Below, one piece after another: positions 1-64,000 of a stretch of 64,000 nt of DNA (position 1 is its first letter; each line of letters starts with the position of its first letter). Both the position numbers and the translations under genes were made by a program. The stretch spans positions 60,676-124,675 of the forward strand of contig JALWUQ010000054.1 of the NCBI GenBank assembly GCA_026993075.1, written 5' to 3'. Under the pieces are notes generated by a model, which worked only from the letters and a program-made list of their open reading frames with translations, did not search any database and was not told the origin of the DNA. Source of the DNA: Campylobacteraceae bacterium (GTDB lineage: Bacteria > Campylobacterota > Campylobacteria > Campylobacterales > JALSKU01).

Positions 1-104
1 AAATCATCGGTATCAACAGCAAAATAATCACTTTGTTTAAAAAGTTCTCTAGCAACACTACCCTTTCCGACACCCATAAAACCTATCAAAACAATATTAT
101 TCAC
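1..104 (-). CDS. aroK: shikimate kinase, N-terminal fragment (gene runs off the left edge)
   Basis: Reverse complement of 1-104 reads (GTG)NNIVLIGFMGVGKGSVARELFKQSDYFAVDTDD, the P-loop N-terminus typical of AroK. GGAG lies 6 nt upstream of the GTG at 104-102. Too short to appear in the ORF track. Confidence 0.6.
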   Translation of the reverse strand, partial: MNNIVLIGFMGVGKGSVARELFKQSDYFAVDTDD

Positions 105-125
105 CCAAACCTCCAAAAGACCAAT

Positions 126-734
126 TTACAATTCCACGACTTGCACTACTTTATCAAAATTATCTACAAGTATCTTTTTCACTCTATTTTGCCAAAGAGT
201 TCCAAACTCCTCTCTTTCCTCTTTTATAGCACTGTTTTGCATAACTTTTTGCATCAATACTTGCTGTTTTGGATCACTTTGTACGATACTTGGATCATAA
301 AATACATCTACACTTTTACCCGTATCAACTCTGGTAAATCTGGCTGCTGAGCTTATAGAAGCATTGAAAAACATTAAAGAATGCCTTGCAAATTTTCCAC
401 CAAGCCCCTTAAATCCACTCTTAGAAGTAGCTCCTGTTATATTTGTTATAACATTTGCTATGACTCCGGTAACACCATCTTCTAAGCTTTCTTTAAATTC
501 AACTTTTATCTCACCTCTAACCGGCAAAGAATCAGGATATAATGCTTTTAATGCATGATAACTCATAGCATAAGCACCGGCAACTGTTGGACAGCTATGA
601 CCGGCAGCTTTCACTAATTGAATATACATAAAGTCTATCTTACCGTCTTTAAAAGTTCCTAATAACTCAGCTAAAGGATCATAAGTCTCAATCACGGGCA
701 CTTGTTTAAAAAATTTTGGAAATTCCATCATCAT
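126..734 (-). CDS. FmdE-like domain protein, function unknown
   Basis: 202-aa ORF. The AAGHSCPTVAGAY segment resembles the HxCPG motif of the FmdE family. It overlaps the upstream ORF by 4 nt (ATGA), implying an operon. Confidence 0.5.
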   Translation of the reverse strand: MMMEFPKFFKQVPVIETYDPLAELLGTFKDGKIDFMYIQLVKAAGHSCPTVAGAYAMSYHALKALYPDSLPVRGEIKVEFKESLEDGVTGVIANVITNITGATSKSGFKGLGGKFARHSLMFFNASISSAARFTRVDTGKSVDVFYDPSIVQSDPKQQVLMQKVMQNSAIKEEREEFGTLWQNRVKKILVDNFDKVVQVVEL

Positions 735-1033
735 AATGCTCCTAATGCTTTTTTTACTTCATCACTTGCCAATCCTATATTCCAGGCCGGCTCCCAAACT
801 ATCTCAACTTCACATTCATTTATACCATCAATTTTCTCCACCGCATCTTTTGTCCATTGTTTCATCATCTCATGAAGAGGACAGCCTCTAGTTGAAAGTG
901 TCATAGTAACTTTTACTTTATCTTCATTTATGTCAATACCGTAAATAAGTCCCAATGAATAAATATCAAATCCAACCTCAGGATCAACTACAGTTTTAAT
1001 TGCATCTTCTACCATCTGTTTTGTTACAGCCAT
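731..1033 (-). CDS. DUF59 / SufT-MIP18-like Fe-S assembly family protein
   Basis: 100 aa. VVDPEVGFDIYSLGLIY and TLSTRGCPL are the hallmark DUF59 motifs. Confidence 0.75.
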   Translation of the reverse strand: MAVTKQMVEDAIKTVVDPEVGFDIYSLGLIYGIDINEDKVKVTMTLSTRGCPLHEMMKQWTKDAVEKIDGINECEVEIVWEPAWNIGLASDEVKKALGAL

Positions 1034-1048
1034 TTTTTACCTCCAAAA

Positions 1049-2308
1049 TTATCTTAATTTATCAAGCCCATATACTAATGTATAATATATGTTATAAATC
1101 ACCAACAAAGTAGCAACAGCCATTAATACAGCTCCCGCTACAAACAATATATTTATCTTAAAACCTATCGCGATACTACAAGCTACAACGCCAACGGCAG
1201 TTATCCAAAATTGTACATCAGCTACTTTTTCTTTTACCATTTCATTTAGCATAGGTACTTTTATCTTTCCTACAAGTGGAGAATATCTCTGATACCAAAC
1301 TAAAAAAGGTAAAATCTTATAAATATGCCCCACTATAAAAAAGACAAAGAAGCCAAAAAACAGCATAAACCCAAATAATATGTATAAAACCTGACTACTA
1401 AAAACTATTGCAAATATTAATATGACTAAAGATAATATCAAAGATACAAATGAAGCTATCATATTTTTTGCCCAAAAGTCATTTTGTTTTCTAATTCTTG
1501 AAGTAAAAATTAACCACATTTGATATAAAGCTAAAATAATGGAAAATCCTATAAAACCAACTCCTGCATATTTTAATATATCTATTTTTATAAATATAGA
1601 ACTTATAAAAAGCAGTAATCCTAAAATAACTGTATAAAATGCTATATTTATCGCCTTTTCACTAAAACCATGAGATAAAGAGAACATTGGCAGGAGTATC
1701 ATTCCAATCCCCATGATAGTCATCAAAATATACCCTACTATTACAGACGATATATGCAAAGTAACCAAAGGAATTATATGTGCATCAAACCCATACACCA
1801 AATCCAATGCAATAAAAAAACCTATACTTACTCCTATAAGTAAAAATATATTTGACACCAAAATAAATTTGGCGGTTATACTCCAAGTCTCAATATTTTT
1901 ATATGTTAAAAATACATTTACTATGAAAATCAACATAGCAATATACATCATCATAGCACCATAAGGTAATAAATTCATAAATCCTTTCCCAAGTGCAAAT
2001 GAAAAAATAACAACACCAATTACAAAAAGATAAAATTGAATATAGGCAAAATCTTTTGAAAATATGGGTATTTCAAGTACAACCGGTATCAATTGATACA
2101 TCGCACCAAAGATAATCATCATAATAAAACCTAAAAGAAACAGATGCATAAGAGATGCGATAGCAGTAGATAAGAAAAATGTACTTAAATCTCCTGCATA
2201 AAAAGGCAATAAAAACGAAGTTATTGTATAAAATATCGCTCCGGCAATAAAATAATGGGCCACCAGAATAAAAGGAGGCGCCATTTCAGTTGCTAAGTTT
2301 TTTGCCAT
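1049..2308 (-). CDS. polytopic membrane protein of about 12 TM, unknown function (distantly heme-copper oxidase subunit I / NnrS-like by eye)
   Basis: 419 aa, almost entirely hydrophobic helices. It has a recurrent pattern of His followed by Gly and Pro (HLFLLGFIMMIIFGAMYQLIP, LHISSVIVGYILMTIMGIGMILLP, VGHIYKILPF). Confidence 0.45.
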   Translation of the reverse strand: MAKNLATEMAPPFILVAHYFIAGAIFYTITSFLLPFYAGDLSTFFLSTAIASLMHLFLLGFIMMIIFGAMYQLIPVVLEIPIFSKDFAYIQFYLFVIGVVIFSFALGKGFMNLLPYGAMMMYIAMLIFIVNVFLTYKNIETWSITAKFILVSNIFLLIGVSIGFFIALDLVYGFDAHIIPLVTLHISSVIVGYILMTIMGIGMILLPMFSLSHGFSEKAINIAFYTVILGLLLFISSIFIKIDILKYAGVGFIGFSIILALYQMWLIFTSRIRKQNDFWAKNMIASFVSLILSLVILIFAIVFSSQVLYILFGFMLFFGFFVFFIVGHIYKILPFLVWYQRYSPLVGKIKVPMLNEMVKEKVADVQFWITAVGVVACSIAIGFKINILFVAGAVLMAVATLLVIYNIYYTLVYGLDKLR

Positions 2309-2311
2309 TTT

Positions 2312-2668
2312 TTATCCGTGGCAGTTACTGTCATTAAAATCTGTTTTATCAGTCGGATTATCTTTTAATGAAAATATTAATTTTACTTTACCATCAAATT
2401 CTTTTGACTCTATTTCAAATTCACCTTCAATTTTTGGTAAAAGTCCCATTGGTTTTTTATGATTTATCATAATAACTTTTGTATTTTTATTTTTAACTTG
2501 TTTTAATGCAAGCATTGCATTTACCATAGGTTCCGGTGGCCCACATCTGCTCGTATCAAATTCTATATAGCTAGTATCGCCTACTGTATATTCATAAAAA
2601 GGTACCGTAGCACCTTCAATATTTACCTCTTTTGCATCCTCCGGTATAGAAATTTCAAATTCAGACAT
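2312..2668 (-). CDS. DUF2249-like small protein with a TusA-like CPxP motif
   Basis: 118 aa. FDTSRCGPPEPMVNAMLAL resembles the DxxGxxCPxP helix-capping motif of TusA/DUF2249. It sits 3 nt upstream of the membrane-protein ORF. Confidence 0.45.
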   Translation of the reverse strand: MSEFEISIPEDAKEVNIEGATVPFYEYTVGDTSYIEFDTSRCGPPEPMVNAMLALKQVKNKNTKVIMINHKKPMGLLPKIEGEFEIESKEFDGKVKLIFSLKDNPTDKTDFNDSNCHG

Positions 2669-2726
2669 ATTTACTCCTATTTTAATTTTATGGAATTATA
2701 TCATTTTTAAAAATAATTACCTTGAT

Positions 2727-3182
2727 TTAAATCAAGTTTCTAATTTTAATTGCATACCATAAAATTCCAAGATTTAAAGTAAAAATAGCTAAAGAAGTTG
2801 CTCTAGAAATAAGTTTTTCTTTTATCTTTCTCTCTCTTCCGTGTGCTTTTAAAGAGATATACATATGTATTATTGTAGAAATGGTTATCAGTGTTACCAT
2901 TGTTATTTTGACATAAAAGTCTTGAGCTAACTGCATTTGGGGATGAGCTAAAATAGTACCGATATGCAAAGCATGTATAAAATATCCTCCAGTTAACAGC
3001 AGAATAGTTAATACAATAGCTTCAAAGTATCCATAAAACGGACCTATATGATAATATACCACAGTTTGAACTTCCTTGTCTTTAAAATAAAGACCCATGC
3101 CAAAAAGCAAAATTGACCCACCAATCCAAGCAGAAGCTGCAAGAATATGCAGAAAAAGAATAATTTGAAATAACAAAAACAA
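2727..3182 (-). CDS. small 4-TM membrane protein (CopD-like/DUF2214-like)
   Basis: 151 aa with four hydrophobic spans. It uses a TTG start with a poor SD, so the start is uncertain. Confidence 0.4.
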   Translation of the reverse strand: MFLLFQIILFLHILAASAWIGGSILLFGMGLYFKDKEVQTVVYYHIGPFYGYFEAIVLTILLLTGGYFIHALHIGTILAHPQMQLAQDFYVKITMVTLITISTIIHMYISLKAHGRERKIKEKLISRATSLAIFTLNLGILWYAIKIRNLI

Positions 3183-3244
3183 CCCTTCAGAAAATAAAGA
3201 GAATTATACCCAATAATTGATAATTAAAAATTAAAAATTAAAAA

Positions 3245-4162
3245 TTAATCATAAAGACCGCTACTTAGATATCTCTCGCCTGTATCACAAAGTATCGTAA
3301 TTATATTTTTACCTCTATTTTCTTCTTTGGAGCCAATAATTTTTGATGCATATACATTTGCACCAGAAGAAATACCAACCAATAACCCCTCTTCTTTAGC
3401 TAAGTTTTTAGCCATTTTTATAGCATCATCAAATTCTACTTCAAATATTTCATCATATATATTTGTATTTAATATCGCAGGAATAAAACCTGCTCCTATT
3501 CCTTGTATTTTATGAGGTCCGGCTTTTCCGCCAGAAAGTACTGGTGAGTCCTTGGGCTCAACTGCGATTATCTTAATATTGGGATTGTATCTTTTCAAAA
3601 CCTCGCCTATACCGGTTATTGTTCCTCCTGTACCGACTGATGCGATAAAAATATCTATTTTTCCATCAGTATCTTTTATAATTTCTTTTGAAGTTGACTG
3701 AATATGGGCTTGAGGATTGGCAGGATTCTCAAATTGACTTGGAATAAAAGAGTTTTCAATATCTTCAGCTAATAAAATTGCTTTTTCGATTGATCCTTTC
3801 ATGCCCAATTCTGGCTTAGTCAATATAAGTTTAGCCCCTAGTCCGGCAAGTAATTTTCTACGCTCTAAACTCATTGAGCTAGGCATAGTGAGGATAAGCT
3901 TGATTCCCAATGATGCACATACACTTGCCAAAGCAATACCCGTATTGCCGCTCGTTGCCTCAATAATAGTAGAATCTTTATTAATTATATTTTTTTTAAG
4001 TGCATCAAGTATCATATTTGATCCAATTCTATCTTTCACAGAATGTGTGGGATTTAAAAACTCACATTTTCCTATAATATTTGCCCCAGATATTGTCGAT
4101 ACACTATTTAACTTTATAAGAGGAGTATTCCCTATAAGTTCTGTAATATTATTTGCTATCAT
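3245..4162 (-). CDS. cysK: cysteine synthase A (O-acetylserine sulfhydrylase)
   Basis: 305 aa. PLP-lysine motif SVKDRIG, TSGNTGIALA and GTGGTITG are present. Confidence 0.92.
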   Translation of the reverse strand: MIANNITELIGNTPLIKLNSVSTISGANIIGKCEFLNPTHSVKDRIGSNMILDALKKNIINKDSTIIEATSGNTGIALASVCASLGIKLILTMPSSMSLERRKLLAGLGAKLILTKPELGMKGSIEKAILLAEDIENSFIPSQFENPANPQAHIQSTSKEIIKDTDGKIDIFIASVGTGGTITGIGEVLKRYNPNIKIIAVEPKDSPVLSGGKAGPHKIQGIGAGFIPAILNTNIYDEIFEVEFDDAIKMAKNLAKEEGLLVGISSGANVYASKIIGSKEENRGKNIITILCDTGERYLSSGLYD

Positions 4163-4163
4163 T

Positions 4164-5432
4164 TTATTCTCCTAATGCTTGAGATAAATCTCCTATCAAA
4201 TCCTTACTATCTTCTAATCCTATACTTAGTCTTATAAGAGATGGATTTATTCCGGCTTTTTTCAATTCTTCGCTTGAAAGCTGTTGATGAGTAGTGCTTG
4301 CTGGATGGGTAATAATTGATTTGCTATCACCTATATTTACAACAATAGTAAATATTTTCGTACCATTTATAACTTTTACAGCTTCATCAAAATCTTCAAC
4401 TTCAAACCCTAAAAGTCCACTACTTAGCCCTTCTTTAAAATATTTTTGAGCTTTTTGGTGCATCAAGTCACTTGTAAGACCAGGATAGAATACTTTTTTA
4501 ACTTTTGAATGTTTTGATAAAAACCTTGCTACTTCGAGTGCATTTTCAGAATGTTTTTTCATTCTTATATTTAAAGTTTCCAATCCTTGAGTCAAAAGCC
4601 AGGAATTAAATGGTGAAGGCGCAGTTCCAATATCTCTTATAAGAGCCAATCTGACTCTTAAAGTAAAAAGTGGGAGTGGGACATCACTATACACGAGTCC
4701 ATGGTAACTCTCATCGGGTTCATTAAAATGATAATACCTTGGATTATCTTTTATAAGTTCGACTAACTTTGCTCTCTCAATAATAATACCGCCAAGAGCA
4801 GTTCCTTGTCCTATTGTATACTTACTAGTACTATGAACAACTATATCTACTCCCCATTTTATTGGGTTAAAAAGTGCTGCACTTGCTACTGTATTATCAC
4901 AAATTGTAATAATTTTATGTTTTGTAGCAATTTGAACTATTTTTTCAATATCCGGTATTGAAATTTGAGGATTTGAAAGAGATTCAAAAATTATAGTTTT
5001 TGTTTTTTCATCAATTAAACTTTCCAAATCTTCTGCATTATCATTTGAAAAAGTCCTAGCTTCAATTCCAAATCTCTTTAGAGTATGCATACAAAGAGTT
5101 ACAGTACCTCCATAAAGCTTATCTGAAATAAGTATATTATCTCCAGATTCTGCAACATTTGCGATAGAATTAAACAGTGCTGCCATTCCGCTAGAAGTAG
5201 CAACCGCACCGGCTCCGCCCTCATAAGCGGCAAACCTTGACTCAAATACATCAGTTGTTGGATTATTTAATCTTGTATAAATTGACCCTAACTCTTTAAG
5301 AGCAAATAAATCTGCCGCTTGTTTAGCGTCTTTAAAAGAATATGCAGTCGTTTGGTATATTGGAGATGCCATTGTTCTCTCACCTTTTTTATTATCATAA
5401 CCATAATGGATTCCAATTGTTTCTTTTTCCAT
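4164..5432 (-). CDS. metY: O-acetylhomoserine sulfhydrylase (PLP-dependent)
   Basis: 422 aa of the Cys/Met-metabolism PLP family. HSTSKYTIGQG carries the PLP lysine and the N-terminus is typical of MetY. Its stop lies 1 nt from the cysK start. Confidence 0.88.
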   Translation of the reverse strand: MEKETIGIHYGYDNKKGERTMASPIYQTTAYSFKDAKQAADLFALKELGSIYTRLNNPTTDVFESRFAAYEGGAGAVATSSGMAALFNSIANVAESGDNILISDKLYGGTVTLCMHTLKRFGIEARTFSNDNAEDLESLIDEKTKTIIFESLSNPQISIPDIEKIVQIATKHKIITICDNTVASAALFNPIKWGVDIVVHSTSKYTIGQGTALGGIIIERAKLVELIKDNPRYYHFNEPDESYHGLVYSDVPLPLFTLRVRLALIRDIGTAPSPFNSWLLTQGLETLNIRMKKHSENALEVARFLSKHSKVKKVFYPGLTSDLMHQKAQKYFKEGLSSGLLGFEVEDFDEAVKVINGTKIFTIVVNIGDSKSIITHPASTTHQQLSSEELKKAGINPSLIRLSIGLEDSKDLIGDLSQALGE

Positions 5433-5581
5433 TTAATAACTCCAATTTAAAAATTAATGAGACACTACACGATATAAACACTCATAATTATAATGATACC
5501 TTATTACTTTTTAAAAGTCAAGTAAACCAGTAGAGATAGTAATATTTATTTTTTCAATGACCTTATAATTGAGATAATTAA

Positions 5582-5932
5582 CAGGTGTAGCGATAAGCCG
5601 GATTTTGTCATTGGATGATTATTCATCTACATCTTTACTTTACAGTAAGATTTTAGCGAAGAGTATCAATATGAGACTAAACCATCTCTTCTTGCTACAG
5701 GTTGGGTTTACATAGCAACTTAAGTTACCTTAAGTTCTGGTGGTCTCTTACACCGCCGTTTCACCGTAACCTGCCCACACTTTTATAGCATGAACTGGCT
5801 GTTTGCTTTCTGTTGCACTATCCCTAAGATTACTCCTGTCGTCTGTTAGACGAAACCTTGTCTCATAATAGCCCGGACTTTCCTCTTGCCCATACTTTTA
5901 GAGTATACACAAGCAATCATCTGCTACACCTA
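5582..5932 (-). ncRNA. rnpB: RNase P RNA, bacterial type A
   Basis: The minus strand contains GAGGAAAGTCCGGGCT, GTGCAACAGAAAGCAAACAGCC, GGTGAAACGGCGGTGTAAGAGACCACC and the 3' block AGATGAATAATCATCCAATGACAAAATCCGGCTTATCGCTACACCT. P1 pairs AGGTGTAGC with GCTACACCT. Confidence 0.93.
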
Positions 5933-5950
5933 TTTTGACATTATAGCTAA

Positions 5951-7333
5951 TTATCTATTTTTTTCAAAATAGCTAACAACACCGTTTGCAATACCTTTGG
6001 CCAATAAACTTTCATAATATGGATTAAAAAGTCTTCTTGCTTCTGTTGGATTTGTTATATAACCGGTTTCAATCAATATAGCAGGCATTTGAGCTCCGAC
6101 TAAAACCCAAAATGGAGCCTTTCTTACGCCTCCATCGATTATATTGTATCTTTTTCTAACATTTTCCAAAATACCTCTTTGAACATCTATGGCTAATTTA
6201 TTTGATAATATTATTTTTTCTCTATTTAAAAAATTTAAGAAAACCTGTTTTGAATAATAATCCATATTACTCATAACGGCACGATTTTCCTGAGCAGAAA
6301 CTCTCTTAGCTCTGTTGCTTCTAGCTGGAGATAAAAAATAAGTCTCCACACCTTTTGCTGTTAAATATTGACTCTTTTTTGGCGCAGCATTTGCATGTAT
6401 AGATATAAAAAGATTAGCCTTTTTTATATTGGCAAAATGTGTTCTTGTTCTTAATGGTATAAATACATCTCTTGATCTTGTAAAAAAAACTTTGTATCCG
6501 TCTTCTCTTAAATACTGCCCAAGTTTTAGGGCGATTTTTAATACAGCATTTTTTTCTCTTAATTTTTTATATCCTATTGCACCCGTATCTTTTCCTCCAT
6601 GCCCTGGATCAATAACAATAATTTTTTTATGTACAATTGCAGAAGAAAAGTATCTGTTTGTATAATTTACAATATATTTTATTTTATTTTTTCTATCAAC
6701 TTTTATTATCATTTTATCTTTTTCAATACTTAATGTTGAGTTAATAGGATTGCTATCTTGAAGAACTATTCTAACTGTTTTTTTATTGAATTGGGATATT
6801 CTGATACTTTTAATGTTTTGCAAAGATAATCGCTTGGCCTTAAAAACAAGTATAGCTTTAACATCAAATACATCTCTGTATTTTTTGCGATTATTTAATT
6901 CAAAAAAATAAATATCTTTTTTTTGTACAGGTTTATTAAATGTCAATATAATTTTGTTATTATACTTAGATAAGGATCGAATTATCAATCTATTATTGCT
7001 TTTGGGACTCTTTTTCTTTTTATATCTATTTTGTGGTTTATCTGATTTTAAAAGCATTGATAATTCAACTTCATAATGTCTGTATTTTAGCTTAAGTATT
7101 TTAGAACACTCTATCAAACCTTTAATAGACGCTATTTGAGCCTTCTTGTTGTCATTTATAATTGACTTAATATAAAGATTTTTAATCTCATGATAAATTT
7201 TTACAGTCTGGAATCTATCTGAATGGTTTAATGCAGAAATATTACGATATATGGACTCATTAAGTGTTGCTGCACTTGCCAATACATAAGCAAATATCAA
7301 GATAGTTAATACTTGTTTTATTCTATTCCCCAT
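5951..7333 (-). CDS. amiA: N-acetylmuramoyl-L-alanine amidase (Amidase_3) with a long N-terminal domain
   Basis: 460 aa with a signal peptide. The C-terminal half has IVIDPGHGGKDTGAIG, FISIHANA and ILIETGYITN. Confidence 0.88.
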   Translation of the reverse strand: MGNRIKQVLTILIFAYVLASAATLNESIYRNISALNHSDRFQTVKIYHEIKNLYIKSIINDNKKAQIASIKGLIECSKILKLKYRHYEVELSMLLKSDKPQNRYKKKKSPKSNNRLIIRSLSKYNNKIILTFNKPVQKKDIYFFELNNRKKYRDVFDVKAILVFKAKRLSLQNIKSIRISQFNKKTVRIVLQDSNPINSTLSIEKDKMIIKVDRKNKIKYIVNYTNRYFSSAIVHKKIIVIDPGHGGKDTGAIGYKKLREKNAVLKIALKLGQYLREDGYKVFFTRSRDVFIPLRTRTHFANIKKANLFISIHANAAPKKSQYLTAKGVETYFLSPARSNRAKRVSAQENRAVMSNMDYYSKQVFLNFLNREKIILSNKLAIDVQRGILENVRKRYNIIDGGVRKAPFWVLVGAQMPAILIETGYITNPTEARRLFNPYYESLLAKGIANGVVSYFEKNR

Positions 7334-8414
7334 TTACCAACTTACTCATCAACTCTTTTACACTTATTTTTTTATTAAGCTTATATCCATTGCTTCCTGT
7401 AAAAAACAGTCCATTCTCTTTATCGCCCCTAAAAGCATCTGATAGTCTGTCTGCTATACAGTACCCAACCACCTTGGCCTCAACACCTCTATGGCAAGGA
7501 GATACACAATTACTTATACATTTTATCTTGGGAGCAGTTTTATTTTCTATCTTTGTAAATAAATTTGTTCTCACGCCACGGGCAGGATAACCGACAGGAG
7601 ATTTAAATAATTCAATATCCTCTTTTTTCGCATCAAACAAAACTTGCTTAAATTCATCACTTGCATCACATTCAAAAGTACCTATAAATCTAGTACCCAT
7701 CTGAACGCCACTGCATCCTAATGAAATAAATTTATCGATATCATTTTTATCCCAAATTCCACCAGCTGCAATAAGCGGAAAGTCTCCCCACTTTTTTATC
7801 TCTTCAAGTATCGGCGCTATCAAATTTTCAAGCTTATATTGATCATCTTGACATTGTTCATAGGTAAAACCCTGATGTCCTCCACTAAGAGGTCCTTCTA
7901 CTATAACTGCATCTGGAAGAATATTATATCTTTGCATCCATCTTTTACATATTATCTTAAGTGCCTTTGCCGAAGATACTATGGGAATCAAGGCAACATC
8001 AGGATAACCTTCAGTAAATTCAGGCATATTTGTAGGTAATCCTGCCCCGGTTATAATCATATCAGCTCCAGCTTCACAAGCATCTCTGACAGTATTTCCA
8101 TAATCATTTATAGCATATAAAACATTTGCACCAAGAGGAGCATTGCCACATATTTTCCTTGCATTTTTAAATATTTGCTTTAAAGAATCTTTTGAATAAA
8201 AGTTTGTTGTTTCAAAAGGTCTTCCGTTTATCTCTTTTTGAATATATTTTTTATTATTATAATATCCGGTACCGACTGAACTTATGATACCAAGTCCACC
8301 TTCTTTGCTAACATTTCCAGCCAACTGATCCCAGCTGATTCCAACTCCCATACCACCTTGAATAATTGGAATCTTAATCTTATGTTTTCCAATTTTAATA
8401 CTTTTATAAGACAT
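7323..8414 (-). CDS. nitronate monooxygenase / FabK-like FMN oxidoreductase
   Basis: 363 aa. PIIQGGMGVGIS, IAAGGIWD and GVQMGTRF indicate an NMO-family TIM barrel. Confidence 0.8.
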   Translation of the reverse strand: MSYKSIKIGKHKIKIPIIQGGMGVGISWDQLAGNVSKEGGLGIISSVGTGYYNNKKYIQKEINGRPFETTNFYSKDSLKQIFKNARKICGNAPLGANVLYAINDYGNTVRDACEAGADMIITGAGLPTNMPEFTEGYPDVALIPIVSSAKALKIICKRWMQRYNILPDAVIVEGPLSGGHQGFTYEQCQDDQYKLENLIAPILEEIKKWGDFPLIAAGGIWDKNDIDKFISLGCSGVQMGTRFIGTFECDASDEFKQVLFDAKKEDIELFKSPVGYPARGVRTNLFTKIENKTAPKIKCISNCVSPCHRGVEAKVVGYCIADRLSDAFRGDKENGLFFTGSNGYKLNKKISVKELMSKLVNGE

Positions 8415-9614
8415 TTATACAACCTTTATCTTAGCAAATTTTCTTTTCCCAACTTGCAAAACATACTCCCCTTTTCCAATTTGGTATTGCTCGTCAATAC
8501 ATTTTTTAGAATTAATTTTTACAGCACCTTGTTTTATATCTCTTCTTGCAGAAGAAGTTGAATTCTCAAGCTTAATTTCAGATAAAGCTTTTGCAATCCA
8601 AATCGGTCCTTCTAAAATAAATTCATCTATATCAGTGGGCAACTCTTTTTTTGAATGAATCCTCTCAAACTCTTGTCTTGCTTCATTTGCCTTATCTGAA
8701 GAATGATATCTCGTAATTATTTCCAATGACAGCATTTCCTTTACTTTTTTAGGATGCAATATACCGGATTTCACATCTTCATAAATCTTTTCAATCTCGT
8801 CTAAAGTTCTACTGCTCAATACTTCATAATACTTCCACATCAATTCATCACTGATACTTAGTATTTTACCGTACATATCATTTGGTTTATCTGTTATGCC
8901 TATATAATTGCCTAAAGATTTACTCATTTTATGAACCCCATCCAAACCTTCAAGTAATGGCATCATAATAACCGCCTGCTCCTTACCCGTTTTATAAGCT
9001 CTTTGTAAATGTCGCCCCATAAGCAAATTGAATTTTTGATCAGTCCCGCCAAGTTCTATATCACTCTTAAGTGCGACAGAATCGTAACCTTGCAACAATG
9101 GATATAAAAATTCACTAATGCTAATAGGTGCATTGGCTTTAAACCTTTTTTCAAAGTCTTCTCTTTCTAACATTCTAGAAACATTAAAAGTGGTTGTAAG
9201 CTCAAGCAATCCACTACTTCCCATATCGTTAAACCAAGAGGAATTGAAAACAATATTTGTTTTCTTAGGATCCAAAATCTTAAAAACCTGTTCTTCATAA
9301 GTTTTTGCATTTTTCAAAACAGTTTGTTTGTCTAATTTTTTTCTTGTTTCATTCTTTCCGGTAGGATCACCTATCAATCCGGTAAAATCTCCTATAACAA
9401 ACTGTACAATAGCTCCATATTTTTGCATTAGAGCCATCTTTTGGATAAGTACAGTATGCCCTAAATGAAGATCTGGAGCAGTGGGATCAAAACCTGCTTT
9501 TATATAATAATTTTCATTTTTTTCATAATAATTCTTTAAAAGTTGCAATATCCTTTCTTCATCTATTATCTCGCTGACGCCTCTTTTAATCTCTTCATAA
9601 GCTTTTTCTATCAT
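8415..9614 (-). CDS. tyrS: tyrosyl-tRNA synthetase
   Basis: 399 aa. The HIGH variant DLHLGH, KMSKS and a C-terminal S4-like domain are present. Confidence 0.93.
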
Positions 9615-9633
9615 ACAAACCCTCTTTTTAAAA

Positions 9634-11784
9634 TTATTTTGAACTAACTGTATTTAAAAACTCAATAGTCTTATATTTGTTTTTTAATTGTTTTTTTATT
9701 TTATCATAATTAGCTTTAGGAATTTCAACAAGCAATTCAAAAAAATCAGCCAATTGTTCTTCGCTGCTTCCAAGCTCAATACTCATCACATTAATACCTA
9801 TTTTAGCTAAAAATGTTAAAAATATAGCCAAAGAGCCTCTTCTATTCTCTAAAGTAATAACAATCTTTGTTCTATTTGGCAATTCTCTTGCCCATTTAAC
9901 AAATGCCATTGTCTCACCCTCTTCAATCAAGTGAACAGCTTTTTCACAAAGCTTATGATGAATCGTTACATTTGATCCTTTTTTGATTGCGACAATATCA
10001 TCACCAATCTTGGGATTGCAACAATAATCAAATAAAACATTTGAAATAGAAAAATCTGTATAAAACACCAAATGATCAAATTTTTGTTTTTTGATTTTAT
10101 GTTGTCCAATTTTCAATATGGGAAAAAACATTTTATCATTTTGTGAATACTTATTGAGAGTTATAACAACATCTCTCAAAAATTTAGAATCAGTTGCTAT
10201 TTTATCTATCTTATTATAAAATTTCTCTTTTCTAAGCCAAGCTTTAAGCCTTCCTTTTCTGACATGAAAAATTGTTTCTAAAATATTTAAAGCAACTTGT
10301 TGATTTATTTCTCTTGTTTTTTGCCTGCAACTCAGACTAATGGCATTTCTTGCTTTTGAAGTCTTCAGTGAATTTATCCAACTGCATCTATATACAGGTT
10401 TTTCTCCGACAATAACATTTACAATATCACCATTTTTAAGTTTGCTAAGAAGTGGAACTTTTTGCTTATTCACATATATGGCTTTTGCTTTATCTCCGAT
10501 TTCAGTATGAACAACATAGGCAAAATCAAGAGCAGTTACATCTCTTGGCAAAGTAAAAATGTCTCCTTTCGGAGAAAATACAGAAATATCTTCACTATAT
10601 AAATCATTTTTTGCATATTCATAAAACTCTTGAACATTTTCATTACTATTTTCACCTGATTGTAAGTCTTCAAGCCATTCAAGTTTTGGACTTAGTCCAC
10701 TTTCTTTATATTTCCAGTGAGCAGCAAGTCCGTATTCCGCAGTTTTATGCATATCATAAGTTCTAATTTGAGCTTCTATAATAGATTTATTATCAAATAC
10801 AGTGGTATGAATTGTCTGATATCCATTTTCTTTTGGAACCGCAATATAATCTTTAAATCGCGATATCAAAGGACTGAAATTCAAGTGTATTGCACCGAGT
10901 GCCATGTAGCATTTAAGCGGATCTCGTACAATAATTCTTATAGCTAAAAGATCCAAAACTTCTTCTATACTAATACCTTTTCTTTGCATTTTAAGATATA
11001 TTGAATAGTGATGTTTTATCCTTTTTTCAAGACTAAAACTACCATCTATGAAACCATTGTTAAGCAATAGATTATGTACTTTGGATATAAAATGATTTAA
11101 TTTCAATTGAAGTTGTTGCGTATGTTGTTTTAAATATTGATCTATTTTATTATATTCTCTTGGCAATACTATTGAAAAAGCAATATCTTCGAGCATATTT
11201 TTAATAGTAGAAATACCCAATCTATGAGCAATGGGAACATATACTACCAATGTCTCTTCTGAAATTCTTTTTCTTTTTTCTTCACTTAACGCATCAATAG
11301 TCAACATATTGTGCAATCTATCGCAAAGTTTTACAACAAGAACTCTCACATCAAGAATAGAAGCGACAAGCATTTTCCTGAAAGAAAGTGCGGATTTTGC
11401 AAGTCTCTCTTGAGAGCTTGAAGGCAATAGATTCTTATCTCTAATTTCTACTATCTTGGTAAGTCCTTCAACCAAATTTGCCACAGATTGTGAAAATTCA
11501 TTTTTGACTAATTCTATTGTGCACTCAGTATCTTCAACAACATCATGCAAAAGTGAAGCAATAATCATCTCTTTATCACCACCAAAATAAGCAACAATAT
11601 ACGAAACTAATATAGGATGAACAGCATAATCCTCACCACTTTTTCTATGCTGTCCTTCATGGTAAAAAACACAAAAATTTAATGCTTTTTCAATATCTTC
11701 ATCAAACTCAACTTTATAATATAAATATTTCTTTGCCTGCTCTATTGTTTTACAGGATTTTATATTATTTATTAATTCGGTCAA
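9634..11784 (-). CDS. spoT: bifunctional (p)ppGpp synthetase/hydrolase
   Basis: 716 aa. It has an HD hydrolase domain (LLHDVVEDT), a RelA/SpoT synthetase domain (YQTIHTTV), and TGS and ACT-like C-terminal domains. Confidence 0.93.
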
Positions 11785-11790
11785 TATATT

Positions 11791-12009
11791 TTACTTTATT
11801 TTATGTATATCACTAAATTCAAGCTTATCTGCTGCGATCTCCATCAAAGCAATATCAGCAAATTTATATTTGTTTTTATCTATATCAATCTCCGGTTCAG
11901 CACCCGCACTTAACTGCTCAACTCTTTTCGCAACTGCTATGGATAAAAGATATCTATCATTATTCATATTATCTAACGCATCTGCTGTTATTTTTTCTAA
12001 TCTCATCAT
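11791..12009 (-). CDS. rpoZ: DNA-directed RNA polymerase omega subunit
   Basis: 72 aa with [16 protein letters not shown]. Its position between spoT and pyrH matches C. jejuni. Confidence 0.8.
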
Positions 12010-12050
12010 ATTTTCCTTTGTTAATTTTATCTTTATCTAAATATTTTTTG

Positions 12051-12785
<735 letters not shown>

Positions 12786-12815
12786 TTATGTGGTATTATT
12801 TTACTAAAATTTTAT

Positions 12816-14018
12816 TTAAAACCTAATCAATTTCAACGGATTAATATGATTATTCTTCTGTGTAACTTCAAAAGTTAACTCATTTTTAATCCTGCCTAGT
12901 ACATATCCTTTCCTAATTTTCATACCTTTTTTAACTGTTGGTGCAATTTTTGAGAGATGTGCATATATAGTATGAATACCATCTGCATTTTCTACTATAA
13001 CAACATTATCCAAAATTGGAGTAGCCTTGGCAAATATAACTTTTCCATTTAAAACATTTTTAACTTTCGCATTTGGGATTTTAGATCCAAGCACGACTGA
13101 TTCGTTAAAAATTCTTATCTTATATATAGGATCATAATATTCTCCAAATTTTCTTTTTATATAAAAACTTTTTAATGGGGCTATGGTTTTTCTGCCTCTG
13201 TATCTAACTACTCGGCCTTTTTGATAAGATGTCCCGAATTTTCTAATTTTTTGAGAATTAATATTACTGTTTTTTACTCTTGTTGGTTTTTTAAATCTTT
13301 TTCTTAACTTCAATATATTTAATTTCGTTAAAGTCTTTTTAATGGCATTTTGTTCATAAAATATTCTATTTAATTTCCTGTCATATAATACTTTTTGATA
13401 TTTTAGATATTTAATATTTTTTATTCGTTTGGCAATATTTTTTGCTAATACTTTTTTTCTATTTTGTACTTTTTTAATATATGCTTTCAAATCTTTTATT
13501 TTTTTTGTTACATTATCTATTTTTTTATTTACATTATCATATTTTTGCCTAATCTTGTCAAACTTATCCCTCAGTATTTTACTCAAAGAATTAACAATTT
13601 CCTGGCTTATTATGCTTTTTAAACTTATATTATTTCTATAATTTCCAATTATTTCAATAGATAATTCTTTGGATATAATTTGTATAATTTGCTTTTTAAT
13701 TTTATCTTTTGTTTTACTCAGCAAAGAAATGTTACCCTGCAAAAAATTTAATTCTTTCATTTTTTTTACATACTGTTTTTTTTGATTTTCCAAAAATATA
13801 TCACTTTGCCTAATATTATTATTTATTATACTTATTTCTCTTTTTTTTGCGATGATGGTCGATGCGATATCTTCTAATTTATTTTTTATTTTTTTTGCAC
13901 TTCTTTTTTTTGATCTTAAAATATTTTTATTATGAATAATATCTTTACTAATCTTATCTCTTGAAAAAGAATATGAAGCAAACAATAATAAAGATAATAT
14001 TACAAAAAATGCTTTCAT
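12816..14018 (-). CDS. envC: EnvC-like murein hydrolase activator (coiled coil plus degenerate LytM/M23 domain)
   Basis: 400 aa with a signal peptide and a Lys-rich coiled-coil middle. The C-terminal M23 fold (DGIHTIYAHLS) lacks the HxxxD and HxH metal ligands (NELTFEV replaces PHLHFE). It overlaps ftsX by 4 nt. Confidence 0.75.
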   Translation of the reverse strand: MKAFFVILSLLLFASYSFSRDKISKDIIHNKNILRSKKRSAKKIKNKLEDIASTIIAKKREISIINNNIRQSDIFLENQKKQYVKKMKELNFLQGNISLLSKTKDKIKKQIIQIISKELSIEIIGNYRNNISLKSIISQEIVNSLSKILRDKFDKIRQKYDNVNKKIDNVTKKIKDLKAYIKKVQNRKKVLAKNIAKRIKNIKYLKYQKVLYDRKLNRIFYEQNAIKKTLTKLNILKLRKRFKKPTRVKNSNINSQKIRKFGTSYQKGRVVRYRGRKTIAPLKSFYIKRKFGEYYDPIYKIRIFNESVVLGSKIPNAKVKNVLNGKVIFAKATPILDNVVIVENADGIHTIYAHLSKIAPTVKKGMKIRKGYVLGRIKNELTFEVTQKNNHINPLKLIRF

Positions 14019-14824
14019 TCTTTATTTAACTTCAAAATAGCAAATGTAACTGATATCACAGATATAAATATTCCTATACCAAATAGTATCAAACTGTCAA
14101 AAATATGAAATTGAGGAAATGGTATATCTATGCCACTTAAATGATCTATAGTTTTCGATTTTGTAGAAATAAATAAAAACACTAAAGAAACCAAGACAGA
14201 GCTGATAATTGAATCTACTATAACCACTCTGTAAAGCATAGCACTTTTCATCCAAAAAGGAGCACCTAAAATACTCATTATTTCAAATCTTTGCTTATGT
14301 TCAAATATCCAAACTTCAGCTTGTTTAATAATAAGAAGCCAGACAACAACAGATACAAAGATAGTAAAAAATAATAATAAAATTTTATTGAAAGTCAAAA
14401 AATTATAGAATTTATCATAATTTTTTTTAAATGTAGTGACTGATTTTACGCCAGTTATATTTTTTAGTTTTCTCTTCATGGAAGATAACTCTTTTGATGT
14501 AGGTAAATATTTGAGCTTAGCTGAGTAAAATATTGGAAAATCATTTTTTATTTTCTCTAAACTACTTGCTGAAATATTATTTTTTAAATTATTTAATACA
14601 TTATTTACATTTATAATCTTCAATTCAGATAAATTATTTATCTTATCAGCAACTATTTTTTTATCTAATGGCACCTTTGAGACAATTACAATAGAATATT
14701 CGTTATTTATTTTTTGCTCATAATTATTTACAACTCTTTTAAGCATATAAAAACTCTCAACAGCAAACAATAGTAAAAAAAGCGGCAAAACAATAGAAAT
14801 ATGATACTTAAGAAACTTCATCAA
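14015..14824 (-). CDS. ftsX: cell-division ABC transporter permease FtsX-like
   Basis: 269 aa with one N-terminal TM, a periplasmic loop and three C-terminal TMs. It overlaps ftsE. Confidence 0.8.
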   Translation of the reverse strand: MMKFLKYHISIVLPLFLLLFAVESFYMLKRVVNNYEQKINNEYSIVIVSKVPLDKKIVADKINNLSELKIINVNNVLNNLKNNISASSLEKIKNDFPIFYSAKLKYLPTSKELSSMKRKLKNITGVKSVTTFKKNYDKFYNFLTFNKILLLFFTIFVSVVVWLLIIKQAEVWIFEHKQRFEIMSILGAPFWMKSAMLYRVVIVDSIISSVLVSLVFLFISTKSKTIDHLSGIDIPFPQFHIFDSLILFGIGIFISVISVTFAILKLNKE

Positions 14825-15482
14825 TTTCTCCCTTATCTATAATCAAATGCCTATAATTTACTCTCAACAGTGAAGGTATCTTGTGGGTAACTGCTATAAT
14901 AGATGTTCCTAATTGAGCATTTGCACCTTTTAGAAGATCCCATATAACTGAGCTTGAATACTCATCAAGATTGCCTGTTGGCTCATCTGCTAATATTAAG
15001 ACAGGATTATGTGCTAATGCTCTTGCAACTGCTGCTCTTTGTTGCTCTCCGCCACTTAATTCCAATGGTATTTTATCAGCCTTATGTAGCAATTTTACAT
15101 GTTTTAGCAATTTATGAGCTTGTGCTATACAAACATCTTTGGAAAAACCAGCTATCAATAACGGCAACATAACATTTTTTTCAATTGTCCAGTTGTCAAT
15201 TAATTTATAATCTTGAAAAATAACTCCAATATGTTTTCTCAAAAAGATTTTATTTTTTGTAGAAATATTGTTCAATTCAACACCGCAAACACTCAAAATT
15301 CCCTCTTTGGGCGGTAAAACACCATACATCGATTTGAGTAGTGTTGACTTTCCACTCCCACTTCTTCCTGTTATAAAAATAAAATCTTTAGTATTAACAT
15401 CAAACTTTGTATTTTTTATGATAGGTTCATTTTTTTTATAGGATAAGGTTAAATTTTGCGCTTTTACAACGGTATTACTCAT
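14808..15482 (-). CDS. ftsE: cell-division ABC transporter ATP-binding protein FtsE
   Basis: 224 aa. Walker [10 protein letters not shown], signature LSGGEQQR and Walker [10 protein letters not shown] are present. Confidence 0.88.
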
Positions 15483-16635
15483 ATATAAACCTCTTTATTA
15501 AGTGATCTGATAAAATATTTTCTTTTGTTGGTATTATTGATGAAGGTAAATATGTGGGTATATTATTTAAAATCACTATATATCGATGTTCGCTTCTACC
15601 AAAAGAGCCAAATGAAAGTTGAATTATACCTGAATTATCATTTATCTTATATATATTTTCAAAATGTATAAAATATCCATTTTCTTTTATGACTTTATTT
15701 TGAAAATTATTAATTATTTTCTTGAAATTAATCTTTTTTTTAAATTCCTGAAAATACAACTCCTCTTTATCTTTTGATATTTCACCATTTAATAAATATA
15801 AATCATAAATATTTTTATCCATTTTCTTCCATCTATCTTCATATTTACTTGATATAATATCATTATTATTTTTTCTAATTACTAAATTACACTTTTTTAA
15901 TGATAAAAACAAGTCTTTTGAATATTTAAAATAATTTTCACTATCAGTTCTAAGCTCCAATGAGCCATTTTTTTTCAAAACTCTGATTGATTCATCTAAA
16001 AAAGATTTGCTGATAACTCTTCTATGAGGTTTTTTATCCCAAGGAACAGGGAAGTGTATATATATCTTATCTATGCTATTTGAACTAAGTATTTGCATAA
16101 AAGTTCTTGCATCATAATCTAATACGGAAATATTTGTAATATCTTGAATTTTACACTGTTTTAAAAGTTGTTCTATCGAAGGTTTATGTATTTCTATACC
16201 TATAAATTCTTTATTTGGATTTTTTTTAGCAATGTGTAGCAAATGTCTGCCACTGCCGAAACCTATTTCGATTTCACAATCATTTTTAGTTTTATAATTT
16301 TTATAAAAAAAAATATCTTTTTGATAAATTGATTTTTTCTTTAAATGATTTTTTTTTGATATAACATTTGAACTTAAAACACTAAGTTTGTTGATTTGTA
16401 TAAAATCTTGTATAGCATCTTGTATAATTTTGACATTTGTAGGTCTTGTAATCTTATCTGCTTTAAAAAGCAAGTGATTATTCTTATCAATAATTTTTAT
16501 AAAAAAATTCTCATTCAAGCTTTCAACATATAACAACTTATCATATTTGGATGAAGCTATATATTTGTAATAAAATTTTGTACTTTTTAAAGGCAAATTA
16601 CGAAAAAGCTTTTTTTCGGTATGGGCATTTGGCAT
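15475..16635 (-). CDS. trmB: tRNA (guanine46-N7)-methyltransferase with an epsilonproteobacterial N-terminal extension
   Basis: 386 aa. The C-terminal half has EIGFGSGRHLLHIAKKNPNKEFIGIEIH and FPVPWDKKPHRRV. The N-terminal ~120 aa has no match that I recognise. Confidence 0.82.
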   Translation of the reverse strand: MPNAHTEKKLFRNLPLKSTKFYYKYIASSKYDKLLYVESLNENFFIKIIDKNNHLLFKADKITRPTNVKIIQDAIQDFIQINKLSVLSSNVISKKNHLKKKSIYQKDIFFYKNYKTKNDCEIEIGFGSGRHLLHIAKKNPNKEFIGIEIHKPSIEQLLKQCKIQDITNISVLDYDARTFMQILSSNSIDKIYIHFPVPWDKKPHRRVISKSFLDESIRVLKKNGSLELRTDSENYFKYSKDLFLSLKKCNLVIRKNNNDIISSKYEDRWKKMDKNIYDLYLLNGEISKDKEELYFQEFKKKINFKKIINNFQNKVIKENGYFIHFENIYKINDNSGIIQLSFGSFGRSEHRYIVILNNIPTYLPSSIIPTKENILSDHLIKRFIYE

Positions 16636-16638
16636 TAT

Positions 16639-17892
16639 CTATTTATTACCTTTAGGTATATCTATTGTAATTTCATGTGTTGGTTTTGATGCGATGCCAA
16701 ATTTGTCTATTGCGATAACTGAATATCTGTATTCTTTGCCGGGAATAATATTACTGTCTATGTAACTGTTACCGGAAATATTTATAAATTTAATCGTTTT
16801 TTCGCTAAAACCACTACCTATTTTTTTAACAACACTATATTTAACATCTCGGCTGCTCCCCCTATTCCAAACAATCTCAACAGATGAGCCTACCATAGAT
16901 ACATTTCTTAAAACAGGCGGTGGCGGTGGCGGAAGAGTTGTTCCCATGACAGGATTTTGCTGTTTTGGCGACTCTAATCCTTCATTATCGACAGCAGTTA
17001 CTTTATAATATCTAGCAACCCCGTTTTTTTCTATTAAATCATCAAATTTATTATCAGCAGTTTTAGCTAAATAGGTATAAAAAATATAAGGTGTATTAGC
17101 TCGATATACATTATAATAAGAGATATCTTTTTTTGGGCTAAAATTCCATGAAATCTCTATCCTTTTGGGCAAATTTCTGGTTGCTCTTAGACCACTTACT
17201 ATTGGAGGTAGAGGCTTGGTGCTACCTTCTACTATTTTACTTGGAGTTGAAATTATACCACTGCAAGTTTTTACTTCAACCCTGTATCTGTAGCTTTTAT
17301 TATCCGGTAAATCCTTATCTATGTATTCGGCATTTAACCTTCCTTTGACTGTAGCTATCGTCTTCCATTTGAGATCTGTCAATGAATTTCGTTGAATAAT
17401 ATAACTTGTGACACTCGGATTTGGATGCGGTCTCCAGATAAGTTTTATCATATGTGGCAATCCGGATATTGCATCTATATATGGCACAGATGATAATAGT
17501 TGCATTGTCTTAGTCTTAATCACTTCACTTGGTCTAGATTCTCTATTGTTATTGCTAAAAGTTGACATTCTGTAATAATAAACCGTACCAGGTATAAGTT
17601 TTGTATCAACATAGTGGGAAACATATCTATCTTTTATGGTTGCAATTCTGTGAAGTTTTCCATTTTGTTTTAACGGATCTGATCTATATATGTAATAACC
17701 GTTAATACTATTTTGATAAATCGGCTCCCACTCAAGTGCTACTTTTGTCATGCCAGAGAGAGTTTTTATGCCGGTAACAGTAGGCATATTGGGATCAATT
17801 ATAACTCTTGGCGGATTTGGTGAAATATTTTGACAACCACTAACAAAAAGTATCAAAATTATTGATGATATACTCAGGATTAACTTTTTCAT
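16639..17892 (-). CDS. flpA: fibronectin type III repeat lipoprotein (FlpA-like adhesin)
   Basis: 417 aa with lipobox LFVSGC. It has repeated ~95-aa FN3-like modules (W.P....V.GY.IYR, YYRV.A.D) and a PPPPPP linker. Position between trmB and rluD matches C. jejuni flpA. Confidence 0.75.
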   Translation of the reverse strand: MKKLILSISSIILILFVSGCQNISPNPPRVIIDPNMPTVTGIKTLSGMTKVALEWEPIYQNSINGYYIYRSDPLKQNGKLHRIATIKDRYVSHYVDTKLIPGTVYYYRMSTFSNNNRESRPSEVIKTKTMQLLSSVPYIDAISGLPHMIKLIWRPHPNPSVTSYIIQRNSLTDLKWKTIATVKGRLNAEYIDKDLPDNKSYRYRVEVKTCSGIISTPSKIVEGSTKPLPPIVSGLRATRNLPKRIEISWNFSPKKDISYYNVYRANTPYIFYTYLAKTADNKFDDLIEKNGVARYYKVTAVDNEGLESPKQQNPVMGTTLPPPPPPVLRNVSMVGSSVEIVWNRGSSRDVKYSVVKKIGSGFSEKTIKFINISGNSYIDSNIIPGKEYRYSVIAIDKFGIASKPTHEITIDIPKGNK

Positions 17893-18793
17893 TAAACTGC
17901 TCCATATTAAATTTTTCTCTCACAACATTCATAAAGTCATCTTGCAAAGGTGCTTTTATAAATATGCTCTTATTAGTTACTGGATGCACCAAATACAATA
18001 TGTATGCATGTAGCATTACTCTGTTTATTATACCCTTTTTGCTCTTAAAACCGTATAAACTATCTCCTGCGATATGTCTTGAAATACTACTTAAATGTAC
18101 TCTTATCTGATGAGTTCTGCCTGTAAAAAGTTTTGCTGCAATTAGTTCAAATTTTTCATTTTTAGATGTTAATAATTTTAAAAAGGCACTTTTTGCATAT
18201 TTACCAGAATTATCTACTCCCATTTTAAGCCTGTTTTTTCTACTTCTTGCTATATGTTTTTCTATTATGATATTTTCTTTTAATGCCATATCAACAATAG
18301 CAAGATAATACCTGCCCATACTCTTATCTTCAAGCTGTTTAGATAATTTTAAGTGCGATTCATTATTTTTTGCTATCACCAAAGCTCCGCTTGTTTGTTT
18401 ATCTATTCTGTGCACAATTCCATGTCTTTCATCTCCACTGATAGTTGATAAAGAAATATTTTTAGATTTTAGCCAGTCAACCAGTGTGGCCTCCTTAACA
18501 CTCGGTGCTGGATGAACTGTCAGAAAAGGAGGTTTATTGATCACCATAATATCTTCATCTTCATATAAAATATCTATATCAAAATCTACATCGGTAATAG
18601 GTGAATGTTTTATCTCTTGCAATATATATTTTATTTTTTCTCCACCGCAGAGTTTATAGCCACATTTTTTAATGACTTTATTATCCACGCTGACACAACC
18701 TTTTTTAATAAAATGTTCTATTTGATTCCTAGTGGTTTGCATCTCTTTTTGTAAAATAATATCTAATCTTCCAGCATTTGCTATAAATTCCAA
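17840..18793 (-). CDS. rluD: 23S rRNA pseudouridine synthase, RluA/RluD family
   Basis: 317 aa with an N-terminal S4-like domain and the catalytic motif HRIDKQTSGAL. Its 3' end overlaps the flpA-like start by 53 nt. Confidence 0.85.
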   Translation of the reverse strand: MEFIANAGRLDIILQKEMQTTRNQIEHFIKKGCVSVDNKVIKKCGYKLCGGEKIKYILQEIKHSPITDVDFDIDILYEDEDIMVINKPPFLTVHPAPSVKEATLVDWLKSKNISLSTISGDERHGIVHRIDKQTSGALVIAKNNESHLKLSKQLEDKSMGRYYLAIVDMALKENIIIEKHIARSRKNRLKMGVDNSGKYAKSAFLKLLTSKNEKFELIAAKLFTGRTHQIRVHLSSISRHIAGDSLYGFKSKKGIINRVMLHAYILYLVHPVTNKSIFIKAPLQDDFMNVVREKFNMEQFNEKVNPEYIINNFDTFC

Positions 18794-18841
18794 TTTGTAC
18801 TCTTTTTTTTGATATAATACCTAAAAAATTAAAGGTATATT

Positions 18842-19945
18842 TTGCTTCAAATCGACAGACGAATATTAACACATTTTGACTTTATACTTCCAATATTGAT
18901 AATTCCAATAATTATTTTATCATTTTATTTAATAAATGAAGCAAATCAAGCCTTGGCACATAAACAATTAATATATTTTAGCATAGGTGCAATTATTTTT
19001 TCTATCACATTTATAATACCTATTAAAAAATTTGATTGGATAATACCACTTTTTTATTGGGTTAGCATCATTCTTCTATTTAGTGTTGACTTCTTTGGTG
19101 TCACAAGATTAGGAGCAAGAAGATGGCTTGAAATTCCATTTATAAACTTTACAATTCAACCATCAGAAATATTTAAGCCTGCTTTTTTGCTTATGATAGC
19201 ATATCTTATAAAAAATAATCCGCCCAAATCAAGCGGATACGGTTGGAGAGAATTTGGTAAATTTAGCTTATATATTATATTACCATTTGTACTTATTATG
19301 AAAGAGCCTGATTTAGGAACTGCTCTAATTCTTTTACTTATAGGATATTCAACTTTATTTGTTATAGGAGTAAATAAAAAAATTTGGATTATACTTGGTA
19401 TCGCCATCATAATTTCAGCACCTCTTCTTTATAGCAATTTACACGGATATCAAAAAAAAAGAATAACAAACTTTTTAGGAGACAAAAAAAGTTATCATGT
19501 CAGACAGTCGATTATCGCCATAGGCTCAGGAGGGCTTAAAGGAAAATCAAAACAACAGGCTACTCAAACACATTTAAAATTTTTACCAGTTTCAACAAGT
19601 GATTTTATTTTTGCCTATTTTACAGAAAGATTTGGTTTTTTGGGAGCTTTAGGGTTATTGAGTTTATATACGCTTCTTGTTATACATTTGATGAGTTTTA
19701 GCTTTAAATTCAAAAAAAATTATTTTTTAAGGTCAATGGTAATATCTACAAGTTTTATGATATTTATATACATGAGCATAAATGTTGCTATGACTATAGC
19801 TTTGGCACCTGTCGTAGGAGTGCCTTTACCGTTTTTTAGTTATGGAGGCAGCAGTTTTATAACTTTTATGGTTATTTTTGGTATTATTGAAAATCTTATT
19901 TCATTTCAGTACGATACGATGTACAGTAAAATTAAATATAGGTAA
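18842..19945 (+). CDS. mrdB: SEDS peptidoglycan polymerase RodA (FtsW/RodA/SpoVE family)
   Basis: 367 aa with about 10 TM. It has QPSEIFKP and the C-terminal signature PLPFFSYGGSS. TTG start. Confidence 0.88.
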   Translation: MLQIDRRILTHFDFILPILIIPIIILSFYLINEANQALAHKQLIYFSIGAIIFSITFIIPIKKFDWIIPLFYWVSIILLFSVDFFGVTRLGARRWLEIPFINFTIQPSEIFKPAFLLMIAYLIKNNPPKSSGYGWREFGKFSLYIILPFVLIMKEPDLGTALILLLIGYSTLFVIGVNKKIWIILGIAIIISAPLLYSNLHGYQKKRITNFLGDKKSYHVRQSIIAIGSGGLKGKSKQQATQTHLKFLPVSTSDFIFAYFTERFGFLGALGLLSLYTLLVIHLMSFSFKFKKNYFLRSMVISTSFMIFIYMSINVAMTIALAPVVGVPLPFFSYGGSSFITFMVIFGIIENLISFQYDTMYSKIKYR

Positions 19946-20013
19946 TTAATAACTAAAGGACATCTAAAGAAAGATTAAGAAAAATTTGGGTAAAATTTCA
20001 CTCTTTAAATGGA

Positions 20014-20090
20014 GGGTTCATAGCTCAGTTGGTTAGAGCTCTCGGCTCATAACCGAGCGGTCCTAGGTTCGAGTCCTAGTGAACCCACCA
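20014..20090 (+). tRNA. tRNA with anticodon CAT (elongator Met, or Ile2 if lysidine-modified); not an initiator
   Basis: Cloverleaf drawn by hand: acceptor GGGTTCA/TGAACCC, D arm GCTC-AGTTGGTTA-GAGC, anticodon arm CTCGG-CTCATAA-CCGAG, T arm CTAGG-TTCGAGT-CCTAG, encoded CCA. A 1-72 G-C pair and only two G-C pairs at the base of the anticodon stem argue against tRNA-fMet. Confidence 0.9.
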
Positions 20091-20131
20091 CTCCTTTTTT
20101 TCTTTTCTCTTTTTATAACAGGAGATAAAAA

Positions 20132-20938
20132 TTGAATATTTTAAACATAGACTTTAACGAACTCTATATGCAACAGAAACAACAATCTACTTTTAAACCA
20201 AAAAGCAGTCAAGATTGGGACAAAAAAGCTGTAAATATATCAAAAAGAATATATAACAGTATATATAATAATGCATTGTTTGAGAAAATAAATTTTAAAG
20301 ATTGCAAAACTTTGCTTGACATAGGTTGTGGTGTTGGAAATATATCACTGTTGGCCGCAAGCAAACTTCAAAAAGTATACAGCTTGGACTTTTCCACTGT
20401 TATGCTTGAATATTTAAATTTGGAAGCAAAAAAAAGAAAAATAATAAATATTAAGACATTCAATTTATCATGGGAGGATTCCTGGCAGAATGTACCAAAT
20501 TCTGATATAGTGATAGCATCAAGATCTATGGAAGTTGAGAACATGAAAAAAACTCTTCAAAAAATAAATTCAAAAGCAAACAAAAGAGTTTATTTAACAT
20601 ATAAAGTTGGGGGTAGTTTTTTAAATGATGATATCTTAAAATATATTGGCAAGAAAATCAATAAAAAACCTGATTATATCTATACTGTAAATATTTTATA
20701 TCAAATGGGAATCAATGCTTCAGTTGATTTTATAAAAAGCGAAGGAAGAAATATACAATATACTGATAAAGAACATTTTATAAAAAGTATACTTTGGAGT
20801 ATAGGAAATTTAACAAAAGAAGAAGAAAGACTTTTAAAAGAGTATTATGAAATACATATAAAAAATAATAAACAACAAAATGATTATGTTTGTTGGGCAC
20901 TTATCTATTGGGACAAAAAGAGTGCTCCTTGCCTTTAA
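20132..20938 (+). CDS. class I SAM-dependent methyltransferase
   Basis: 268 aa. Motif I LLDIGCGVGNISL is present. TTG start preceded by AGGAG. Confidence 0.75.
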   Translation: MNILNIDFNELYMQQKQQSTFKPKSSQDWDKKAVNISKRIYNSIYNNALFEKINFKDCKTLLDIGCGVGNISLLAASKLQKVYSLDFSTVMLEYLNLEAKKRKIINIKTFNLSWEDSWQNVPNSDIVIASRSMEVENMKKTLQKINSKANKRVYLTYKVGGSFLNDDILKYIGKKINKKPDYIYTVNILYQMGINASVDFIKSEGRNIQYTDKEHFIKSILWSIGNLTKEEERLLKEYYEIHIKNNKQQNDYVCWALIYWDKKSAPCL

Positions 20939-22959
20939 GTACTCTCAACGATGAACAGTTCAAAGCAGCTACTTCAAAACCTGGACACAATCTTATAATC
21001 GCTTCTGCAGGTACAGGAAAAACTTCAACGATAGTGGCTAGAATTGCTTATTTGCTCCAAAATAATGTCAAACCGGAAGAGATATTGCTCCTTACATTTA
21101 CAAATAAAGCTTCAGGAGAAATGATAGAAAGAGTTTCTAAATATTTTGATTCAAATATTGTCAAAAAAATAGAAGCAGGAACATTTCACTCAGTCAGTTA
21201 CAGACTACTTAAAAAAAGTGGAAATAATATCACTTTAAAACAGCCAAAAGAGTTAAAAATATTACTTAAAAGTGTATATGAAAAAAGAGTCTTTTCGCAC
21301 ATTCAAAGCAAAAACAAACAGTATCAGTATTCGTACTTATATGATATATTCTCACTATATCAAAACAGCGAACAATATAGCGACTTTTCTTCTTGGCTGC
21401 AAAAAAGAAATCCAGAACAAGAGCCATTTTTCGACATGTATGAAGATATACTAAATGAATTTCAAGAATTAAAAAATAAATTTGGGTATGTTGATTATAA
21501 TGATTTGCTTATAAATATAACAAAAAAGTCAAAAGAAAATAATTTTTATTTTAAAGAAATTCTTGTTGATGAGTACCAAGATACTAACTCTTTGCAATGT
21601 AAAGTAATAGATTCTTTTAAATGTGACTCTCTTTTTTGTGTTGGAGACTATGATCAGAGTATTTATGCTTTTAACGGTGCCGATATAAATATCATTGCAT
21701 CTTTTAACGATAGATATAAAAATACACAGATTTTTGCACTTAATAAGAATTACAGATCTACTAAACAAATATTATCATTGGCAAACAAAGTAATCAAGCA
21801 AAATAAAAGAATTTACAAAAAAGAATTAATAGTAACAAAAATGCACAAAGATCTTCCGCCAAAACTTTTTGTTTTTGAAGAAGTTTTCGAACAATATGAG
21901 ACAATTGCAAAAAAAATAAAATTCTCAACTACCGATAAAAAAGATATTGCCGTAATATTTAGAAATAATTCCAGTGCTGACGGTATAGAGGCAACATTAA
22001 GAGAAATCGGAATAAATTCCAAAAGGAAAGGAAGTATAAGTTTTTTTGAGACAAAAGAGATTAAGTCTCTTTTAAATATACTTTCACTTCTTAGAAATCC
22101 AAAAGATATAATGGCATTTGTAAATATTTTCGAATATGCAAGAGGTATTGGGTCTGTTATAGGAAAAGAACTTTTTGAAGCTCTATATAAGATCGGAAAC
22201 GGTGATATAGTAAAAGGATTGATAAAACCTGATTTATCGCATGGCAATCCGTTTAAAAAGAAAGCTCAAAACTATCAGCTTGGACTTTTTGATGATTTTG
22301 AACATTTAGGTTCAACAACAAGATTTAAAGATTTACAATTTGAAGAAAATTTTTTATCAAACCCTATACTAAAGCATCCAAAAATTTCTACTGATGGTGC
22401 TGCATTTATCTATGCTTTATATAATTTTGTAAAAACAAATAAAAATATCAAATCTCCTTATAAAATATTATCAAATTTGATAAATTCAAATCTTTATGAT
22501 TTTATAACCCAGACACTTTCAAAACAAAGAGCAATAACAAAATTAAAAGGAGTAGATGAAGAATTGGCAAAAAAAATCAAACAAAATATTATATCAAAAG
22601 CCTGGATTTTAGCAAATATTTCTAAAAATTACAAAGATATTGATAAATTTATAAATGCTTTAGTACTTGGAAGCAATGAAATAACCCAAGGAGATGGTGT
22701 AAATCTTCTTAGTATCCATGCTAGCAAAGGATTGGAGTTTAAAGAAGTATATATTATTGATCTAATGGATGGAAGATTTCCAAATAGAAAACTCATTAGC
22801 AAAGGTGGCTCTATAGAAGAAGAAAGAAGGCTATTTTATGTAGCAACAACAAGGGCAAAAGAATTGCTTTATCTATCTTATGCAAAACAGGATAAAATAA
22901 AGAAAATAGAGTATCAACACTCTATTTTCTTAGAAGAAGCAGGACTTGTTAGTGTTTAA
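20890..22959 (+). CDS. UvrD/PcrA-family superfamily 1 DNA helicase
   Basis: The sequence LNDEQFKAAT..IIASAGTGKTST carries Walker A, and VDEYQDTN is motif II. YRSTKQIL and a C-terminal VATTRAK are also present. The true start is more likely the in-frame TTG at 20929, which has AAAGAG 6 nt upstream and gives (M)PLSTLNDEQ. Confidence 0.88.
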   Translation: MLGTYLLGQKECSLPLSTLNDEQFKAATSKPGHNLIIASAGTGKTSTIVARIAYLLQNNVKPEEILLLTFTNKASGEMIERVSKYFDSNIVKKIEAGTFHSVSYRLLKKSGNNITLKQPKELKILLKSVYEKRVFSHIQSKNKQYQYSYLYDIFSLYQNSEQYSDFSSWLQKRNPEQEPFFDMYEDILNEFQELKNKFGYVDYNDLLINITKKSKENNFYFKEILVDEYQDTNSLQCKVIDSFKCDSLFCVGDYDQSIYAFNGADINIIASFNDRYKNTQIFALNKNYRSTKQILSLANKVIKQNKRIYKKELIVTKMHKDLPPKLFVFEEVFEQYETIAKKIKFSTTDKKDIAVIFRNNSSADGIEATLREIGINSKRKGSISFFETKEIKSLLNILSLLRNPKDIMAFVNIFEYARGIGSVIGKELFEALYKIGNGDIVKGLIKPDLSHGNPFKKKAQNYQLGLFDDFEHLGSTTRFKDLQFEENFLSNPILKHPKISTDGAAFIYALYNFVKTNKNIKSPYKILSNLINSNLYDFITQTLSKQRAITKLKGVDEELAKKIKQNIISKAWILANISKNYKDIDKFINALVLGSNEITQGDGVNLLSIHASKGLEFKEVYIIDLMDGRFPNRKLISKGGSIEEERRLFYVATTRAKELLYLSYAKQDKIKKIEYQHSIFLEEAGLVSV

Positions 22960-24190
22960 CAGCAGAAGCCAAATCCCACATAGGCAAGAAAATACCAAGT
23001 GCCATCATAAGTACCATAACAGCTATAAATCCTATAAGAATAGGTTCTATATAGCTTGAAATATTATCAACTATCTCATCAAATCTCATTTTAAAATAAT
23101 CAGAAACTTTTTCAAGCATAGTATCAAGTGTACCACTTCTTTCACCAGCATTAACCATCTGCAAAAGCATTCCTTGAAAAAGACCTGTATCCTTAAAGGC
23201 ATCAGAAAGAGACATTCCTCTTTGTACCGAAGTTGTCACAGCTGCCAATTTGTCTTTTAGTGTGGTATTGTCTATTGTTAAAACAGCAGTATCTAATGCA
23301 TCAGCTATAGGAATACCTGCGGCAATCAACTGAGTAAAAATCATCATAAATCTATACATGGTAGCATTAAAAATAATTTTACCAAAAAGATATACTTTTA
23401 AAATATATTTATCAAATCCTTTTTTAAATTCTACATTATTGACATATAAAAATTTTATTGTTGCGATTGAGCCAATGATAAATATCAAAAGGTACCAGCC
23501 ATAATTGTGAATTATATTTTCCAGATAAAGAAGAATTCTAGTAGGCAATGGCAAAACTGTATGAAAGTTTGCAAATATGGCTTTAAATTTAGGGACAACA
23601 TACACCATCAATATAGTAAATGCTATTGAAATAGCTATCAGAACAATCATCGGATATCTTAATGCACTTTTAAATTTTTTCCTATTATCTCTAATTTCTT
23701 CAAGTATCACAGCCAGTTTCAGTAAAGATTCGGACATATTTCCAGTATTTTCTCCAAGCTCTATCATAGCTATTGTTACATCACCGACATCATTTCTATA
23801 TACATTCAATGCTTCAGTCAGACTTTGACCGGAATTCAGGGCATCGTCTATATTGTTAAAAATTGCTTTGAGCCTTTTGTCTTCAGTTGATTTTACAACT
23901 TCTCTAACACTATCATGAATTGATATGCCTGCATTTGTCATAACGCCCAATTGCCTTATAGATGATATCAGACTATCAATTTTTACTTTAGGCTTTAAAA
24001 GAGTATTAAAAAGCTGCTTTTTAAACTCACTAAATTGATCCTCTACCGGAGCAGAAGTTTCAATAATTTTTATAATTATACCGGGCAGTCTTAATTTAGC
24101 CATTGACAAAGCATCCATCCTGTTTTGGGCCTTCATTGTCTTGCTATCTTTTCTGCCTTTAAACATATATGTAACTTCAAAATATTTCAT
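22949..24190 (-). CDS. ctsF: type II secretion / type IV pilus platform protein (GspF/PilC family), competence CtsF-like
   Basis: 413 aa with two GspF repeats and three TM segments. It overlaps the upstream ATPase gene by 4 nt. Confidence 0.85.
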   Translation of the reverse strand: MKYFEVTYMFKGRKDSKTMKAQNRMDALSMAKLRLPGIIIKIIETSAPVEDQFSEFKKQLFNTLLKPKVKIDSLISSIRQLGVMTNAGISIHDSVREVVKSTEDKRLKAIFNNIDDALNSGQSLTEALNVYRNDVGDVTIAMIELGENTGNMSESLLKLAVILEEIRDNRKKFKSALRYPMIVLIAISIAFTILMVYVVPKFKAIFANFHTVLPLPTRILLYLENIIHNYGWYLLIFIIGSIATIKFLYVNNVEFKKGFDKYILKVYLFGKIIFNATMYRFMMIFTQLIAAGIPIADALDTAVLTIDNTTLKDKLAAVTTSVQRGMSLSDAFKDTGLFQGMLLQMVNAGERSGTLDTMLEKVSDYFKMRFDEIVDNISSYIEPILIGFIAVMVLMMALGIFLPMWDLASAVKH

Positions 24191-25935
24191 GATTTCACCA
24201 CTCTATATACTTCTTCAATACTTGTTATACCATTTGCTGCTCTTATTATACCATCTTGCATCATATTTGCAAAACCATCTCTTTTTGCCTGTTCAGTTAT
24301 CTCCGCTTTACTTCCACCTTTTGCTATAATACTTTGAATTTCTTCACTAATTACCAATATCTCAGATATCATTTCTCTCCCAAAATATCCACTGCCGGCA
24401 CACTTATCACAACCTATTGCTTTATAAAAATTATAATGTTCTGGTAAAAAATTTTTAAATTCTTCTATAGTATTTTTTGGTAATACTACTTTGCTTTTGC
24501 AATGAGGACATAATTTTCTTATAAGTCTTTGTGCCTCAATAGCTATTAAAGAGCCACTTACCAAATATGGCTCAATACCCATATCCATTATTCTGTTAAT
24601 TGCACTGATTGCGTCATTTGTATGCAATGTGGAAAATACAAGGTGTCCTGTAAGTGCTGCTTGTATAGCAATTCTTAAAGTCTCATGATCTCTAACCTCT
24701 CCTATCATTATAACATCAGGATCTTGTCTTAGTATGGATTTTAATGCACTAGAGAAAGTTAAATTAGCTTTTTCGTTCACTTGAGTCTGCTGGGTTAGGT
24801 TCAACTGATACTCTACCGGATCTTCAACTGTTATAATTTTTTTGGAAATACTTTTGATAGCATTTAAAGCAGCATACAATGTTGTTGTTTTACCTGAGCC
24901 TGTCGGGCCCGTTACAAACACTATACCATAGGGCACTCTCATAGCATGATTAAATTTTTCAAAAGTTATTTTACTCATTCCCAAAGAATCCATTTTAATC
25001 ATTACTTTTGATTTATCAAGTATCCTCATAACAATTGACTCACCGTTTGTAATAGGTAAAGTTGAAACTCTAAAATCAAATTCTTTATCCATAACTACAA
25101 GAGAAAATCTTCCATCTTGAGGTTTTCTTCGTTCGGCAATATCTAAATTTGATAGTAATTTAATCCTGGAAGATAAAGGAGGATATATATCTTTATCAAA
25201 AACAAATGATTCGTTTAACATGCCATCCACTCTGGTTCTGACAATACAATTATTTTCAGTCGGCTCGATATGAATATCACTTCCTCTGTATAAAATTGCA
25301 GTTTTTATTATAGATTCTATAAGCTTCATCACTCCCGATGATTCTCCGGGATTTTCGGCGGCACTTGTTGTTAATTCTCTCCTTATCTCATTTATCAGAT
25401 CTTTCGTCCCGCCACTGATTTCTAATTTATTAAAATACTTTTCAATCTGAGTAGGATCCGAAATAACAACTTTTATCAATTTTTTAGGATAATATCTCTG
25501 CATTGCTTCTTGAGCTTTAATATTAAACGGTTCTCCAAATGCAATGTAAGTACTTATTTCATCTTCAAATAATGGGAGCGCCAAATATCTTTTTAATTGA
25601 TTTAAAGGAGCAATGGATGCTAATTTATAATTTATATCAACAGTGTCTAAATCCATATATTGTGCATTTATACTCTCGGCAAAATTCTTTAGTACAATTT
25701 CCATATTTACCGGAAAATTTTCTGTTATATCATTTAAACCTATAATATTTTTTTGTAAAAGCTCATTTACAAATATAAGCATACTCTCTTCGTCAAAAAA
25801 AACTTCATTTAAAAGAACTTCACTTATACTCAAATCTTTTTCATCAACTTCAATCTTTAACTCATTAACCTTTTGTTCATTAACAATTCTATTTTTTTTT
25901 ATAAAATTTAGTATATCCAATTCTGTATTTGTCAT
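24187..25935 (-). CDS. ctsE: type II secretion / type IV pilus assembly ATPase (GspE/PilB family), CtsE-like
   Basis: 582 aa. Walker A GPTGSGKTTT, Walker B IMIGEVRD and a His box are present, along with the C-terminal tetracysteine CPHC...CDKC. Confidence 0.9.
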   Translation of the reverse strand: MTNTELDILNFIKKNRIVNEQKVNELKIEVDEKDLSISEVLLNEVFFDEESMLIFVNELLQKNIIGLNDITENFPVNMEIVLKNFAESINAQYMDLDTVDINYKLASIAPLNQLKRYLALPLFEDEISTYIAFGEPFNIKAQEAMQRYYPKKLIKVVISDPTQIEKYFNKLEISGGTKDLINEIRRELTTSAAENPGESSGVMKLIESIIKTAILYRGSDIHIEPTENNCIVRTRVDGMLNESFVFDKDIYPPLSSRIKLLSNLDIAERRKPQDGRFSLVVMDKEFDFRVSTLPITNGESIVMRILDKSKVMIKMDSLGMSKITFEKFNHAMRVPYGIVFVTGPTGSGKTTTLYAALNAIKSISKKIITVEDPVEYQLNLTQQTQVNEKANLTFSSALKSILRQDPDVIMIGEVRDHETLRIAIQAALTGHLVFSTLHTNDAISAINRIMDMGIEPYLVSGSLIAIEAQRLIRKLCPHCKSKVVLPKNTIEEFKNFLPEHYNFYKAIGCDKCAGSGYFGREMISEILVISEEIQSIIAKGGSKAEITEQAKRDGFANMMQDGIIRAANGITSIEEVYRVVKS

Positions 25936-25939
25936 TTTT

Positions 25940-26485
25940 TTACCAATATATTCTAGTTTTAATTATTACACCGTTTTTAAATGTTCTTAAAATCATTTTA
26001 TAAACACCTTTGGTGTTTGAAATATTTAATTTATAAGATATATTCTTATTTTTGTTATCTTTAAAAATATAAGTACTTCCACTTTTTGTATACATTTTAT
26101 CTGCATACATAACAAAAATCTTTGATAATATATAATTTGTTGTCGGAAATTTAAATTTTGATACATCATATCCATCAATTAACGATTTGTATAATAATTT
26201 CTTTTGATACAAAATCGTTAAAAAATATATTGAATTACTCCTTGCCGCAGAAGACCTCACAAGAAGCATAGCAGGAAATGCCATTCTGTTTATATTATCA
26301 ACTTTCAGGCATGAATTGGCAAATACACTCAACAAAGTTTCATCTTTTTTATTATAAAGGTATATTTTAGCCGCATCAGTACAAGCTTGCTTATAATTTT
26401 TATTTTTATATGCCTTGTAAACATCACCCTTTGTAATTGCGACAGAGTATGATAATATGCAAATTATTAAAACAATATACTTCAT
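25940..26485 (-). CDS. secreted hypothetical protein inside the cts-like locus
   Basis: 181 aa with an N-terminal signal-like segment. I recognise no motif. It lies 4 nt upstream of ctsE in the same orientation. Confidence 0.5.
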   Translation of the reverse strand: MKYIVLIICILSYSVAITKGDVYKAYKNKNYKQACTDAAKIYLYNKKDETLLSVFANSCLKVDNINRMAFPAMLLVRSSAARSNSIYFLTILYQKKLLYKSLIDGYDVSKFKFPTTNYILSKIFVMYADKMYTKSGSTYIFKDNKNKNISYKLNISNTKGVYKMILRTFKNGVIIKTRIYW

Positions 26486-26606
26486 ATTGAAATCTCCTTT
26501 TCAAGAAGCAAAGTTCCTTGAAAATTCCTCTTACTAAAGCTTCGCCTTTGACAAGAGAAATTCTTATGATTTTTATTCTTATTTGTACTTTTGTAACTTG
26601 ATAGTT

Positions 26607-27443
26607 TCATTTAAAATAGCCTCTTTTTATTTTTATCAACAGATTTTTAATCTTTTTAGAATTATAAATTTTCAAATAAGCACTCAGTGCATTTATCGCA
26701 TCTTTTCTCATACCCAATTTAACTTTATTTTTTGCAAAGAGTACCCAACTATCTTCATTTGAGCTATTTATATTATTTGAAGTGATAGCCCAAACCAAGG
26801 ATTTTTTATAATCATGTTTATCAAAATATACTTCTGAAAGCATTGTTGCGTATATTGCTTTTTTAGAACTGTTAAATCTATCTTTAAGATAAGCCAATTT
26901 ATCTATTTTCTTACTAGAAATAAATATTTTTTGTTTGGGAGATTTCTTTTGTTTGATTACTTTATTATTTAAACGAATTTTTTTAATAATTTTTTTAATA
27001 GGTTCTGCTGATGATATTTTTTTATTTTTATTTAAATTATTTTTATCTATTAAATTAACTTTAGTTAAAAAATTTGTATTCAATACCAATAAATCACTAT
27101 TGTTTGAATTTTTAATTTTTTTAGCATATTTTATTTTATTGACAGTTATATTTTTATCTATATTATGCTTTGGTGTAATAACAGGTTTTATTAATGTAGT
27201 TTTTATTATTTTTTTAGTTTTAACTGCATATACTTTTTTAATTTGCTTTTTAGCCAAAAGAAGAGAACTGTTTTTTTCAAAATAATTTGTTACAACTTTA
27301 AAATCATTACCTCTAAAATAAATAATAATTAATAAAATAATTAATAAAATAATTAATAAAGTAGAAAAATACTTAAAATATTTTTTTATTTTATTTTTTT
27401 TCCAAGTCTCTTCAAGTTTTTTAATTTCTTGAGTACTAAGCAT
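26607..27443 (-). CDS. single-pass Lys-rich membrane protein with a TPR-like C-terminus (position of CtsX)
   Basis: 278 aa. The TM segment LLIILLIILLIIIYF is encoded by a 12-bp tandem repeat. It overlaps the ctsP-like gene by 8 nt. Confidence 0.55.
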   Translation of the reverse strand: MLSTQEIKKLEETWKKNKIKKYFKYFSTLLIILLIILLIIIYFRGNDFKVVTNYFEKNSSLLLAKKQIKKVYAVKTKKIIKTTLIKPVITPKHNIDKNITVNKIKYAKKIKNSNNSDLLVLNTNFLTKVNLIDKNNLNKNKKISSAEPIKKIIKKIRLNNKVIKQKKSPKQKIFISSKKIDKLAYLKDRFNSSKKAIYATMLSEVYFDKHDYKKSLVWAITSNNINSSNEDSWVLFAKNKVKLGMRKDAINALSAYLKIYNSKKIKNLLIKIKRGYFK

Positions 27444-28263
27444 TTAAATAATCCAAGCTAATAATAGTCATTTCTAAAAATTTTGTATTTATCAGTCTAT
27501 TACTCATTTTACTTGGTTCCTTTTTATCATAGTAATCGCAAATATCAAATAATTTATATAAAATCTTATTAGTTTCACGCAAATTACCTTTACTGTAAGT
27601 GTATATTATTTTATAATGTTTTTTTGTAAATTTATTGATAAAATCAAACATATTATGATACAAAAATTTTTTCTCAATATAAATTTTAAATTCTTCAAAA
27701 GTTATATTATTTAATTCCACACTCTCCCATATTCTTGTTTTAAAATAATCTTTTGCAAATACATCTTCTTTCTCATCAGTTTTATGAACAGTAAAAACAA
27801 TTTTATACTTTCTAGTATCTGCCAATAACCTAATCTTTTCTATTATTGAAGAGGGATACAATTGTGCCTCATCAATAAATACAGTCATGGGTTCATTAAA
27901 CTGTTTTGCCTTTTCAGTAATTAGTTTAAAGTAAGCATCAAAACTATCTAAGTTAGGAAGTGTATCTTTAAATGAGTAAGTGTAAATATTTTTGATAAAT
28001 TCCAATTCATCAAAAAAGGGAGTAGGTAAAAGTATAATTGATTTTTTTTTTGACAAATCTCTATATATTTTTTTTAATAAAAAAGTTTTACCGGTACCTG
28101 GTTTACCATAAAGAAGAACCAGCTTTATAGGTTTGTTTATAACTTCAAAGAGTTTTTCATAGGCAATAACCGAGCTATCTATATTTACATAGTCATCATC
28201 ATAAATATCGCTAAATATATCTTTTGCTTTTTCATAATTACTCTCTACCAATTGCACTGTCAT
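27436..28263 (-). CDS. ctsP: AAA/ExeA-like P-loop NTPase, CtsP-like
   Basis: 275 aa. Walker A YGKPGTGKTF and Walker B VFIDEAQ are present. Confidence 0.7.
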   Translation of the reverse strand: MTVQLVESNYEKAKDIFSDIYDDDYVNIDSSVIAYEKLFEVINKPIKLVLLYGKPGTGKTFLLKKIYRDLSKKKSIILLPTPFFDELEFIKNIYTYSFKDTLPNLDSFDAYFKLITEKAKQFNEPMTVFIDEAQLYPSSIIEKIRLLADTRKYKIVFTVHKTDEKEDVFAKDYFKTRIWESVELNNITFEEFKIYIEKKFLYHNMFDFINKFTKKHYKIIYTYSKGNLRETNKILYKLFDICDYYDKKEPSKMSNRLINTKFLEMTIISLDYLNA

Positions 28264-29749
28264 ATCCCAATTTTTTTAAAGAAATATTTGAATAATTTTT
28301 ACTATTTACAATTCTAGGAGTAATTACAAATATCAATTCATTAATATTGTGTGATATTGATTCACTTTTAAATAAATTTCCAAGTATTGGTAATTCTTTC
28401 AATCCGGGAATTCCATTTTTAGAAACACTTTTACTCTTTCCTATGAGTCCACCAAGTATAATGGTGTCTCCGTTTTTAACCCTAACAACAGTTGAGAGTT
28501 TTTTCTCTCTGGTATCTGGAGCAATTTCTCTTGGTTGAGTTTGTGGTCCATTATCGGATGCATATTTGAAACTGCTTATTGAAGGATTTATTCTTAGCAT
28601 AATTTCATTTTTATCAGAGATTTGAGGCATAATATTTAATAAAATCCCTATAAAGACAGATTCATTGTTAAAAGAAGTTGTAGTAATACTTCCACCAGTA
28701 TTTGCCGGAGCAGTTTGTGGAATTCTATAATTTATATTATCTCCTATCGTTATAAGTGCTTGCTGATTGTTTAGAGTTAAAATTTTTGGGTTTGATACGA
28801 TTCTTGAATTACCTTGTGTTTTAAGAAAATTCATAAGTCCATTCATAGTAAAAGATATTGTATTACTAAAATTGAAAGCATTATTCCATCCAAGATGAAA
28901 GAGTTGGCTACCAGCTCCATTTGTTTTATAAGTATTAGAGCCATTTGCAGCTCCATTCAATGTTGGCAAACCTGTTCCTTGAGGATTGTTTACAGCAAGA
29001 GCAAATTGTGTCCAATTCACTCCACTTGAATGTGATTTTGAAAGATCGACAGATATAATTGATACATCTATCAATACTTCCTTATCGAGTCTGTGTTTTA
29101 CCTCTTTTAGATATTTTCCTACTCTTTGTATTTGTTCCTTTGTTCCTGTAATTGTTATAAGACCCGCATTTTGATTTATAATTGGATTTTTGACAGTATA
29201 TCCCTCAGATCCAGAATTTGCTATTGCAAGTATCTCTTTAGATATACCTTTCCAAAAATTAAAAGATTCACTTGTTGTTATTTGATTTTCATCTGTTGCG
29301 GTACTACTACCGGAATTTGAATTTGTAGATTGTACTGAAGCATTCAAAACAGCAGTTCCGGTTCTATCAGAAGTTATATAATCAATCTTAAATGTTTTTG
29401 TTTGTAAACCTGAAATTTTAAGTATATTATCATTAAAAGTATAATCTAAATTATTATCAGAAAGAAGTACGCTAAATATCTCATTTAGTGTCATATTCTT
29501 TATATTTATACCACTTAATTTTTCATCTATTTTCTTTTTAGCAACTTTATCTTTAACCAAAATACTAAAATTACAACTCATGCTTAGTCGATTTAATAAA
29601 TTTGATGTTGATATTTGATCTAAAACTTTTATGCTAAAAGCCCTGTATTTACAACTGCTCTCAGCATTTACACTACTAAAGCCTATCAATAAACTAACGA
29701 CAATAAATAAAGTTCTATTAAAAGTTGTTTGTAAATTTAATTTTGTCAT
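28238..29749 (-). CDS. ctsD: outer-membrane secretin (GspD/PilQ family), CtsD-like
   Basis: 503 aa with a signal peptide. The C-terminal secretin domain reads VVRVKNGDTIILGGLI...GIPGLKELPILGNLFK. Confidence 0.88.
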   Translation of the reverse strand: MTKLNLQTTFNRTLFIVVSLLIGFSSVNAESSCKYRAFSIKVLDQISTSNLLNRLSMSCNFSILVKDKVAKKKIDEKLSGINIKNMTLNEIFSVLLSDNNLDYTFNDNILKISGLQTKTFKIDYITSDRTGTAVLNASVQSTNSNSGSSTATDENQITTSESFNFWKGISKEILAIANSGSEGYTVKNPIINQNAGLITITGTKEQIQRVGKYLKEVKHRLDKEVLIDVSIISVDLSKSHSSGVNWTQFALAVNNPQGTGLPTLNGAANGSNTYKTNGAGSQLFHLGWNNAFNFSNTISFTMNGLMNFLKTQGNSRIVSNPKILTLNNQQALITIGDNINYRIPQTAPANTGGSITTTSFNNESVFIGILLNIMPQISDKNEIMLRINPSISSFKYASDNGPQTQPREIAPDTREKKLSTVVRVKNGDTIILGGLIGKSKSVSKNGIPGLKELPILGNLFKSESISHNINELIFVITPRIVNSKNYSNISLKKLGYDSAIGRE

Positions 29750-30170
29750 TTTTCTTCCTTAAAAATAATTCTATTTTTTTTCTTTTTCTTTTTAATATAA
29801 CGCTAAGATTTTTAATCTTAACAAGTCTAAATCCATAAACTTTCGAATTTAGTTTATACCATTTATTATTTATTCTAACTGTTTTATTTATTATTCCATG
29901 TAATCTTAATATTATAGGTTTCTTTTTAGTTGCATTTTTATCTTTAATAATTTTTAAAATATTTTGATTTACAAATGGAGTTGGCACAGAACTTAGAGTT
30001 TTATCACTTGGACCAATTCTTTTTTTACTTATTTGATCAAATATCATATTATATCTTTGAATACTCATTTGTGGTACTTTTGAGTTGCTTTGTATATCTG
30101 CGAACAAAGATACAGTCATAAAGATAAATAAAATAAAAGTTAGTAACTTATTCAATACTTTATCCCCCAT
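29718..30170 (-). CDS. PilP-like small periplasmic protein
   Basis: 150 aa with an N-terminal TM/signal. The C-terminal pattern (INNKWYKLNSKVYGFRLVKIKNLSVIL) resembles PilP/GspC HR domains. It lies directly upstream of the secretin. Confidence 0.45.
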   Translation of the reverse strand: MGDKVLNKLLTFILFIFMTVSLFADIQSNSKVPQMSIQRYNMIFDQISKKRIGPSDKTLSSVPTPFVNQNILKIIKDKNATKKKPIILRLHGIINKTVRINNKWYKLNSKVYGFRLVKIKNLSVILKRKRKKIELFLRKKNDKIKFTNNF

Positions 30171-30799
30171 ACTGCTATTTTAAAATTTATATGTATATTT
30201 TTGTCTATATCCATTTTTAAATCATGTACATCTGCGACTAGTTTGCTCTCTTCAATAGAATTTATAAATTTAATAATATTGTTAAAGTTACCGTTTGCAT
30301 CCACTTCTATATCAAGTATTTGTTCAACTTTTTTATAGTTAAGGATATTAAATTTATTTTTAATATAATTAATCTTAACATGATATTTTTTAGCATTTTG
30401 GGCAATATCATCAATAAAATTTGCCCAATTTACATCATTATATAATAAATAAGATAATTCTTTAAGTTTGTTATCTATATATCCATTTTTATAAATAGTA
30501 GATTCAAACTTACCTTTTGTATTTTTTATCTTTTGTTTAGCGATTTTAATATAGTAAAATTTATCTCCGTTAACTGTTTTAAATCTAATATAATTTGTTT
30601 CTTTATTTATTTTATTTTTAATTTGGCTTAATTGCATTTTTGTATTTTTTAGCATCTGTGTACTCTCTGGTAAAACATACAGATACACGATAGCAGCAAT
30701 AACAATGAATATGCCTGCATAAATTATAGATAATTCATTACTTTTTTTATCCTTCAATGCTATATCAATTTTCTCCAATATTTTATCAGATGCTGCCAT
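30152..30799 (-). CDS. PilO-like bitopic membrane protein
   Basis: 215 aa with a short cytoplasmic N-terminus, one TM, a coiled coil and a ferredoxin-like C-terminus. Assignment is by position in a pilMNOPQ-like order. Confidence 0.5.
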   Translation of the reverse strand: MAASDKILEKIDIALKDKKSNELSIIYAGIFIVIAAIVYLYVLPESTQMLKNTKMQLSQIKNKINKETNYIRFKTVNGDKFYYIKIAKQKIKNTKGKFESTIYKNGYIDNKLKELSYLLYNDVNWANFIDDIAQNAKKYHVKINYIKNKFNILNYKKVEQILDIEVDANGNFNNIIKFINSIEESKLVADVHDLKMDIDKNIHINFKIAVWGIKY

Positions 30800-32333
30800 T
30801 TAAAACTACCTTAATTTTACTTAAATATATATGTTTTTTACTATCTCTTCGTATTTCTTTGGTACTTATACCATACTTTTTCATCTGGGTTAATGCTTTT
30901 ATCAATTCTGTTATATTTTTATCTTTTCTGCTAAAGACAGACAATACAAGTGTCATATCTTTTTTATTATTTGAAATATCCAAATCATAAATCTTAGAAT
31001 GATATTTATTTATTTGTCTAAATATATTAACCATTATTTCAACTTTCATAGGATAATGAACTTTTTTATTATAAATTTGATTTAACAATTTTTCTCTAAA
31101 ATTTAATTTTTTAGATTCTTTGTTAAGTTTTTTCTGAACAAGTTCTTGTTTTTTGCTCAAAGCTATCAATTGATTTTTGATATTTGTTGCCTCTAAAAAT
31201 AATTTATGCTCTTTTTTATTTAATTGTAAAAGCTGTAGCTTTATAAAATATGCATATCCAAACTGGTAAGCCGGATACGCTAATGATACCAAAAGAGAAA
31301 GTATGAACATTATTGCGATTTTACCGCTTGGTCTTTGTCTAAACGGAGGAGGTCTTTTAAAAATAGAAAAATTTAAACTCTCATCAGGCTCATCAATATA
31401 ATCCAATGCTGTTAAAATCATAAAATTATGTAACTGTTCACTTTTTACTTCTTTTGCATTTTTTGCAATTACAAAATTTAATTCATGGGGTTCGATATCA
31501 ATATAAGTTCTTATATATCTGTCAATATTTTTAAATAAACCAATACTTGAATTTATATATATTCTATTTATATTTTCTATCAAGTACGCCCTTTTGGCAT
31601 AAAAAATAACATCATTTATATATACAAACATTTCTTTATAAAGTTTTATTATAAGTCTTTGGTTTTCTTCTGAAATATTTGACGATCTTCCGGTAAGTAT
31701 GAAATTGGTAAAATCTTCATACTGGATACTTTCACCGGTTATTTCACAAAATTTTTCATGCATTCTTTCGATCGAAAAACTTATTGACTTTGAGTAAATA
31801 TATTCTCCATCGGCATAAATAGCTAAAAAAGCATCTTTTTCTTTAAAATACAAGAAACAATCAACGCTATCTTTTTCTAAAAGATTTTTATTATATAATG
31901 ATTTTAAAAGTAGAGATTCCGGGATAATATAATCAATATACTTTACTTTTTTAGCAACTTCGGCAAATTCTTCTTTAATTTTTAATGTTTCAATAGCAAA
32001 TACATTAAATTTTCTTAAACTGCTATTTTCAAAACCAAAAAATTCTTTATAAAAAACAGTATATTCAACAGCAGGATCAAAGTTTAATTCATCATAAACT
32101 TGTATATCTATTGCACTGTCAAGATCTTCGTCAGGTATATTTCTACTAATCTCAATAGAATCAGTAATTAAATTTTTAGAACTAATAGTAGATATGTAAA
32201 AGTTTTCTTTTTTAAATCCGGAAAGTTTATTTAGCTTAATTTCATTATTTTGAAAACTATATGATTTTAAACTACTTGGATCAATAGTTATTATCGAAGT
32301 ATATCTTTTTTTGCTAATTTGTTTTTTCACCAT
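30786..32333 (-). CDS. PilM-PilN-like fusion (actin-like ATPase fold plus TM plus coiled coil)
   Basis: 515 aa. A ~330-aa cytoplasmic domain is followed by RPPPF, one TM (IAIMFILSLLVSLAY) and a coiled coil. Assignment is by architecture and gene order only. Confidence 0.5.
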   Translation of the reverse strand: MVKKQISKKRYTSIITIDPSSLKSYSFQNNEIKLNKLSGFKKENFYISTISSKNLITDSIEISRNIPDEDLDSAIDIQVYDELNFDPAVEYTVFYKEFFGFENSSLRKFNVFAIETLKIKEEFAEVAKKVKYIDYIIPESLLLKSLYNKNLLEKDSVDCFLYFKEKDAFLAIYADGEYIYSKSISFSIERMHEKFCEITGESIQYEDFTNFILTGRSSNISEENQRLIIKLYKEMFVYINDVIFYAKRAYLIENINRIYINSSIGLFKNIDRYIRTYIDIEPHELNFVIAKNAKEVKSEQLHNFMILTALDYIDEPDESLNFSIFKRPPPFRQRPSGKIAIMFILSLLVSLAYPAYQFGYAYFIKLQLLQLNKKEHKLFLEATNIKNQLIALSKKQELVQKKLNKESKKLNFREKLLNQIYNKKVHYPMKVEIMVNIFRQINKYHSKIYDLDISNNKKDMTLVLSVFSRKDKNITELIKALTQMKKYGISTKEIRRDSKKHIYLSKIKVVLNGSI

Positions 32334-32436
32334 CTCACCACCCGTTTTTCACATATTTCATATTTACTATTCTATATATTTTCGACTTAAACTAACCTTT
32401 AAATAACATATTTTAATAATATATTTTAATAATATA

Positions 32437-33330
32437 TTAACTTTTTACTCTATAACCTATATCGGTTAACAATTTTTTATCTTTACTCCACCCCTGTTTT
32501 ACCGCAACTTCTAGTTTTAAAAAGACTTTTTTCTGACATAATTTCTCAATATTCTGCCTCGCCTGCATGCCTATCCTTTTTATCGATGATCCATTTTTAC
32601 CTATAATTATGCCTTTTTGACTGCTTTTTTCTGTTATTATTTTTGCATAAATTTTTTCAATTTCTATAGATTCTTCTACTTTATCAACTACCACATCACT
32701 CAAGTATGGTATTTCATCACTTAGATTGTCAAACAAAGCTTCTCGTATATACTCTTTGTAAATTTCTTTTAAGTTTTCTGTGGTTAGTATTTCAGGGTCA
32801 TAAAGATATGGATGATTTGGAAGATATTTGAGTATTATATCAAGTAAGACACTCTGCTTTGTTCCTTTTTTAATTGAGATTGGTACTAATTCTAAAAATA
32901 CATTCTGGTATAGATGATACTCTTGCAATTTTTTCAGTAACTTATCTTTACTTATCAAATCCATTTTCGTAAGAAGTACAATATGAGGTCTGTTTTTTTT
33001 ATTTAATTTTAAAAATTCCTTATATTCTGTTATATCATCTTTCACAGAAGCTAAAAATAGTACAAGATCACAATCTCCTATAGCTTTCATGGCTTCTTCG
33101 AGCATAAATTTATTCAGTAACCTTTCTTTGTGATGAATCCCGGGAGTATCAACAAAAATAATTTGTGCATTTTTATGCATTACTATAAAATTCATTCTTT
33201 TTCTAGTAGCATTGGCTTTATGTGAAACCAAAGCCAATTTCTCACCAATAAGCCAATTTAAAAGTGAGCTTTTACCACTGTTTGGCCTACCTGCAACAGC
33301 TATAAACCCTGATTTTTCTTGATTATCTAT
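32437..33330 (-). CDS. era: GTPase Era (start inferred as ATA; the canonical TTG ORF 32437..33237 lacks the P-loop)
   Basis: G1 GRPNSGKSS is encoded at about 33290-33264, upstream of the first TTG. G3 DTPG, G4 TKMD and the KH domain GKNGSSIKRIG follow. Position after hslU matches other Campylobacterota. Confidence 0.85.
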   Translation of the reverse strand: MDNQEKSGFIAVAGRPNSGKSSLLNWLIGEKLALVSHKANATRKRMNFIVMHKNAQIIFVDTPGIHHKERLLNKFMLEEAMKAIGDCDLVLFLASVKDDITEYKEFLKLNKKNRPHIVLLTKMDLISKDKLLKKLQEYHLYQNVFLELVPISIKKGTKQSVLLDIILKYLPNHPYLYDPEILTTENLKEIYKEYIREALFDNLSDEIPYLSDVVVDKVEESIEIEKIYAKIITEKSSQKGIIIGKNGSSIKRIGMQARQNIEKLCQKKVFLKLEVAVKQGWSKDKKLLTDIGYRVKS

Positions 33331-33345
33331 ATCAAATCCTTTCTT

Positions 33346-34671
33346 TTAAAGTATATACCTTGAAGTTTCCTCATCTTCAACCACTTCATCTAACTTTTCA
33401 TGAATTAAATCTTTTGTTACTACTATTTTCTCTCCACTATGTTCATCTGCATCAAAACTTATATCTTCAAGAATTTTCTCAATAACTGTATGAAGTCTCC
33501 TGGCACCTATATCTTCAGTCTTTTCATTTGTCATATGAGATATTTTAGCCATTGATTTTATGGCATCATCTTCAAATACAAGCTCAACATTTTCAGTTTT
33601 CAAAAGTGCTTCATACTGTTTAAGAAGTGAATTTTTTGGTCTAGTTAATATTTGATACAATATATCTTCATCTAACGAACTTAGCTCAACTCTAAGAGGA
33701 AATCTACCTTGAAGCTCGGGTATAAGATCACTTGGTTTTGTAAGGTGAAATGCTCCAGCGGCTATAAAAAGTATATGATCACTTTTAACAACACCATATT
33801 TTGTATTGATACTACTTCCCTCAACTATAGGAAGTAAATCTCTTTGAACACCTTCTTTGCTTGGATCTTGCCTGGAGCTGCTTGTCTGACTGACAGCGAT
33901 TTTGTCTATCTCATCCAAAAAAACAATGCCACCGTTTTCAACTCTTTTCAATGCTTCACTTTTTACCGCATCCATATCAAGCAAATTTTCACTTGCTTCA
34001 TTCTTTAGTATTACTTTTGCATCTTTGATACTGACTTCTTTTTTAATTTTTTCTCTGTTGCTGCCAAGGATTTTTACAAAAGACTCTTGAACTTTTATAA
34101 TTTCAGGTGGCAATGAACTATCACCTCCTTCTCCAAAACTTTTATTTATTTCAATCTCTATCTTAAGATCATCCAATTCTTTATCCCTAAATTTTTTAAG
34201 CATCCTTTTATAACTTTTTTCATAATCATCTCTTTTTTCAGCAGTTGCACCTTTTGGAAGCGGAGGCAAAAGTTTTTCCAAAATCTTTTTTTCTATGTAT
34301 GTTTTTATAGCATCTTTGTTTTTTTCTTTATGTTCACTTTTTACCAGGTTTACTGAAGCAGTTACCAAATCTCTTATCATAGACTCTACATCTCTGCCTA
34401 CAAAACCCACTTCAGTGTATTTACTGGCTTCAACTTTTATAAAAGGCAAGCTTAACATTTTTGCCAATCTTCTTGCAATCTCAGTTTTGCCAACTCCGGT
34501 TGAGCCAATCATTAATATATTTTTAGGCATTATTTCATCTTGCATCTCTTTTGGCAGCTTCATTCTTCTGTATCTGTTTCTAAGAGCTATTGCGATAGCT
34601 TTTTTCGCATCTTTTTGCCCTATGATATATTCATTTAAATATGAAACTATCTCTTTTGGTGTCAAATTCAT
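33346..34671 (-). CDS. hslU: ATP-dependent protease ATPase subunit HslU
   Basis: 441 aa. Walker [16 protein letters not shown] and Walker B VFLDEIDK are present. Confidence 0.93.
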
Positions 34672-35219
34672 TTATTTTCATCCTTATTATCTAAAGTATA
34701 AATATTTATATTATTGTTTGTATATATGCAAAGCTCACTTGCTATTTTCAAAGACTCTCGAACTATCTCTTCACTACTTAGGGATGAATGTTTCTTTAAT
34801 GCCCTTGCAGCAGAAATAGCAAAATTGCCACCGCTTCCAATAGCTGCAATAGTCTTGTCTTCAGGCTCAACAACATCTCCGGTACCACTCAAAATAAAAA
34901 TATGTTTTGTGTTAAGTACAATCATCATAGCTTCCAACCGTCTTAAGTATTTGTCTTTTCTCCACTGTTTTGAAAACTCAATAGCTGATTTTAGCAAATC
35001 TCCTTTTTTTTGTTCAAGAATACCCTCAAACATATCAAAAAGATTAAAAGCATCAGCAGTACTTCCGGCAAATCCGGCCAAAACTTTACCGCTATGTAAT
35101 TTTCTTATCTTAATAGCATTGCCTTTTAAAACCGTATTACCAAAAGTAACTTGTCCATCACCACCTATAACAGCACTGCTTTCGCCTTTTAAAGCAAGTA
35201 TAGTTGTTGCATCAAACAT
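34668..35219 (-). CDS. hslV: ATP-dependent protease subunit HslV
   Basis: 183 aa. The N-terminus MFDATTILA carries the Thr nucleophile, and GSGGNFA is present. It overlaps hslU by 4 nt. Confidence 0.92.
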
Positions 35220-35222
35220 TCT

Positions 35223-35678
35223 CTATTCTCCATCAACTGCAAGATTCAATTTTGCATGTATTCCATGACCTAATTTCAATGATACTTCATAATTGCCTGT
35301 TGCCTTTATAGCTTTATCAATTTCAACACTTTTTTTATCTATATCAAATCCTGTTTGTGCAAGAATTTCTTTTGCAATCTCTTCTTTTGTGACAGAGCCA
35401 AACAAAGAGCCGTTTGCACCTAATTTTCTTTTTACAATTACAGTTTTATTCTTCAAATTTTTCTCTATATCTTTAAGTTTTTTAAGTTCGGCCGCTTGCT
35501 CTTCTTTTATCCTTTTTTGTTCTTCTTCCCACTCTTTAATCACCTCTTTTGTTCCAACTTTAGCAAAGCCCTTTGCAACTAAAAAATTTCTTCCATATCC
35601 ATCTTTTACCTCTTTTATTTCACCAGCTTTTCCTAAATTTTTCACATCTTTTATAAGTAATACTTTCATTTTTAACAC
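35223..35678 (-). CDS. rplI: 50S ribosomal protein L9
   Basis: [30 protein letters not shown] is present. The likely true start is the ATG at 35669 (MKVLL...). Confidence 0.9.
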
Positions 35679-35752
35679 CTTTTATAATTTTACTTGAAAT
35701 TATAGCGAAAAATTGATGATTATTTGGTCATACTATATAGATAAAAAAATAT

Positions 35753-36991
35753 TTATATCATAATATAAAAAATATTATTATTATTTTCATATCTATATCT
35801 TAAAGTTAAATTATGAGTTTCAAGAATATTATGAACAATATAAAGACCTAAACCGAAACTTTGGTTTGCTTTACTACTCTCTTTAAAAAACGGTTCATAG
35901 TATTTTTCCAAAGGATATTTTAGTTTTTCTCCCTTATTTATAAAAGAGATTTTATTGTCTGCGATTTTAATTATTGCCTTTGTTCCTTTTGAGTATTTTA
36001 TAGCATTATCAATAAGATTTTTTATTGCTATACTAAATAGTTTAAAATTTGCTATAATTTTTTTATTTTTAGAAGAATTTTGAATATCTACAAGGTCTCC
36101 CTCTTCAAAAAGTAAATCAAGAGCATTATCCACAATATCAATAACAAAATACTCTTTTTTTATTATCTCCTTTTCAGAGGATATAAGCTCTTCTATAGTA
36201 GCAAATTCATTTATTAGAGTTTCAAGTCTTAAAAATACTCTTTCCATTTTTTCTGTATTTGCACCACTTGAGGGTAATTTTGTAAGAAACCTACCTTTTG
36301 TTATAGGAGTTTTGAGCTCATGCATTATATTTCTTAAAAATATATTTCTTGACTCTTTTAGCTTTTTTAAGTTTTTAATAGCTTTATCAAATTCACTTGA
36401 AAGCACTGATATCTCATCTTTTCCTTTTACTTTATAATCTATATCAAAATCACCCTCACCCAATTTTTTGATTTTGCTTTGTAAAACTTTTAGCGGGTAT
36501 AATTTTCTTATAATTGATATATAAGAAAAAAGTAAAATTATCACAATAATAATTAGTGTAATTAGCATAAATTTAGTATTTCTAACATCCGAATTATTAT
36601 CTCTAAGCAAAAGATGCATCATAGGGTTTTTTAGTGAGATATAGTAATGATTTGCTTTTTGATAAACTCTCATTTTATACATAGGCATCGTGAAATTACA
36701 AACATTATTCATGCGCATTAGATTATATTTAGAAAATTTTTTAGCATCTAATACTTCTATATTCATATTTAAAAGTCTTTTTCTTATATCTTTGGTAACA
36801 ATTCCTCCGTTTAAATGGATTTGATATAAAACCGAGTTAATGATTCTGGAATATTTTCTTTTTAAAAAGTTATTATGAATATTTTCACTATTTTTGATAA
36901 TTACAAAAAAAGTTAAACTAATAAATAACATCGATATTAAAAATATGATAGTAATATTGAAAAAAATAGAATGTCTGTTAATCTTAATCAC
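35753..36991 (-). CDS. sensor histidine kinase (two TM, HAMP-like, HisKA, HATPase_c)
   Basis: 412 aa. The H-box is MHELKTPIT, with N/G boxes NLIDNAIKY and GLGLYIV. It overlaps the response regulator gene by 8 nt. Confidence 0.85.
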   Translation of the reverse strand: MIKINRHSIFFNITIIFLISMLFISLTFFVIIKNSENIHNNFLKRKYSRIINSVLYQIHLNGGIVTKDIRKRLLNMNIEVLDAKKFSKYNLMRMNNVCNFTMPMYKMRVYQKANHYYISLKNPMMHLLLRDNNSDVRNTKFMLITLIIIVIILLFSYISIIRKLYPLKVLQSKIKKLGEGDFDIDYKVKGKDEISVLSSEFDKAIKNLKKLKESRNIFLRNIMHELKTPITKGRFLTKLPSSGANTEKMERVFLRLETLINEFATIEELISSEKEIIKKEYFVIDIVDNALDLLFEEGDLVDIQNSSKNKKIIANFKLFSIAIKNLIDNAIKYSKGTKAIIKIADNKISFINKGEKLKYPLEKYYEPFFKESSKANQSFGLGLYIVHNILETHNLTLRYRYENNNNIFYIMI

Positions 36992-37673
36992 TAAATTTAT
37001 ATCCCATGCCTCTTATAGTTTGAAGATACTTTGGTTTTTTTGGATCCTCTTCTATCTTTTTTCGTATTCTATTTATTATTACAGCTAAACTTCCATCAAA
37101 ATTATATTCTTCATGTTCAAAATTAATTTCATCAAGTAAATCTTCGCGGGAAATTATAAAACCTCTTTTTTGTATAAAAAAAGACAATAAAACATATTCA
37201 GCAGCTGTCAGTCTTATAACTTTTGAATTTTTTCGTATCTCTTTTTTATCTAAGTCCAAAGAGAAGAGATAACTCTCTTTCTCTTTTGGATTTAGATTTT
37301 TTCCAGTTTGTTTTTCATATCTTCTTAATACTGCCTTTATCCTCACTTCCAATTCTCTTGGATCATAAGGTTTTGGCAGATAGTCATCAGCTCCTATTTT
37401 CAGTGAACCTACTTTATCAACAATACTACTTCTTGCTGAAGAGATGATAACAGGAATATCACTTTTTGATACAACTTCTTTACAAACATCAAGCCCATCC
37501 ATCCCAGGAAGTGTAAGATCAAGTATCAGTAAATCATATTTTTTAATACTCAAAGCCCCAAGGCCTATAAAAGGATCTTCAAAATTTTCAATCTCTATAT
37601 TAAAATCTTTCAAATACTCTATAAGCATCGAAGCCAATTCTGCATCATCTTCAATCATAGCAATTTTTATCAA
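36984..37673 (-). CDS. OmpR-family response regulator
   Basis: 229 aa. The receiver reads DLLILDLTLPGMDG and the winged helix reads IRGMGYKF. Confidence 0.88.
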   Translation of the reverse strand: MIKIAMIEDDAELASMLIEYLKDFNIEIENFEDPFIGLGALSIKKYDLLILDLTLPGMDGLDVCKEVVSKSDIPVIISSARSSIVDKVGSLKIGADDYLPKPYDPRELEVRIKAVLRRYEKQTGKNLNPKEKESYLFSLDLDKKEIRKNSKVIRLTAAEYVLLSFFIQKRGFIISREDLLDEINFEHEEYNFDGSLAVIINRIRKKIEEDPKKPKYLQTIRGMGYKFSD

Positions 37674-37678
37674 AATAT

Positions 37679-38257
37679 TTACCTCATCATAATGTGTTTC
37701 GCTTTAATAAGAGTTATGAAATCTTCTTTTTGCTGCTTATTTAAAACTTTAAATATATCACTTAACATTTGTGCCCTTGATTTTATCATATTATCTCTTT
37801 TTGATTCCATAATTTTAATAAATTTATTTTTATTAAAATTATTATTTTTAAAAGCTTCAAAGATTGCATCTTGATTTTGCATATTTTTTTGCATTATTGC
37901 CTTGATACTCTCTTGTTGTTTAGATGAGAGATTGAGTCTTTGAAGCATTGCTCCCATCATTCTTGTGTGCATTTGTCTCATATTTTGCATCATATTCATC
38001 ATACCACCTCGATTCATCATTCCCATTTGTCCCATGTTTTGTTGCATACCCATTCTTTGAGATCGCATTCTTTTGTTTGCATACCCTTGTCTATTCATTA
38101 TGCCCTGACTTTGCATACCTTGTCTATTTATATTTTGCATCATTTGTGAATTACTCATCATTTGATTTCCATCACCATCATTTGCCCCGCCATGAGCTAA
38201 AACCAATGTTGTTGCACTTGCCAATGCAATAGCCCCAATTAATATTTTCTTTTTCAT
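37679..38257 (-). CDS. periplasmic Met/Gln-rich CpxP/Spy/ZraP-like protein
   Basis: 192 aa with a signal peptide. About 22 Met fall within ~80 residues, followed by LTxxQ-like motifs (LNLSSKQQESIKAI, VLNKQQKEDF). Confidence 0.6.
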   Translation of the reverse strand: MKKKILIGAIALASATTLVLAHGGANDGDGNQMMSNSQMMQNINRQGMQSQGIMNRQGYANKRMRSQRMGMQQNMGQMGMMNRGGMMNMMQNMRQMHTRMMGAMLQRLNLSSKQQESIKAIMQKNMQNQDAIFEAFKNNNFNKNKFIKIMESKRDNMIKSRAQMLSDIFKVLNKQQKEDFITLIKAKHIMMR

Positions 38258-38337
38258 CTTAAATCTCCTTTAAAAATTTATAATGAAATTGTATAATCTT
38301 GAAATAAATAGAGTTTTAATGATGTGTTAACACAATA

Positions 38338-39297
38338 TTAACCGATAAAATTTAACATATTCAAAATATGCTGATTTATTATATATTTACTATTTGCAAT
38401 AAAATCAATACTCAATTCTGAAAATTGACCATCTTTATATACAATTACTTTATTTGTATCTAAACCGGCTATAAGTTTGTCAACTGCTTTAACTATAAAT
38501 TCAAATGCCATAAGCCTCTCAAAAACAGTTGGATTACCACCTCTTTGTATATATCCCAAGATACTTTTTCTTGTTTCAAGTCCAAGATTTTCACTTATCC
38601 AATCAACCATAAAATCAGTTTTATCAACTCCCTCAGCAACAAAACACAGTACATAATTTCTGCCGTTATTTATCTGTTTTTTAAGTATATCCTTTGCCAA
38701 ATCAAGATCCAAATCAACCTCAGGTATCAAACAAAGCTCTGCTCCACAGGCAACAGCAGATGTAGCACAAAGATATCCACACTCTCTACCCATAACTTCT
38801 ATAACAAATCCTCTTTTAAAAGTAGATGCGGTATCTCTTATCTTATCACTTGCATCTCTTATAACATTTAATGCCGTATCAACCCCTAAACAATAATCAT
38901 TACCTGCTATATCATTATCTATAGTTGAGGGGATACCCATAAATTTTATATTATATTCTTTACAAAAAACATCCATTGCCCTAAAACTGCCGTCACCTCC
39001 TAAAACAATGAGAGAGTCGATATCATTTTTCAATAAATTTTCATAAGCTTTTTTTCTATAATTTTTTTCATAAAATCTTTGTGATCTTGAAGAGCCTATT
39101 ATCGCCCCGCCTCTATGCAAAATTCCGCTTACATCGTTATGGTATGCTTGTTTTATATTATTATCTATCAAACCTTCAAGTCCATTATATATAAAATACG
39201 GCTTTTCATTTTTCATATATACATAATCAACAAATCTTTTAATGGCGGGATTCATCCCGGGAGCATCACCACCTGAACACATTATAGCTATACCCAT
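38338..39297 (-). CDS. pfkA: ATP-dependent 6-phosphofructokinase
   Basis: 319 aa. SGGDAPGMNPAI, LGGDGS, PSTIDND and MGRECGYL are present. Confidence 0.9.
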   Translation of the reverse strand: MGIAIMCSGGDAPGMNPAIKRFVDYVYMKNEKPYFIYNGLEGLIDNNIKQAYHNDVSGILHRGGAIIGSSRSQRFYEKNYRKKAYENLLKNDIDSLIVLGGDGSFRAMDVFCKEYNIKFMGIPSTIDNDIAGNDYCLGVDTALNVIRDASDKIRDTASTFKRGFVIEVMGRECGYLCATSAVACGAELCLIPEVDLDLDLAKDILKKQINNGRNYVLCFVAEGVDKTDFMVDWISENLGLETRKSILGYIQRGGNPTVFERLMAFEFIVKAVDKLIAGLDTNKVIVYKDGQFSELSIDFIANSKYIINQHILNMLNFIG

Positions 39298-39398
39298 CGC
39301 CTTCTCCTAATTTATTTTCTAAGATTATACAATATTTTTGTTTCAATTTTACACAATTTATAAAAAAAGTAATAACATTTTCATAACATTTCTTTAAA

Positions 39399-39418
39399 TG
39401 CTACGATTTTGCTACGAT
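39399..39418 (+). promoter_or_regulatory. direct repeat TGCTACGAT x2 (11-bp phasing) overlapping the -35 region of the satP-acs promoter
   Basis: TGCTACGAT occurs at 39399-39407 and 39410-39418. TATAAT lies at 39426-39431 and the satP ATG at 39470. Confidence 0.4.
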
Positions 39419-39469
39419 AACTTTATATAATAATTTTGCCGAGAAAAAATTAAACAAGGAGAAAAGAAA

Positions 39470-40063
39470 ATGGAACAAAATGTACAAACATTTAAGCAGG
39501 TTGACACTACTTCAAACCCTGCACCTTTGGGATTGATGGCATTTGGTATGACAACGGTTTTATTGAATTTTCACAATGCAGGCTTTTTTGGATTAGGTTC
39601 AATGATACTTGCTATGGGAATATTTTATGGTGGTTCTGCTCAGGTAATTGCCGGAATTATGGAGTGGAAAAAAGGTAATACTTTTGGAACAATAGCTTTC
39701 ACATCCTATGGCTTTTTTTGGCTTTCCTTGGTAGGTTTGGTAGTTATGCCTAAAATGGGATTAATTGGTGGTGCAAGCCAGATGGCTATGGTCGCATACC
39801 TTGCATTATGGGGACTCTTTACCTTTGGATTATATTTAGGAACATTAAGAATAAATAGAGCATTACAAGTAGTCTTTTTGACATTGGTCATACTTTTCTT
39901 TTTATTGGCTTATGGGGAACTTACAGGTAATGCAACTATTAAACATATAGCAGGATATGAAGGTATTCTTTGTGGCTTGTCAGCCATGTATGCTTCGATA
40001 GCTCAGGTTTTAAATGAAGTTTACGGAAAAGTTGTACTTCCTATTGGACCTGTGCAAAAGTAA
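39470..40063 (+). CDS. satP: acetate/succinate uptake channel, GPR1/FUN34/YaaH (SatP) family
   Basis: 197 aa with six TM and the family signature NPAPLGL. Confidence 0.88.
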
Positions 40064-40098
40064 GTATGATATAATAATAAAAATTTTAAGGAGGCTTT

Positions 40099-42042
40099 AT
40101 GAGCGAAATATTTTACCCCAACAGGGATTTTAGCAAACAAGCTAATGTAAAAAATATGTGTGAGTACAAAGAGACTTGTGCAGAAGTAGATGATGATTAT
40201 GAAGGCTATTGGGATGAAATGGCCAAAGAAAAAATTGATTGGTACAAGCCGTATGATAAAGTTTTAGATGAAAGTAATGCACCTTTTTACAAATGGTTTA
40301 CAAACGGAAAATTAAATGTTACTCATCAGTGTATAGGAAGACATTTAAAAAGTAGAAAAAATAAAGCGGCTATTATATGGGAGGGCGAAGATGGTTCTAG
40401 AAGAATTATCACATATCTTCTTCTATTTTACAGAGTAAACAGATTTGCAAATTTACTTAAAAATAAATTCGGTGTAAAAAAAGGTGACAGAGTAGTTATA
40501 TATATGCCTATGATCCCTGAAGCTGCATTTGCTATGTTGGCTTGTGCAAAGATAGGAGCTATTCATTCGGTTGTTTTTGGCGGCTTTAGTGCCGAAGCTT
40601 TAAGTGATAGGATAAAAGATGCAAAAGCAAAAGTGGTTATTACTGCTGATGGTGCTTTTAGAAGAGGAAATCCTTATCTTCTTAAACCCATAGTTGATGA
40701 AGCTTTAGAAAAAGGTTGTGATTCGGTTGAAAATGTTTTAGTAGTCCAAAGAAACTTTGAAGAAATTGATATGGTTGAAGGAAGAGATCATATTTACAAT
40801 GATTTGATAAAACTTGAATCAGAATTTTGTGAAGCTGAAGAGATGGATAGTGAGGATCCTTTATTTTTACTTTATACTTCAGGAAGTACAGGTACACCAA
40901 AAGGTGTACAACACTCAGGTGCAGGATATATTCTCTGGGCTCAATATACAATGGAAAATGTATTTGATGTAAAAGAAAATGATACTTTCTGGTGTACAGC
41001 CGATGTTGGATGGATAACAGGTCATACATATATCGTCTATGGACCGCTTGCTATGGGGGCGACTACAATCATGTATGAAGGTGTGCCTTTGTATCCAAAT
41101 GCAGGAAGATGGTGGAAAATGATAGAAGAACTTAGAATAAACCAATTCTATACAGCCCCAACAGCTATAAGATTGCTTCATAAAGTAGGAGCAGACGAGC
41201 CGGCAAAATATGACTTAAGCAGCCTAAAAGTCTTAGGTACTGTCGGAGAACCTATAAATCCTGATGCTTGGTTATGGTATTATAATACCATAGGTGGAGG
41301 AAAATGTCCTATCGTTGATACTTGGTGGCAAACTGAAACCGGAGGACACATAGTAAGCCCACTTCCAGGAGCAACTCCTATAAAACCAGGCTCTGCAACA
41401 TTCCCGCTTCCTGGCATAAAGGCTGAAATTATAGATAAAGAGGGTAACCCTACTCCAAAAGGAGAAAAAGGACTTCTTTGCATTACTAAACCTTGGCCTA
41501 GTATGATACGAACTATCTGGGGAAATCCAGACAGATTTGTTAAGTCCTATTTTGGAGATTGCAAAAAAGATGGTAAACCTGTCTATTTTTCTGGTGACGC
41601 AGCTATTTATGATGATGACGGATATATCTTTATCACAGGCAGAACTGATGATGTTATAAATGTTTCAGGACACAGACTTGGAACTGCTGAGATAGAAGGC
41701 GTTATAGGTCATGAAGAGCATGTTGCCGAAGTAGCAGTTGTTGGTAAACCTGATGATATTAAAGGTGAAGGCGTATTTGCTTATATAGTCACCAAAAAAG
41801 AAATTGATGAAGAAAGTTTACTTAAAAATATCAATAAGCTTATTACAAAAGATATTGGACCAATTGCCAGAACAGATGGAATTCTTTTAGTACCGGGTCT
41901 TCCTAAGACTAGAAGTGGTAAAATTATGAGAAGAATTTTAAGATCTATTGCAAAAGGTGAAGAGATTACACAAGATATTTCAACTATTGAGGATTCTTCG
42001 ATAGTCGGAATCATAGAAAAGCTTTTTAAAAGTAAAAAGTAA
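40099..42042 (+). CDS. acs: acetyl-CoA synthetase (AMP-forming)
   Basis: 647 aa. [19 protein letters not shown] and the C-terminal [11 protein letters not shown] are present. Confidence 0.95.
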
Positions 42043-42056
42043 AAAAAGGAAGAAAT

Positions 42057-42245
42057 ATGAAAAACCACAAAGTTGTAAACATTAAGATAACCTACTCTCC
42101 AGAAATCATAAGTGATGAAGAGGATTTAGATAAAAAAATTAAAGAATTTTTAAACTATTTGAATTCACACAAAGGAGTGACAATTAGAGTCAAAAGACAT
42201 AATGTTGAGGTTGATTATATGCCTGATGAGTATGGCTTAGAATAA
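42057..42245 (+). CDS. small hypothetical protein downstream of acs
   Basis: 62 aa with a good SD (AGGAAG, 5 nt spacer). A terminator hairpin follows. I recognise no motif. Confidence 0.45.
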   Translation: MKNHKVVNIKITYSPEIISDEEDLDKKIKEFLNYLNSHKGVTIRVKRHNVEVDYMPDEYGLE

Positions 42246-42251
42246 AAAAGT

Positions 42252-42279
42252 AAAAAGAGGATTTTAACATCCTCTTTTT
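42252..42279. terminator. bidirectional intrinsic terminator between the acs operon and the convergent chemoreceptor gene
   Basis: AAAAAGAGGAT-tttaac-ATCCTCTTTTT forms an 11-bp stem with A and T runs on either side. Confidence 0.8.
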
Positions 42280-42281
42280 AC

Positions 42282-43373
42282 TTATGTAAGTCTTGCATTT
42301 TTCATAGCACCAAGAAGTATTTCAAAGGATTCGTCGCTATAGTGTTCAACTTTTTCTATATCTTTTAAAGCAGTATCAAAATCATGACTATCAAAATATT
42401 CATTTAAAACTTGTTTCAATATTTGATGGATTTGAATATGTTCTTGATTTATAGTGTTTAATGCTTGCTGATTTTTAGAAAGCAATTTTTTTACTTCACT
42501 ATTAAACCATTTTCCAAATCTACAAGAATCTTCATCAATAATATCTATCTTTTTGTTTTCTATAATAGATCTGTAACTTTGCAATTTCAATTTTATATGG
42601 TCAATCTTTCCATTGCTAATATTTAACTCTCTTTCTACATTAATAGTCATATTTTTAATGCCGGATGAATTTTCTTTTGCTCTATCTGCACTACTTTTAA
42701 AATCACCCAAAACCTCAGTACCATTTTGAACTTCTTCCTTGAATGTTTCAGTAGCTGATAGTATAGTAGATGTGCTTTGTTTTAATGTACTTATATTTAT
42801 CTCAACTTCCTGAGTGGCTTTTTGTGTTCTCTCAGCTAATTTTCTAACTTCATCTGCAACTACAGCAAATCCTCTCCCATGTTCACCTGCTCTTGCTGCC
42901 TCAATGGCTGCGTTTAAAGCAAGTAAATTTGTTTGATCACTTATATCTTTTATCAAATTTATGATATCTGATATAGAATTTACATGTTCATTAAGAGCAG
43001 TTGAATCATCTTGTAAATTACCTGTAACCTCTTCTATCTTTTGCATAGAGTTGACTACTGTATCAGTTTTAGTATCTATTTCATCCATAGTGTTTGTATT
43101 TTCTTCATTTAACTTATTAACTCTCTCAAGCATCATTAAATTTTCTTCTATAGTTCCTTGCAAAAAATTAACTCCACTATCGTAACTTTTTATAAGAATA
43201 TCTAACATTTTGATTTTTGCTTTGTCTTCATTATTAGTTTCTATTTTACCAACAATACTATCAGCTTGAAAGTTATTTTTTTGAGCTTTCATCTCATCTT
43301 TTAAGCTGCAATTTTCATTTTTTAGTTTTCTTATTTCTTCTTCTAACATGGCAATTTTTTTCCCAGAAAACAT
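42282..43373 (-). CDS. soluble methyl-accepting chemotaxis protein with a C-terminal CZB zinc-binding domain (TlpD-like)
   Basis: 363 aa with no TM. The signalling hairpin reads [34 protein letters not shown]. The CZB elements are H-x, CRFGKWF and HIQIH. Confidence 0.85.
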
Positions 43374-43461
43374 TTAATTATCCTTTTATTATAAATTAAC
43401 GAAAATTATACTATTGTAATAATAAATTTTATATTAATATGTCATTTACAAAGGAAAAACG

Positions 43462-45946
<2,485 letters not shown>

Positions 45947-46000
45947 TAGTATAAAATTTGGTAATTGAATTATACTCTACTATACTTAAATATTTATTAT

Positions 46001-46124
46001 TAACTAACCTTACGCACTATAATGAGCAAAGCTCTCTATAGTGGCAGAAACGCAAAGTCCCTACAACTCCTTGAAGCTTACGAAAAGTAGGACTTTTCGA
46101 GAAAAAAATGCGTAAGATTAGTTA
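46001..46124. repeat. inverted-repeat-bounded structured element, copy A (124 nt)
   Basis: The arms are TAACTAACCTTACGCA and TGCGTAAGATTAGTTA. Internal features are TATAAT at 46018-46023 and a 10-bp hairpin at 46054-46096. It is about 94% identical to copy B. Confidence 0.8.
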
Positions 46125-46343
46125 TTATTTCAGTGAACCACTACACACCTAAAGAGATGGCCGGATGTCACCGCGATTGGTGGCTAGTTTGAGCGTTATA
46201 TACAATATTGTAGCAAATAGACTGAATGTTTATTTGTATAATATATTGACTTCATAATAGTGTTATATTATAATATGACTGAAATTACAAATATTTCCAA
46301 TTCATCAAAAAGATTGTGATAAATTTTAATTATTTTATTGTAT

Positions 46344-46467
46344 TAACTGGTCTTACGCACTATAATGAGCAAAGCTCTCTATTGTGGCAGAAGCTCAAAG
46401 TCCCTACAACTCCTTGAAGCTTACGAAAAGTAGGACTTTTCGAGAAAAAAGTGCGTAAGATCAGTTA
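46344..46467. repeat. inverted-repeat-bounded structured element, copy B (124 nt)
   Basis: The arms are TAACTGGTCTTACGCAC and GTGCGTAAGATCAGTTA. It has the same orientation and the same internal hairpin (46397-46439) as copy A, with 8 mismatches in 124. Confidence 0.8.
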
Positions 46468-46503
46468 GCTGACTGACATATAAAAATAATATTTTATTAT
46501 AAA

Positions 46504-46771
46504 ATCTGACCTTACGCATTAAACACATATCTGAGCAAAAAGAGAAAGTGTCATATGCGAGGCAGATTTTTAAAAGCTTAGCCAAAGCTAAGGTAAAAAA
46601 ATCTAACGAAGTCAGATGATACTTTATCTTTTTGCCCGAAGGGTGGTATAATTTGCTCACAATTGCGTCGTTAGTAAGATTTGAAGCTACTAGTAGCTCC
46701 TGCATCTTACTGCCTATCACTTGAGAGTAACTTATACCACTCAGATATGTGTTTAATGCGTAAGGTCAGAT
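46504..46771. repeat. inverted-repeat-bounded structured element, copy C (268 nt, perfect 32-bp arms)
   Basis: ATCTGACCTTACGCATTAAACACATATCTGAG (46504-46535) is the exact reverse complement of 46740-46771. It shares the core CTTACGCA and the blocks TGAGCAAA, GGCAGA and AAGCTTA with A and B. It contains TGGTATAAT at 46644-46652. Confidence 0.8.
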
Positions 46772-46807
46772 AAAATTTTGTAAAATATTAAAAAGGAGTA
46801 AAATGCC

Positions 46808-47938
46808 ATGTTATCTTTTAAAGAAAGAGCTATCTCATTACTGAAAAAAGCCGATGTTAAAATAAATGGAGACAGGCCTTGGGATATTCAAGTATATAAT
46901 GACAAGCTATATGAACGCACTTTGCTTGGTGGTACTATCGCTTTTGGAGAAGCATATATGGATGGATGGTGGAGTGCAGAAAAACTGGATCAATTTTTTG
47001 CGAAAATTTTGGGTGCTTACTTAGACGAAGAGCTGAAATCCCCTATTTTATTATTTTATTATCTTAAATCTGCCTTGTTTAATCCGCAAACAGAGAAAAA
47101 AGCATTCAAAGTCGGAGAAGTACATTATGATATTGGTAATGATTTATATTCAAAAATGCTTGATAAAAGGATGGTTTATACCTGTGGATACTGGGATGGC
47201 TTTCAAGATATTCCACCAGCATCCAATCTCGATGAAGCTCAAGAAAATAAATTGGAAATAATATGCAGGAAAATAGGACTTAAAAAAGGTGACAATGTTT
47301 TAGATATAGGCTGTGGCTGGGGAAGTTTCATAAGATATGCGGCAGAAAAGTATCAAGCAAACTGTGTAGGAATTTCTGTATCTAAAAAACAAGTTGATTA
47401 TGGAAATAAATCAAAAGGTGATTTGTCAATAGAATATAGATTGCAAGATTACAGAGATATTGATGAAAAGTTTGATCATATTGTATCTGTTGGAATGTTT
47501 GAACATGTTGGATATAAAAATTATAAAACTTATATGGAAGTTGTCAATAAAAATCTCAAAGATGATGGTCTTTTTTTGCTACATACCATAGGATGCAATA
47601 TTAGCACAACTGCAACAGATCCGTGGATAAATAAATATATTTTTCCAAATTCAATGCTCCCTTCTGCTGCACAAATTTCAAAATCTGTTGAAAATTTATT
47701 TGTTATTGAGGATTGGCATAATTTTGGGATAAACTATGATCATACCTTGATGTCTTGGTATAATAATTTCAAAAAATATTGGCCTGATATAAAAGGTCAT
47801 TATAATGAGAGATTTTATAAAATGTGGGAATTTTATCTTTTATCATCAGCTGCAACATTTCGTATAAGAAGAAACCAGGTTTGGCAAATAGTTTTATCAA
47901 AGCACGGCATAAAAGACGGATACAAAAGGATTGTATAA
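46808..47938 (+). CDS. cfa: cyclopropane-fatty-acyl-phospholipid synthase
   Basis: 376 aa. SAM motif VLDIGCGWG and HYDIGNDLY are present, with a typical CFA synthase C-terminus. SD AAGGAGT lies at 46793-46799. Confidence 0.92.
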   Translation: MLSFKERAISLLKKADVKINGDRPWDIQVYNDKLYERTLLGGTIAFGEAYMDGWWSAEKLDQFFAKILGAYLDEELKSPILLFYYLKSALFNPQTEKKAFKVGEVHYDIGNDLYSKMLDKRMVYTCGYWDGFQDIPPASNLDEAQENKLEIICRKIGLKKGDNVLDIGCGWGSFIRYAAEKYQANCVGISVSKKQVDYGNKSKGDLSIEYRLQDYRDIDEKFDHIVSVGMFEHVGYKNYKTYMEVVNKNLKDDGLFLLHTIGCNISTTATDPWINKYIFPNSMLPSAAQISKSVENLFVIEDWHNFGINYDHTLMSWYNNFKKYWPDIKGHYNERFYKMWEFYLLSSAATFRIRRNQVWQIVLSKHGIKDGYKRIV

Positions 47939-48066
47939 TTCCTGCTTAAATAAAAAATCATTTTTTGCAGTACTCTTTAAATCCATATAAGTGCATAAGA
48001 TTTGGTTAAAATATGAATTATTAAGTAAATTTTAGATATACTCTCGCGAAAATAATTCAAGTTTAA

Positions 48067-50721
48067 GTGAGTTTTTCTATGAATAATACAACCAATAACA
48101 ATAAAAAAGTAACAGTTTATAATCCAAAAGAGATAGAAGACAAGTTTTATAATATTTGGGAAGATAGAGGCTATTTTGAGATTGATGGTAATAAAAATAT
48201 ACAAAAAGCAGATAAAAATTTTTGTATTATGATGCCTCCTCCAAATGTAACAGGCAGTCTTCATATAGGGCATGCTCTAACTTTTACACTACAAGATATA
48301 CTTACAAGATATAAAAGAATGGATGGATTTAAAACTCTTTGGCAACCAGGAACTGACCATGCAGGCATTGCAACTCAAAATGTTGTAGAAAAACAACTCT
48401 TAAAAGAGGGAAAAACAAAAGAAGAGATTGGAAGAGACGAATTTTTAAAAAAAATTTGGGAATGGAAAAAGTTTAGTGGTGGAACCATAATACACCAAAT
48501 GAGAAAACTTGGTATTTCTCCTGCTTGGAGCAGAGAGAGATTTACTATGGATGAAGGGCTTAAAAAAGCGGTTAAAAAAGCTTTTGTAAAACTTTATGAT
48601 GAAGGCTTGATAGTTCGTGGCAATTATATGGTCAACTGGTGTACGCATGATGGGGCGCTTAGCGATATTGAAGTTGAGTATGAAGAAAATCATCAAAAAT
48701 TATATTATCTTAAATATCCTCTAAAAAATAGCAATGACTTTATAACAGTAGCTACTACAAGACCGGAAACTTACTTTGGAGATACTGCCGTAATGGTCAA
48801 TCCAAATGATGAAAGATACAAAAACTATATCGGTAAAAGTGTCATACTTCCTTTGGTAGGCAAAGAGATAAAAATTATAGCTGATTTACATGTTGATAAA
48901 GAGTTTGGAACAGGTGCTGTAAAAGTTACCCCCGCACATGATCCAAATGACTATGAAGTTGGGAAAAGACATGGTTTGGAATTTATCACCGTATTTGATG
49001 AAAAGGGGATATTAAATAAATTTGCCGGTGAATTTAAAGGCTTAGAAAGACTTGATGCAAGAGATAAAGTGATAGCAAAACTTCAAGAAGAAGGGTTTGT
49101 TGAAAAAACAGAAGATTATGTCAATCAGGTAGGACATTGTTATAGATGTAAAAACATTGTCGAGCCTTATATATCAAAACAGTGGTTTATAAAAAAAGAG
49201 ATTGCGAGTAATGCCATAAAAAAAACAAATGAAGGAGAAGCCTCATTCTATCCGTCTCATTGGCTAAATTCATATAATGCTTGGATGAGTGAGCTAAGAG
49301 ATTGGTGTATATCAAGACAACTTTGGTGGGGCCACCAAATACCTGTTTTTTATTGTGATAAATGTGGTCATGAATGGGCAAGCGAAAAAGATGAGCAGAA
49401 AAATTGTCCAAAATGTGGTAGTAACGAAATCCATCAAGACCCTGATGTTCTTGATACCTGGTTTAGCTCTGGTCTTTGGCCTTTTTCAACTTTGGGCTGG
49501 GGAAACGGAAATGAACTTAAAAATATCAAATGGTTTGAAAATGATTTAAAAGATTTTTATCCAAACTCTATCCTGATAACAGGCTTTGACATACTGTTTT
49601 TCTGGGTTGCAAGGATGATGTTTTCAGGAGAGCATTTTCTAAATAAACTTCCTTTTAAAGATATTTATCTTCATGCTCTAGTAAAGGATGAATATGGTCA
49701 AAAAATGAGTAAATCAAAAGGTAATGTTGTTGATCCGCTTGATATAATTGATGAATATAGTGCCGATACTCTTAGATTTACTCTTGCTGTTTTGGCTGTT
49801 CAAGGTCGAGATATAAAACTTTCCAAGGAAAAAATAGAACAGATAAGAAACTTTACTAATAAACTTTTTAATGCATCAAGGTATCTGCTTTTAAACCAAG
49901 ATAGTTTTGAAGATATGAATAAAATAGTTTTTAAAACAGAACTTGGCAAATATATAAAAAGCAGATTTAATTCAGCGGTTAAAGAAACAAGAGAATTTTT
50001 AGATATTTATAGATTTAACGATGCTGCTACTGTACTGTACCGATTTTTATGGGGCGAATTTTGTGATTGGGGCATAGAGTTTAGCAAAGCTTCAAAACAG
50101 AGCATTAACGAACTTGGAGCCATATTTAAAGAATCCATGAAACTGCTTCATCCTTTTATGCCATTTATCAGTGAATATATTTACCAAAATCTCTCAAATA
50201 CTGCCTTGGAAAACTCTACTTCCATAATGGTTAGCAAATATCCAAAAATTGGAGCAAAAGACGATAATATTGAGGAGCTTTTTTCTCTTGCAATGGAAGC
50301 CATTATATCCATAAGAAGAGCAAAATCCAACATAGAGCTTGCAAACAAAAGAATTGAAAAAGTAGTAATTAAAATAAATGATACAAAAAAACTAAAATCC
50401 GTTAAAAAATATATAGAACTTCTTGGTAAAGTTGAAAATATAACTTTTACCGATAATTCAATAGAAAACGCTATTGGAGATATAAGTCAAAATTTGGAAA
50501 TTTTTATTCCGCTTGAAGGAGTTGACTTAGTTCCCATTATAAAAAGACTTGAAAATCAGAAAAAGAAACTAGAAAAAGAAATAGCAAAATTAAACAGTAT
50601 GCTATTAAATAAAAATTTTATCAAAAATGCACCAAAAAGCATAATTGAGGAAAACCAAAATACACTTTTAAAAGCTGAGGAAAATTTAAAAACTATTAAT
50701 GATAGATTAAAAAAATTTTAA
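48067..50721 (+). CDS. valS: valyl-tRNA synthetase
   Basis: 884 aa. The HIGH motif is PNVTGSLHIGH and KMSKSKGN is present, with a C-terminal coiled coil. The start may be the ATG at 48079 rather than the GTG at 48067. Confidence 0.95.
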   Translation: MSFSMNNTTNNNKKVTVYNPKEIEDKFYNIWEDRGYFEIDGNKNIQKADKNFCIMMPPPNVTGSLHIGHALTFTLQDILTRYKRMDGFKTLWQPGTDHAGIATQNVVEKQLLKEGKTKEEIGRDEFLKKIWEWKKFSGGTIIHQMRKLGISPAWSRERFTMDEGLKKAVKKAFVKLYDEGLIVRGNYMVNWCTHDGALSDIEVEYEENHQKLYYLKYPLKNSNDFITVATTRPETYFGDTAVMVNPNDERYKNYIGKSVILPLVGKEIKIIADLHVDKEFGTGAVKVTPAHDPNDYEVGKRHGLEFITVFDEKGILNKFAGEFKGLERLDARDKVIAKLQEEGFVEKTEDYVNQVGHCYRCKNIVEPYISKQWFIKKEIASNAIKKTNEGEASFYPSHWLNSYNAWMSELRDWCISRQLWWGHQIPVFYCDKCGHEWASEKDEQKNCPKCGSNEIHQDPDVLDTWFSSGLWPFSTLGWGNGNELKNIKWFENDLKDFYPNSILITGFDILFFWVARMMFSGEHFLNKLPFKDIYLHALVKDEYGQKMSKSKGNVVDPLDIIDEYSADTLRFTLAVLAVQGRDIKLSKEKIEQIRNFTNKLFNASRYLLLNQDSFEDMNKIVFKTELGKYIKSRFNSAVKETREFLDIYRFNDAATVLYRFLWGEFCDWGIEFSKASKQSINELGAIFKESMKLLHPFMPFISEYIYQNLSNTALENSTSIMVSKYPKIGAKDDNIEELFSLAMEAIISIRRAKSNIELANKRIEKVVIKINDTKKLKSVKKYIELLGKVENITFTDNSIENAIGDISQNLEIFIPLEGVDLVPIIKRLENQKKKLEKEIAKLNSMLLNKNFIKNAPKSIIEENQNTLLKAEENLKTINDRLKKF

Positions 50722-50801
50722 AGTTTTCCAATAAAGACATTTTATGATATAATAATACTTTTAATTTTACATGATGATAGTGATATAATGGAAGGTAATT
50801 T

Positions 50802-51542
50802 TTGATGCGAATTTTTTTGTCTATCTTTTTGTTTGTTTCTGTTGTACTTGCATCTTCAAGCACAGAAGATAATATTATAAATAGTTTTGATACTTTATAC
50901 ACAAAAAAACAAAAAAAAGATTTTGATCCTTTAAAAGATTATAATATAATAATGACAAATTTAAATGATAAATTTTATACTCATATACTTTTCCCTATTG
51001 CCAAGGGATACAAAAAGATCATTCCTTCTCCTGCAAGAAAATCAGTTTCAAACTTTTTTAGCAATTTGCTGTTTCCAGTTAGGTTTATAAATAATATGCT
51101 ACAATTCAAATTTAAAAATTCGATTGAAGAAAGTAGTAGATTTCTTATAAATTCTACCATAGGATTAGCTGGATTGTTTGATGTGGCAAAAAAACAGTTT
51201 AAGCTTCAAGCACACAATGAAGATTTTGGACAAACACTTGGATATTATGGTTTTGGCGGAGGTTTTTATGTAGTCTGGCCAATTTTAGGCCCATCAAATT
51301 TTAGAGACAGCATAGGTTTTATTGCTGATTCTTTTATCGACCCTACCATATACATTGATGACAGGGACTACAATATTGTTCATAATGACGGTGAAGCTTT
51401 TATACTTGGAAGCTTTAAAATTGTAAACAAAGCTTCTTTCAATTATAAAAAGTATGAAGCAATTAAAAAAGGAAATGTTTTTTTATACCCTGTTTTAAAA
51501 GAGTTATATGAAAAACATAGAGAAAAACTTATAAAAGAATAA
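50802..51542 (+). CDS. mlaA: MlaA/VacJ-family outer-membrane lipoprotein
   Basis: 246 aa with a signal peptide. It carries the MlaA pattern DPLKDYNIIM..N........PIAKGYK...P...R..V.NFF.NL..P....N..LQ. Confidence 0.82.
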   Translation: MMRIFLSIFLFVSVVLASSSTEDNIINSFDTLYTKKQKKDFDPLKDYNIIMTNLNDKFYTHILFPIAKGYKKIIPSPARKSVSNFFSNLLFPVRFINNMLQFKFKNSIEESSRFLINSTIGLAGLFDVAKKQFKLQAHNEDFGQTLGYYGFGGGFYVVWPILGPSNFRDSIGFIADSFIDPTIYIDDRDYNIVHNDGEAFILGSFKIVNKASFNYKKYEAIKKGNVFLYPVLKELYEKHREKLIKE

Positions 51543-51552
51543 AGGATTTTGC

Positions 51553-52149
51553 GTGAAAAGATTATTTCTGATTTTTGCTATTATGGTGTTATTAATATCT
51601 AATTCAAGTGCTATGCAAAATAATATTAGAAATGAAATGATTTTAAAGATAAATACAGCTTTAAAAATATTAAAAAATAAAAAAGAGAATAATTCAGTAA
51701 AAGCAAACAAGATATTTAAAATATTTGATAAAATGTTTGACTATAACCTAATGGCAAGATTATCTCTTGGCAGAAATCATTGGTTTGCTGCAAATAATAT
51801 TCAAAGGAAAAAATTTGTAAAAGAGTTTATATCTTTATTGAAAGAGTCTTTTATGGAAAAACTAAAGTTATATAATAATCAAAAAATGATAGTAAAAAAA
51901 TTTAACAAAAGTAGAAAAAATAGAGCAGAACTTATTACATATATAGTGGGAGAAAAAAATTCTATAAAAGTTGTATATAAATTTTATAAATCGCAAAAAA
52001 GAGCATGGGTTATTTATGATGTTATCATAGCAGGTGTCTCAATAGTGCAAAATTATAGAGAACAATTTAGTGATTTGCTAAATAATATGAGTTTCAAACA
52101 ATTTTTAAATAAAATTAATAAAATAAACGCAAATAACAACAATGCTTAG
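51553..52149 (+). CDS. mlaC: MlaC/Ttg2D-family periplasmic lipid-binding protein
   Basis: 198 aa with a signal peptide. FDYNLMARLSLGRNHW and VIYDVIIAGVS resemble MlaC. GTG start. Confidence 0.7.
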   Translation: MKRLFLIFAIMVLLISNSSAMQNNIRNEMILKINTALKILKNKKENNSVKANKIFKIFDKMFDYNLMARLSLGRNHWFAANNIQRKKFVKEFISLLKESFMEKLKLYNNQKMIVKKFNKSRKNRAELITYIVGEKNSIKVVYKFYKSQKRAWVIYDVIIAGVSIVQNYREQFSDLLNNMSFKQFLNKINKINANNNNA

Positions 52150-54514
52150 AAGTTTTTTTAAAAACTTTATATTAAAATATCCAAAATATATACTTATTGC
52201 CTTAATACCGCTATTTGCTTACCTTGGATATCTTTCTACCCACCTTAAAATAGATGCAACATCTAAAAGTCTTCTTATGGACAACGATCCCAATCTTGCA
52301 TTCTTAAATAAAATTGATAAAGATTTCTATAATCCAGACATTCTTCTTGTAACATTTGCACCAAAAAAACCTCTATTATCAAAAGATAGTTTGCATACTA
52401 TAAAAGAATTAAGCAATGATTTACTAAAAATCCCCAATGTATCATCTATAACATCAATACTAAATGCACCATTGCTTGAAAATAAAAATATACCTATCAC
52501 AGATCTTGTAGGAAACTTACCAACATTACAAAGCAAAGATGTAAACTTAACTTTGGCAAAAAAAGAGTTTTTAACCAGTCCTTTATACAAAAATGCTCTA
52601 GTAAGCTCAGATTTTAGCACTACCGCACTTATAGTGCATTTAAAACCAGATAATCTTTCAAATCCAGCTTTACTTACAAGACATGAATATCTATCAATAA
52701 TGAGAACAGATTTGGCCAAATATCAAGATAAAGGCAAATTGTTTTTAGGTGGGGTTGATATGATAGCTGATGATATGATAGGCTTTGTAAAAAGTGATAT
52801 ATTTTTATACGGATCAACTTTGTCATTATTGCTTATAATTATACTTTGGATTATATTTAGAGAGATTAAATGGGTATTTATTCCCATGCTAATATCTGTA
52901 TTATCTATCATATCAACAGCTGGAATAATTGTATTATTTGGCTGGGATATAACAGTTATATCTTCAAACTTTGTATCTTTACAGCTTATTATAACACTTT
53001 CTATCATACTGCATCTTATAGTAAGATATAGAGAATTAGAAAAGCTTAAACCAGATTTTACACAAAAAGAGTTAATTTTAGAAACATTGACATCAAAAGC
53101 CAAACCATCATTTTATGCTATTGCGACAACTGTTGTCGGTTTTGCATCTTTAACACTCTCCGGAATAAAACCTGTTATTTATCTTGGCTTAATGATGAGT
53201 ATTGGTATATCTGTTTCCCTTGTAGTATCATTTATAATGTTTGCTTCAATTATGATGCTTTTTAAAAGAAAAAAAGTTACCACAATTAAGGAAAAACAAA
53301 ATAAAAGTGGCTTCTTTTTAATAAATCATGTAATTACAATAGTTGAAAAAAGACAAAAAGCAGTCTATCTTGTAACTTTTATAATTATTATCTTTAGTTT
53401 AACCGGAATACCAAAACTTATAGTTGAAAATAGCTTCATAAACTACTTCAAATCATCTACAGAAATTTACAAAAGCTTAAAAACTATTGATCAAGAACTA
53501 GGAGGCACAACACCTCTTGATGTTATAATTACTATGAAAAGCAATAAGAAGAAAAATAAACCTGTATTGAATTCTAAGGCAAATGATGGCTTTGACGGTT
53601 TTGAAAGTGAATATGCTACAAATGCCAATGATCCTAAATATTGGTTTACTCCAACAAAGTTAAATCTTATAAGAAAAGTACATAATTATCTCCTTAGCGT
53701 CCCACATATAGGCAATGTACAATCACTAGCAACAATTTTAAAATTAGGTAAATCCATTCAACATGGAAAAAATTTAAATAGTTTTGAATTAGCAATTATG
53801 TATAAAAAATTACCGGATAGATTTAAAAAGATTTTATTGAAGCCTTATGTTAATATAAAAAAGAATGAATTAAGAATTGCAATGAGAGTGAAAGATTCAG
53901 ATAAAAAATTAAGAAGAAACAAACTGTTAAAAAAAATTAGAAAAGAATTAAAGAAAATAATAAATCCAAAAATTGCCAGTTTTAAACTCGGGAATATGAT
54001 GGTATTATATAATAATATGCTGCAATCACTTTTTAGATCACAAATTCTAACATTAGGAGCTACGCTATTTGCACTTTTTGTCATGTTTGTCATACTTTTT
54101 AAATCTATAAAAATAGCTCTTATCGCATTATTTTCAAATATTATACCAATAGGGGTTGTATTTGGAATCATGGGATGGTTTGAAATACCACTTGATATGA
54201 TGACTATTACCATTGCTGCTATAAGCATAGGTATAGGTGTTGATGATACTATTCATTATATTCACAGATTTAAAGAGGAATTTGTTAAAGATAAAGATTA
54301 CATAAAAACAATGCGAAGATCTCACAGAAGTATCGGATATGCCATGTATTATACTTCGATAGCAATCATAATCGGATTTAGTATATTGATTACTTCAAAC
54401 TTTATACCTACTATATATTTTGGCTTGTTAACTGTTGTTGTAATGACTGTTGCACTGCTTTGTGCACTTATTTTACTACCAATTTTACTCATAAAATTCA
54501 AGCCTCTTAGATAG
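52142..54514 (+). CDS. RND-superfamily (MMPL/HpnN-like) transporter
   Basis: 790 aa with two 6-TM bundles, each preceded by a large periplasmic loop. GIGVDDTIHY is an SSD/MMPL-like motif. It overlaps mlaC by 8 nt. Confidence 0.8.
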   Translation: MLRSFFKNFILKYPKYILIALIPLFAYLGYLSTHLKIDATSKSLLMDNDPNLAFLNKIDKDFYNPDILLVTFAPKKPLLSKDSLHTIKELSNDLLKIPNVSSITSILNAPLLENKNIPITDLVGNLPTLQSKDVNLTLAKKEFLTSPLYKNALVSSDFSTTALIVHLKPDNLSNPALLTRHEYLSIMRTDLAKYQDKGKLFLGGVDMIADDMIGFVKSDIFLYGSTLSLLLIIILWIIFREIKWVFIPMLISVLSIISTAGIIVLFGWDITVISSNFVSLQLIITLSIILHLIVRYRELEKLKPDFTQKELILETLTSKAKPSFYAIATTVVGFASLTLSGIKPVIYLGLMMSIGISVSLVVSFIMFASIMMLFKRKKVTTIKEKQNKSGFFLINHVITIVEKRQKAVYLVTFIIIIFSLTGIPKLIVENSFINYFKSSTEIYKSLKTIDQELGGTTPLDVIITMKSNKKKNKPVLNSKANDGFDGFESEYATNANDPKYWFTPTKLNLIRKVHNYLLSVPHIGNVQSLATILKLGKSIQHGKNLNSFELAIMYKKLPDRFKKILLKPYVNIKKNELRIAMRVKDSDKKLRRNKLLKKIRKELKKIINPKIASFKLGNMMVLYNNMLQSLFRSQILTLGATLFALFVMFVILFKSIKIALIALFSNIIPIGVVFGIMGWFEIPLDMMTITIAAISIGIGVDDTIHYIHRFKEEFVKDKDYIKTMRRSHRSIGYAMYYTSIAIIIGFSILITSNFIPTIYFGLLTVVVMTVALLCALILLPILLIKFKPLR

Positions 54515-54678
54515 CATTATGAAATTTATTTAAAAAAAAGTAGAAAATATTATTTTTTTATGGTACAATGTTACCCAATGTTGTTTAATACTTTTAGTGT
54601 TTATAATTTTTTATACAAAAGATTATAAACAATATAATATTAATTGAACAATATAATTTTTCAAAGGAAAACAGACAC

Positions 54679-54954
54679 ATGCAGATTTATGTTGGGAACA
54701 TGTCTTACGGGACTACAGAAGAAGGGTTAAGAGAGTTATTTGGAGCTTATGGCGAAGTTGAAGCAGTAAAAATAATAACTGACAGAGAAACAGGAAGAGC
54801 AAAAGGATTTGGTTTCATCACAATGAATGATGATAGTGCGGCTAAAAGTGCTATGGAAGATTTAGATGGTAAAGAGTATGACGGAAGAACTCTTAGAGTA
54901 AACGAAGCAAAACCAAGAGAAGAAAGACCAAAAAACTTCAATAATAGATACTAA
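54679..54954 (+). CDS. RRM-type RNA-binding protein
   Basis: 91 aa. RNP2 is IYVGNM and RNP1 is KGFGFITM. Local GC is higher than the surroundings. Confidence 0.88.
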   Translation: MQIYVGNMSYGTTEEGLRELFGAYGEVEAVKIITDRETGRAKGFGFITMNDDSAAKSAMEDLDGKEYDGRTLRVNEAKPREERPKNFNNRY

Positions 54955-54968
54955 TAATCTAAAAATAT

Positions 54969-55004
54969 TAAGCTATTGCCAAAATTTGGTGATAGCTTAT
55001 TTTA
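54969..55004 (+). terminator. intrinsic terminator after the RRM gene
   Basis: TAAGCTAT-tgccaaaatttggtg-ATAGCTTA is followed by TTTTAT. The loop itself contains CCAAA/TTTGG. Confidence 0.7.
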
Positions 55005-55212
55005 TAAATATATACTATTTTTAAAATAAAACTCATTGATATAGGGTTATCAACTTTTAAATAACAGTGCATATAAAAGATTTGTCAAGTTTTAAGAATA
55101 TAATAAAAGCAATTATACTGGAGTGTAGTCAGAAAAAACTTGCTTAGGTCAACACAAGAGTATTATGCAAAGCATAAAGGCAGATAAACAGTCGTACAAT
55201 CCTTAATCGGTA

Positions 55213-56217
55213 TCAAACCATCAAAAATAATTTCATTTGGCAACCATCCATATTCTCACTATTACATTTTAAAAAATAATTATTTTTTTGTGCAAGATTT
55301 TTTGCTATAGCCAGCCCCAATCCAAAACCACTTTTAAGGCGATTTTTACTTTCATCAACTGTATAAAATGGTTGAAAAATTTTCTCACACTCTTGTGTCT
55401 GTATACCTGTTCCTGTATCTTGAACTATAAGGGAATTATTTTCTAAAGCAATTTTAATGCTGCCTTTATTTGTAAATTTAATACTGTTGTCAAGTAAATT
55501 GATTATAATCTTTTTTAAGTCTATTTTAGTAAATAAAATATAATCTTCCTGTTTCATTGCATTTATCAAAGTGATATCTGTATCAGGCTCCAATAGTACA
55601 AATATTTCTTTATCTATAAATTCTTTGAGCTGTATCTTCTCTTTTTTTACAATACTTTTCATAGACCCAATAAATAAAAGTACATCACTGAGTAGTTCAT
55701 TCATATAATGAGTCTCATATTTAATTTTTTCTAATACTGTTGATATGTTTTCATCGGATATCAATCCATCTTCTATAGCCTCAATATTTCCCTGTATAAT
55801 AGTTAAAGGCGTTCTAAAATCATGGGCAAATGAGTGAACCATCCATGTTAGTTCACTATTTTTCTCTTTGAGTTCATTTATGGAGCTGTCTATTTGTTTG
55901 CAAACAGTATTGAGCATTTTATGTATCTCAGTTATCTCATCTATATATTCATTTTTATCATAGAGAGTAAAATCTTCATTGGCTATTAAAATAAGTCTAT
56001 TTTGTATATCTGCAAATTTTTTTGAAAAATAACTTCCAATCATATAACTCAAAAAAGTAATTACAGGTAAAACAATACTAATAGTTATAACTATTTTTGA
56101 AAACATTTTTACACCAATAGGGACATCAATAATATAAAATGTCATAAAAGCCGTAAAAATCGATATGATAAGTCCTGCAATGATATAGGAAATCAGTAAT
56201 AGTTTTTTAATATTCAT
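55213..56217 (-). CDS. sensor histidine kinase
   Basis: 334 aa with two N-terminal TM. The H-box is HDFRTPLT, with NLLDNSIKF and GFGLGLAIA. Confidence 0.85.
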   Translation of the reverse strand: MNIKKLLLISYIIAGLIISIFTAFMTFYIIDVPIGVKMFSKIVITISIVLPVITFLSYMIGSYFSKKFADIQNRLILIANEDFTLYDKNEYIDEITEIHKMLNTVCKQIDSSINELKEKNSELTWMVHSFAHDFRTPLTIIQGNIEAIEDGLISDENISTVLEKIKYETHYMNELLSDVLLFIGSMKSIVKKEKIQLKEFIDKEIFVLLEPDTDITLINAMKQEDYILFTKIDLKKIIINLLDNSIKFTNKGSIKIALENNSLIVQDTGTGIQTQECEKIFQPFYTVDESKNRLKSGFGLGLAIAKNLAQKNNYFLKCNSENMDGCQMKLFLMV

Positions 56218-56890
56218 TTATTATGTACCCTTGGCCATGAACTGTTTTTATATATTCTGTTGAATCACATTTTTTTATTTTTTTCCGAATATGGGAGATA
56301 TGTGAATCAATACCTCTACTGTCTATTTCACCTAAATTATTCTCATAAATCAGATATGACAACTCCTCTCTTGAAAAAAGTTTTTTCGGATTGTTTACAA
56401 GTGTAAAGAAAAGTAAATATTCACTAGGCGTAAGACCAAGCTTAAAACCATTTATTTTAATCTCTTTTTTAGCATCATTCAATAAAAGGTTTTGTAGATT
56501 TATTGACTTTTGGGATGTTAGAGTATCTTCTCTTCTAAAATATGACTCTACCTTTGCAAGCAACTCTTTGGTACTAAAAGGTTTTGTAATATAATCATCT
56601 GCACCATAAGTATATCCCTTGAGTTTTGTTTCTTCTTCATCAAGCGCACTGACTAAAATAAGAAAAGTTTGAGGAGAATATTCTCTAAATCTTTTACAAA
56701 GAGTAAGTCCATCTACATGTGGGAGCATAATATCAATGGTTGCTAAGTCATATTTATTTATACTTAAAAGTGCAAGAGCCTCCCTGCCATCAGTTGCTAC
56801 ATCAACATTATACAAAGAAGTTTTAAATCTTTGTATAATTAGATCCGCTATAGCTTTTTCATCTTCGATGATAAGAAGTCTCTTTTTCAT
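56207..56890 (-). CDS. OmpR-family response regulator
   Basis: 227 aa. The receiver reads DLATIDIMLPHVDG and the winged helix reads VHGQGYII. Confidence 0.88.
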   Translation of the reverse strand: MKKRLLIIEDEKAIADLIIQRFKTSLYNVDVATDGREALALLSINKYDLATIDIMLPHVDGLTLCKRFREYSPQTFLILVSALDEEETKLKGYTYGADDYITKPFSTKELLAKVESYFRREDTLTSQKSINLQNLLLNDAKKEIKINGFKLGLTPSEYLLFFTLVNNPKKLFSREELSYLIYENNLGEIDSRGIDSHISHIRKKIKKCDSTEYIKTVHGQGYIINEY

Positions 56891-56897
56891 CTGCTAT

Positions 56898-57461
56898 TTA
56901 AAATGTTTTTTGAAAATGAGTAAATAGATAGTCATCATTTTTTACAATAGCATGACATGCAATACAGCCTTGTGTTCCTTTAGTCCAAGCTTTATAACCA
57001 TCTTTAGTTTTAATAAAACGCGCATAGCCCCAGTTATCGCCATTATGGTTGAATTTTTTACTATTTTTTACCATGTATTCAATTCTTTGAATTTTATCTG
57101 CTTCAAGTGCACCAGACCATGTTGGCATTTTTTTAACACTCCATCCAATTTTAACAACCTTACTTCCCTCAGGCATAATCTTCGCATAATGTGTAAGAGC
57201 GTTATATGCAACTGGATTTGCTAAGATATATCGTATCTCATTTTTATCAGTTCTGAAGTGAGTAGCAATAATTTTATAATTTTGATATCCCTCAATTTCT
57301 TTGAAAACCAATTTATTATTTGGCATTTTTAAATCTGGCACCTTAGAATTGTTTGTTAAATAAACATCAGATTGTGCAAATAAACCTGAAACTAAAACTG
57401 TTGATAGTAAAACTTTTGTTACTATTTTCATGATATTCTCCTCTTTTTTTAAGATAATCAT
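56898..57461 (-). CDS. periplasmic cytochrome P460-like mono-heme protein
   Basis: A single CxxCH (CIACH) lies near the C-terminus, in a ~165-aa beta-rich body behind a signal peptide. The probable start is MKIVTKVLL at 57431. Confidence 0.55.
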   Translation of the reverse strand: MIILKKEENIMKIVTKVLLSTVLVSGLFAQSDVYLTNNSKVPDLKMPNNKLVFKEIEGYQNYKIIATHFRTDKNEIRYILANPVAYNALTHYAKIMPEGSKVVKIGWSVKKMPTWSGALEADKIQRIEYMVKNSKKFNHNGDNWGYARFIKTKDGYKAWTKGTQGCIACHAIVKNDDYLFTHFQKTF

Positions 57462-57507
57462 ATTATAAAAGATAATTGTGGAGATTATCTAAAGATTACA
57501 TTAAATC

Positions 57508-57783
57508 TCATACTAATTTATATAAGATTTCTTTCTTGCAAACTTTTTCACACTCTTCTTTTAGTTTTGGAAGTCCTGTTTTGGAAGAAAGGCATGGTGT
57601 GCTAAATAAATAACCACTCCTCATGCCTTTAAATGTTTTAAGAAATATAAGTATCCAAAACACTACAAAATAGAATATATTTTCTCTACTTGATATAGCA
57701 GATTCTCTTGTATTTAAACGAGAGGATAACTCATCTTGAGTTATCCTGGAGTTTTCTCTTGCTTCTTTCAGTATTTGATATAT
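57508..57783 (-). CDS. small membrane-anchored XRE-type HTH protein (no canonical start; ATA start inferred)
   Basis: My own translation gives (ATA)YQILKEARENSRITQDELSSRLNTRESAISSREN, then the TM IFYFVVFWILIFL, then a Cys-containing tail. AAGGTGA lies 7 nt upstream of the ATA. It is absent from the ORF track because no ATG/GTG/TTG precedes the HTH. Confidence 0.4.
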   Translation of the reverse strand: MYQILKEARENSRITQDELSSRLNTRESAISSRENIFYFVVFWILIFLKTFKGMRSGYLFSTPCLSSKTGLPKLKEECEKVCKKEILYKLV

Positions 57784-57807
57784 TAAGCACTCACCTTCAA
57801 TACTTTA

Positions 57808-58362
57808 TCAACTATTCAAAGCTTCAAGAGCATATTTTTCACCTAATTCAAAAGCTTTTTTATTAAGCTCTATAAATTTAGGGGGAACTTTTTCAATCAT
57901 TGTATTATAAACAAAATCCCTATCCATAACTTTTGTCATAGCTATTGTAATTCCCAATGCAATAACTGATTGAGTTACAACATTGCCAACTTCTTCTTTG
58001 GCTATTGTAATAAGTGGTATTTCATAGATTTTCCATTTTTTTCTATCTTCATCAGTAGGATGAACAAGATTTGGCTCAACTACTATAATACCGCCTGGTT
58101 TAACTCCACTTTTGAAAGAGTCGTAACTAACTTGTGCAACTGACAGCATAAACTCTATCTCACCTTCATTTGCGTATGGGTACAATATCTCCTTGTTATC
58201 AAGCAAAATATCAACTTTTGTAGGTCCTCCTCTGACTTGAGAGGTATAAGTAGCAGCCTTTACACCATAACCACCATCTTTTATTTTAGCTGCAGCCAAA
58301 ATCTCTCCGGCAAGAAGAACACCTTGACCACCAACACCTGTAAATCTTAATTGATGTCTCAT
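57808..58362 (-). CDS. oorC: 2-oxoglutarate:ferredoxin oxidoreductase gamma subunit
   Basis: 184 aa. FTGVGGQGVLLAGEILA is present, and the gene order is oorDABC. Confidence 0.88.
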   Translation of the reverse strand: MRHQLRFTGVGGQGVLLAGEILAAAKIKDGGYGVKAATYTSQVRGGPTKVDILLDNKEILYPYANEGEIEFMLSVAQVSYDSFKSGVKPGGIIVVEPNLVHPTDEDRKKWKIYEIPLITIAKEEVGNVVTQSVIALGITIAMTKVMDRDFVYNTMIEKVPPKFIELNKKAFELGEKYALEALNS

Positions 58363-58371
58363 CTGTTCTCC

Positions 58372-59202
58372 TTATAATTTAACTTTAGAATTTGTTTGTG
58401 CAGCTTCAATAACTTTGTCATAAAGCTCACAATACTCTGGTTCATCTTCATTTTTCAAAATTCCTACTGGAAATTTACCTTTTTTTTCATCTTCACTTAA
58501 TGCATCAAATTTTCTTTTTGATAATGATATAGAATCAATCCAACTAAGATTTTGTGCAGCTTCACCCATTTTATTTTTTCTACCAAGATTTATATGACAA
58601 TTTGAAAAAATATCAAAGAAAGAATAACCTTTATGTTTAAAACCTTCAACAAATACTTTTTCAAGTTTTTTAGGATCAAGTACACTCTCTCTTGCTACAA
58701 AACTTGCTCCCGCACCATCAGCTAATTTACAAGCATCAAAAACAGGATCTATATTTCCGTATTGCATCGTAACTGTCCACATTCCTTGAGGAGTTGTAGG
58801 ACTTGTTTGAGAATTAGTCAAACCATAAATAAAGTTATTAATAACAACATGATTTAAATCTATATTTCTTCTGCAACCATGAATTGTATGGTTTCCACCT
58901 ATAGCCAAACCATCTCCATCACCCGTAACAACTATAACATGCTTATCAGGATTAGCGAGCTTGATTCCTGTTGCATAAGCAATAGCTCTACCATGGGTGG
59001 TATGGACGGTATTACAGTTTACATAAGAACTAAGTCTTCCGCTACATCCTATTCCTGAGACTATACATACATCATCCATATCCCAACCAAGTTTATCTAT
59101 AGCTCTTATGATGGATTTTAGTATCACACCATCACCACATCCCCAACACCAAAGTGTCGGCATTTTATCCGTTCTTAAATATTTATCATAATTAAAAGCC
59201 AT
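58372..59202 (-). CDS. oorB: 2-oxoglutarate:ferredoxin oxidoreductase beta subunit (TPP-binding)
   Basis: 276 aa. WCWGCGDG, and GDGDGLAIGGNH as the TPP motif, are present. Confidence 0.9.
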   Translation of the reverse strand: MAFNYDKYLRTDKMPTLWCWGCGDGVILKSIIRAIDKLGWDMDDVCIVSGIGCSGRLSSYVNCNTVHTTHGRAIAYATGIKLANPDKHVIVVTGDGDGLAIGGNHTIHGCRRNIDLNHVVINNFIYGLTNSQTSPTTPQGMWTVTMQYGNIDPVFDACKLADGAGASFVARESVLDPKKLEKVFVEGFKHKGYSFFDIFSNCHINLGRKNKMGEAAQNLSWIDSISLSKRKFDALSEDEKKGKFPVGILKNEDEPEYCELYDKVIEAAQTNSKVKL

Positions 59203-60332
59203 TAGAACATCTCCTTAACTTTTTCTACCATTTCACTTGGTGCGATAGGTCTTCCGTTTGCTTTATGAAGAGTTTTAAAATCATCTCTTTTTGTAACTCG
59301 TTGTATCTCTTCAAGGTATTGCCCCATATTAAGTTCAGTTATAAAAATTTTATCAAACTTTTCACCGATTTCTTTTAACTTCTCAGCGGGACTAGGCCAA
59401 ATAGTAATAGGTCTGAACAAACCGGCTTTTATACCATCTTTTCTTAATTTTTCAACTGCTTCTTTTGCACCTCTGCTGATACTTCCATAAGCTATAATAC
59501 ATACTTCGGCATCATCAAGTTTATATTCTTCATAAGATACGATATCTTCTCTGTTTTTATTGATTTTTCCCATCAGTCTTTCGATATTAAACTCACATTG
59601 TTCACCGTCTTCAGTAGGAAATCCGGTTGGTCCATGATGGAGTCCTGTTATATGATATCTGTAACCTTTAAAAAAAGGATTCAATACTGCAGGTTTATCC
59701 ATATCTTGACCATACGGTTTATAATCTTTTGGATCACCACTGAACTCTTCTCTTTTGACTATCTTCAACTCTTCAATATCAGGAATAGTTGCTTTTCCTT
59801 GCATATGACCCAAAGTCTCATCTAAAAGTAAAAATACCGGGGTCATATATTTCTCAGCCAGATTAAATGCTCTTACAGTTTCGCTATATGCTTCTTCCAA
59901 ACTTCCAGGACAAAGTGCAATAGATGCAAAATCACCATGACTAGGGTATTTTGCTTGACCTATATCAGCTTGCGAAACACGAGTAGGAAGACCAGTGCTA
60001 GGACCACCTCTCATAACATTTACTATAACCAAAGGAACTTCAGTTATAAATGAGAAACCGATTTGCTCTGATTTTAAGCTGATACCGGGGCCACTTGTAG
60101 CAGTCATAGACTTAACACCACTCATTGAAGCTCCAAGTGCAACTGAAATTCCACCTATCTCATCTTCCATTTGTATAAATTTACCACCAACCTTTGGCAA
60201 TAAAACACTACAATCATGGGCTATTTCACTTGAAGGAGTGAGGGGATAGCCACCAAAAAATCTACATCCACATTCAACAGCAGCTTGAGCTGCCAGTTTA
60301 TTTCCGGTTGAAATAACTTCTCTTGCCATCAA
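59202..60332 (-). CDS. oorA: 2-oxoglutarate:ferredoxin oxidoreductase alpha subunit
   Basis: 376 aa. FFGGYPLTPSSEI and MRGGPSTGLPT are present. Confidence 0.9.
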   Translation of the reverse strand: MMAREVISTGNKLAAQAAVECGCRFFGGYPLTPSSEIAHDCSVLLPKVGGKFIQMEDEIGGISVALGASMSGVKSMTATSGPGISLKSEQIGFSFITEVPLVIVNVMRGGPSTGLPTRVSQADIGQAKYPSHGDFASIALCPGSLEEAYSETVRAFNLAEKYMTPVFLLLDETLGHMQGKATIPDIEELKIVKREEFSGDPKDYKPYGQDMDKPAVLNPFFKGYRYHITGLHHGPTGFPTEDGEQCEFNIERLMGKINKNREDIVSYEEYKLDDAEVCIIAYGSISRGAKEAVEKLRKDGIKAGLFRPITIWPSPAEKLKEIGEKFDKIFITELNMGQYLEEIQRVTKRDDFKTLHKANGRPIAPSEMVEKVKEMF

Positions 60333-60338
60333 TACTCC

Positions 60339-60656
60339 TTAAGCACTTAATTTCATATAATGATTTTTCTTAATCTCTTCTGCCCGCTGCTTTGCTTCAG
60401 GAGTCAATTTTGCAAATTTAACTTCACTTCTTTCAGCAACATATATAGCAAAATCAGGACAATGAAGTTCGCAATCTCTACAACCTATACAAGCTTCAGG
60501 ATTTTCAACTGATATGGTTGAGCCTAAAATAGTTGTATCCGCAGGCACCATGGCCAATACTCCAGCCGGACACATTTCTACGCATATATCACAAGCTTTA
60601 CATTTATGAATATCAACCCAAACGGGTGTATTCTCCGGAGCTTTCATACTACTCAT
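60339..60656 (-). CDS. oorD: 2-oxoglutarate:ferredoxin oxidoreductase delta subunit (2x[4Fe-4S] ferredoxin)
   Basis: 105 aa. The cluster motifs are CKACDICVEMCP and CIGCRDCELHCP. Confidence 0.88.
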   Translation of the reverse strand: MSSMKAPENTPVWVDIHKCKACDICVEMCPAGVLAMVPADTTILGSTISVENPEACIGCRDCELHCPDFAIYVAERSEVKFAKLTPEAKQRAEEIKKNHYMKLSA

Positions 60657-60676
60657 ATTTTCTCCCTCTTTTTTAT

Positions 60677-61549
60677 TTAATTTTCCATAATTTCATTTAC
60701 GGCTTTTCCTATCTCAGCAGGACTAACTACAACTTTTACTCCAGCAGCCTCAAGAGCTTCCATTTTCTCTTTGGCAGTCCCGCTACCTCCACTTACAATA
60801 GCTCCTGCATGACCCATTCTTTTACCTTTTGGTGCAGTTTGACCCGCTATAAAAGCCACAACAGGCTTAGAGACATGTTCTTTTATATATTTTGCAGCTT
60901 GAATTTCAAGATCTCCACCTATCTCGCCTATCATAACAATAGCTTTAGTATCTGGATCAGCTTCAAACATCGGTAAAAGTTGTAAATAACTAAGCCCGAT
61001 GATTGGGTCTCCGCCTATTCCAACTGCAGTTGTGATACCCCATCCCTCTTCGCAAACTTGATTTGCTGCTTCATAGGTTAATGTTCCACTTTTAGAAATA
61101 AGCCCTACAATACCTCTTTTAAACACCATTCCTGGCATAATACCTATCTTGCACTCTTCGGCTGTGATAATACCAGGGCAATTTGGACCTATAGTTTTCA
61201 TACCATTTTTAACCGCATAAGCTTTTGCTTTCATCATATCTTGTACAGGAGCACCTTCAGTTATAATAACGGCGAGCTCTATTCCTGCATCAGCTGCTTC
61301 CATAACCGCATCAGCTACAAATGCAGGTGGTACAAATACCATAGATACAGTAGCACCTGTGGTCTTAACTGCCTCTTTAACAGTATTAAATACCGGCTTT
61401 TCAAGATGCTTCATTCCACCTTTACCCGGAGTCACGCCACCAACTATCTTAGTACCATAGGCCAAACACTGCTCAGCATGAAAAGAACCCTCTTTTCCGG
61501 TAAAACCTTGGACTATTACTTTTGTATCTTTATTTACCAAAATACTCAT
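60677..61549 (-). CDS. sucD: succinyl-CoA synthetase alpha subunit
   Basis: 290 aa. The phosphohistidine loop reads [13 protein letters not shown], and [10 protein letters not shown] is present. Confidence 0.95.
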
Positions 61550-62721
61550 TTTATCTCTCCTTTAGCTGCTGCAACCGCTTTTTTAGCTCCATCTAACAAA
61601 TCAGTTGCTGAAATTATATTATTAATATTTGAGTTTTTCAAAATCTCTGCAGCCTCAGGTGCATTTGTACCATCAAGTCTAACAATAACAGGAACATGAA
61701 CATCTACTTTTTTTGTTGCTTCTATAATTCCATTTGCAATCCTATCGCATCTTACAATTCCGCCAAAAATATTAACAAAGATAGATTTGACATTTTGATC
61801 ACTTAAAATAATTTCAAAACCTTTTGCAACAGTTTCAGGATTGGCAGAGCCACCCACATCTAAAAAGTTTGCAGGAGTACCGCCGACATAATTTATTGTA
61901 TCCATAGTTCCCATAGCAAGTCCTGCTCCATTTACCATGCATCCAACATCACCATGAAGTTTAATATAACTTAATCCATATTTTTTAGCTTCAGTTTCAG
62001 TAGGAACTTCTTCACTTAAATCTCTCATAGCCTCGATATCAGGATGCCTATATAAAGCATTATCATCAAATCCTATCTTAGCATCAAGAGCAATAAAATC
62101 TCCAGCTTTTGTTCTTAAAAGCGGATTTATCTCTATAAGTTCAACATCATTTTCCATATAAACTTTATAAAGTGCATTAGCAAATTTTATAAATTTACCT
62201 ATTTGTTCTTTTGGAAGATTCAGCCCAAAAGCAAGTTCTCTTCCATGAAATCCTTGAAAACCGATACTAGGATCAATTGCTACTTTTACAATCTTTTCAG
62301 GAGATTCGCTCGCAACTTTTTCTATCTCCATTCCACCTTCGGTGCTTGCCATCATAACAGGCATCTCTTTTGCTCTGTCTAATACCATGCCAAGATAAAA
62401 CTCAGACTCTATATCAGCACCCTCTTCAATATAAACTTTTTGAACAAGTTTTCCCTCAGGTCCGGTTTGATGGGTTACAAGAGTCATGCCAAGAATTTGT
62501 GAAGCAAGCTCTCTTACCTCATCAATACTTTTAGCAAGTTTAACACCACCTCCAAGTCCTCTTCCTCCGGCGTGTATCTGAGCTTTAACTACCCAAATTT
62601 TTCCACCTAACTCTTTAGCATTTGCAACTGCTTCATCAACAGTAGTTGCTACTTTTCCTCTTGGAGTCGGCACACCGTATTTTCTAAATATCTCTTTTGC
62701 TTGATATTCGTGTATATTCAA
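61546..62721 (-). CDS. sucC: succinyl-CoA synthetase beta subunit
   Basis: 391 aa. The ATP-grasp N-terminus is [12 protein letters not shown] and [10 protein letters not shown] is present. It overlaps sucD by 4 nt. Confidence 0.95.
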
Positions 62722-62731
62722 TATTTCCTCC

Positions 62732-63292
62732 TTAGTCTTTTATTTCAAATTTTGCTCGTCCTATATCATACAAATCATTTCCATAAGTATCGTTTATAAC
62801 AGTTACAGGAAAATCCTCAACCCCAAGTTTTCTTATAGCCTCAGGTCCAAGTTCCGGATAAGCTATAACTTCAGCACTTTTTATAGTTTTGCCTATGAGT
62901 GCTCCTGCTCCTCCGGTTGCTCCAAAATAGATAGCTTTATATTTTTGACAAGCATCTTTTACTGCTTGATTTCTTTTACCTTTTCCTATCATCCCTTTTT
63001 GACCTTTTGATATAAGAAGAGGAGAATATGCATCCATCCTATAACTTGTTGTCGGTCCTGCACTTCCTATAGGATCTCCTGGTTTTGGAGGAGTAGGCCC
63101 TACAAAATAAATAACACTTCCTTTTAAATCAAAAGGTAACTCTTTTCCCTCATCAATCAAGTCAACCAGCCTTTTATGGGCAGCATCTCTTGCTGTAAAC
63201 ATTGTTCCAGTTAGATATACAATATCACCGGCTTTTAGTTGAATTACATCTTCGTCACTTAATGGCATTGTTAAATGGTATGTTTTACTCAT
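62732..63292 (-). CDS. class I (Fe-S) fumarate hydratase, beta subunit (C-terminal domain type)
   Basis: 186 aa. [14 protein letters not shown] and [10 protein letters not shown] are typical of FumA C-terminal/TtdB-type subunits. The TCA context favours fumarase over tartrate dehydratase. Confidence 0.8.
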
Positions 63293-63302
63293 TTTTTTAT
63301 CC

Positions 63303-64000
63303 TTATAACACTATATGTGAGTGTCTTGAGCTATGACACTGAACATTTACACTTACAGGAAGCGAAGCGATATGACAAGGCTGTCTTTCTATATGAACCG
63401 CCAACACGGTTTTAGTTCCGCCCATACCCATAGCACCGATTCCTAGCTTATTAAGCTCTTCTAAAATCTCTTTTTCAAATTCATCAAGTTCCGGATTTTC
63501 ATTATCAGTGCCAGCTTCTCTAAAAAGTGCATGCTTGCTAGAAATTGCAGCTTTTTCAAATGTACCGCCTATACCTATACCAACGATTATAGGAGGACAG
63601 GGATTTGGTCCGGCATTGCTGATAACTTCTTTTACAAATTTTAAAATTCCTGGTTTTCCCTGTGCCGGAGCAAGTACCGTAGCACGACTTACATTTTCAC
63701 TGCCACCACCTTTTGCTGCATATTCGATATCGAGTTTATCGCCCTCCACCAAATCAAAGTGTATAACAGCCGGCAAATTATATCCCACTTTATCTTTTAA
63801 ATTATCTCTAGTAAAACAATCACAAGTAGAAGCTCTGAGATATCCCTCTTTATAACCTATTTCAGTTCCTTTATTGATGGCATCTCTAAGCGAGCCGCCT
63901 TTTACTCTAAAATCCTCTCCTACTTTTACAAAAAATACAGCTAAACCGGTATCTTGACATAGTGGTCTATCTTCTGTCCTTGCAATTTCCGCATTTTCAA
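63303..64000 (-). CDS. class I (Fe-S) fumarate hydratase, alpha subunit; 5' end beyond the right edge
   Basis: The frame stays open past the track's internal Met to the window end. Upstream it reads ...ENAEIARTEDRPLCQDTGLAVFFVKVGEDF..., where CQDTG is the Fe-S ligand motif. Confidence 0.82.
   Translation of the reverse strand, partial: ENAEIARTEDRPLCQDTGLAVFFVKVGEDFRVKGGSLRDAINKGTEIGYKEGYLRASTCDCFTRDNLKDKVGYNLPAVIHFDLVEGDKLDIEYAAKGGGSENVSRATVLAPAQGKPGILKFVKEVISNAGPNPCPPIIVGIGIGGTFEKAAISSKHALFREAGTDNENPELDEFEKEILEELNKLGIGAMGMGGTKTVLAVHIERQPCHIASLPVSVNVQCHSSRHSHIVL

What the first reader, a model, noticed from the sequence alone, without database searches (positions are those of the whole stretch)
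46001..46771. Three homologous inverted-repeat-bounded elements with a shared CTTACGCA/TGCGTAAG stem core fill the thiC-cfa intergenic gap
The 850-bp non-coding gap between divergent thiC (with its TPP riboswitch) and cfa holds three related elements. A (46001-46124) and B (46344-46467) are both 124 nt, in the same orientation, with 8 mismatches by my alignment. C (46504-46771) is 268 nt. Each is closed by a terminal inverted repeat built around the same core. In A the arms TAACTAACCTTACGCA/TGCGTAAGATTAGTTA pair at 15 of 16 positions. In B the arms TAACTGGTCTTACGCAC/GTGCGTAAGATCAGTTA give 16 Watson-Crick pairs plus one G-T. In C the arms are a perfect 32 bp. Where the copies differ inside the stem, they differ on both arms. 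Stem position 6 is A-T in A but G-C in B. The base preceding CTTACGCA is T-A in B, C-G in C and a C/A mismatch in A. That pattern suggests selection for pairing rather than only shared descent. C also shares colinear internal blocks with A and B (TGAGCAAA, GGCAGA, AAGCTTA), so it is a diverged longer homologue, not an unrelated palindrome. I cannot place these in any RNA family or IS terminus I know. No transposase, reverse transcriptase, integrase or cas gene occurs in the window. Candidate explanations are a lineage-specific MITE family (Correia-like, carrying promoters), a family of structured ncRNAs, or a modular cis-regulatory leader for cfa.
Basis: seen in the sequence. Interest (0 to 1): 0.75.

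Follow-up and report, generated by a model that had tools for sequence, protein, structure and literature searches.

The report
Three MITEs upstream of cfa
The three hairpin-bounded repeats between thiC and cfa are small non-coding transposons (MITEs) that carry the ends of a very widespread IS701/ISAba11-type insertion sequence, so they are ordinary mobile DNA and not a new RNA or regulatory system.

Summary
The repeats are real. A (46004-46121) and B (46347-46464) are 94% identical. C (46506-46769) shares only its ends with them. All six arms are copies of one 13-bp terminal inverted repeat, CTSACCTTACGCA. A and C are flanked by 7-bp direct target-site duplications (TTATTAA/TTATTAT and ATAAAAT/ATAAAAT).

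A scan of reference genomes found more than 117 similar 100-130-bp elements in at least ten phyla. In 55 of 118 the 7-bp flanking duplication is perfect (consensus TTANTAA), against 1.8 expected. Homologues of the whole A/B element, mostly with their own duplications, lie at unrelated sites in other Campylobacterota genomes.

The same 13-bp ends and 7-bp duplications bound 1.1-1.3-kb insertion sequences. These encode a DDE transposase that NCBIfam classes as IS701 family, and one record annotates as ISAba11 group. One of them, on a Polaromonas plasmid, has exactly C's ends.

Two relatives with the same thiC-cfa-valS gene order have a 236-310-bp gap with no such element. The window's gap is 950 bp.

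I found no Rfam hit and no covariation beyond chance, and no transposase of this family in the window. Verdict: a MITE cluster, a new member of a known kind, of low to moderate interest.

The parts
45997..46003 (.). Left 7-bp target-site duplication of element A (TTATTAA)
   Evidence: It matches the right copy TTATTAT at 6 of 7 positions and fits the family target consensus TTANTAA.
46004..46121 (+). MITE A, 118 bp. Left TIR is CTAACCTTACGCA (46004-46016). Right TIR is TGCGTAAGATTAG (46109-46121). The interior holds three short hairpins.
   Evidence: Full-length homologues occur in seven loci from other Campylobacterota MAGs.
46122..46128 (.). Right 7-bp target-site duplication of A (TTATTAT)
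46347..46464 (+). MITE B, 118 bp, 94% identical to A. TIRs are CTGGTCTTACGCA (46347-46359) and TGCGTAAGATCAG (46452-46464). It has no matching flanking duplication (GTATTAA at 46340-46346, TTAGCTG at 46465-46471).
   Evidence: The right TIR is identical to that of the metagenomic insertion sequence L290.
46499..46505 (.). Left 7-bp target-site duplication of C (ATAAAAT)
   Evidence: It matches the right copy at 7 of 7 positions.
46506..46769 (.). MITE C, 264 bp. It has perfect TIRs, CTGACCTTACGCA (46506-46518) and TGCGTAAGGTCAG (46757-46769). The interior holds two ~100-nt hairpins (46535-46635 and 46643-46740).
   Evidence: The TIR is identical to that of the Polaromonas plasmid insertion sequence L332 and of metagenomic L285. 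Hairpin 1 is homologous to a palindrome without TIRs in L327.
46770..46776 (.). Right 7-bp target-site duplication of C (ATAAAAT), 31 bp upstream of the cfa start codon
46644..46652 (+). Extended -10-like motif TGGTATAAT inside C, facing cfa. It is a candidate promoter supplied by the element; this is inference only.
   Evidence: Read directly from the sequence. Not tested.
46246..46274 (+). Near-consensus sigma-70-type promoter match (TTGACT, 17-nt spacer, TATAAT) in the A-B spacer, pointing towards B, C and cfa
   Evidence: 11 of 12 positions. It is not part of any MITE and its function is untested.
45850..45942 (-). TPP riboswitch of thiC (context)
   Evidence: 68.8 bits, E = 7.9e-13.
46808..47938 (+). 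cfa, cyclopropane-fatty-acyl-phospholipid synthase (context)
   Evidence: PF02353 CMAS.

Best explanation
[quoted passage not shown] They are non-coding DNA transposons that keep only the 13-bp terminal inverted repeats (consensus CTSACCTTACGCA) of an insertion-sequence clade in the IS701 family, ISAba11 group.

Proposed mechanism:
- A DDE transposase of that clade, encoded elsewhere, binds the two inverted ends and cuts the element out.
- It inserts the element into an AT-rich target (consensus TTANTAA) with cuts staggered by 7 bp.
- Repair of the stagger produces the 7-bp direct duplication on each side.

Three such insertions, C being the most recent-looking, have expanded the thiC-cfa gap from about 240-310 bp to 950 bp. 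C now sits 31 bp from the cfa start codon.

Shown here: the ends, the duplications, the dispersed copies, the autonomous partners with identical ends, and the absence of the elements from syntenic relatives.

Inferred: mobilisation in trans, the cut-and-paste chemistry (by analogy with IS4-family Tn5/Tn10), and any effect on thiC or cfa expression.
For: 1. All six arms are one 13-mer, found nowhere else in the window.
2. C has a 7/7 flanking duplication and A a 6/7 one.
In 55 of 118 elements the 7-bp flanking repeat is perfect, against 1.8 expected after shuffling partners. The repeat has sharp edges at exactly 7 bp and a consensus of TTANTAA.
4. Seven full-length A/B-type homologues lie in other Campylobacterota MAGs at unrelated sites. 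Five of them have 7- or 8-bp duplications.
5. Autonomous elements carry the same ends and duplications:
   - P. salmonis plasmid L245: TTATTAA|CTCACCTTACGCA ... 353-aa ORF ... TGCGTAAGGTGAG|TTATTAA.
   - Polaromonas L332: CTGACCTTACGCA with TTACTAA on both sides.
   - Acinetobacter L333 and Polaromonas L334: CTGATGTTACGCA with 7/7 duplications.
   - About 45 of 80 metagenomic transposase loci have both ends 1113-1279 bp apart.
6. The transposase scores 325 bits against NCBIfam NF049921, IS701 family (cut-off 250). It also matches Pfam DDE_5 and DDE_Tnp_1. Among the invariant columns of the 12-sequence alignment are D74, D75, D171, E280 and a Y-x2-R-x3-E-x6-K pattern, which I read as the DDE and YREK catalytic motifs. 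A GenBank record annotates a 48%-identical relative as 'group ISAba11 transposase'.
7. Relatives L328 and L329 have the same thiC-cfa-valS-mlaA order. Their gaps are 310 and 236 bp, and the core motif is absent from 8 kb of each.
Against: - No transposase of this family lies in the 64-kb window or in any of the MITE loci, so current mobility in this organism is unproven.
- B has no target-site duplication.
- The syntenic relatives are only 77-78% identical in Cfa, so there is no exact empty-site allele showing a single ATAAAAT.
- The interiors of A/B are not derived from the ends of any insertion sequence I recovered.
- The interior hairpins are well conserved among copies, which leaves some room for a secondary function.
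Confidence: 0.9

Rival explanations
1. The elements are a family of structured non-coding RNAs, or a modular cis-regulatory leader for cfa. The terminal stem would be maintained by selection for RNA pairing.
For: - The folds are far more stable than shuffled sequence. z-scores are -5.2 to -6.9 for A and B (-4.3 for the minus strand of B) and -13.8 for C.
- Three interior hairpins are conserved among nine A/B-type copies, with a few both-side changes.
- A near-consensus promoter at 46246-46274 points into B and C.
Against: - Both strands fold about equally well, as expected for a DNA palindrome.
- No Rfam family matches, even at E <= 10.
- The RNAalifold covariation term is +0.19. Only 3 of 36 pairs have a double change, each in a single sequence, and there are comparable numbers of broken pairs.
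- The 'stem' is identical to the ends of transposase-encoding insertion sequences and is flanked by 7-bp target duplications.
- Copies sit at unrelated loci.
- Relatives with the same thiC-cfa arrangement lack the elements.
Confidence: 0.04
2. A and B are integron attC recombination sites (a cassette array without an integrase), read as TAAC ... GTTA ends with R''-L''/L'-R' boxes.
For: - A and B, with their flanks, begin with TAAC and end with GTTA.
- They are about 124 nt long, like Vibrio-type attC sites (the attC length is from my own knowledge).
- The spacing AAC-5 nt-8 nt resembles the R''/L'' layout.
Against: - The AAC/GTT bases belong to the duplicated target, not to the element.
- C lacks them.
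- The stems have no extrahelical bases.
- Flanking 7-bp direct repeats are not a feature of attC.
- The same ends bound DDE-transposase insertion sequences.
- I saw no integron integrase; the loci were screened only with the IS transposase.
Confidence: 0.01
3. The elements are REP/BIME-like palindromes spread by a RAYT (Y1 HUH) enzyme, or simple local duplications of a chance palindrome.
For: - The palindromic units lie clustered in one intergenic region.
- B looks like a copy of A together with part of its left flank.
Against: - REP elements do not make target-site duplications (from my own knowledge), whereas this family does in 55 of 118 cases.
- The ends match DDE insertion sequences.
- The 13-mer arms are far above chance.
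Confidence: 0.02

Closest known systems
ISAba11 and the ISAba11 group of the IS701 family (Acinetobacter; classed as IS701 family in PMC7326120 and PMC9771954)
   Same: - The transposase of the partner elements is homologous. Identity is 39-51% to the Moraxella and Acinetobacter plasmid copies, and NCBIfam gives IS701 family.
- Size is about 1.1 kb.
- The 13-bp ends share the pattern CT-A--TTACGCA (CTGATGTTACGCA in A. schindleri).
- 7-bp duplications occur in AT-rich targets.
   Different: - The window holds only non-coding derivatives of 118-264 bp, with no transposase.
- Their ends are the CTSACC variant, not CTGATG.
- The partner transposases keep a full Y-R-E-K motif. ISAba11 was described with an HHEK motif and a 5-bp or absent direct repeat; that description is from my memory of Rieck et al. 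2012, which I could not read here.
IS4 family, subgroup ISPepr1 (De Palmenaer et al. 2008, PMC2266710)
   Same: 5'-CT ends, 7-8-bp direct repeats, a preference for AT-rich targets, and a complete YREK motif (compared). The end consensus YT-AA-YTT---A matches CTCACCTTACGCA at 6 of its 8 specified positions.
   Different: - ISPepr1 elements are 1500-1600 bp; these are 1100-1280 bp.
- NCBIfam IS4 models score far below their cut-offs (77 bits against 250), whereas the IS701_2 model passes.
Correia elements (CREE/NEMIS) of Neisseria
   Same: Both are 100-160-bp intergenic MITEs closed by inverted repeats. Both can fold into hairpins and may carry promoter-like sequences next to genes. This is a resemblance of kind.
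   Different: From my own knowledge, Correia elements have 26-bp inverted repeats, duplicate a TA dinucleotide and are confined to Neisseria. Here the repeats are 13 bp, the duplication is 7 bp and the family spans many phyla. There is no sequence similarity.
MITEAba12 of Acinetobacter (PMC6382973)
   Same: A bacterial MITE of about 110 bp that is thought to be mobilised in trans by an insertion-sequence transposase.
   Different: It is a different IS family with a different duplication length (from my own knowledge). That paper came up in the literature searches, but I did not read it. None of the searches turned up a MITE attributed to the ISAba11 group.

Membership tests
MITE (non-autonomous DNA transposon) | Terminal inverted repeats at both ends | tested here: met
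   All three elements have 13-bp TIRs. They differ from CTSACCTTACGCA at 0 positions in C and at 1-2 positions in A and B.
MITE (non-autonomous DNA transposon) | Direct target-site duplication of fixed length flanking the element | tested here: met
   C 7/7 and A 6/7. Across the family, 55 of 118 are perfect against 1.8 expected, with sharp 7-bp edges. B has none.
MITE (non-autonomous DNA transposon) | No transposase coding capacity; small size | tested here: met
   The elements are 118, 118 and 264 bp. tblastn with the partner transposase finds nothing in the window. The only ORF, 46421-46720 on the minus strand, runs across the palindromes.
MITE (non-autonomous DNA transposon) | Multiple dispersed copies in a genome | tested here: inconclusive
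   Two copies each on different contigs of MAGs WFMT01 (L205, L241) and CAZLXQ01 (L165, L180), and up to 8 loci in one Thiomargarita MAG. The source genome beyond this 64-kb window could not be scanned.
MITE (non-autonomous DNA transposon) | Ends shared with an autonomous transposase-encoding element | tested here: met
   L245, L332, L285 and about 45 metagenomic insertion sequences carry the same 13-bp ends.
MITE (non-autonomous DNA transposon) | Presence/absence polymorphism at orthologous sites | tested here: inconclusive
   The syntenic gaps in L328 and L329 lack the elements, but these are different species (77-78% Cfa identity). Four other samples of the same species show the same arrangement.
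IS701 family / ISAba11 group (partner element) | Transposase matches the family profile above its curated cut-off | tested here: met
   NF049921 transpos_IS701_2 scores 325.5 bits against a cut-off of 250, for the P. salmonis element. This applies to the partner, not to anything in the window.
IS701 family / ISAba11 group (partner element) | 4-bp direct repeat and incomplete YREK motif, as defined for IS701 by De Palmenaer et al. 2008 | tested here: not met
   7-bp duplications, and Y273-R276-E280-K287 invariant, compared with the table in PMC2266710. The clade fits the newer NCBIfam and ISfinder-style grouping but not the 2008 definition.
IS4 family, subgroup ISPepr1 | Ends YT-AA-YTT---A, direct repeat 7-8 bp, YREK, length 1500-1600 bp | tested here: inconclusive
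   The ends match at 6 of 8 specified positions, and the direct repeat and YREK criteria are met. The length criterion is not met (1.1-1.28 kb), and the IS4 profiles fall below their cut-offs.
Integron attC site | R''(RYYYAAC)/R'(GTTRRRY) boxes, extrahelical bases, association with an integron integrase | tested here: not met
   The AAC/GTT bases lie in the duplicated target, and C lacks them. The stems have no bulged bases. I saw no integrase. No attC covariance model was available.
Any Rfam RNA family | Covariance-model match | tested here: not met
   Only the TPP riboswitch matches in 45000-47500 at E <= 10. The three other hits are weak, none scoring above about half its gathering cut-off. 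The scan of the whole window at gathering thresholds finds RNase P, one tRNA and TPP.
Correia element (Neisseria MITE) | 26-bp TIR, TA duplication, Neisseria host | tested here: not met
   13-bp TIR and 7-bp duplication. The Correia features are from my own knowledge.

The most novel reading that the evidence does not exclude
This may be an undescribed and unusually widespread MITE superfamily of the ISAba11-type IS701 clade.
- A 13-bp end and a 7-bp TTANTAA target are conserved across at least ten phyla.
- The interiors are lineage-specific hairpins, some of which also exist on their own without the ends (C hairpin 1, L327).
- New copies tend to land beside old ones, because each insertion regenerates its own target.

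In this organism, element C may have replaced or displaced the native cfa promoter, so that membrane cyclopropanation is now driven from inside a transposon.
Probability: 0.3. Interest if true: 0.4.

Novelty: new member of a known kind. Interest (0 to 1): 0.27.

Why it matters
The finding explains a conspicuous 'structured' intergenic region as mobile DNA, and so removes a false lead for a new RNA class.

It gives a simple signature for masking or annotating this MITE family in Campylobacterota, Chloroflexota, Ignavibacteria, Thiomargarita and other genomes: CTSACCTTACGCA ... TGCGTAAGGTSAG, flanked by a 7-bp repeat. These elements break short-read assemblies (contigs L002-L007 end inside them), and gene callers place spurious ORFs on them.

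It also flags a possible transposon-derived promoter 31-165 bp upstream of cfa, and an insertion at about the -35 position of the thiC promoter. Both are testable cases of MITE-driven regulatory change.

Tried and rejected
- Rfam at permissive thresholds found nothing but the TPP riboswitch.
- I considered integron attC sites because of the TAAC...GTTA ends. I rejected the idea once the flanks proved to be 7-bp target duplications.
- A broad palindrome pattern scanned against viral contigs returned 120 rows, none with the family's 13-bp end, so I take them as chance matches.
- Literature searches with the end sequence as a text string returned only unrelated primers. The Thiomargarita MITE paper describes different elements, with a 10-bp direct repeat and a 19-bp inverted repeat.
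- I looked for an autonomous copy among the 117 genome loci, using long-range end pairs and clustering of ORFs. This found only MITEs of 332-463 bp and housekeeping genes.
- A metagenome scan for the A/B-type right end gave 0 hits.
- blastn of the whole region against plasmids gave nothing.
- A third protein search, with the L285 transposase, aimed to find a Campylobacterota host. It returned no organism names.
- A search for orthologous empty sites among the Campylobacterota MITE loci found no overlapping flanks.
- I tested A against C for interior homology and found only chance-level similarity.
- The A-B spacer has no tRNA and no homologue.
- Rieck et al. 2012 on ISAba11 could not be read.

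Full report
**Observation.**
- A (46001-46124) and B (46344-46467) are 124-nt direct repeats with 8 mismatches. Each is closed by a 16-18-bp inverted repeat.
- C (46504-46771) has perfect 32-nt arms and two internal hairpins of about 100 nt each.
- The 8-mer CTTACGCA and its complement occur in the 64-kb window only at these six arms.
- The 13-mer CTSACCTTACGCA, allowing up to two mismatches, matches only these six places, against 0.78 expected by chance.
- The gap between thiC (43989-45857, minus strand) and cfa (46808-47938, plus strand) is 950 bp, not 850 bp.
- The TPP riboswitch lies at 45850-45942 on the minus strand.
- Rfam gives nothing else in the region, even at E <= 10.

**Source organism.** Contigs from one MAG (GCA_027023835.1) and from several metagenomes are 99.97-100% identical to the window. 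Many of them end inside the repeats, which is typical of repeat-induced assembly breaks. The nearest named Cfa homologue, at 70% identity, is from a Sulfurospirillaceae MAG. The full-length relatives of A/B come from Campylobacteraceae and Sulfurospirillum MAGs. The host is therefore a member of the Campylobacterota.

**What the elements are.** I scanned one genome per GTDB species for CTTACGCA, a gap of 75-105 nt, then TGCGTAAGNNNAGNTA. By record title, the hits come from Chloroflexota (many Anaerolineae), Ignavibacteria and other Bacteroidota, Thiomargarita, Campylobacterota, Chlamydiota, Cyanobacteriota, Poribacteria, Spirochaetota, Desulfobacterota, Patescibacteria, Omnitrophota and Armatimonadota. 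Several genomes hold multiple copies.

Aligning the flanks gives the consensus TTANTAA | CTCAC CTTACGCA ... TGCGTAAG GTGAG | TTANTAA. The seven bases outside the 13-bp inverted repeat are a direct repeat:
- 55 of 118 elements have a perfect 7/7 match, against 1.8 expected when left and right flanks are re-paired at random.
- The match rate falls from about 70-80% to about 17% exactly at the two edges of the 7-mer.

That pattern is the signature of transposition with a 7-bp staggered cut.

In the window:
- C has ATAAAAT on both sides (7/7).
- A has TTATTAA and TTATTAT (6/7).
- B has no duplication.

The elements proper are therefore 46004-46121, 46347-46464 and 46506-46769.

Seven elements homologous to A/B over their whole length lie in other Campylobacterota MAGs at unrelated sites. 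Five of them have their own 7- or 8-bp duplications. Several loci show two MITEs separated by exactly one shared 7-mer (L167, L173, L191 and L226). This fits an element that recreates its own preferred target on insertion, and it may help to explain the clustering seen here.

**The autonomous partner.** None of the 117 loci encoded a transposase. A 33-nt probe made of right end + TTATTAA + left end hit 42 Piscirickettsia salmonis plasmids.
- In pPSEM90-5, a 1148-bp element reads TTATTAA | CTCACCTTACGCA ... 353-aa ORF ... TGCGTAAGGTGAG | TTATTAA.
- The ORF scores 325 bits against NCBIfam NF049921, IS701 family transposase (cut-off 250). It also matches Pfam DDE_5 and DDE_Tnp_1.
- It has more than 7,400 relatives at E <= 1e-10, mostly on metagenome contigs of 1.1-1.5 kb.
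- Among the invariant columns of a 12-sequence alignment are D74, D75, D171, E280 and a Y-x2-R-x3-E-x6-K pattern, which I read as the DDE and YREK catalytic motifs.
- Of 80 metagenomic loci encoding relatives only 49-64% identical, about 45 have both 13-bp ends 1113-1279 bp apart. Others have one end at a contig edge. One (L285) has the Campylobacterota variant CTGACC/GGTCAG, and one (L290) has B's right arm.
- On complete plasmids, a Polaromonas element has exactly C's ends with TTACTAA on both sides. Acinetobacter schindleri and P. naphthalenivorans elements have CTGATGTTACGCA with perfect 7-bp duplications. A Cyanobacterium relative is annotated 'group ISAba11 transposase'.

The family is thus the ISAba11-type branch of IS701. 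Both reviews that mention ISAba11 class it as IS701 family, and they cite its insertions arising in laboratory selections in Acinetobacter (PMC7326120 and PMC9771954).

Under the 2008 criteria of De Palmenaer et al. (PMC2266710), the clade's 7-bp repeat, CT ends, AT-rich targets and full YREK motif look more like the IS4 subgroup ISPepr1 than like IS701 as then defined. Its length and profile scores do not fit ISPepr1. I therefore report the NCBIfam assignment and note the discrepancy.

**Absence from relatives.** Two relatives (Cfa 77-78% identical) keep the order PEMT ... thiC / cfa-valS-mlaA. Their thiC-cfa gaps are 310 and 236 bp, and the core motif is absent from 8 kb of each. The riboswitch region aligns well. 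Removing A, B, C and one copy of each duplication leaves about 420 bp in the window. These relatives are different species, so this is not a strict empty-site allele.

**The RNA hypothesis.**
- The folds are very stable, but about equally so on both strands.
- In nine A/B-type copies (92% mean column identity), RNAalifold gives a covariation term of +0.19. Only 3 of 36 pairs show a double change, each in a single sequence.
The 'compensated' states are singletons and are matched by uncompensated ones.
- Variation on both ends together also occurs in the autonomous elements (CTCAC/GTGAG, CTGAC/GTCAG, CTGAT/ATCAG). This is what co-evolution of a transposase with its two binding sites predicts.
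- The interior similarity between A and C is at chance level.
- C's first hairpin is homologous to a palindrome in L327 that has no such ends. The interior of C is therefore cargo, or a nested repeat.

**Mechanism and consequences (inferred).** A transposase of this clade, supplied in trans, would bind the 13-bp ends and insert the element at TTANTAA-like sites with a 7-bp stagger. The cut-and-paste chemistry is assumed by analogy with IS4-family enzymes.
- C, with perfect ends and a perfect duplication, looks recent.
- A, with 1-2 end mismatches and a 6/7 duplication, looks older.
- B may be a rearranged copy or a local duplicate of A. Its left flank resembles A's.

No transposase of this family lies in the window. 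C ends 38 bp, and its duplication 31 bp, before the cfa ATG, so the native promoter must lie within or upstream of C. A TGGTATAAT extended -10 motif inside C (46644-46652, plus strand) and a near-consensus TTGACT-17-TATAAT match at 46246-46274 are candidate promoters. A sits roughly where the -35 region of the thiC promoter would be. None of this is tested.

**Verdict.** This is a cluster of three MITEs derived from a known IS family: a new member of a known kind. I found no description of MITEs of this clade, and the cross-phylum conservation of a 13-bp end is notable. As a finding in this window, however, it is ordinary mobile DNA.

Noticed in passing
window 46129-46339: The spacer between A and B is absent from the syntenic relatives. 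It contains a segment richer in G+C (about 46150-46195) and a near-consensus TTGACT-17-TATAAT promoter match (46246-46274, plus strand). It has no tRNA, no Rfam hit and no homologue in any fetched locus.
   Followed up: partly
window 46535-46635; L327:1866-1944: Hairpin 1 inside C is about 75% identical (E = 4e-9) to an intergenic palindrome in a related Campylobacterota contig that has no IS-type ends. The stem shows what look like compensatory differences, so it may be a separate hairpin repeat family.
   Followed up: partly
L167:669-1141, L173:1957-1989, L191:864-896, L226:2826-2858: Pairs of MITEs lie head to tail, separated by exactly one shared 7-bp target copy. This suggests repeated insertion into the duplicated target of an earlier copy.
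   Followed up: partly
L029:39-140, L039:13846-13947, L068:5675-5776, L075:1281-1382 (viral contigs): Four viral contigs carry related ~125-nt elements of the form TAAC ... CCTTACGCAATGGGGGG ... CCCCCACTGCGTAAGG ... GTTA. They share the inner 9 bases of the IS end but not the outer 5. Their nature is unknown.
   Followed up: no
L129-L244 (e.g. L147, L148, L175, L181, L199, L221): The interiors of many Anaerolineae MITEs are variants of one long palindrome (GTCATTCTGAGCGAAGCGAAGAATCTC ... and its complement). Other lineages use other hairpins. The element interiors are lineage-specific, while the 13-bp ends are constant.
   Followed up: no
window 46421-46720 (minus strand); L002:1-225: A 99-aa ORF runs through B and C, and a 75-aa gene was called on it in a public metagenome assembly. 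It is almost certainly a spurious call on palindromic DNA.
   Followed up: partly
L245:1605-1835: The P. salmonis plasmid carries a second, truncated copy of the insertion sequence (left end plus the first 53 codons), next to an ISPsa2 (IS6-like) element.
   Followed up: no
L143, L188, L192 (CAMBFS01, titled Klebsiella pneumoniae MAG): Three MITE copies with a non-palindromic interior lie in a MAG labelled Klebsiella pneumoniae. This host seems unlikely for the family, so the contigs may be mis-binned.
   Followed up: no
L180:7034-7151, L204:2056-2172: Two Campylobacterota copies are flanked by 8-bp rather than 7-bp direct repeats (TTAAAGAA and TTATTTAA).
   Followed up: partly
window 5578-5932 (minus strand) and 20014-20087 (plus strand): Bacterial RNase P class A RNA and one tRNA gene, found by the Rfam scan of the whole window.
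   Followed up: no

Follow-up and report, generated by a model that had tools for sequence, protein, structure and literature searches.

A probable new MITE family inserted upstream of cfa in an uncultured Campylobacterales lineage

The window analyzed here is a 64-kb stretch of DNA (64,000 nucleotides) with a GC content of 30%, from an organism whose proteins have their nearest named relatives in Epsilonproteobacteria and Sulfurospirillaceae MAGs. Within it, cfa, which encodes a cyclopropane-fatty-acyl-phospholipid synthase, is separated from the divergent thiC gene, which is preceded by a TPP riboswitch, by a thiC-cfa spacer of 950 nt that contains three elements, here called A, B and C (Table 1). 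In E. coli, cfa is a membrane-stress gene under post-transcriptional regulation. An Rfam search of the whole window at the gathering threshold returned only the thiC TPP riboswitch, an RNase P RNA (class A, 5578-5932, minus strand, 243 bits) and one tRNA (20014-20087, plus strand), and a search over 45000-48000 with E-values of up to 10 returned only the riboswitch, with no family for C.

Table 1 Features of the thiC-cfa region and the second full copy of the element
Feature	Position	Strand	Basis or remark
thiC, divergent upstream gene	43989-45857		
TPP riboswitch before thiC	45850-45942	-	Rfam
Element A, 118 bp, C-type termini	46004-46121	.	flanks TTATTAA/TTATTAT (45997-46003, 46122-46128)
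Element B, 118 bp	46347-46464	.	in L015/L016/L018/L019, not L020
ATAAAAT, left copy of 7-bp target-site duplication	46499-46505	.	single ATAAAAT in relatives
Element C proper, 264-bp non-autonomous MITE-like transposable element	46506-46769	.	empty sites, second copy
Left terminal inverted repeat CTGACCTTACGCATTAAACACATATCTGAG, 30 bp	46506-46535	+	30/30 complementary to 46740-46769
Hairpin module 1, loop motifs TCGTTAG and CTGCCT	46535-46635	-	covariance-model score 88.6 bits, minus strand
CCCGAAGGG mini-hairpin at symmetry centre, C(UUCG)G on minus strand	46635-46643	.	present in L021, not in the L009 relative
Hairpin module 2, loop motifs TCGTTAG and CTGCCT	46643-46740	+	covariance-model score 98.7 bits, plus strand
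Extended -10 TGGTATAAT facing cfa, predicted promoter	46644-46652	+	conserved in L021/L024
Nested hairpin GTAAGAT...ATCTTAC	46674-46710		
14-nt palindrome AGCTACTAGTAGCT	46685-46698		
Right terminal inverted repeat, 30 bp	46740-46769	-	start point of short-read contigs L004-L006
ATAAAAT, right copy of 7-bp target-site duplication	46770-46776	.	single ATAAAAT in relatives
cfa Shine-Dalgarno AAGGAG (46793-46798) and ATG (46808)	46793-46810	+	
cfa, cyclopropane-fatty-acyl-phospholipid synthase	46808-47938		Pfam CMAS, E 1e-84
Second full copy of C-type element	L021 767-1023		

Element C had been described in an initial annotation of the sequence as a unit bracketed by a 32-bp inverted repeat (46504-46535 and 46740-46771), and the two segments are indeed exact reverse complements over their full length, a match found in 0 of 100 shuffles. 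The outer 'AT' of each belongs to the duplicated target and is self-complementary by chance, leaving true arms of 30 bp. The flanking TAAAA that had been put forward as a possible target-site duplication does mark one, although the true repeat is longer, a perfect 7-bp ATAAAAT. Perfect arms and duplicated target together confirm C as a discrete unit, and at 264 bp it has no space for a transposase gene. The first 13 nt of the left arm are common to A and B. The right arm ends about 37 nt upstream of the cfa ATG, and the internal motifs (TGGTATAAT, CCCGAAGGG, GTAAGAT...ATCTTAC and AGCTACTAGTAGCT) all lie where they had been placed; the one figure that needs correction is the distance of 37 nt given for the extended -10, which is actually 156 nt from the ATG.

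Internally, C has two-fold symmetry, running from a 30-nt arm through a reverse hairpin module (~100 nt), the centre and a forward module (~100 nt) to the second arm, and is predicted to fold into a closing stem of 30-40 bp with two independent long stem-loops. Folding, which had been proposed as a check, gave -121.5 and -118.6 kcal/mol for the two strands as RNA (z about -13.8 and -13.6 against shuffles) and -72.8 as DNA (z -14.7), so that stability is about equal on both strands, as DNA or RNA. Across five module instances, 29 of the 35 predicted pairs are kept by changes on both sides, and the internal-loop motifs TCGTTA(G) and (C)TGCCT are invariant. Because G-U pairs in the module stems are not in excess over A-C mismatches, constraint at the RNA level and at the DNA level are not separable here. 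A covariance model of the hairpin module, run over 148 kb, matched its own training instances only.

The spacer was then compared with that of near relatives, defined as contigs of the three other alleles in the 90% cluster of the Cfa protein. Gene order in these is identical to the window (MCP, PEMT, thiC, cfa, valS, mlaA, mlaC), and their cfa and thiC genes have 95-96% nucleotide identity to those of the window. Spacer length is ~558 nt in L015, L016 and L019, the same in L018 apart from an N-gap artefact, and 405 nt in L020. By spacer alignment, L020 carries none of the elements, the L015 group carries B only, and the window (with L001) carries A, B and C. C is absent from L015, L016, L017, L018, L019 and L020, all with a precise empty site, and ATAAAAT is found there twice in the window and once in L015, L018, L019 and L020. 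The window reads ATTATAAAAT-(264 bp)-ATAAAATTTTGTAAAATATT at this site, L015 reads ATTATAAAATATTAAAAAATATT and L020 reads ATTATAAAATTTTATAAAATATT; at the junctions, ATTATAAAAT is followed directly by ATTAAAAAATATTAAAAAGGAG or TTTATAAAATATT in the relatives and by CTGACC...(264 bp)...GGTCAG and then ATAAAATTTTGTAAAATATTAAAAAGGAG in the window. In syntenic relatives at a greater distance, whose Cfa is 77-78% identical, the spacer measures only 236 and 310 nt and is free of elements, and C is missing from each of the eight related cfa spacers examined. Contigs that encode an identical Cfa have an upstream sequence that is either identical or cut at the arm, and are uninformative on C.

The initial annotation had suggested such an alignment, naming a precise empty site with unchanged cfa expression as the outcome that would imply a passive MITE insertion, and the alignment gives the precise empty site, with C absent as a unit. 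Since the relatives keep the empty site with a single ATAAAAT, C is an insertion with a 7-bp target duplication and does not belong to the original leader of cfa. High stability of the fold (z about -14) adjoining the ribosome-binding site, with stems that covary among module instances, would also be expected of a native conserved cis-regulatory RNA of cfa, such as a riboswitch- or thermosensor-like leader. That origin is exceedingly improbable: it is contradicted by the absence of C in all near and distant syntenic relatives, by the target duplication that flanks C, by a copy in opposite orientation at the unrelated mreC-carB locus and by zero matching Rfam families even at the relaxed E-value.

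The mreC-carB copy was the one locus with both arms found by an exact-match scan of metagenomes. It is 257 nt long in L021 (identical in L024), 97.7% identical to C and opposite in orientation, and its arms again pair over 30 of 30 positions. MreC, normally 249 residues, has 251 in L021, where its last six codons and stop lie inside the element arm. The flanking TTGTAA is duplicated, which makes a 6-bp repeat there versus 7 bp at cfa, and subtracting the element and one TTGTAA copy from L021 restores a normal 249-codon mreC. Empty sites are seen in L027 (mreC 93.6% identical) and L023 (77%), in which the two genes are 13-15 nt apart, and L022 (94.9%) holds a half element of 119 nt, in which the left arm and one hairpin module are joined directly to that same right flank. 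Sequencing runs SRR7968105 and SRR13622959 contain both the L021-type MreC and the exact Cfa of the window; hence, the window organism very probably carries both the cfa-site and the mreC-carB copies. A direct origin of C from the mreC-carB copy was rejected, given that both mreC-site copies miss 7 nt, including CTGCCT, that C retains, and a further source copy must therefore exist or have existed.

When 185,579 species-representative genomes were scanned for an exact 20-mer, there was a single match, a solo end (L007) in the spacer that separates the genes for a Fur-family protein and a cytochrome c peroxidase in a Campylobacteraceae MAG. It is identical to the first 25 nt of the left arm of C and similar over ~45 nt, and no partner arm was found for it. 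C-type sequences are thus present at multiple unrelated loci, namely cfa, mreC-carB (full in L021/L024, half in L022) and the fur-like/ccp spacer (L007). The copy number seen is low: the C type is represented by a full copy at two loci, a single half copy and a single solo end, and the exact-match scans of genomes and metagenomes yielded one locus each.

The arms of L021/L024 differ from those of C by one substitution, C to T at arm position 21, which is mirrored in the partner arm (L021 787 and 1003). The ancestral C is kept in the L022 half copy (3760), in the window copy and in the L007 end, so the double change arose in place. The chance of a mirrored change among six substitutions is ~0.005 by a rough estimate. 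This suggests that either pairing is under selection or a templated (quasi-palindrome) correction took place within the palindrome.

We also considered whether the inverted repeat could be an assembly artefact or a chimeric join. Short-read contigs do break at the arm, and at both loci the 30-bp arm is the exact point where k-mer assemblies terminate (the starts of L004-L006 and the ends of L025-L026). The L018 scaffold also has an N-gap artefact in the spacer, at about 4470-4600, where duplicated flanks inflate the apparent spacer length to 714 nt. An artefactual origin is nevertheless of negligible probability, given that three independent assemblies (the window, L001 and L002) agree exactly on C and both of its junctions, and that L021 and L024, assembled by different sources, agree exactly on the second copy. 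On the practical side, perfect 30-bp arms at two copies per genome break short-read assemblies.

A further possibility is that C is itself a gene, encoding either a small RNA with its own promoter or a small protein from a minus-strand frame. One frame on the minus strand of C is stop-free across both full copies (86 and 85 codons), an ATG-initiated open reading frame has 94 codons in C, where it exits through the left arm into flanking DNA, and 69 in L021, and there are extended -10 motifs inside the element. The two substitutions in the common reading frame are both non-synonymous (V/L and M/I), however, the frame is lost in the diverged L009 relative described below (longest frame 49 codons), a Pfam search of the reading frame of C gave no match, and there is no terminator-like site besides the central mini-hairpin. 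Taken together, this makes a gene very unlikely.

A, B and C have common termini, CTRRYCTTACGCA...TGCGTAAGRYYAG. Across the 64 kb, there are six copies of the core CTTACGCA against 0.6 expected, each at one of the six element ends, and a looser search of the window with a 16-mer of the termini, allowing 3 mismatches, found nothing beyond these six. The earlier proposal that the three form one family is borne out by these termini, which are common to all three and in the 64-kb window lie solely at these elements. Element A is missing from all near relatives, which have a matching empty site, and is flanked by a 7-bp repeat. It is 93% identical to B of the window and 85-87% identical to B of L015/L018, which suggests from sequence identity that A is a local copy made after the lineages split. 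Element A is positioned upstream of the riboswitch and the likely promoter of thiC, at a distance of ~25 nt.

Element B showed no recognizable target duplication and no clean empty site. In L015 it lies at 4811-4927, and L020 has ~24 unrelated nt at that place (about 4870-4900). We rejected the idea that B of the window is not orthologous to B of L015: the two are 84.5% identical, and the adjoining spacer is equally diverged at 83.8%. Just to the right of B is a near-palindrome, CAGTTAGCTGACTG (46462-46475), which corresponds to CAGTTAGCTAACTG in L020 (about 4905-4920) and TTAGTTAACTAA in L011 (about 4924-4940). An interpretation of CAGTTAGCTAACTG in L020 as abutting element tips was also rejected. 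A similar palindrome occurs in L011, a distant relative free of elements, so the near-palindrome is native sequence, and it could be an operator upstream of cfa. A further block at 46150-46200, richer in GC than the AT-rich spacer around it, contains a small hairpin CACCGCGATTGGTGG at 46169-46183; all near relatives retain this block, with substitutions, and Rfam gave no match for it.

A more diverged relative of C is found in the genome of the relative with a 78% identical Cfa (L009/L010, 3205-3476). This element, 272 nt long, is flanked on one side by a hypE-like gene and on the other by an ABC ATPase gene, the last 30 nt of which are inside the left arm. In architecture it matches C, with a closing stem, two hairpins and homologous modules, and its 34-bp closing stem (TAAGCACCTAACCAG...) is unrelated in sequence to the termini of C. 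No target duplication was recognizable at this element. Modules in common and termini not in common are the opposite of what simple recognition of the ends by a transposase predicts. One reading is that these elements belong to a wider class, as yet undescribed, whose central functional part is the hairpin modules and not the termini. The invariant loops, the 29 of 35 covarying pairs, the conservation in L009 and the mirrored arm substitution in L021 would all be consistent with it, and we regard it as unlikely on balance. If it held, the modules would possibly be structure-specific sites for a recombinase acting on folded single-stranded DNA, or alternatively a mobile cassette of structured RNA and promoter that rewires neighbours such as cfa and carB. 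Were the conserved modules recognition structures, the family could indicate an unusual transposition mechanism.

As to the effect on cfa, C does carry a canonical extended -10 directed toward the gene, as had been claimed. In L021/L024 the motif is present on both arms of module 2, with one facing carB. Because carB originally lay 13-15 nt behind mreC, it would otherwise be exposed to polarity from the insertion, and the retention of a -10 facing carB is circumstantial support for a predicted outward promoter. The motif occurs 21 times per 64 kb, however, so that ~0.09 are expected per element. At the cfa site, the target ATAAAAT overlaps TATAAAAT, the likeliest native -10, which is ~30 nt upstream of the Shine-Dalgarno sequence in relatives. 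The insertion would thereby have duplicated this -10, and a transcript from the left copy would carry almost the whole element.

Three types of cfa leader can be predicted from these sites. The left -10 copy (46498-46505) would start transcription inside the left arm and give a highly structured leader of ~300 nt, the internal TGGTATAAT would give a leader of ~150 nt with the right arm only, and the right copy with the neighbouring TAAAAT (46771-46786) would give a short leader. Transcripts begun upstream of C would include both arms, in agreement with the initial annotation. Further upstream, a near-consensus sigma-70-type promoter, TTGACT-17-TATAAT (46246-46274, plus strand, 11/12 matches), points toward cfa. 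All near relatives conserve it, and its distance to cfa is ~170 nt in L020 and 530 nt in the window. This may be the native cfa promoter or the driver of an unannotated transcript, and a transcript from it could read through B and C. Predicted accessibility of the Shine-Dalgarno sequence and ATG is 0.50-0.65, about equal for all leaders and for the element-free relatives. Occlusion of the ribosome-binding site was therefore set aside as a regulatory mechanism, and any effect on cfa would have to act via promoter strength or RNA processing and stability.

These predictions bear on the proposal that C is a co-opted cassette, in which the internal -10 drives cfa and RNase III cuts read-through transcripts with both arms, giving two cfa isoforms. 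Several observations agree with it: TGGTATAAT faces cfa, the extended -10 is conserved in the second copy and faces the downstream carB, the insertion duplicated the likely native -10, and every contig with this Cfa allele has C. There is also the precedent of Correia elements, which act as sources of promoters and, once transcribed, as substrates of RNase III (PMC2649163). The proposal nonetheless seems doubtful as it stands, given that chance alone supplies ~0.09 TGNTATAAT per element, which makes the motif by itself weak, that predicted accessibility is equal for all leaders, that close relatives do without C, and that equal folding on both strands with no G-U excess gives no indication of RNA-level constraint on the cfa sense strand. 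Presence of the same element at the unrelated mreC-carB locus indicates that C is not a cfa-specific device. Co-option is, however, compatible with an origin of C as a MITE.

We conclude with high confidence that C is a MITE of a new family, recently inserted in one uncultured Campylobacterales lineage. It fits the definition of bacterial MITEs (Delihas 2011, PMC3184786) in that it has terminal inverted repeats and flanking direct repeats, encodes no transposase, is smaller than ~400 bp and forms a long, stable stem-loop. The element entered AT-rich sequence in the promoter region of cfa, 31 nt before its ribosome-binding site, and duplicated the 7 bp ATAAAAT there, with the transposition machinery presumably recognizing the arms and hairpin modules. 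Probable side effects are that cfa is separated from its upstream region, that an extended -10 is placed 156 nt upstream of the cfa ATG and that any transcript begun further upstream would contain a duplex of 30-40 bp. Searches for a parent gave null results: the termini, as a guide to a cognate transposase or autonomous element, occur nowhere else in the window or in 232 kb in total (window included), and neither C nor A had a match among plasmids by distant BLAST. A scan of viral contigs with an 18-mer from the arm was negative. A literature search on MITEs in Arcobacter found nothing relevant.

The C family would add previously undescribed MITEs of uncultured Campylobacterales with clean occupied, empty and half-deleted alleles. 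MITEs upstream of genes with long hairpins, promoters and compensatory changes are already well known from Correia elements and bcr1. Less ordinary are the conserved two-module architecture, which recurs in an element with other termini, and the mirroring in place of a substitution in the arms. The insertions at cfa and mreC-carB amount to a natural experiment on how a structured, promoter-bearing element may rewire adjacent genes.

Elements derived from IS200/IS605 and associated with palindromes have subterminal hairpins, no terminal inverted repeats and no target duplication, and C, with perfect 30-bp terminal inverted repeats and a 7-bp duplication, does not belong with them. Tn5 makes 9-bp duplications, whereas the C family has duplications of 6-7 bp, and no IS4-type transposase was seen. 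The termini of C, CTGAC-CTTAC(A/G)CA, do resemble the Tn5 outside end CTGACTCTTATACAC over ~14 nt with one gap, the outside end of Tn5/IS50 being CTGACTCTTATACACAAGT (PMC3347997, PMC2566895); this short resemblance to an IS4/Tn5-type end is only a lead and not a classification. Like bacterial MITEs in general (PMC3184786), C is found between genes or at their ends and varies in presence among related strains, but it differs from them in its low observed copy number and in that no parent insertion sequence was found.

The two closest parallels are bcr1 and the Correia elements. bcr1, from the Bacillus cereus group (Firmicutes), is ~155 bp long, has 5-bp direct repeats, is transcribed and has a cruciform-like fold with two independent stem-loops kept by compensatory changes (PMC3184786). 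C is likewise a small mobile repeat with short direct-repeat flanks and two compensated stem-loops, although it is 264 bp long with perfect 30-bp arms that close the stem-loops, and no sequence relationship is expected. Correia elements (CREE/NEMIS) are 69-157 bp long, have conserved ends of their own and an IHF site, and are present in about 120-250 copies per genome; they create promoters, and RNase III cleaves their hairpins in transcripts such as that of mtrCDE (PMC2649163). C differs from these in its length of 264 bp, in its ends (CTGACCTTACGCA...), which are unrelated to those of Correia elements, in the duplication of 6-7 bp and in its two large internal hairpins, so that in ends, core and length it falls outside the Correia family and would at most be a functional analogue. 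By analogy, both are inverted-repeat elements located 5' of genes, with a promoter and duplex that are predicted in the case of C, and C could alter cfa expression as Correia elements do for their neighbours in Neisseria.
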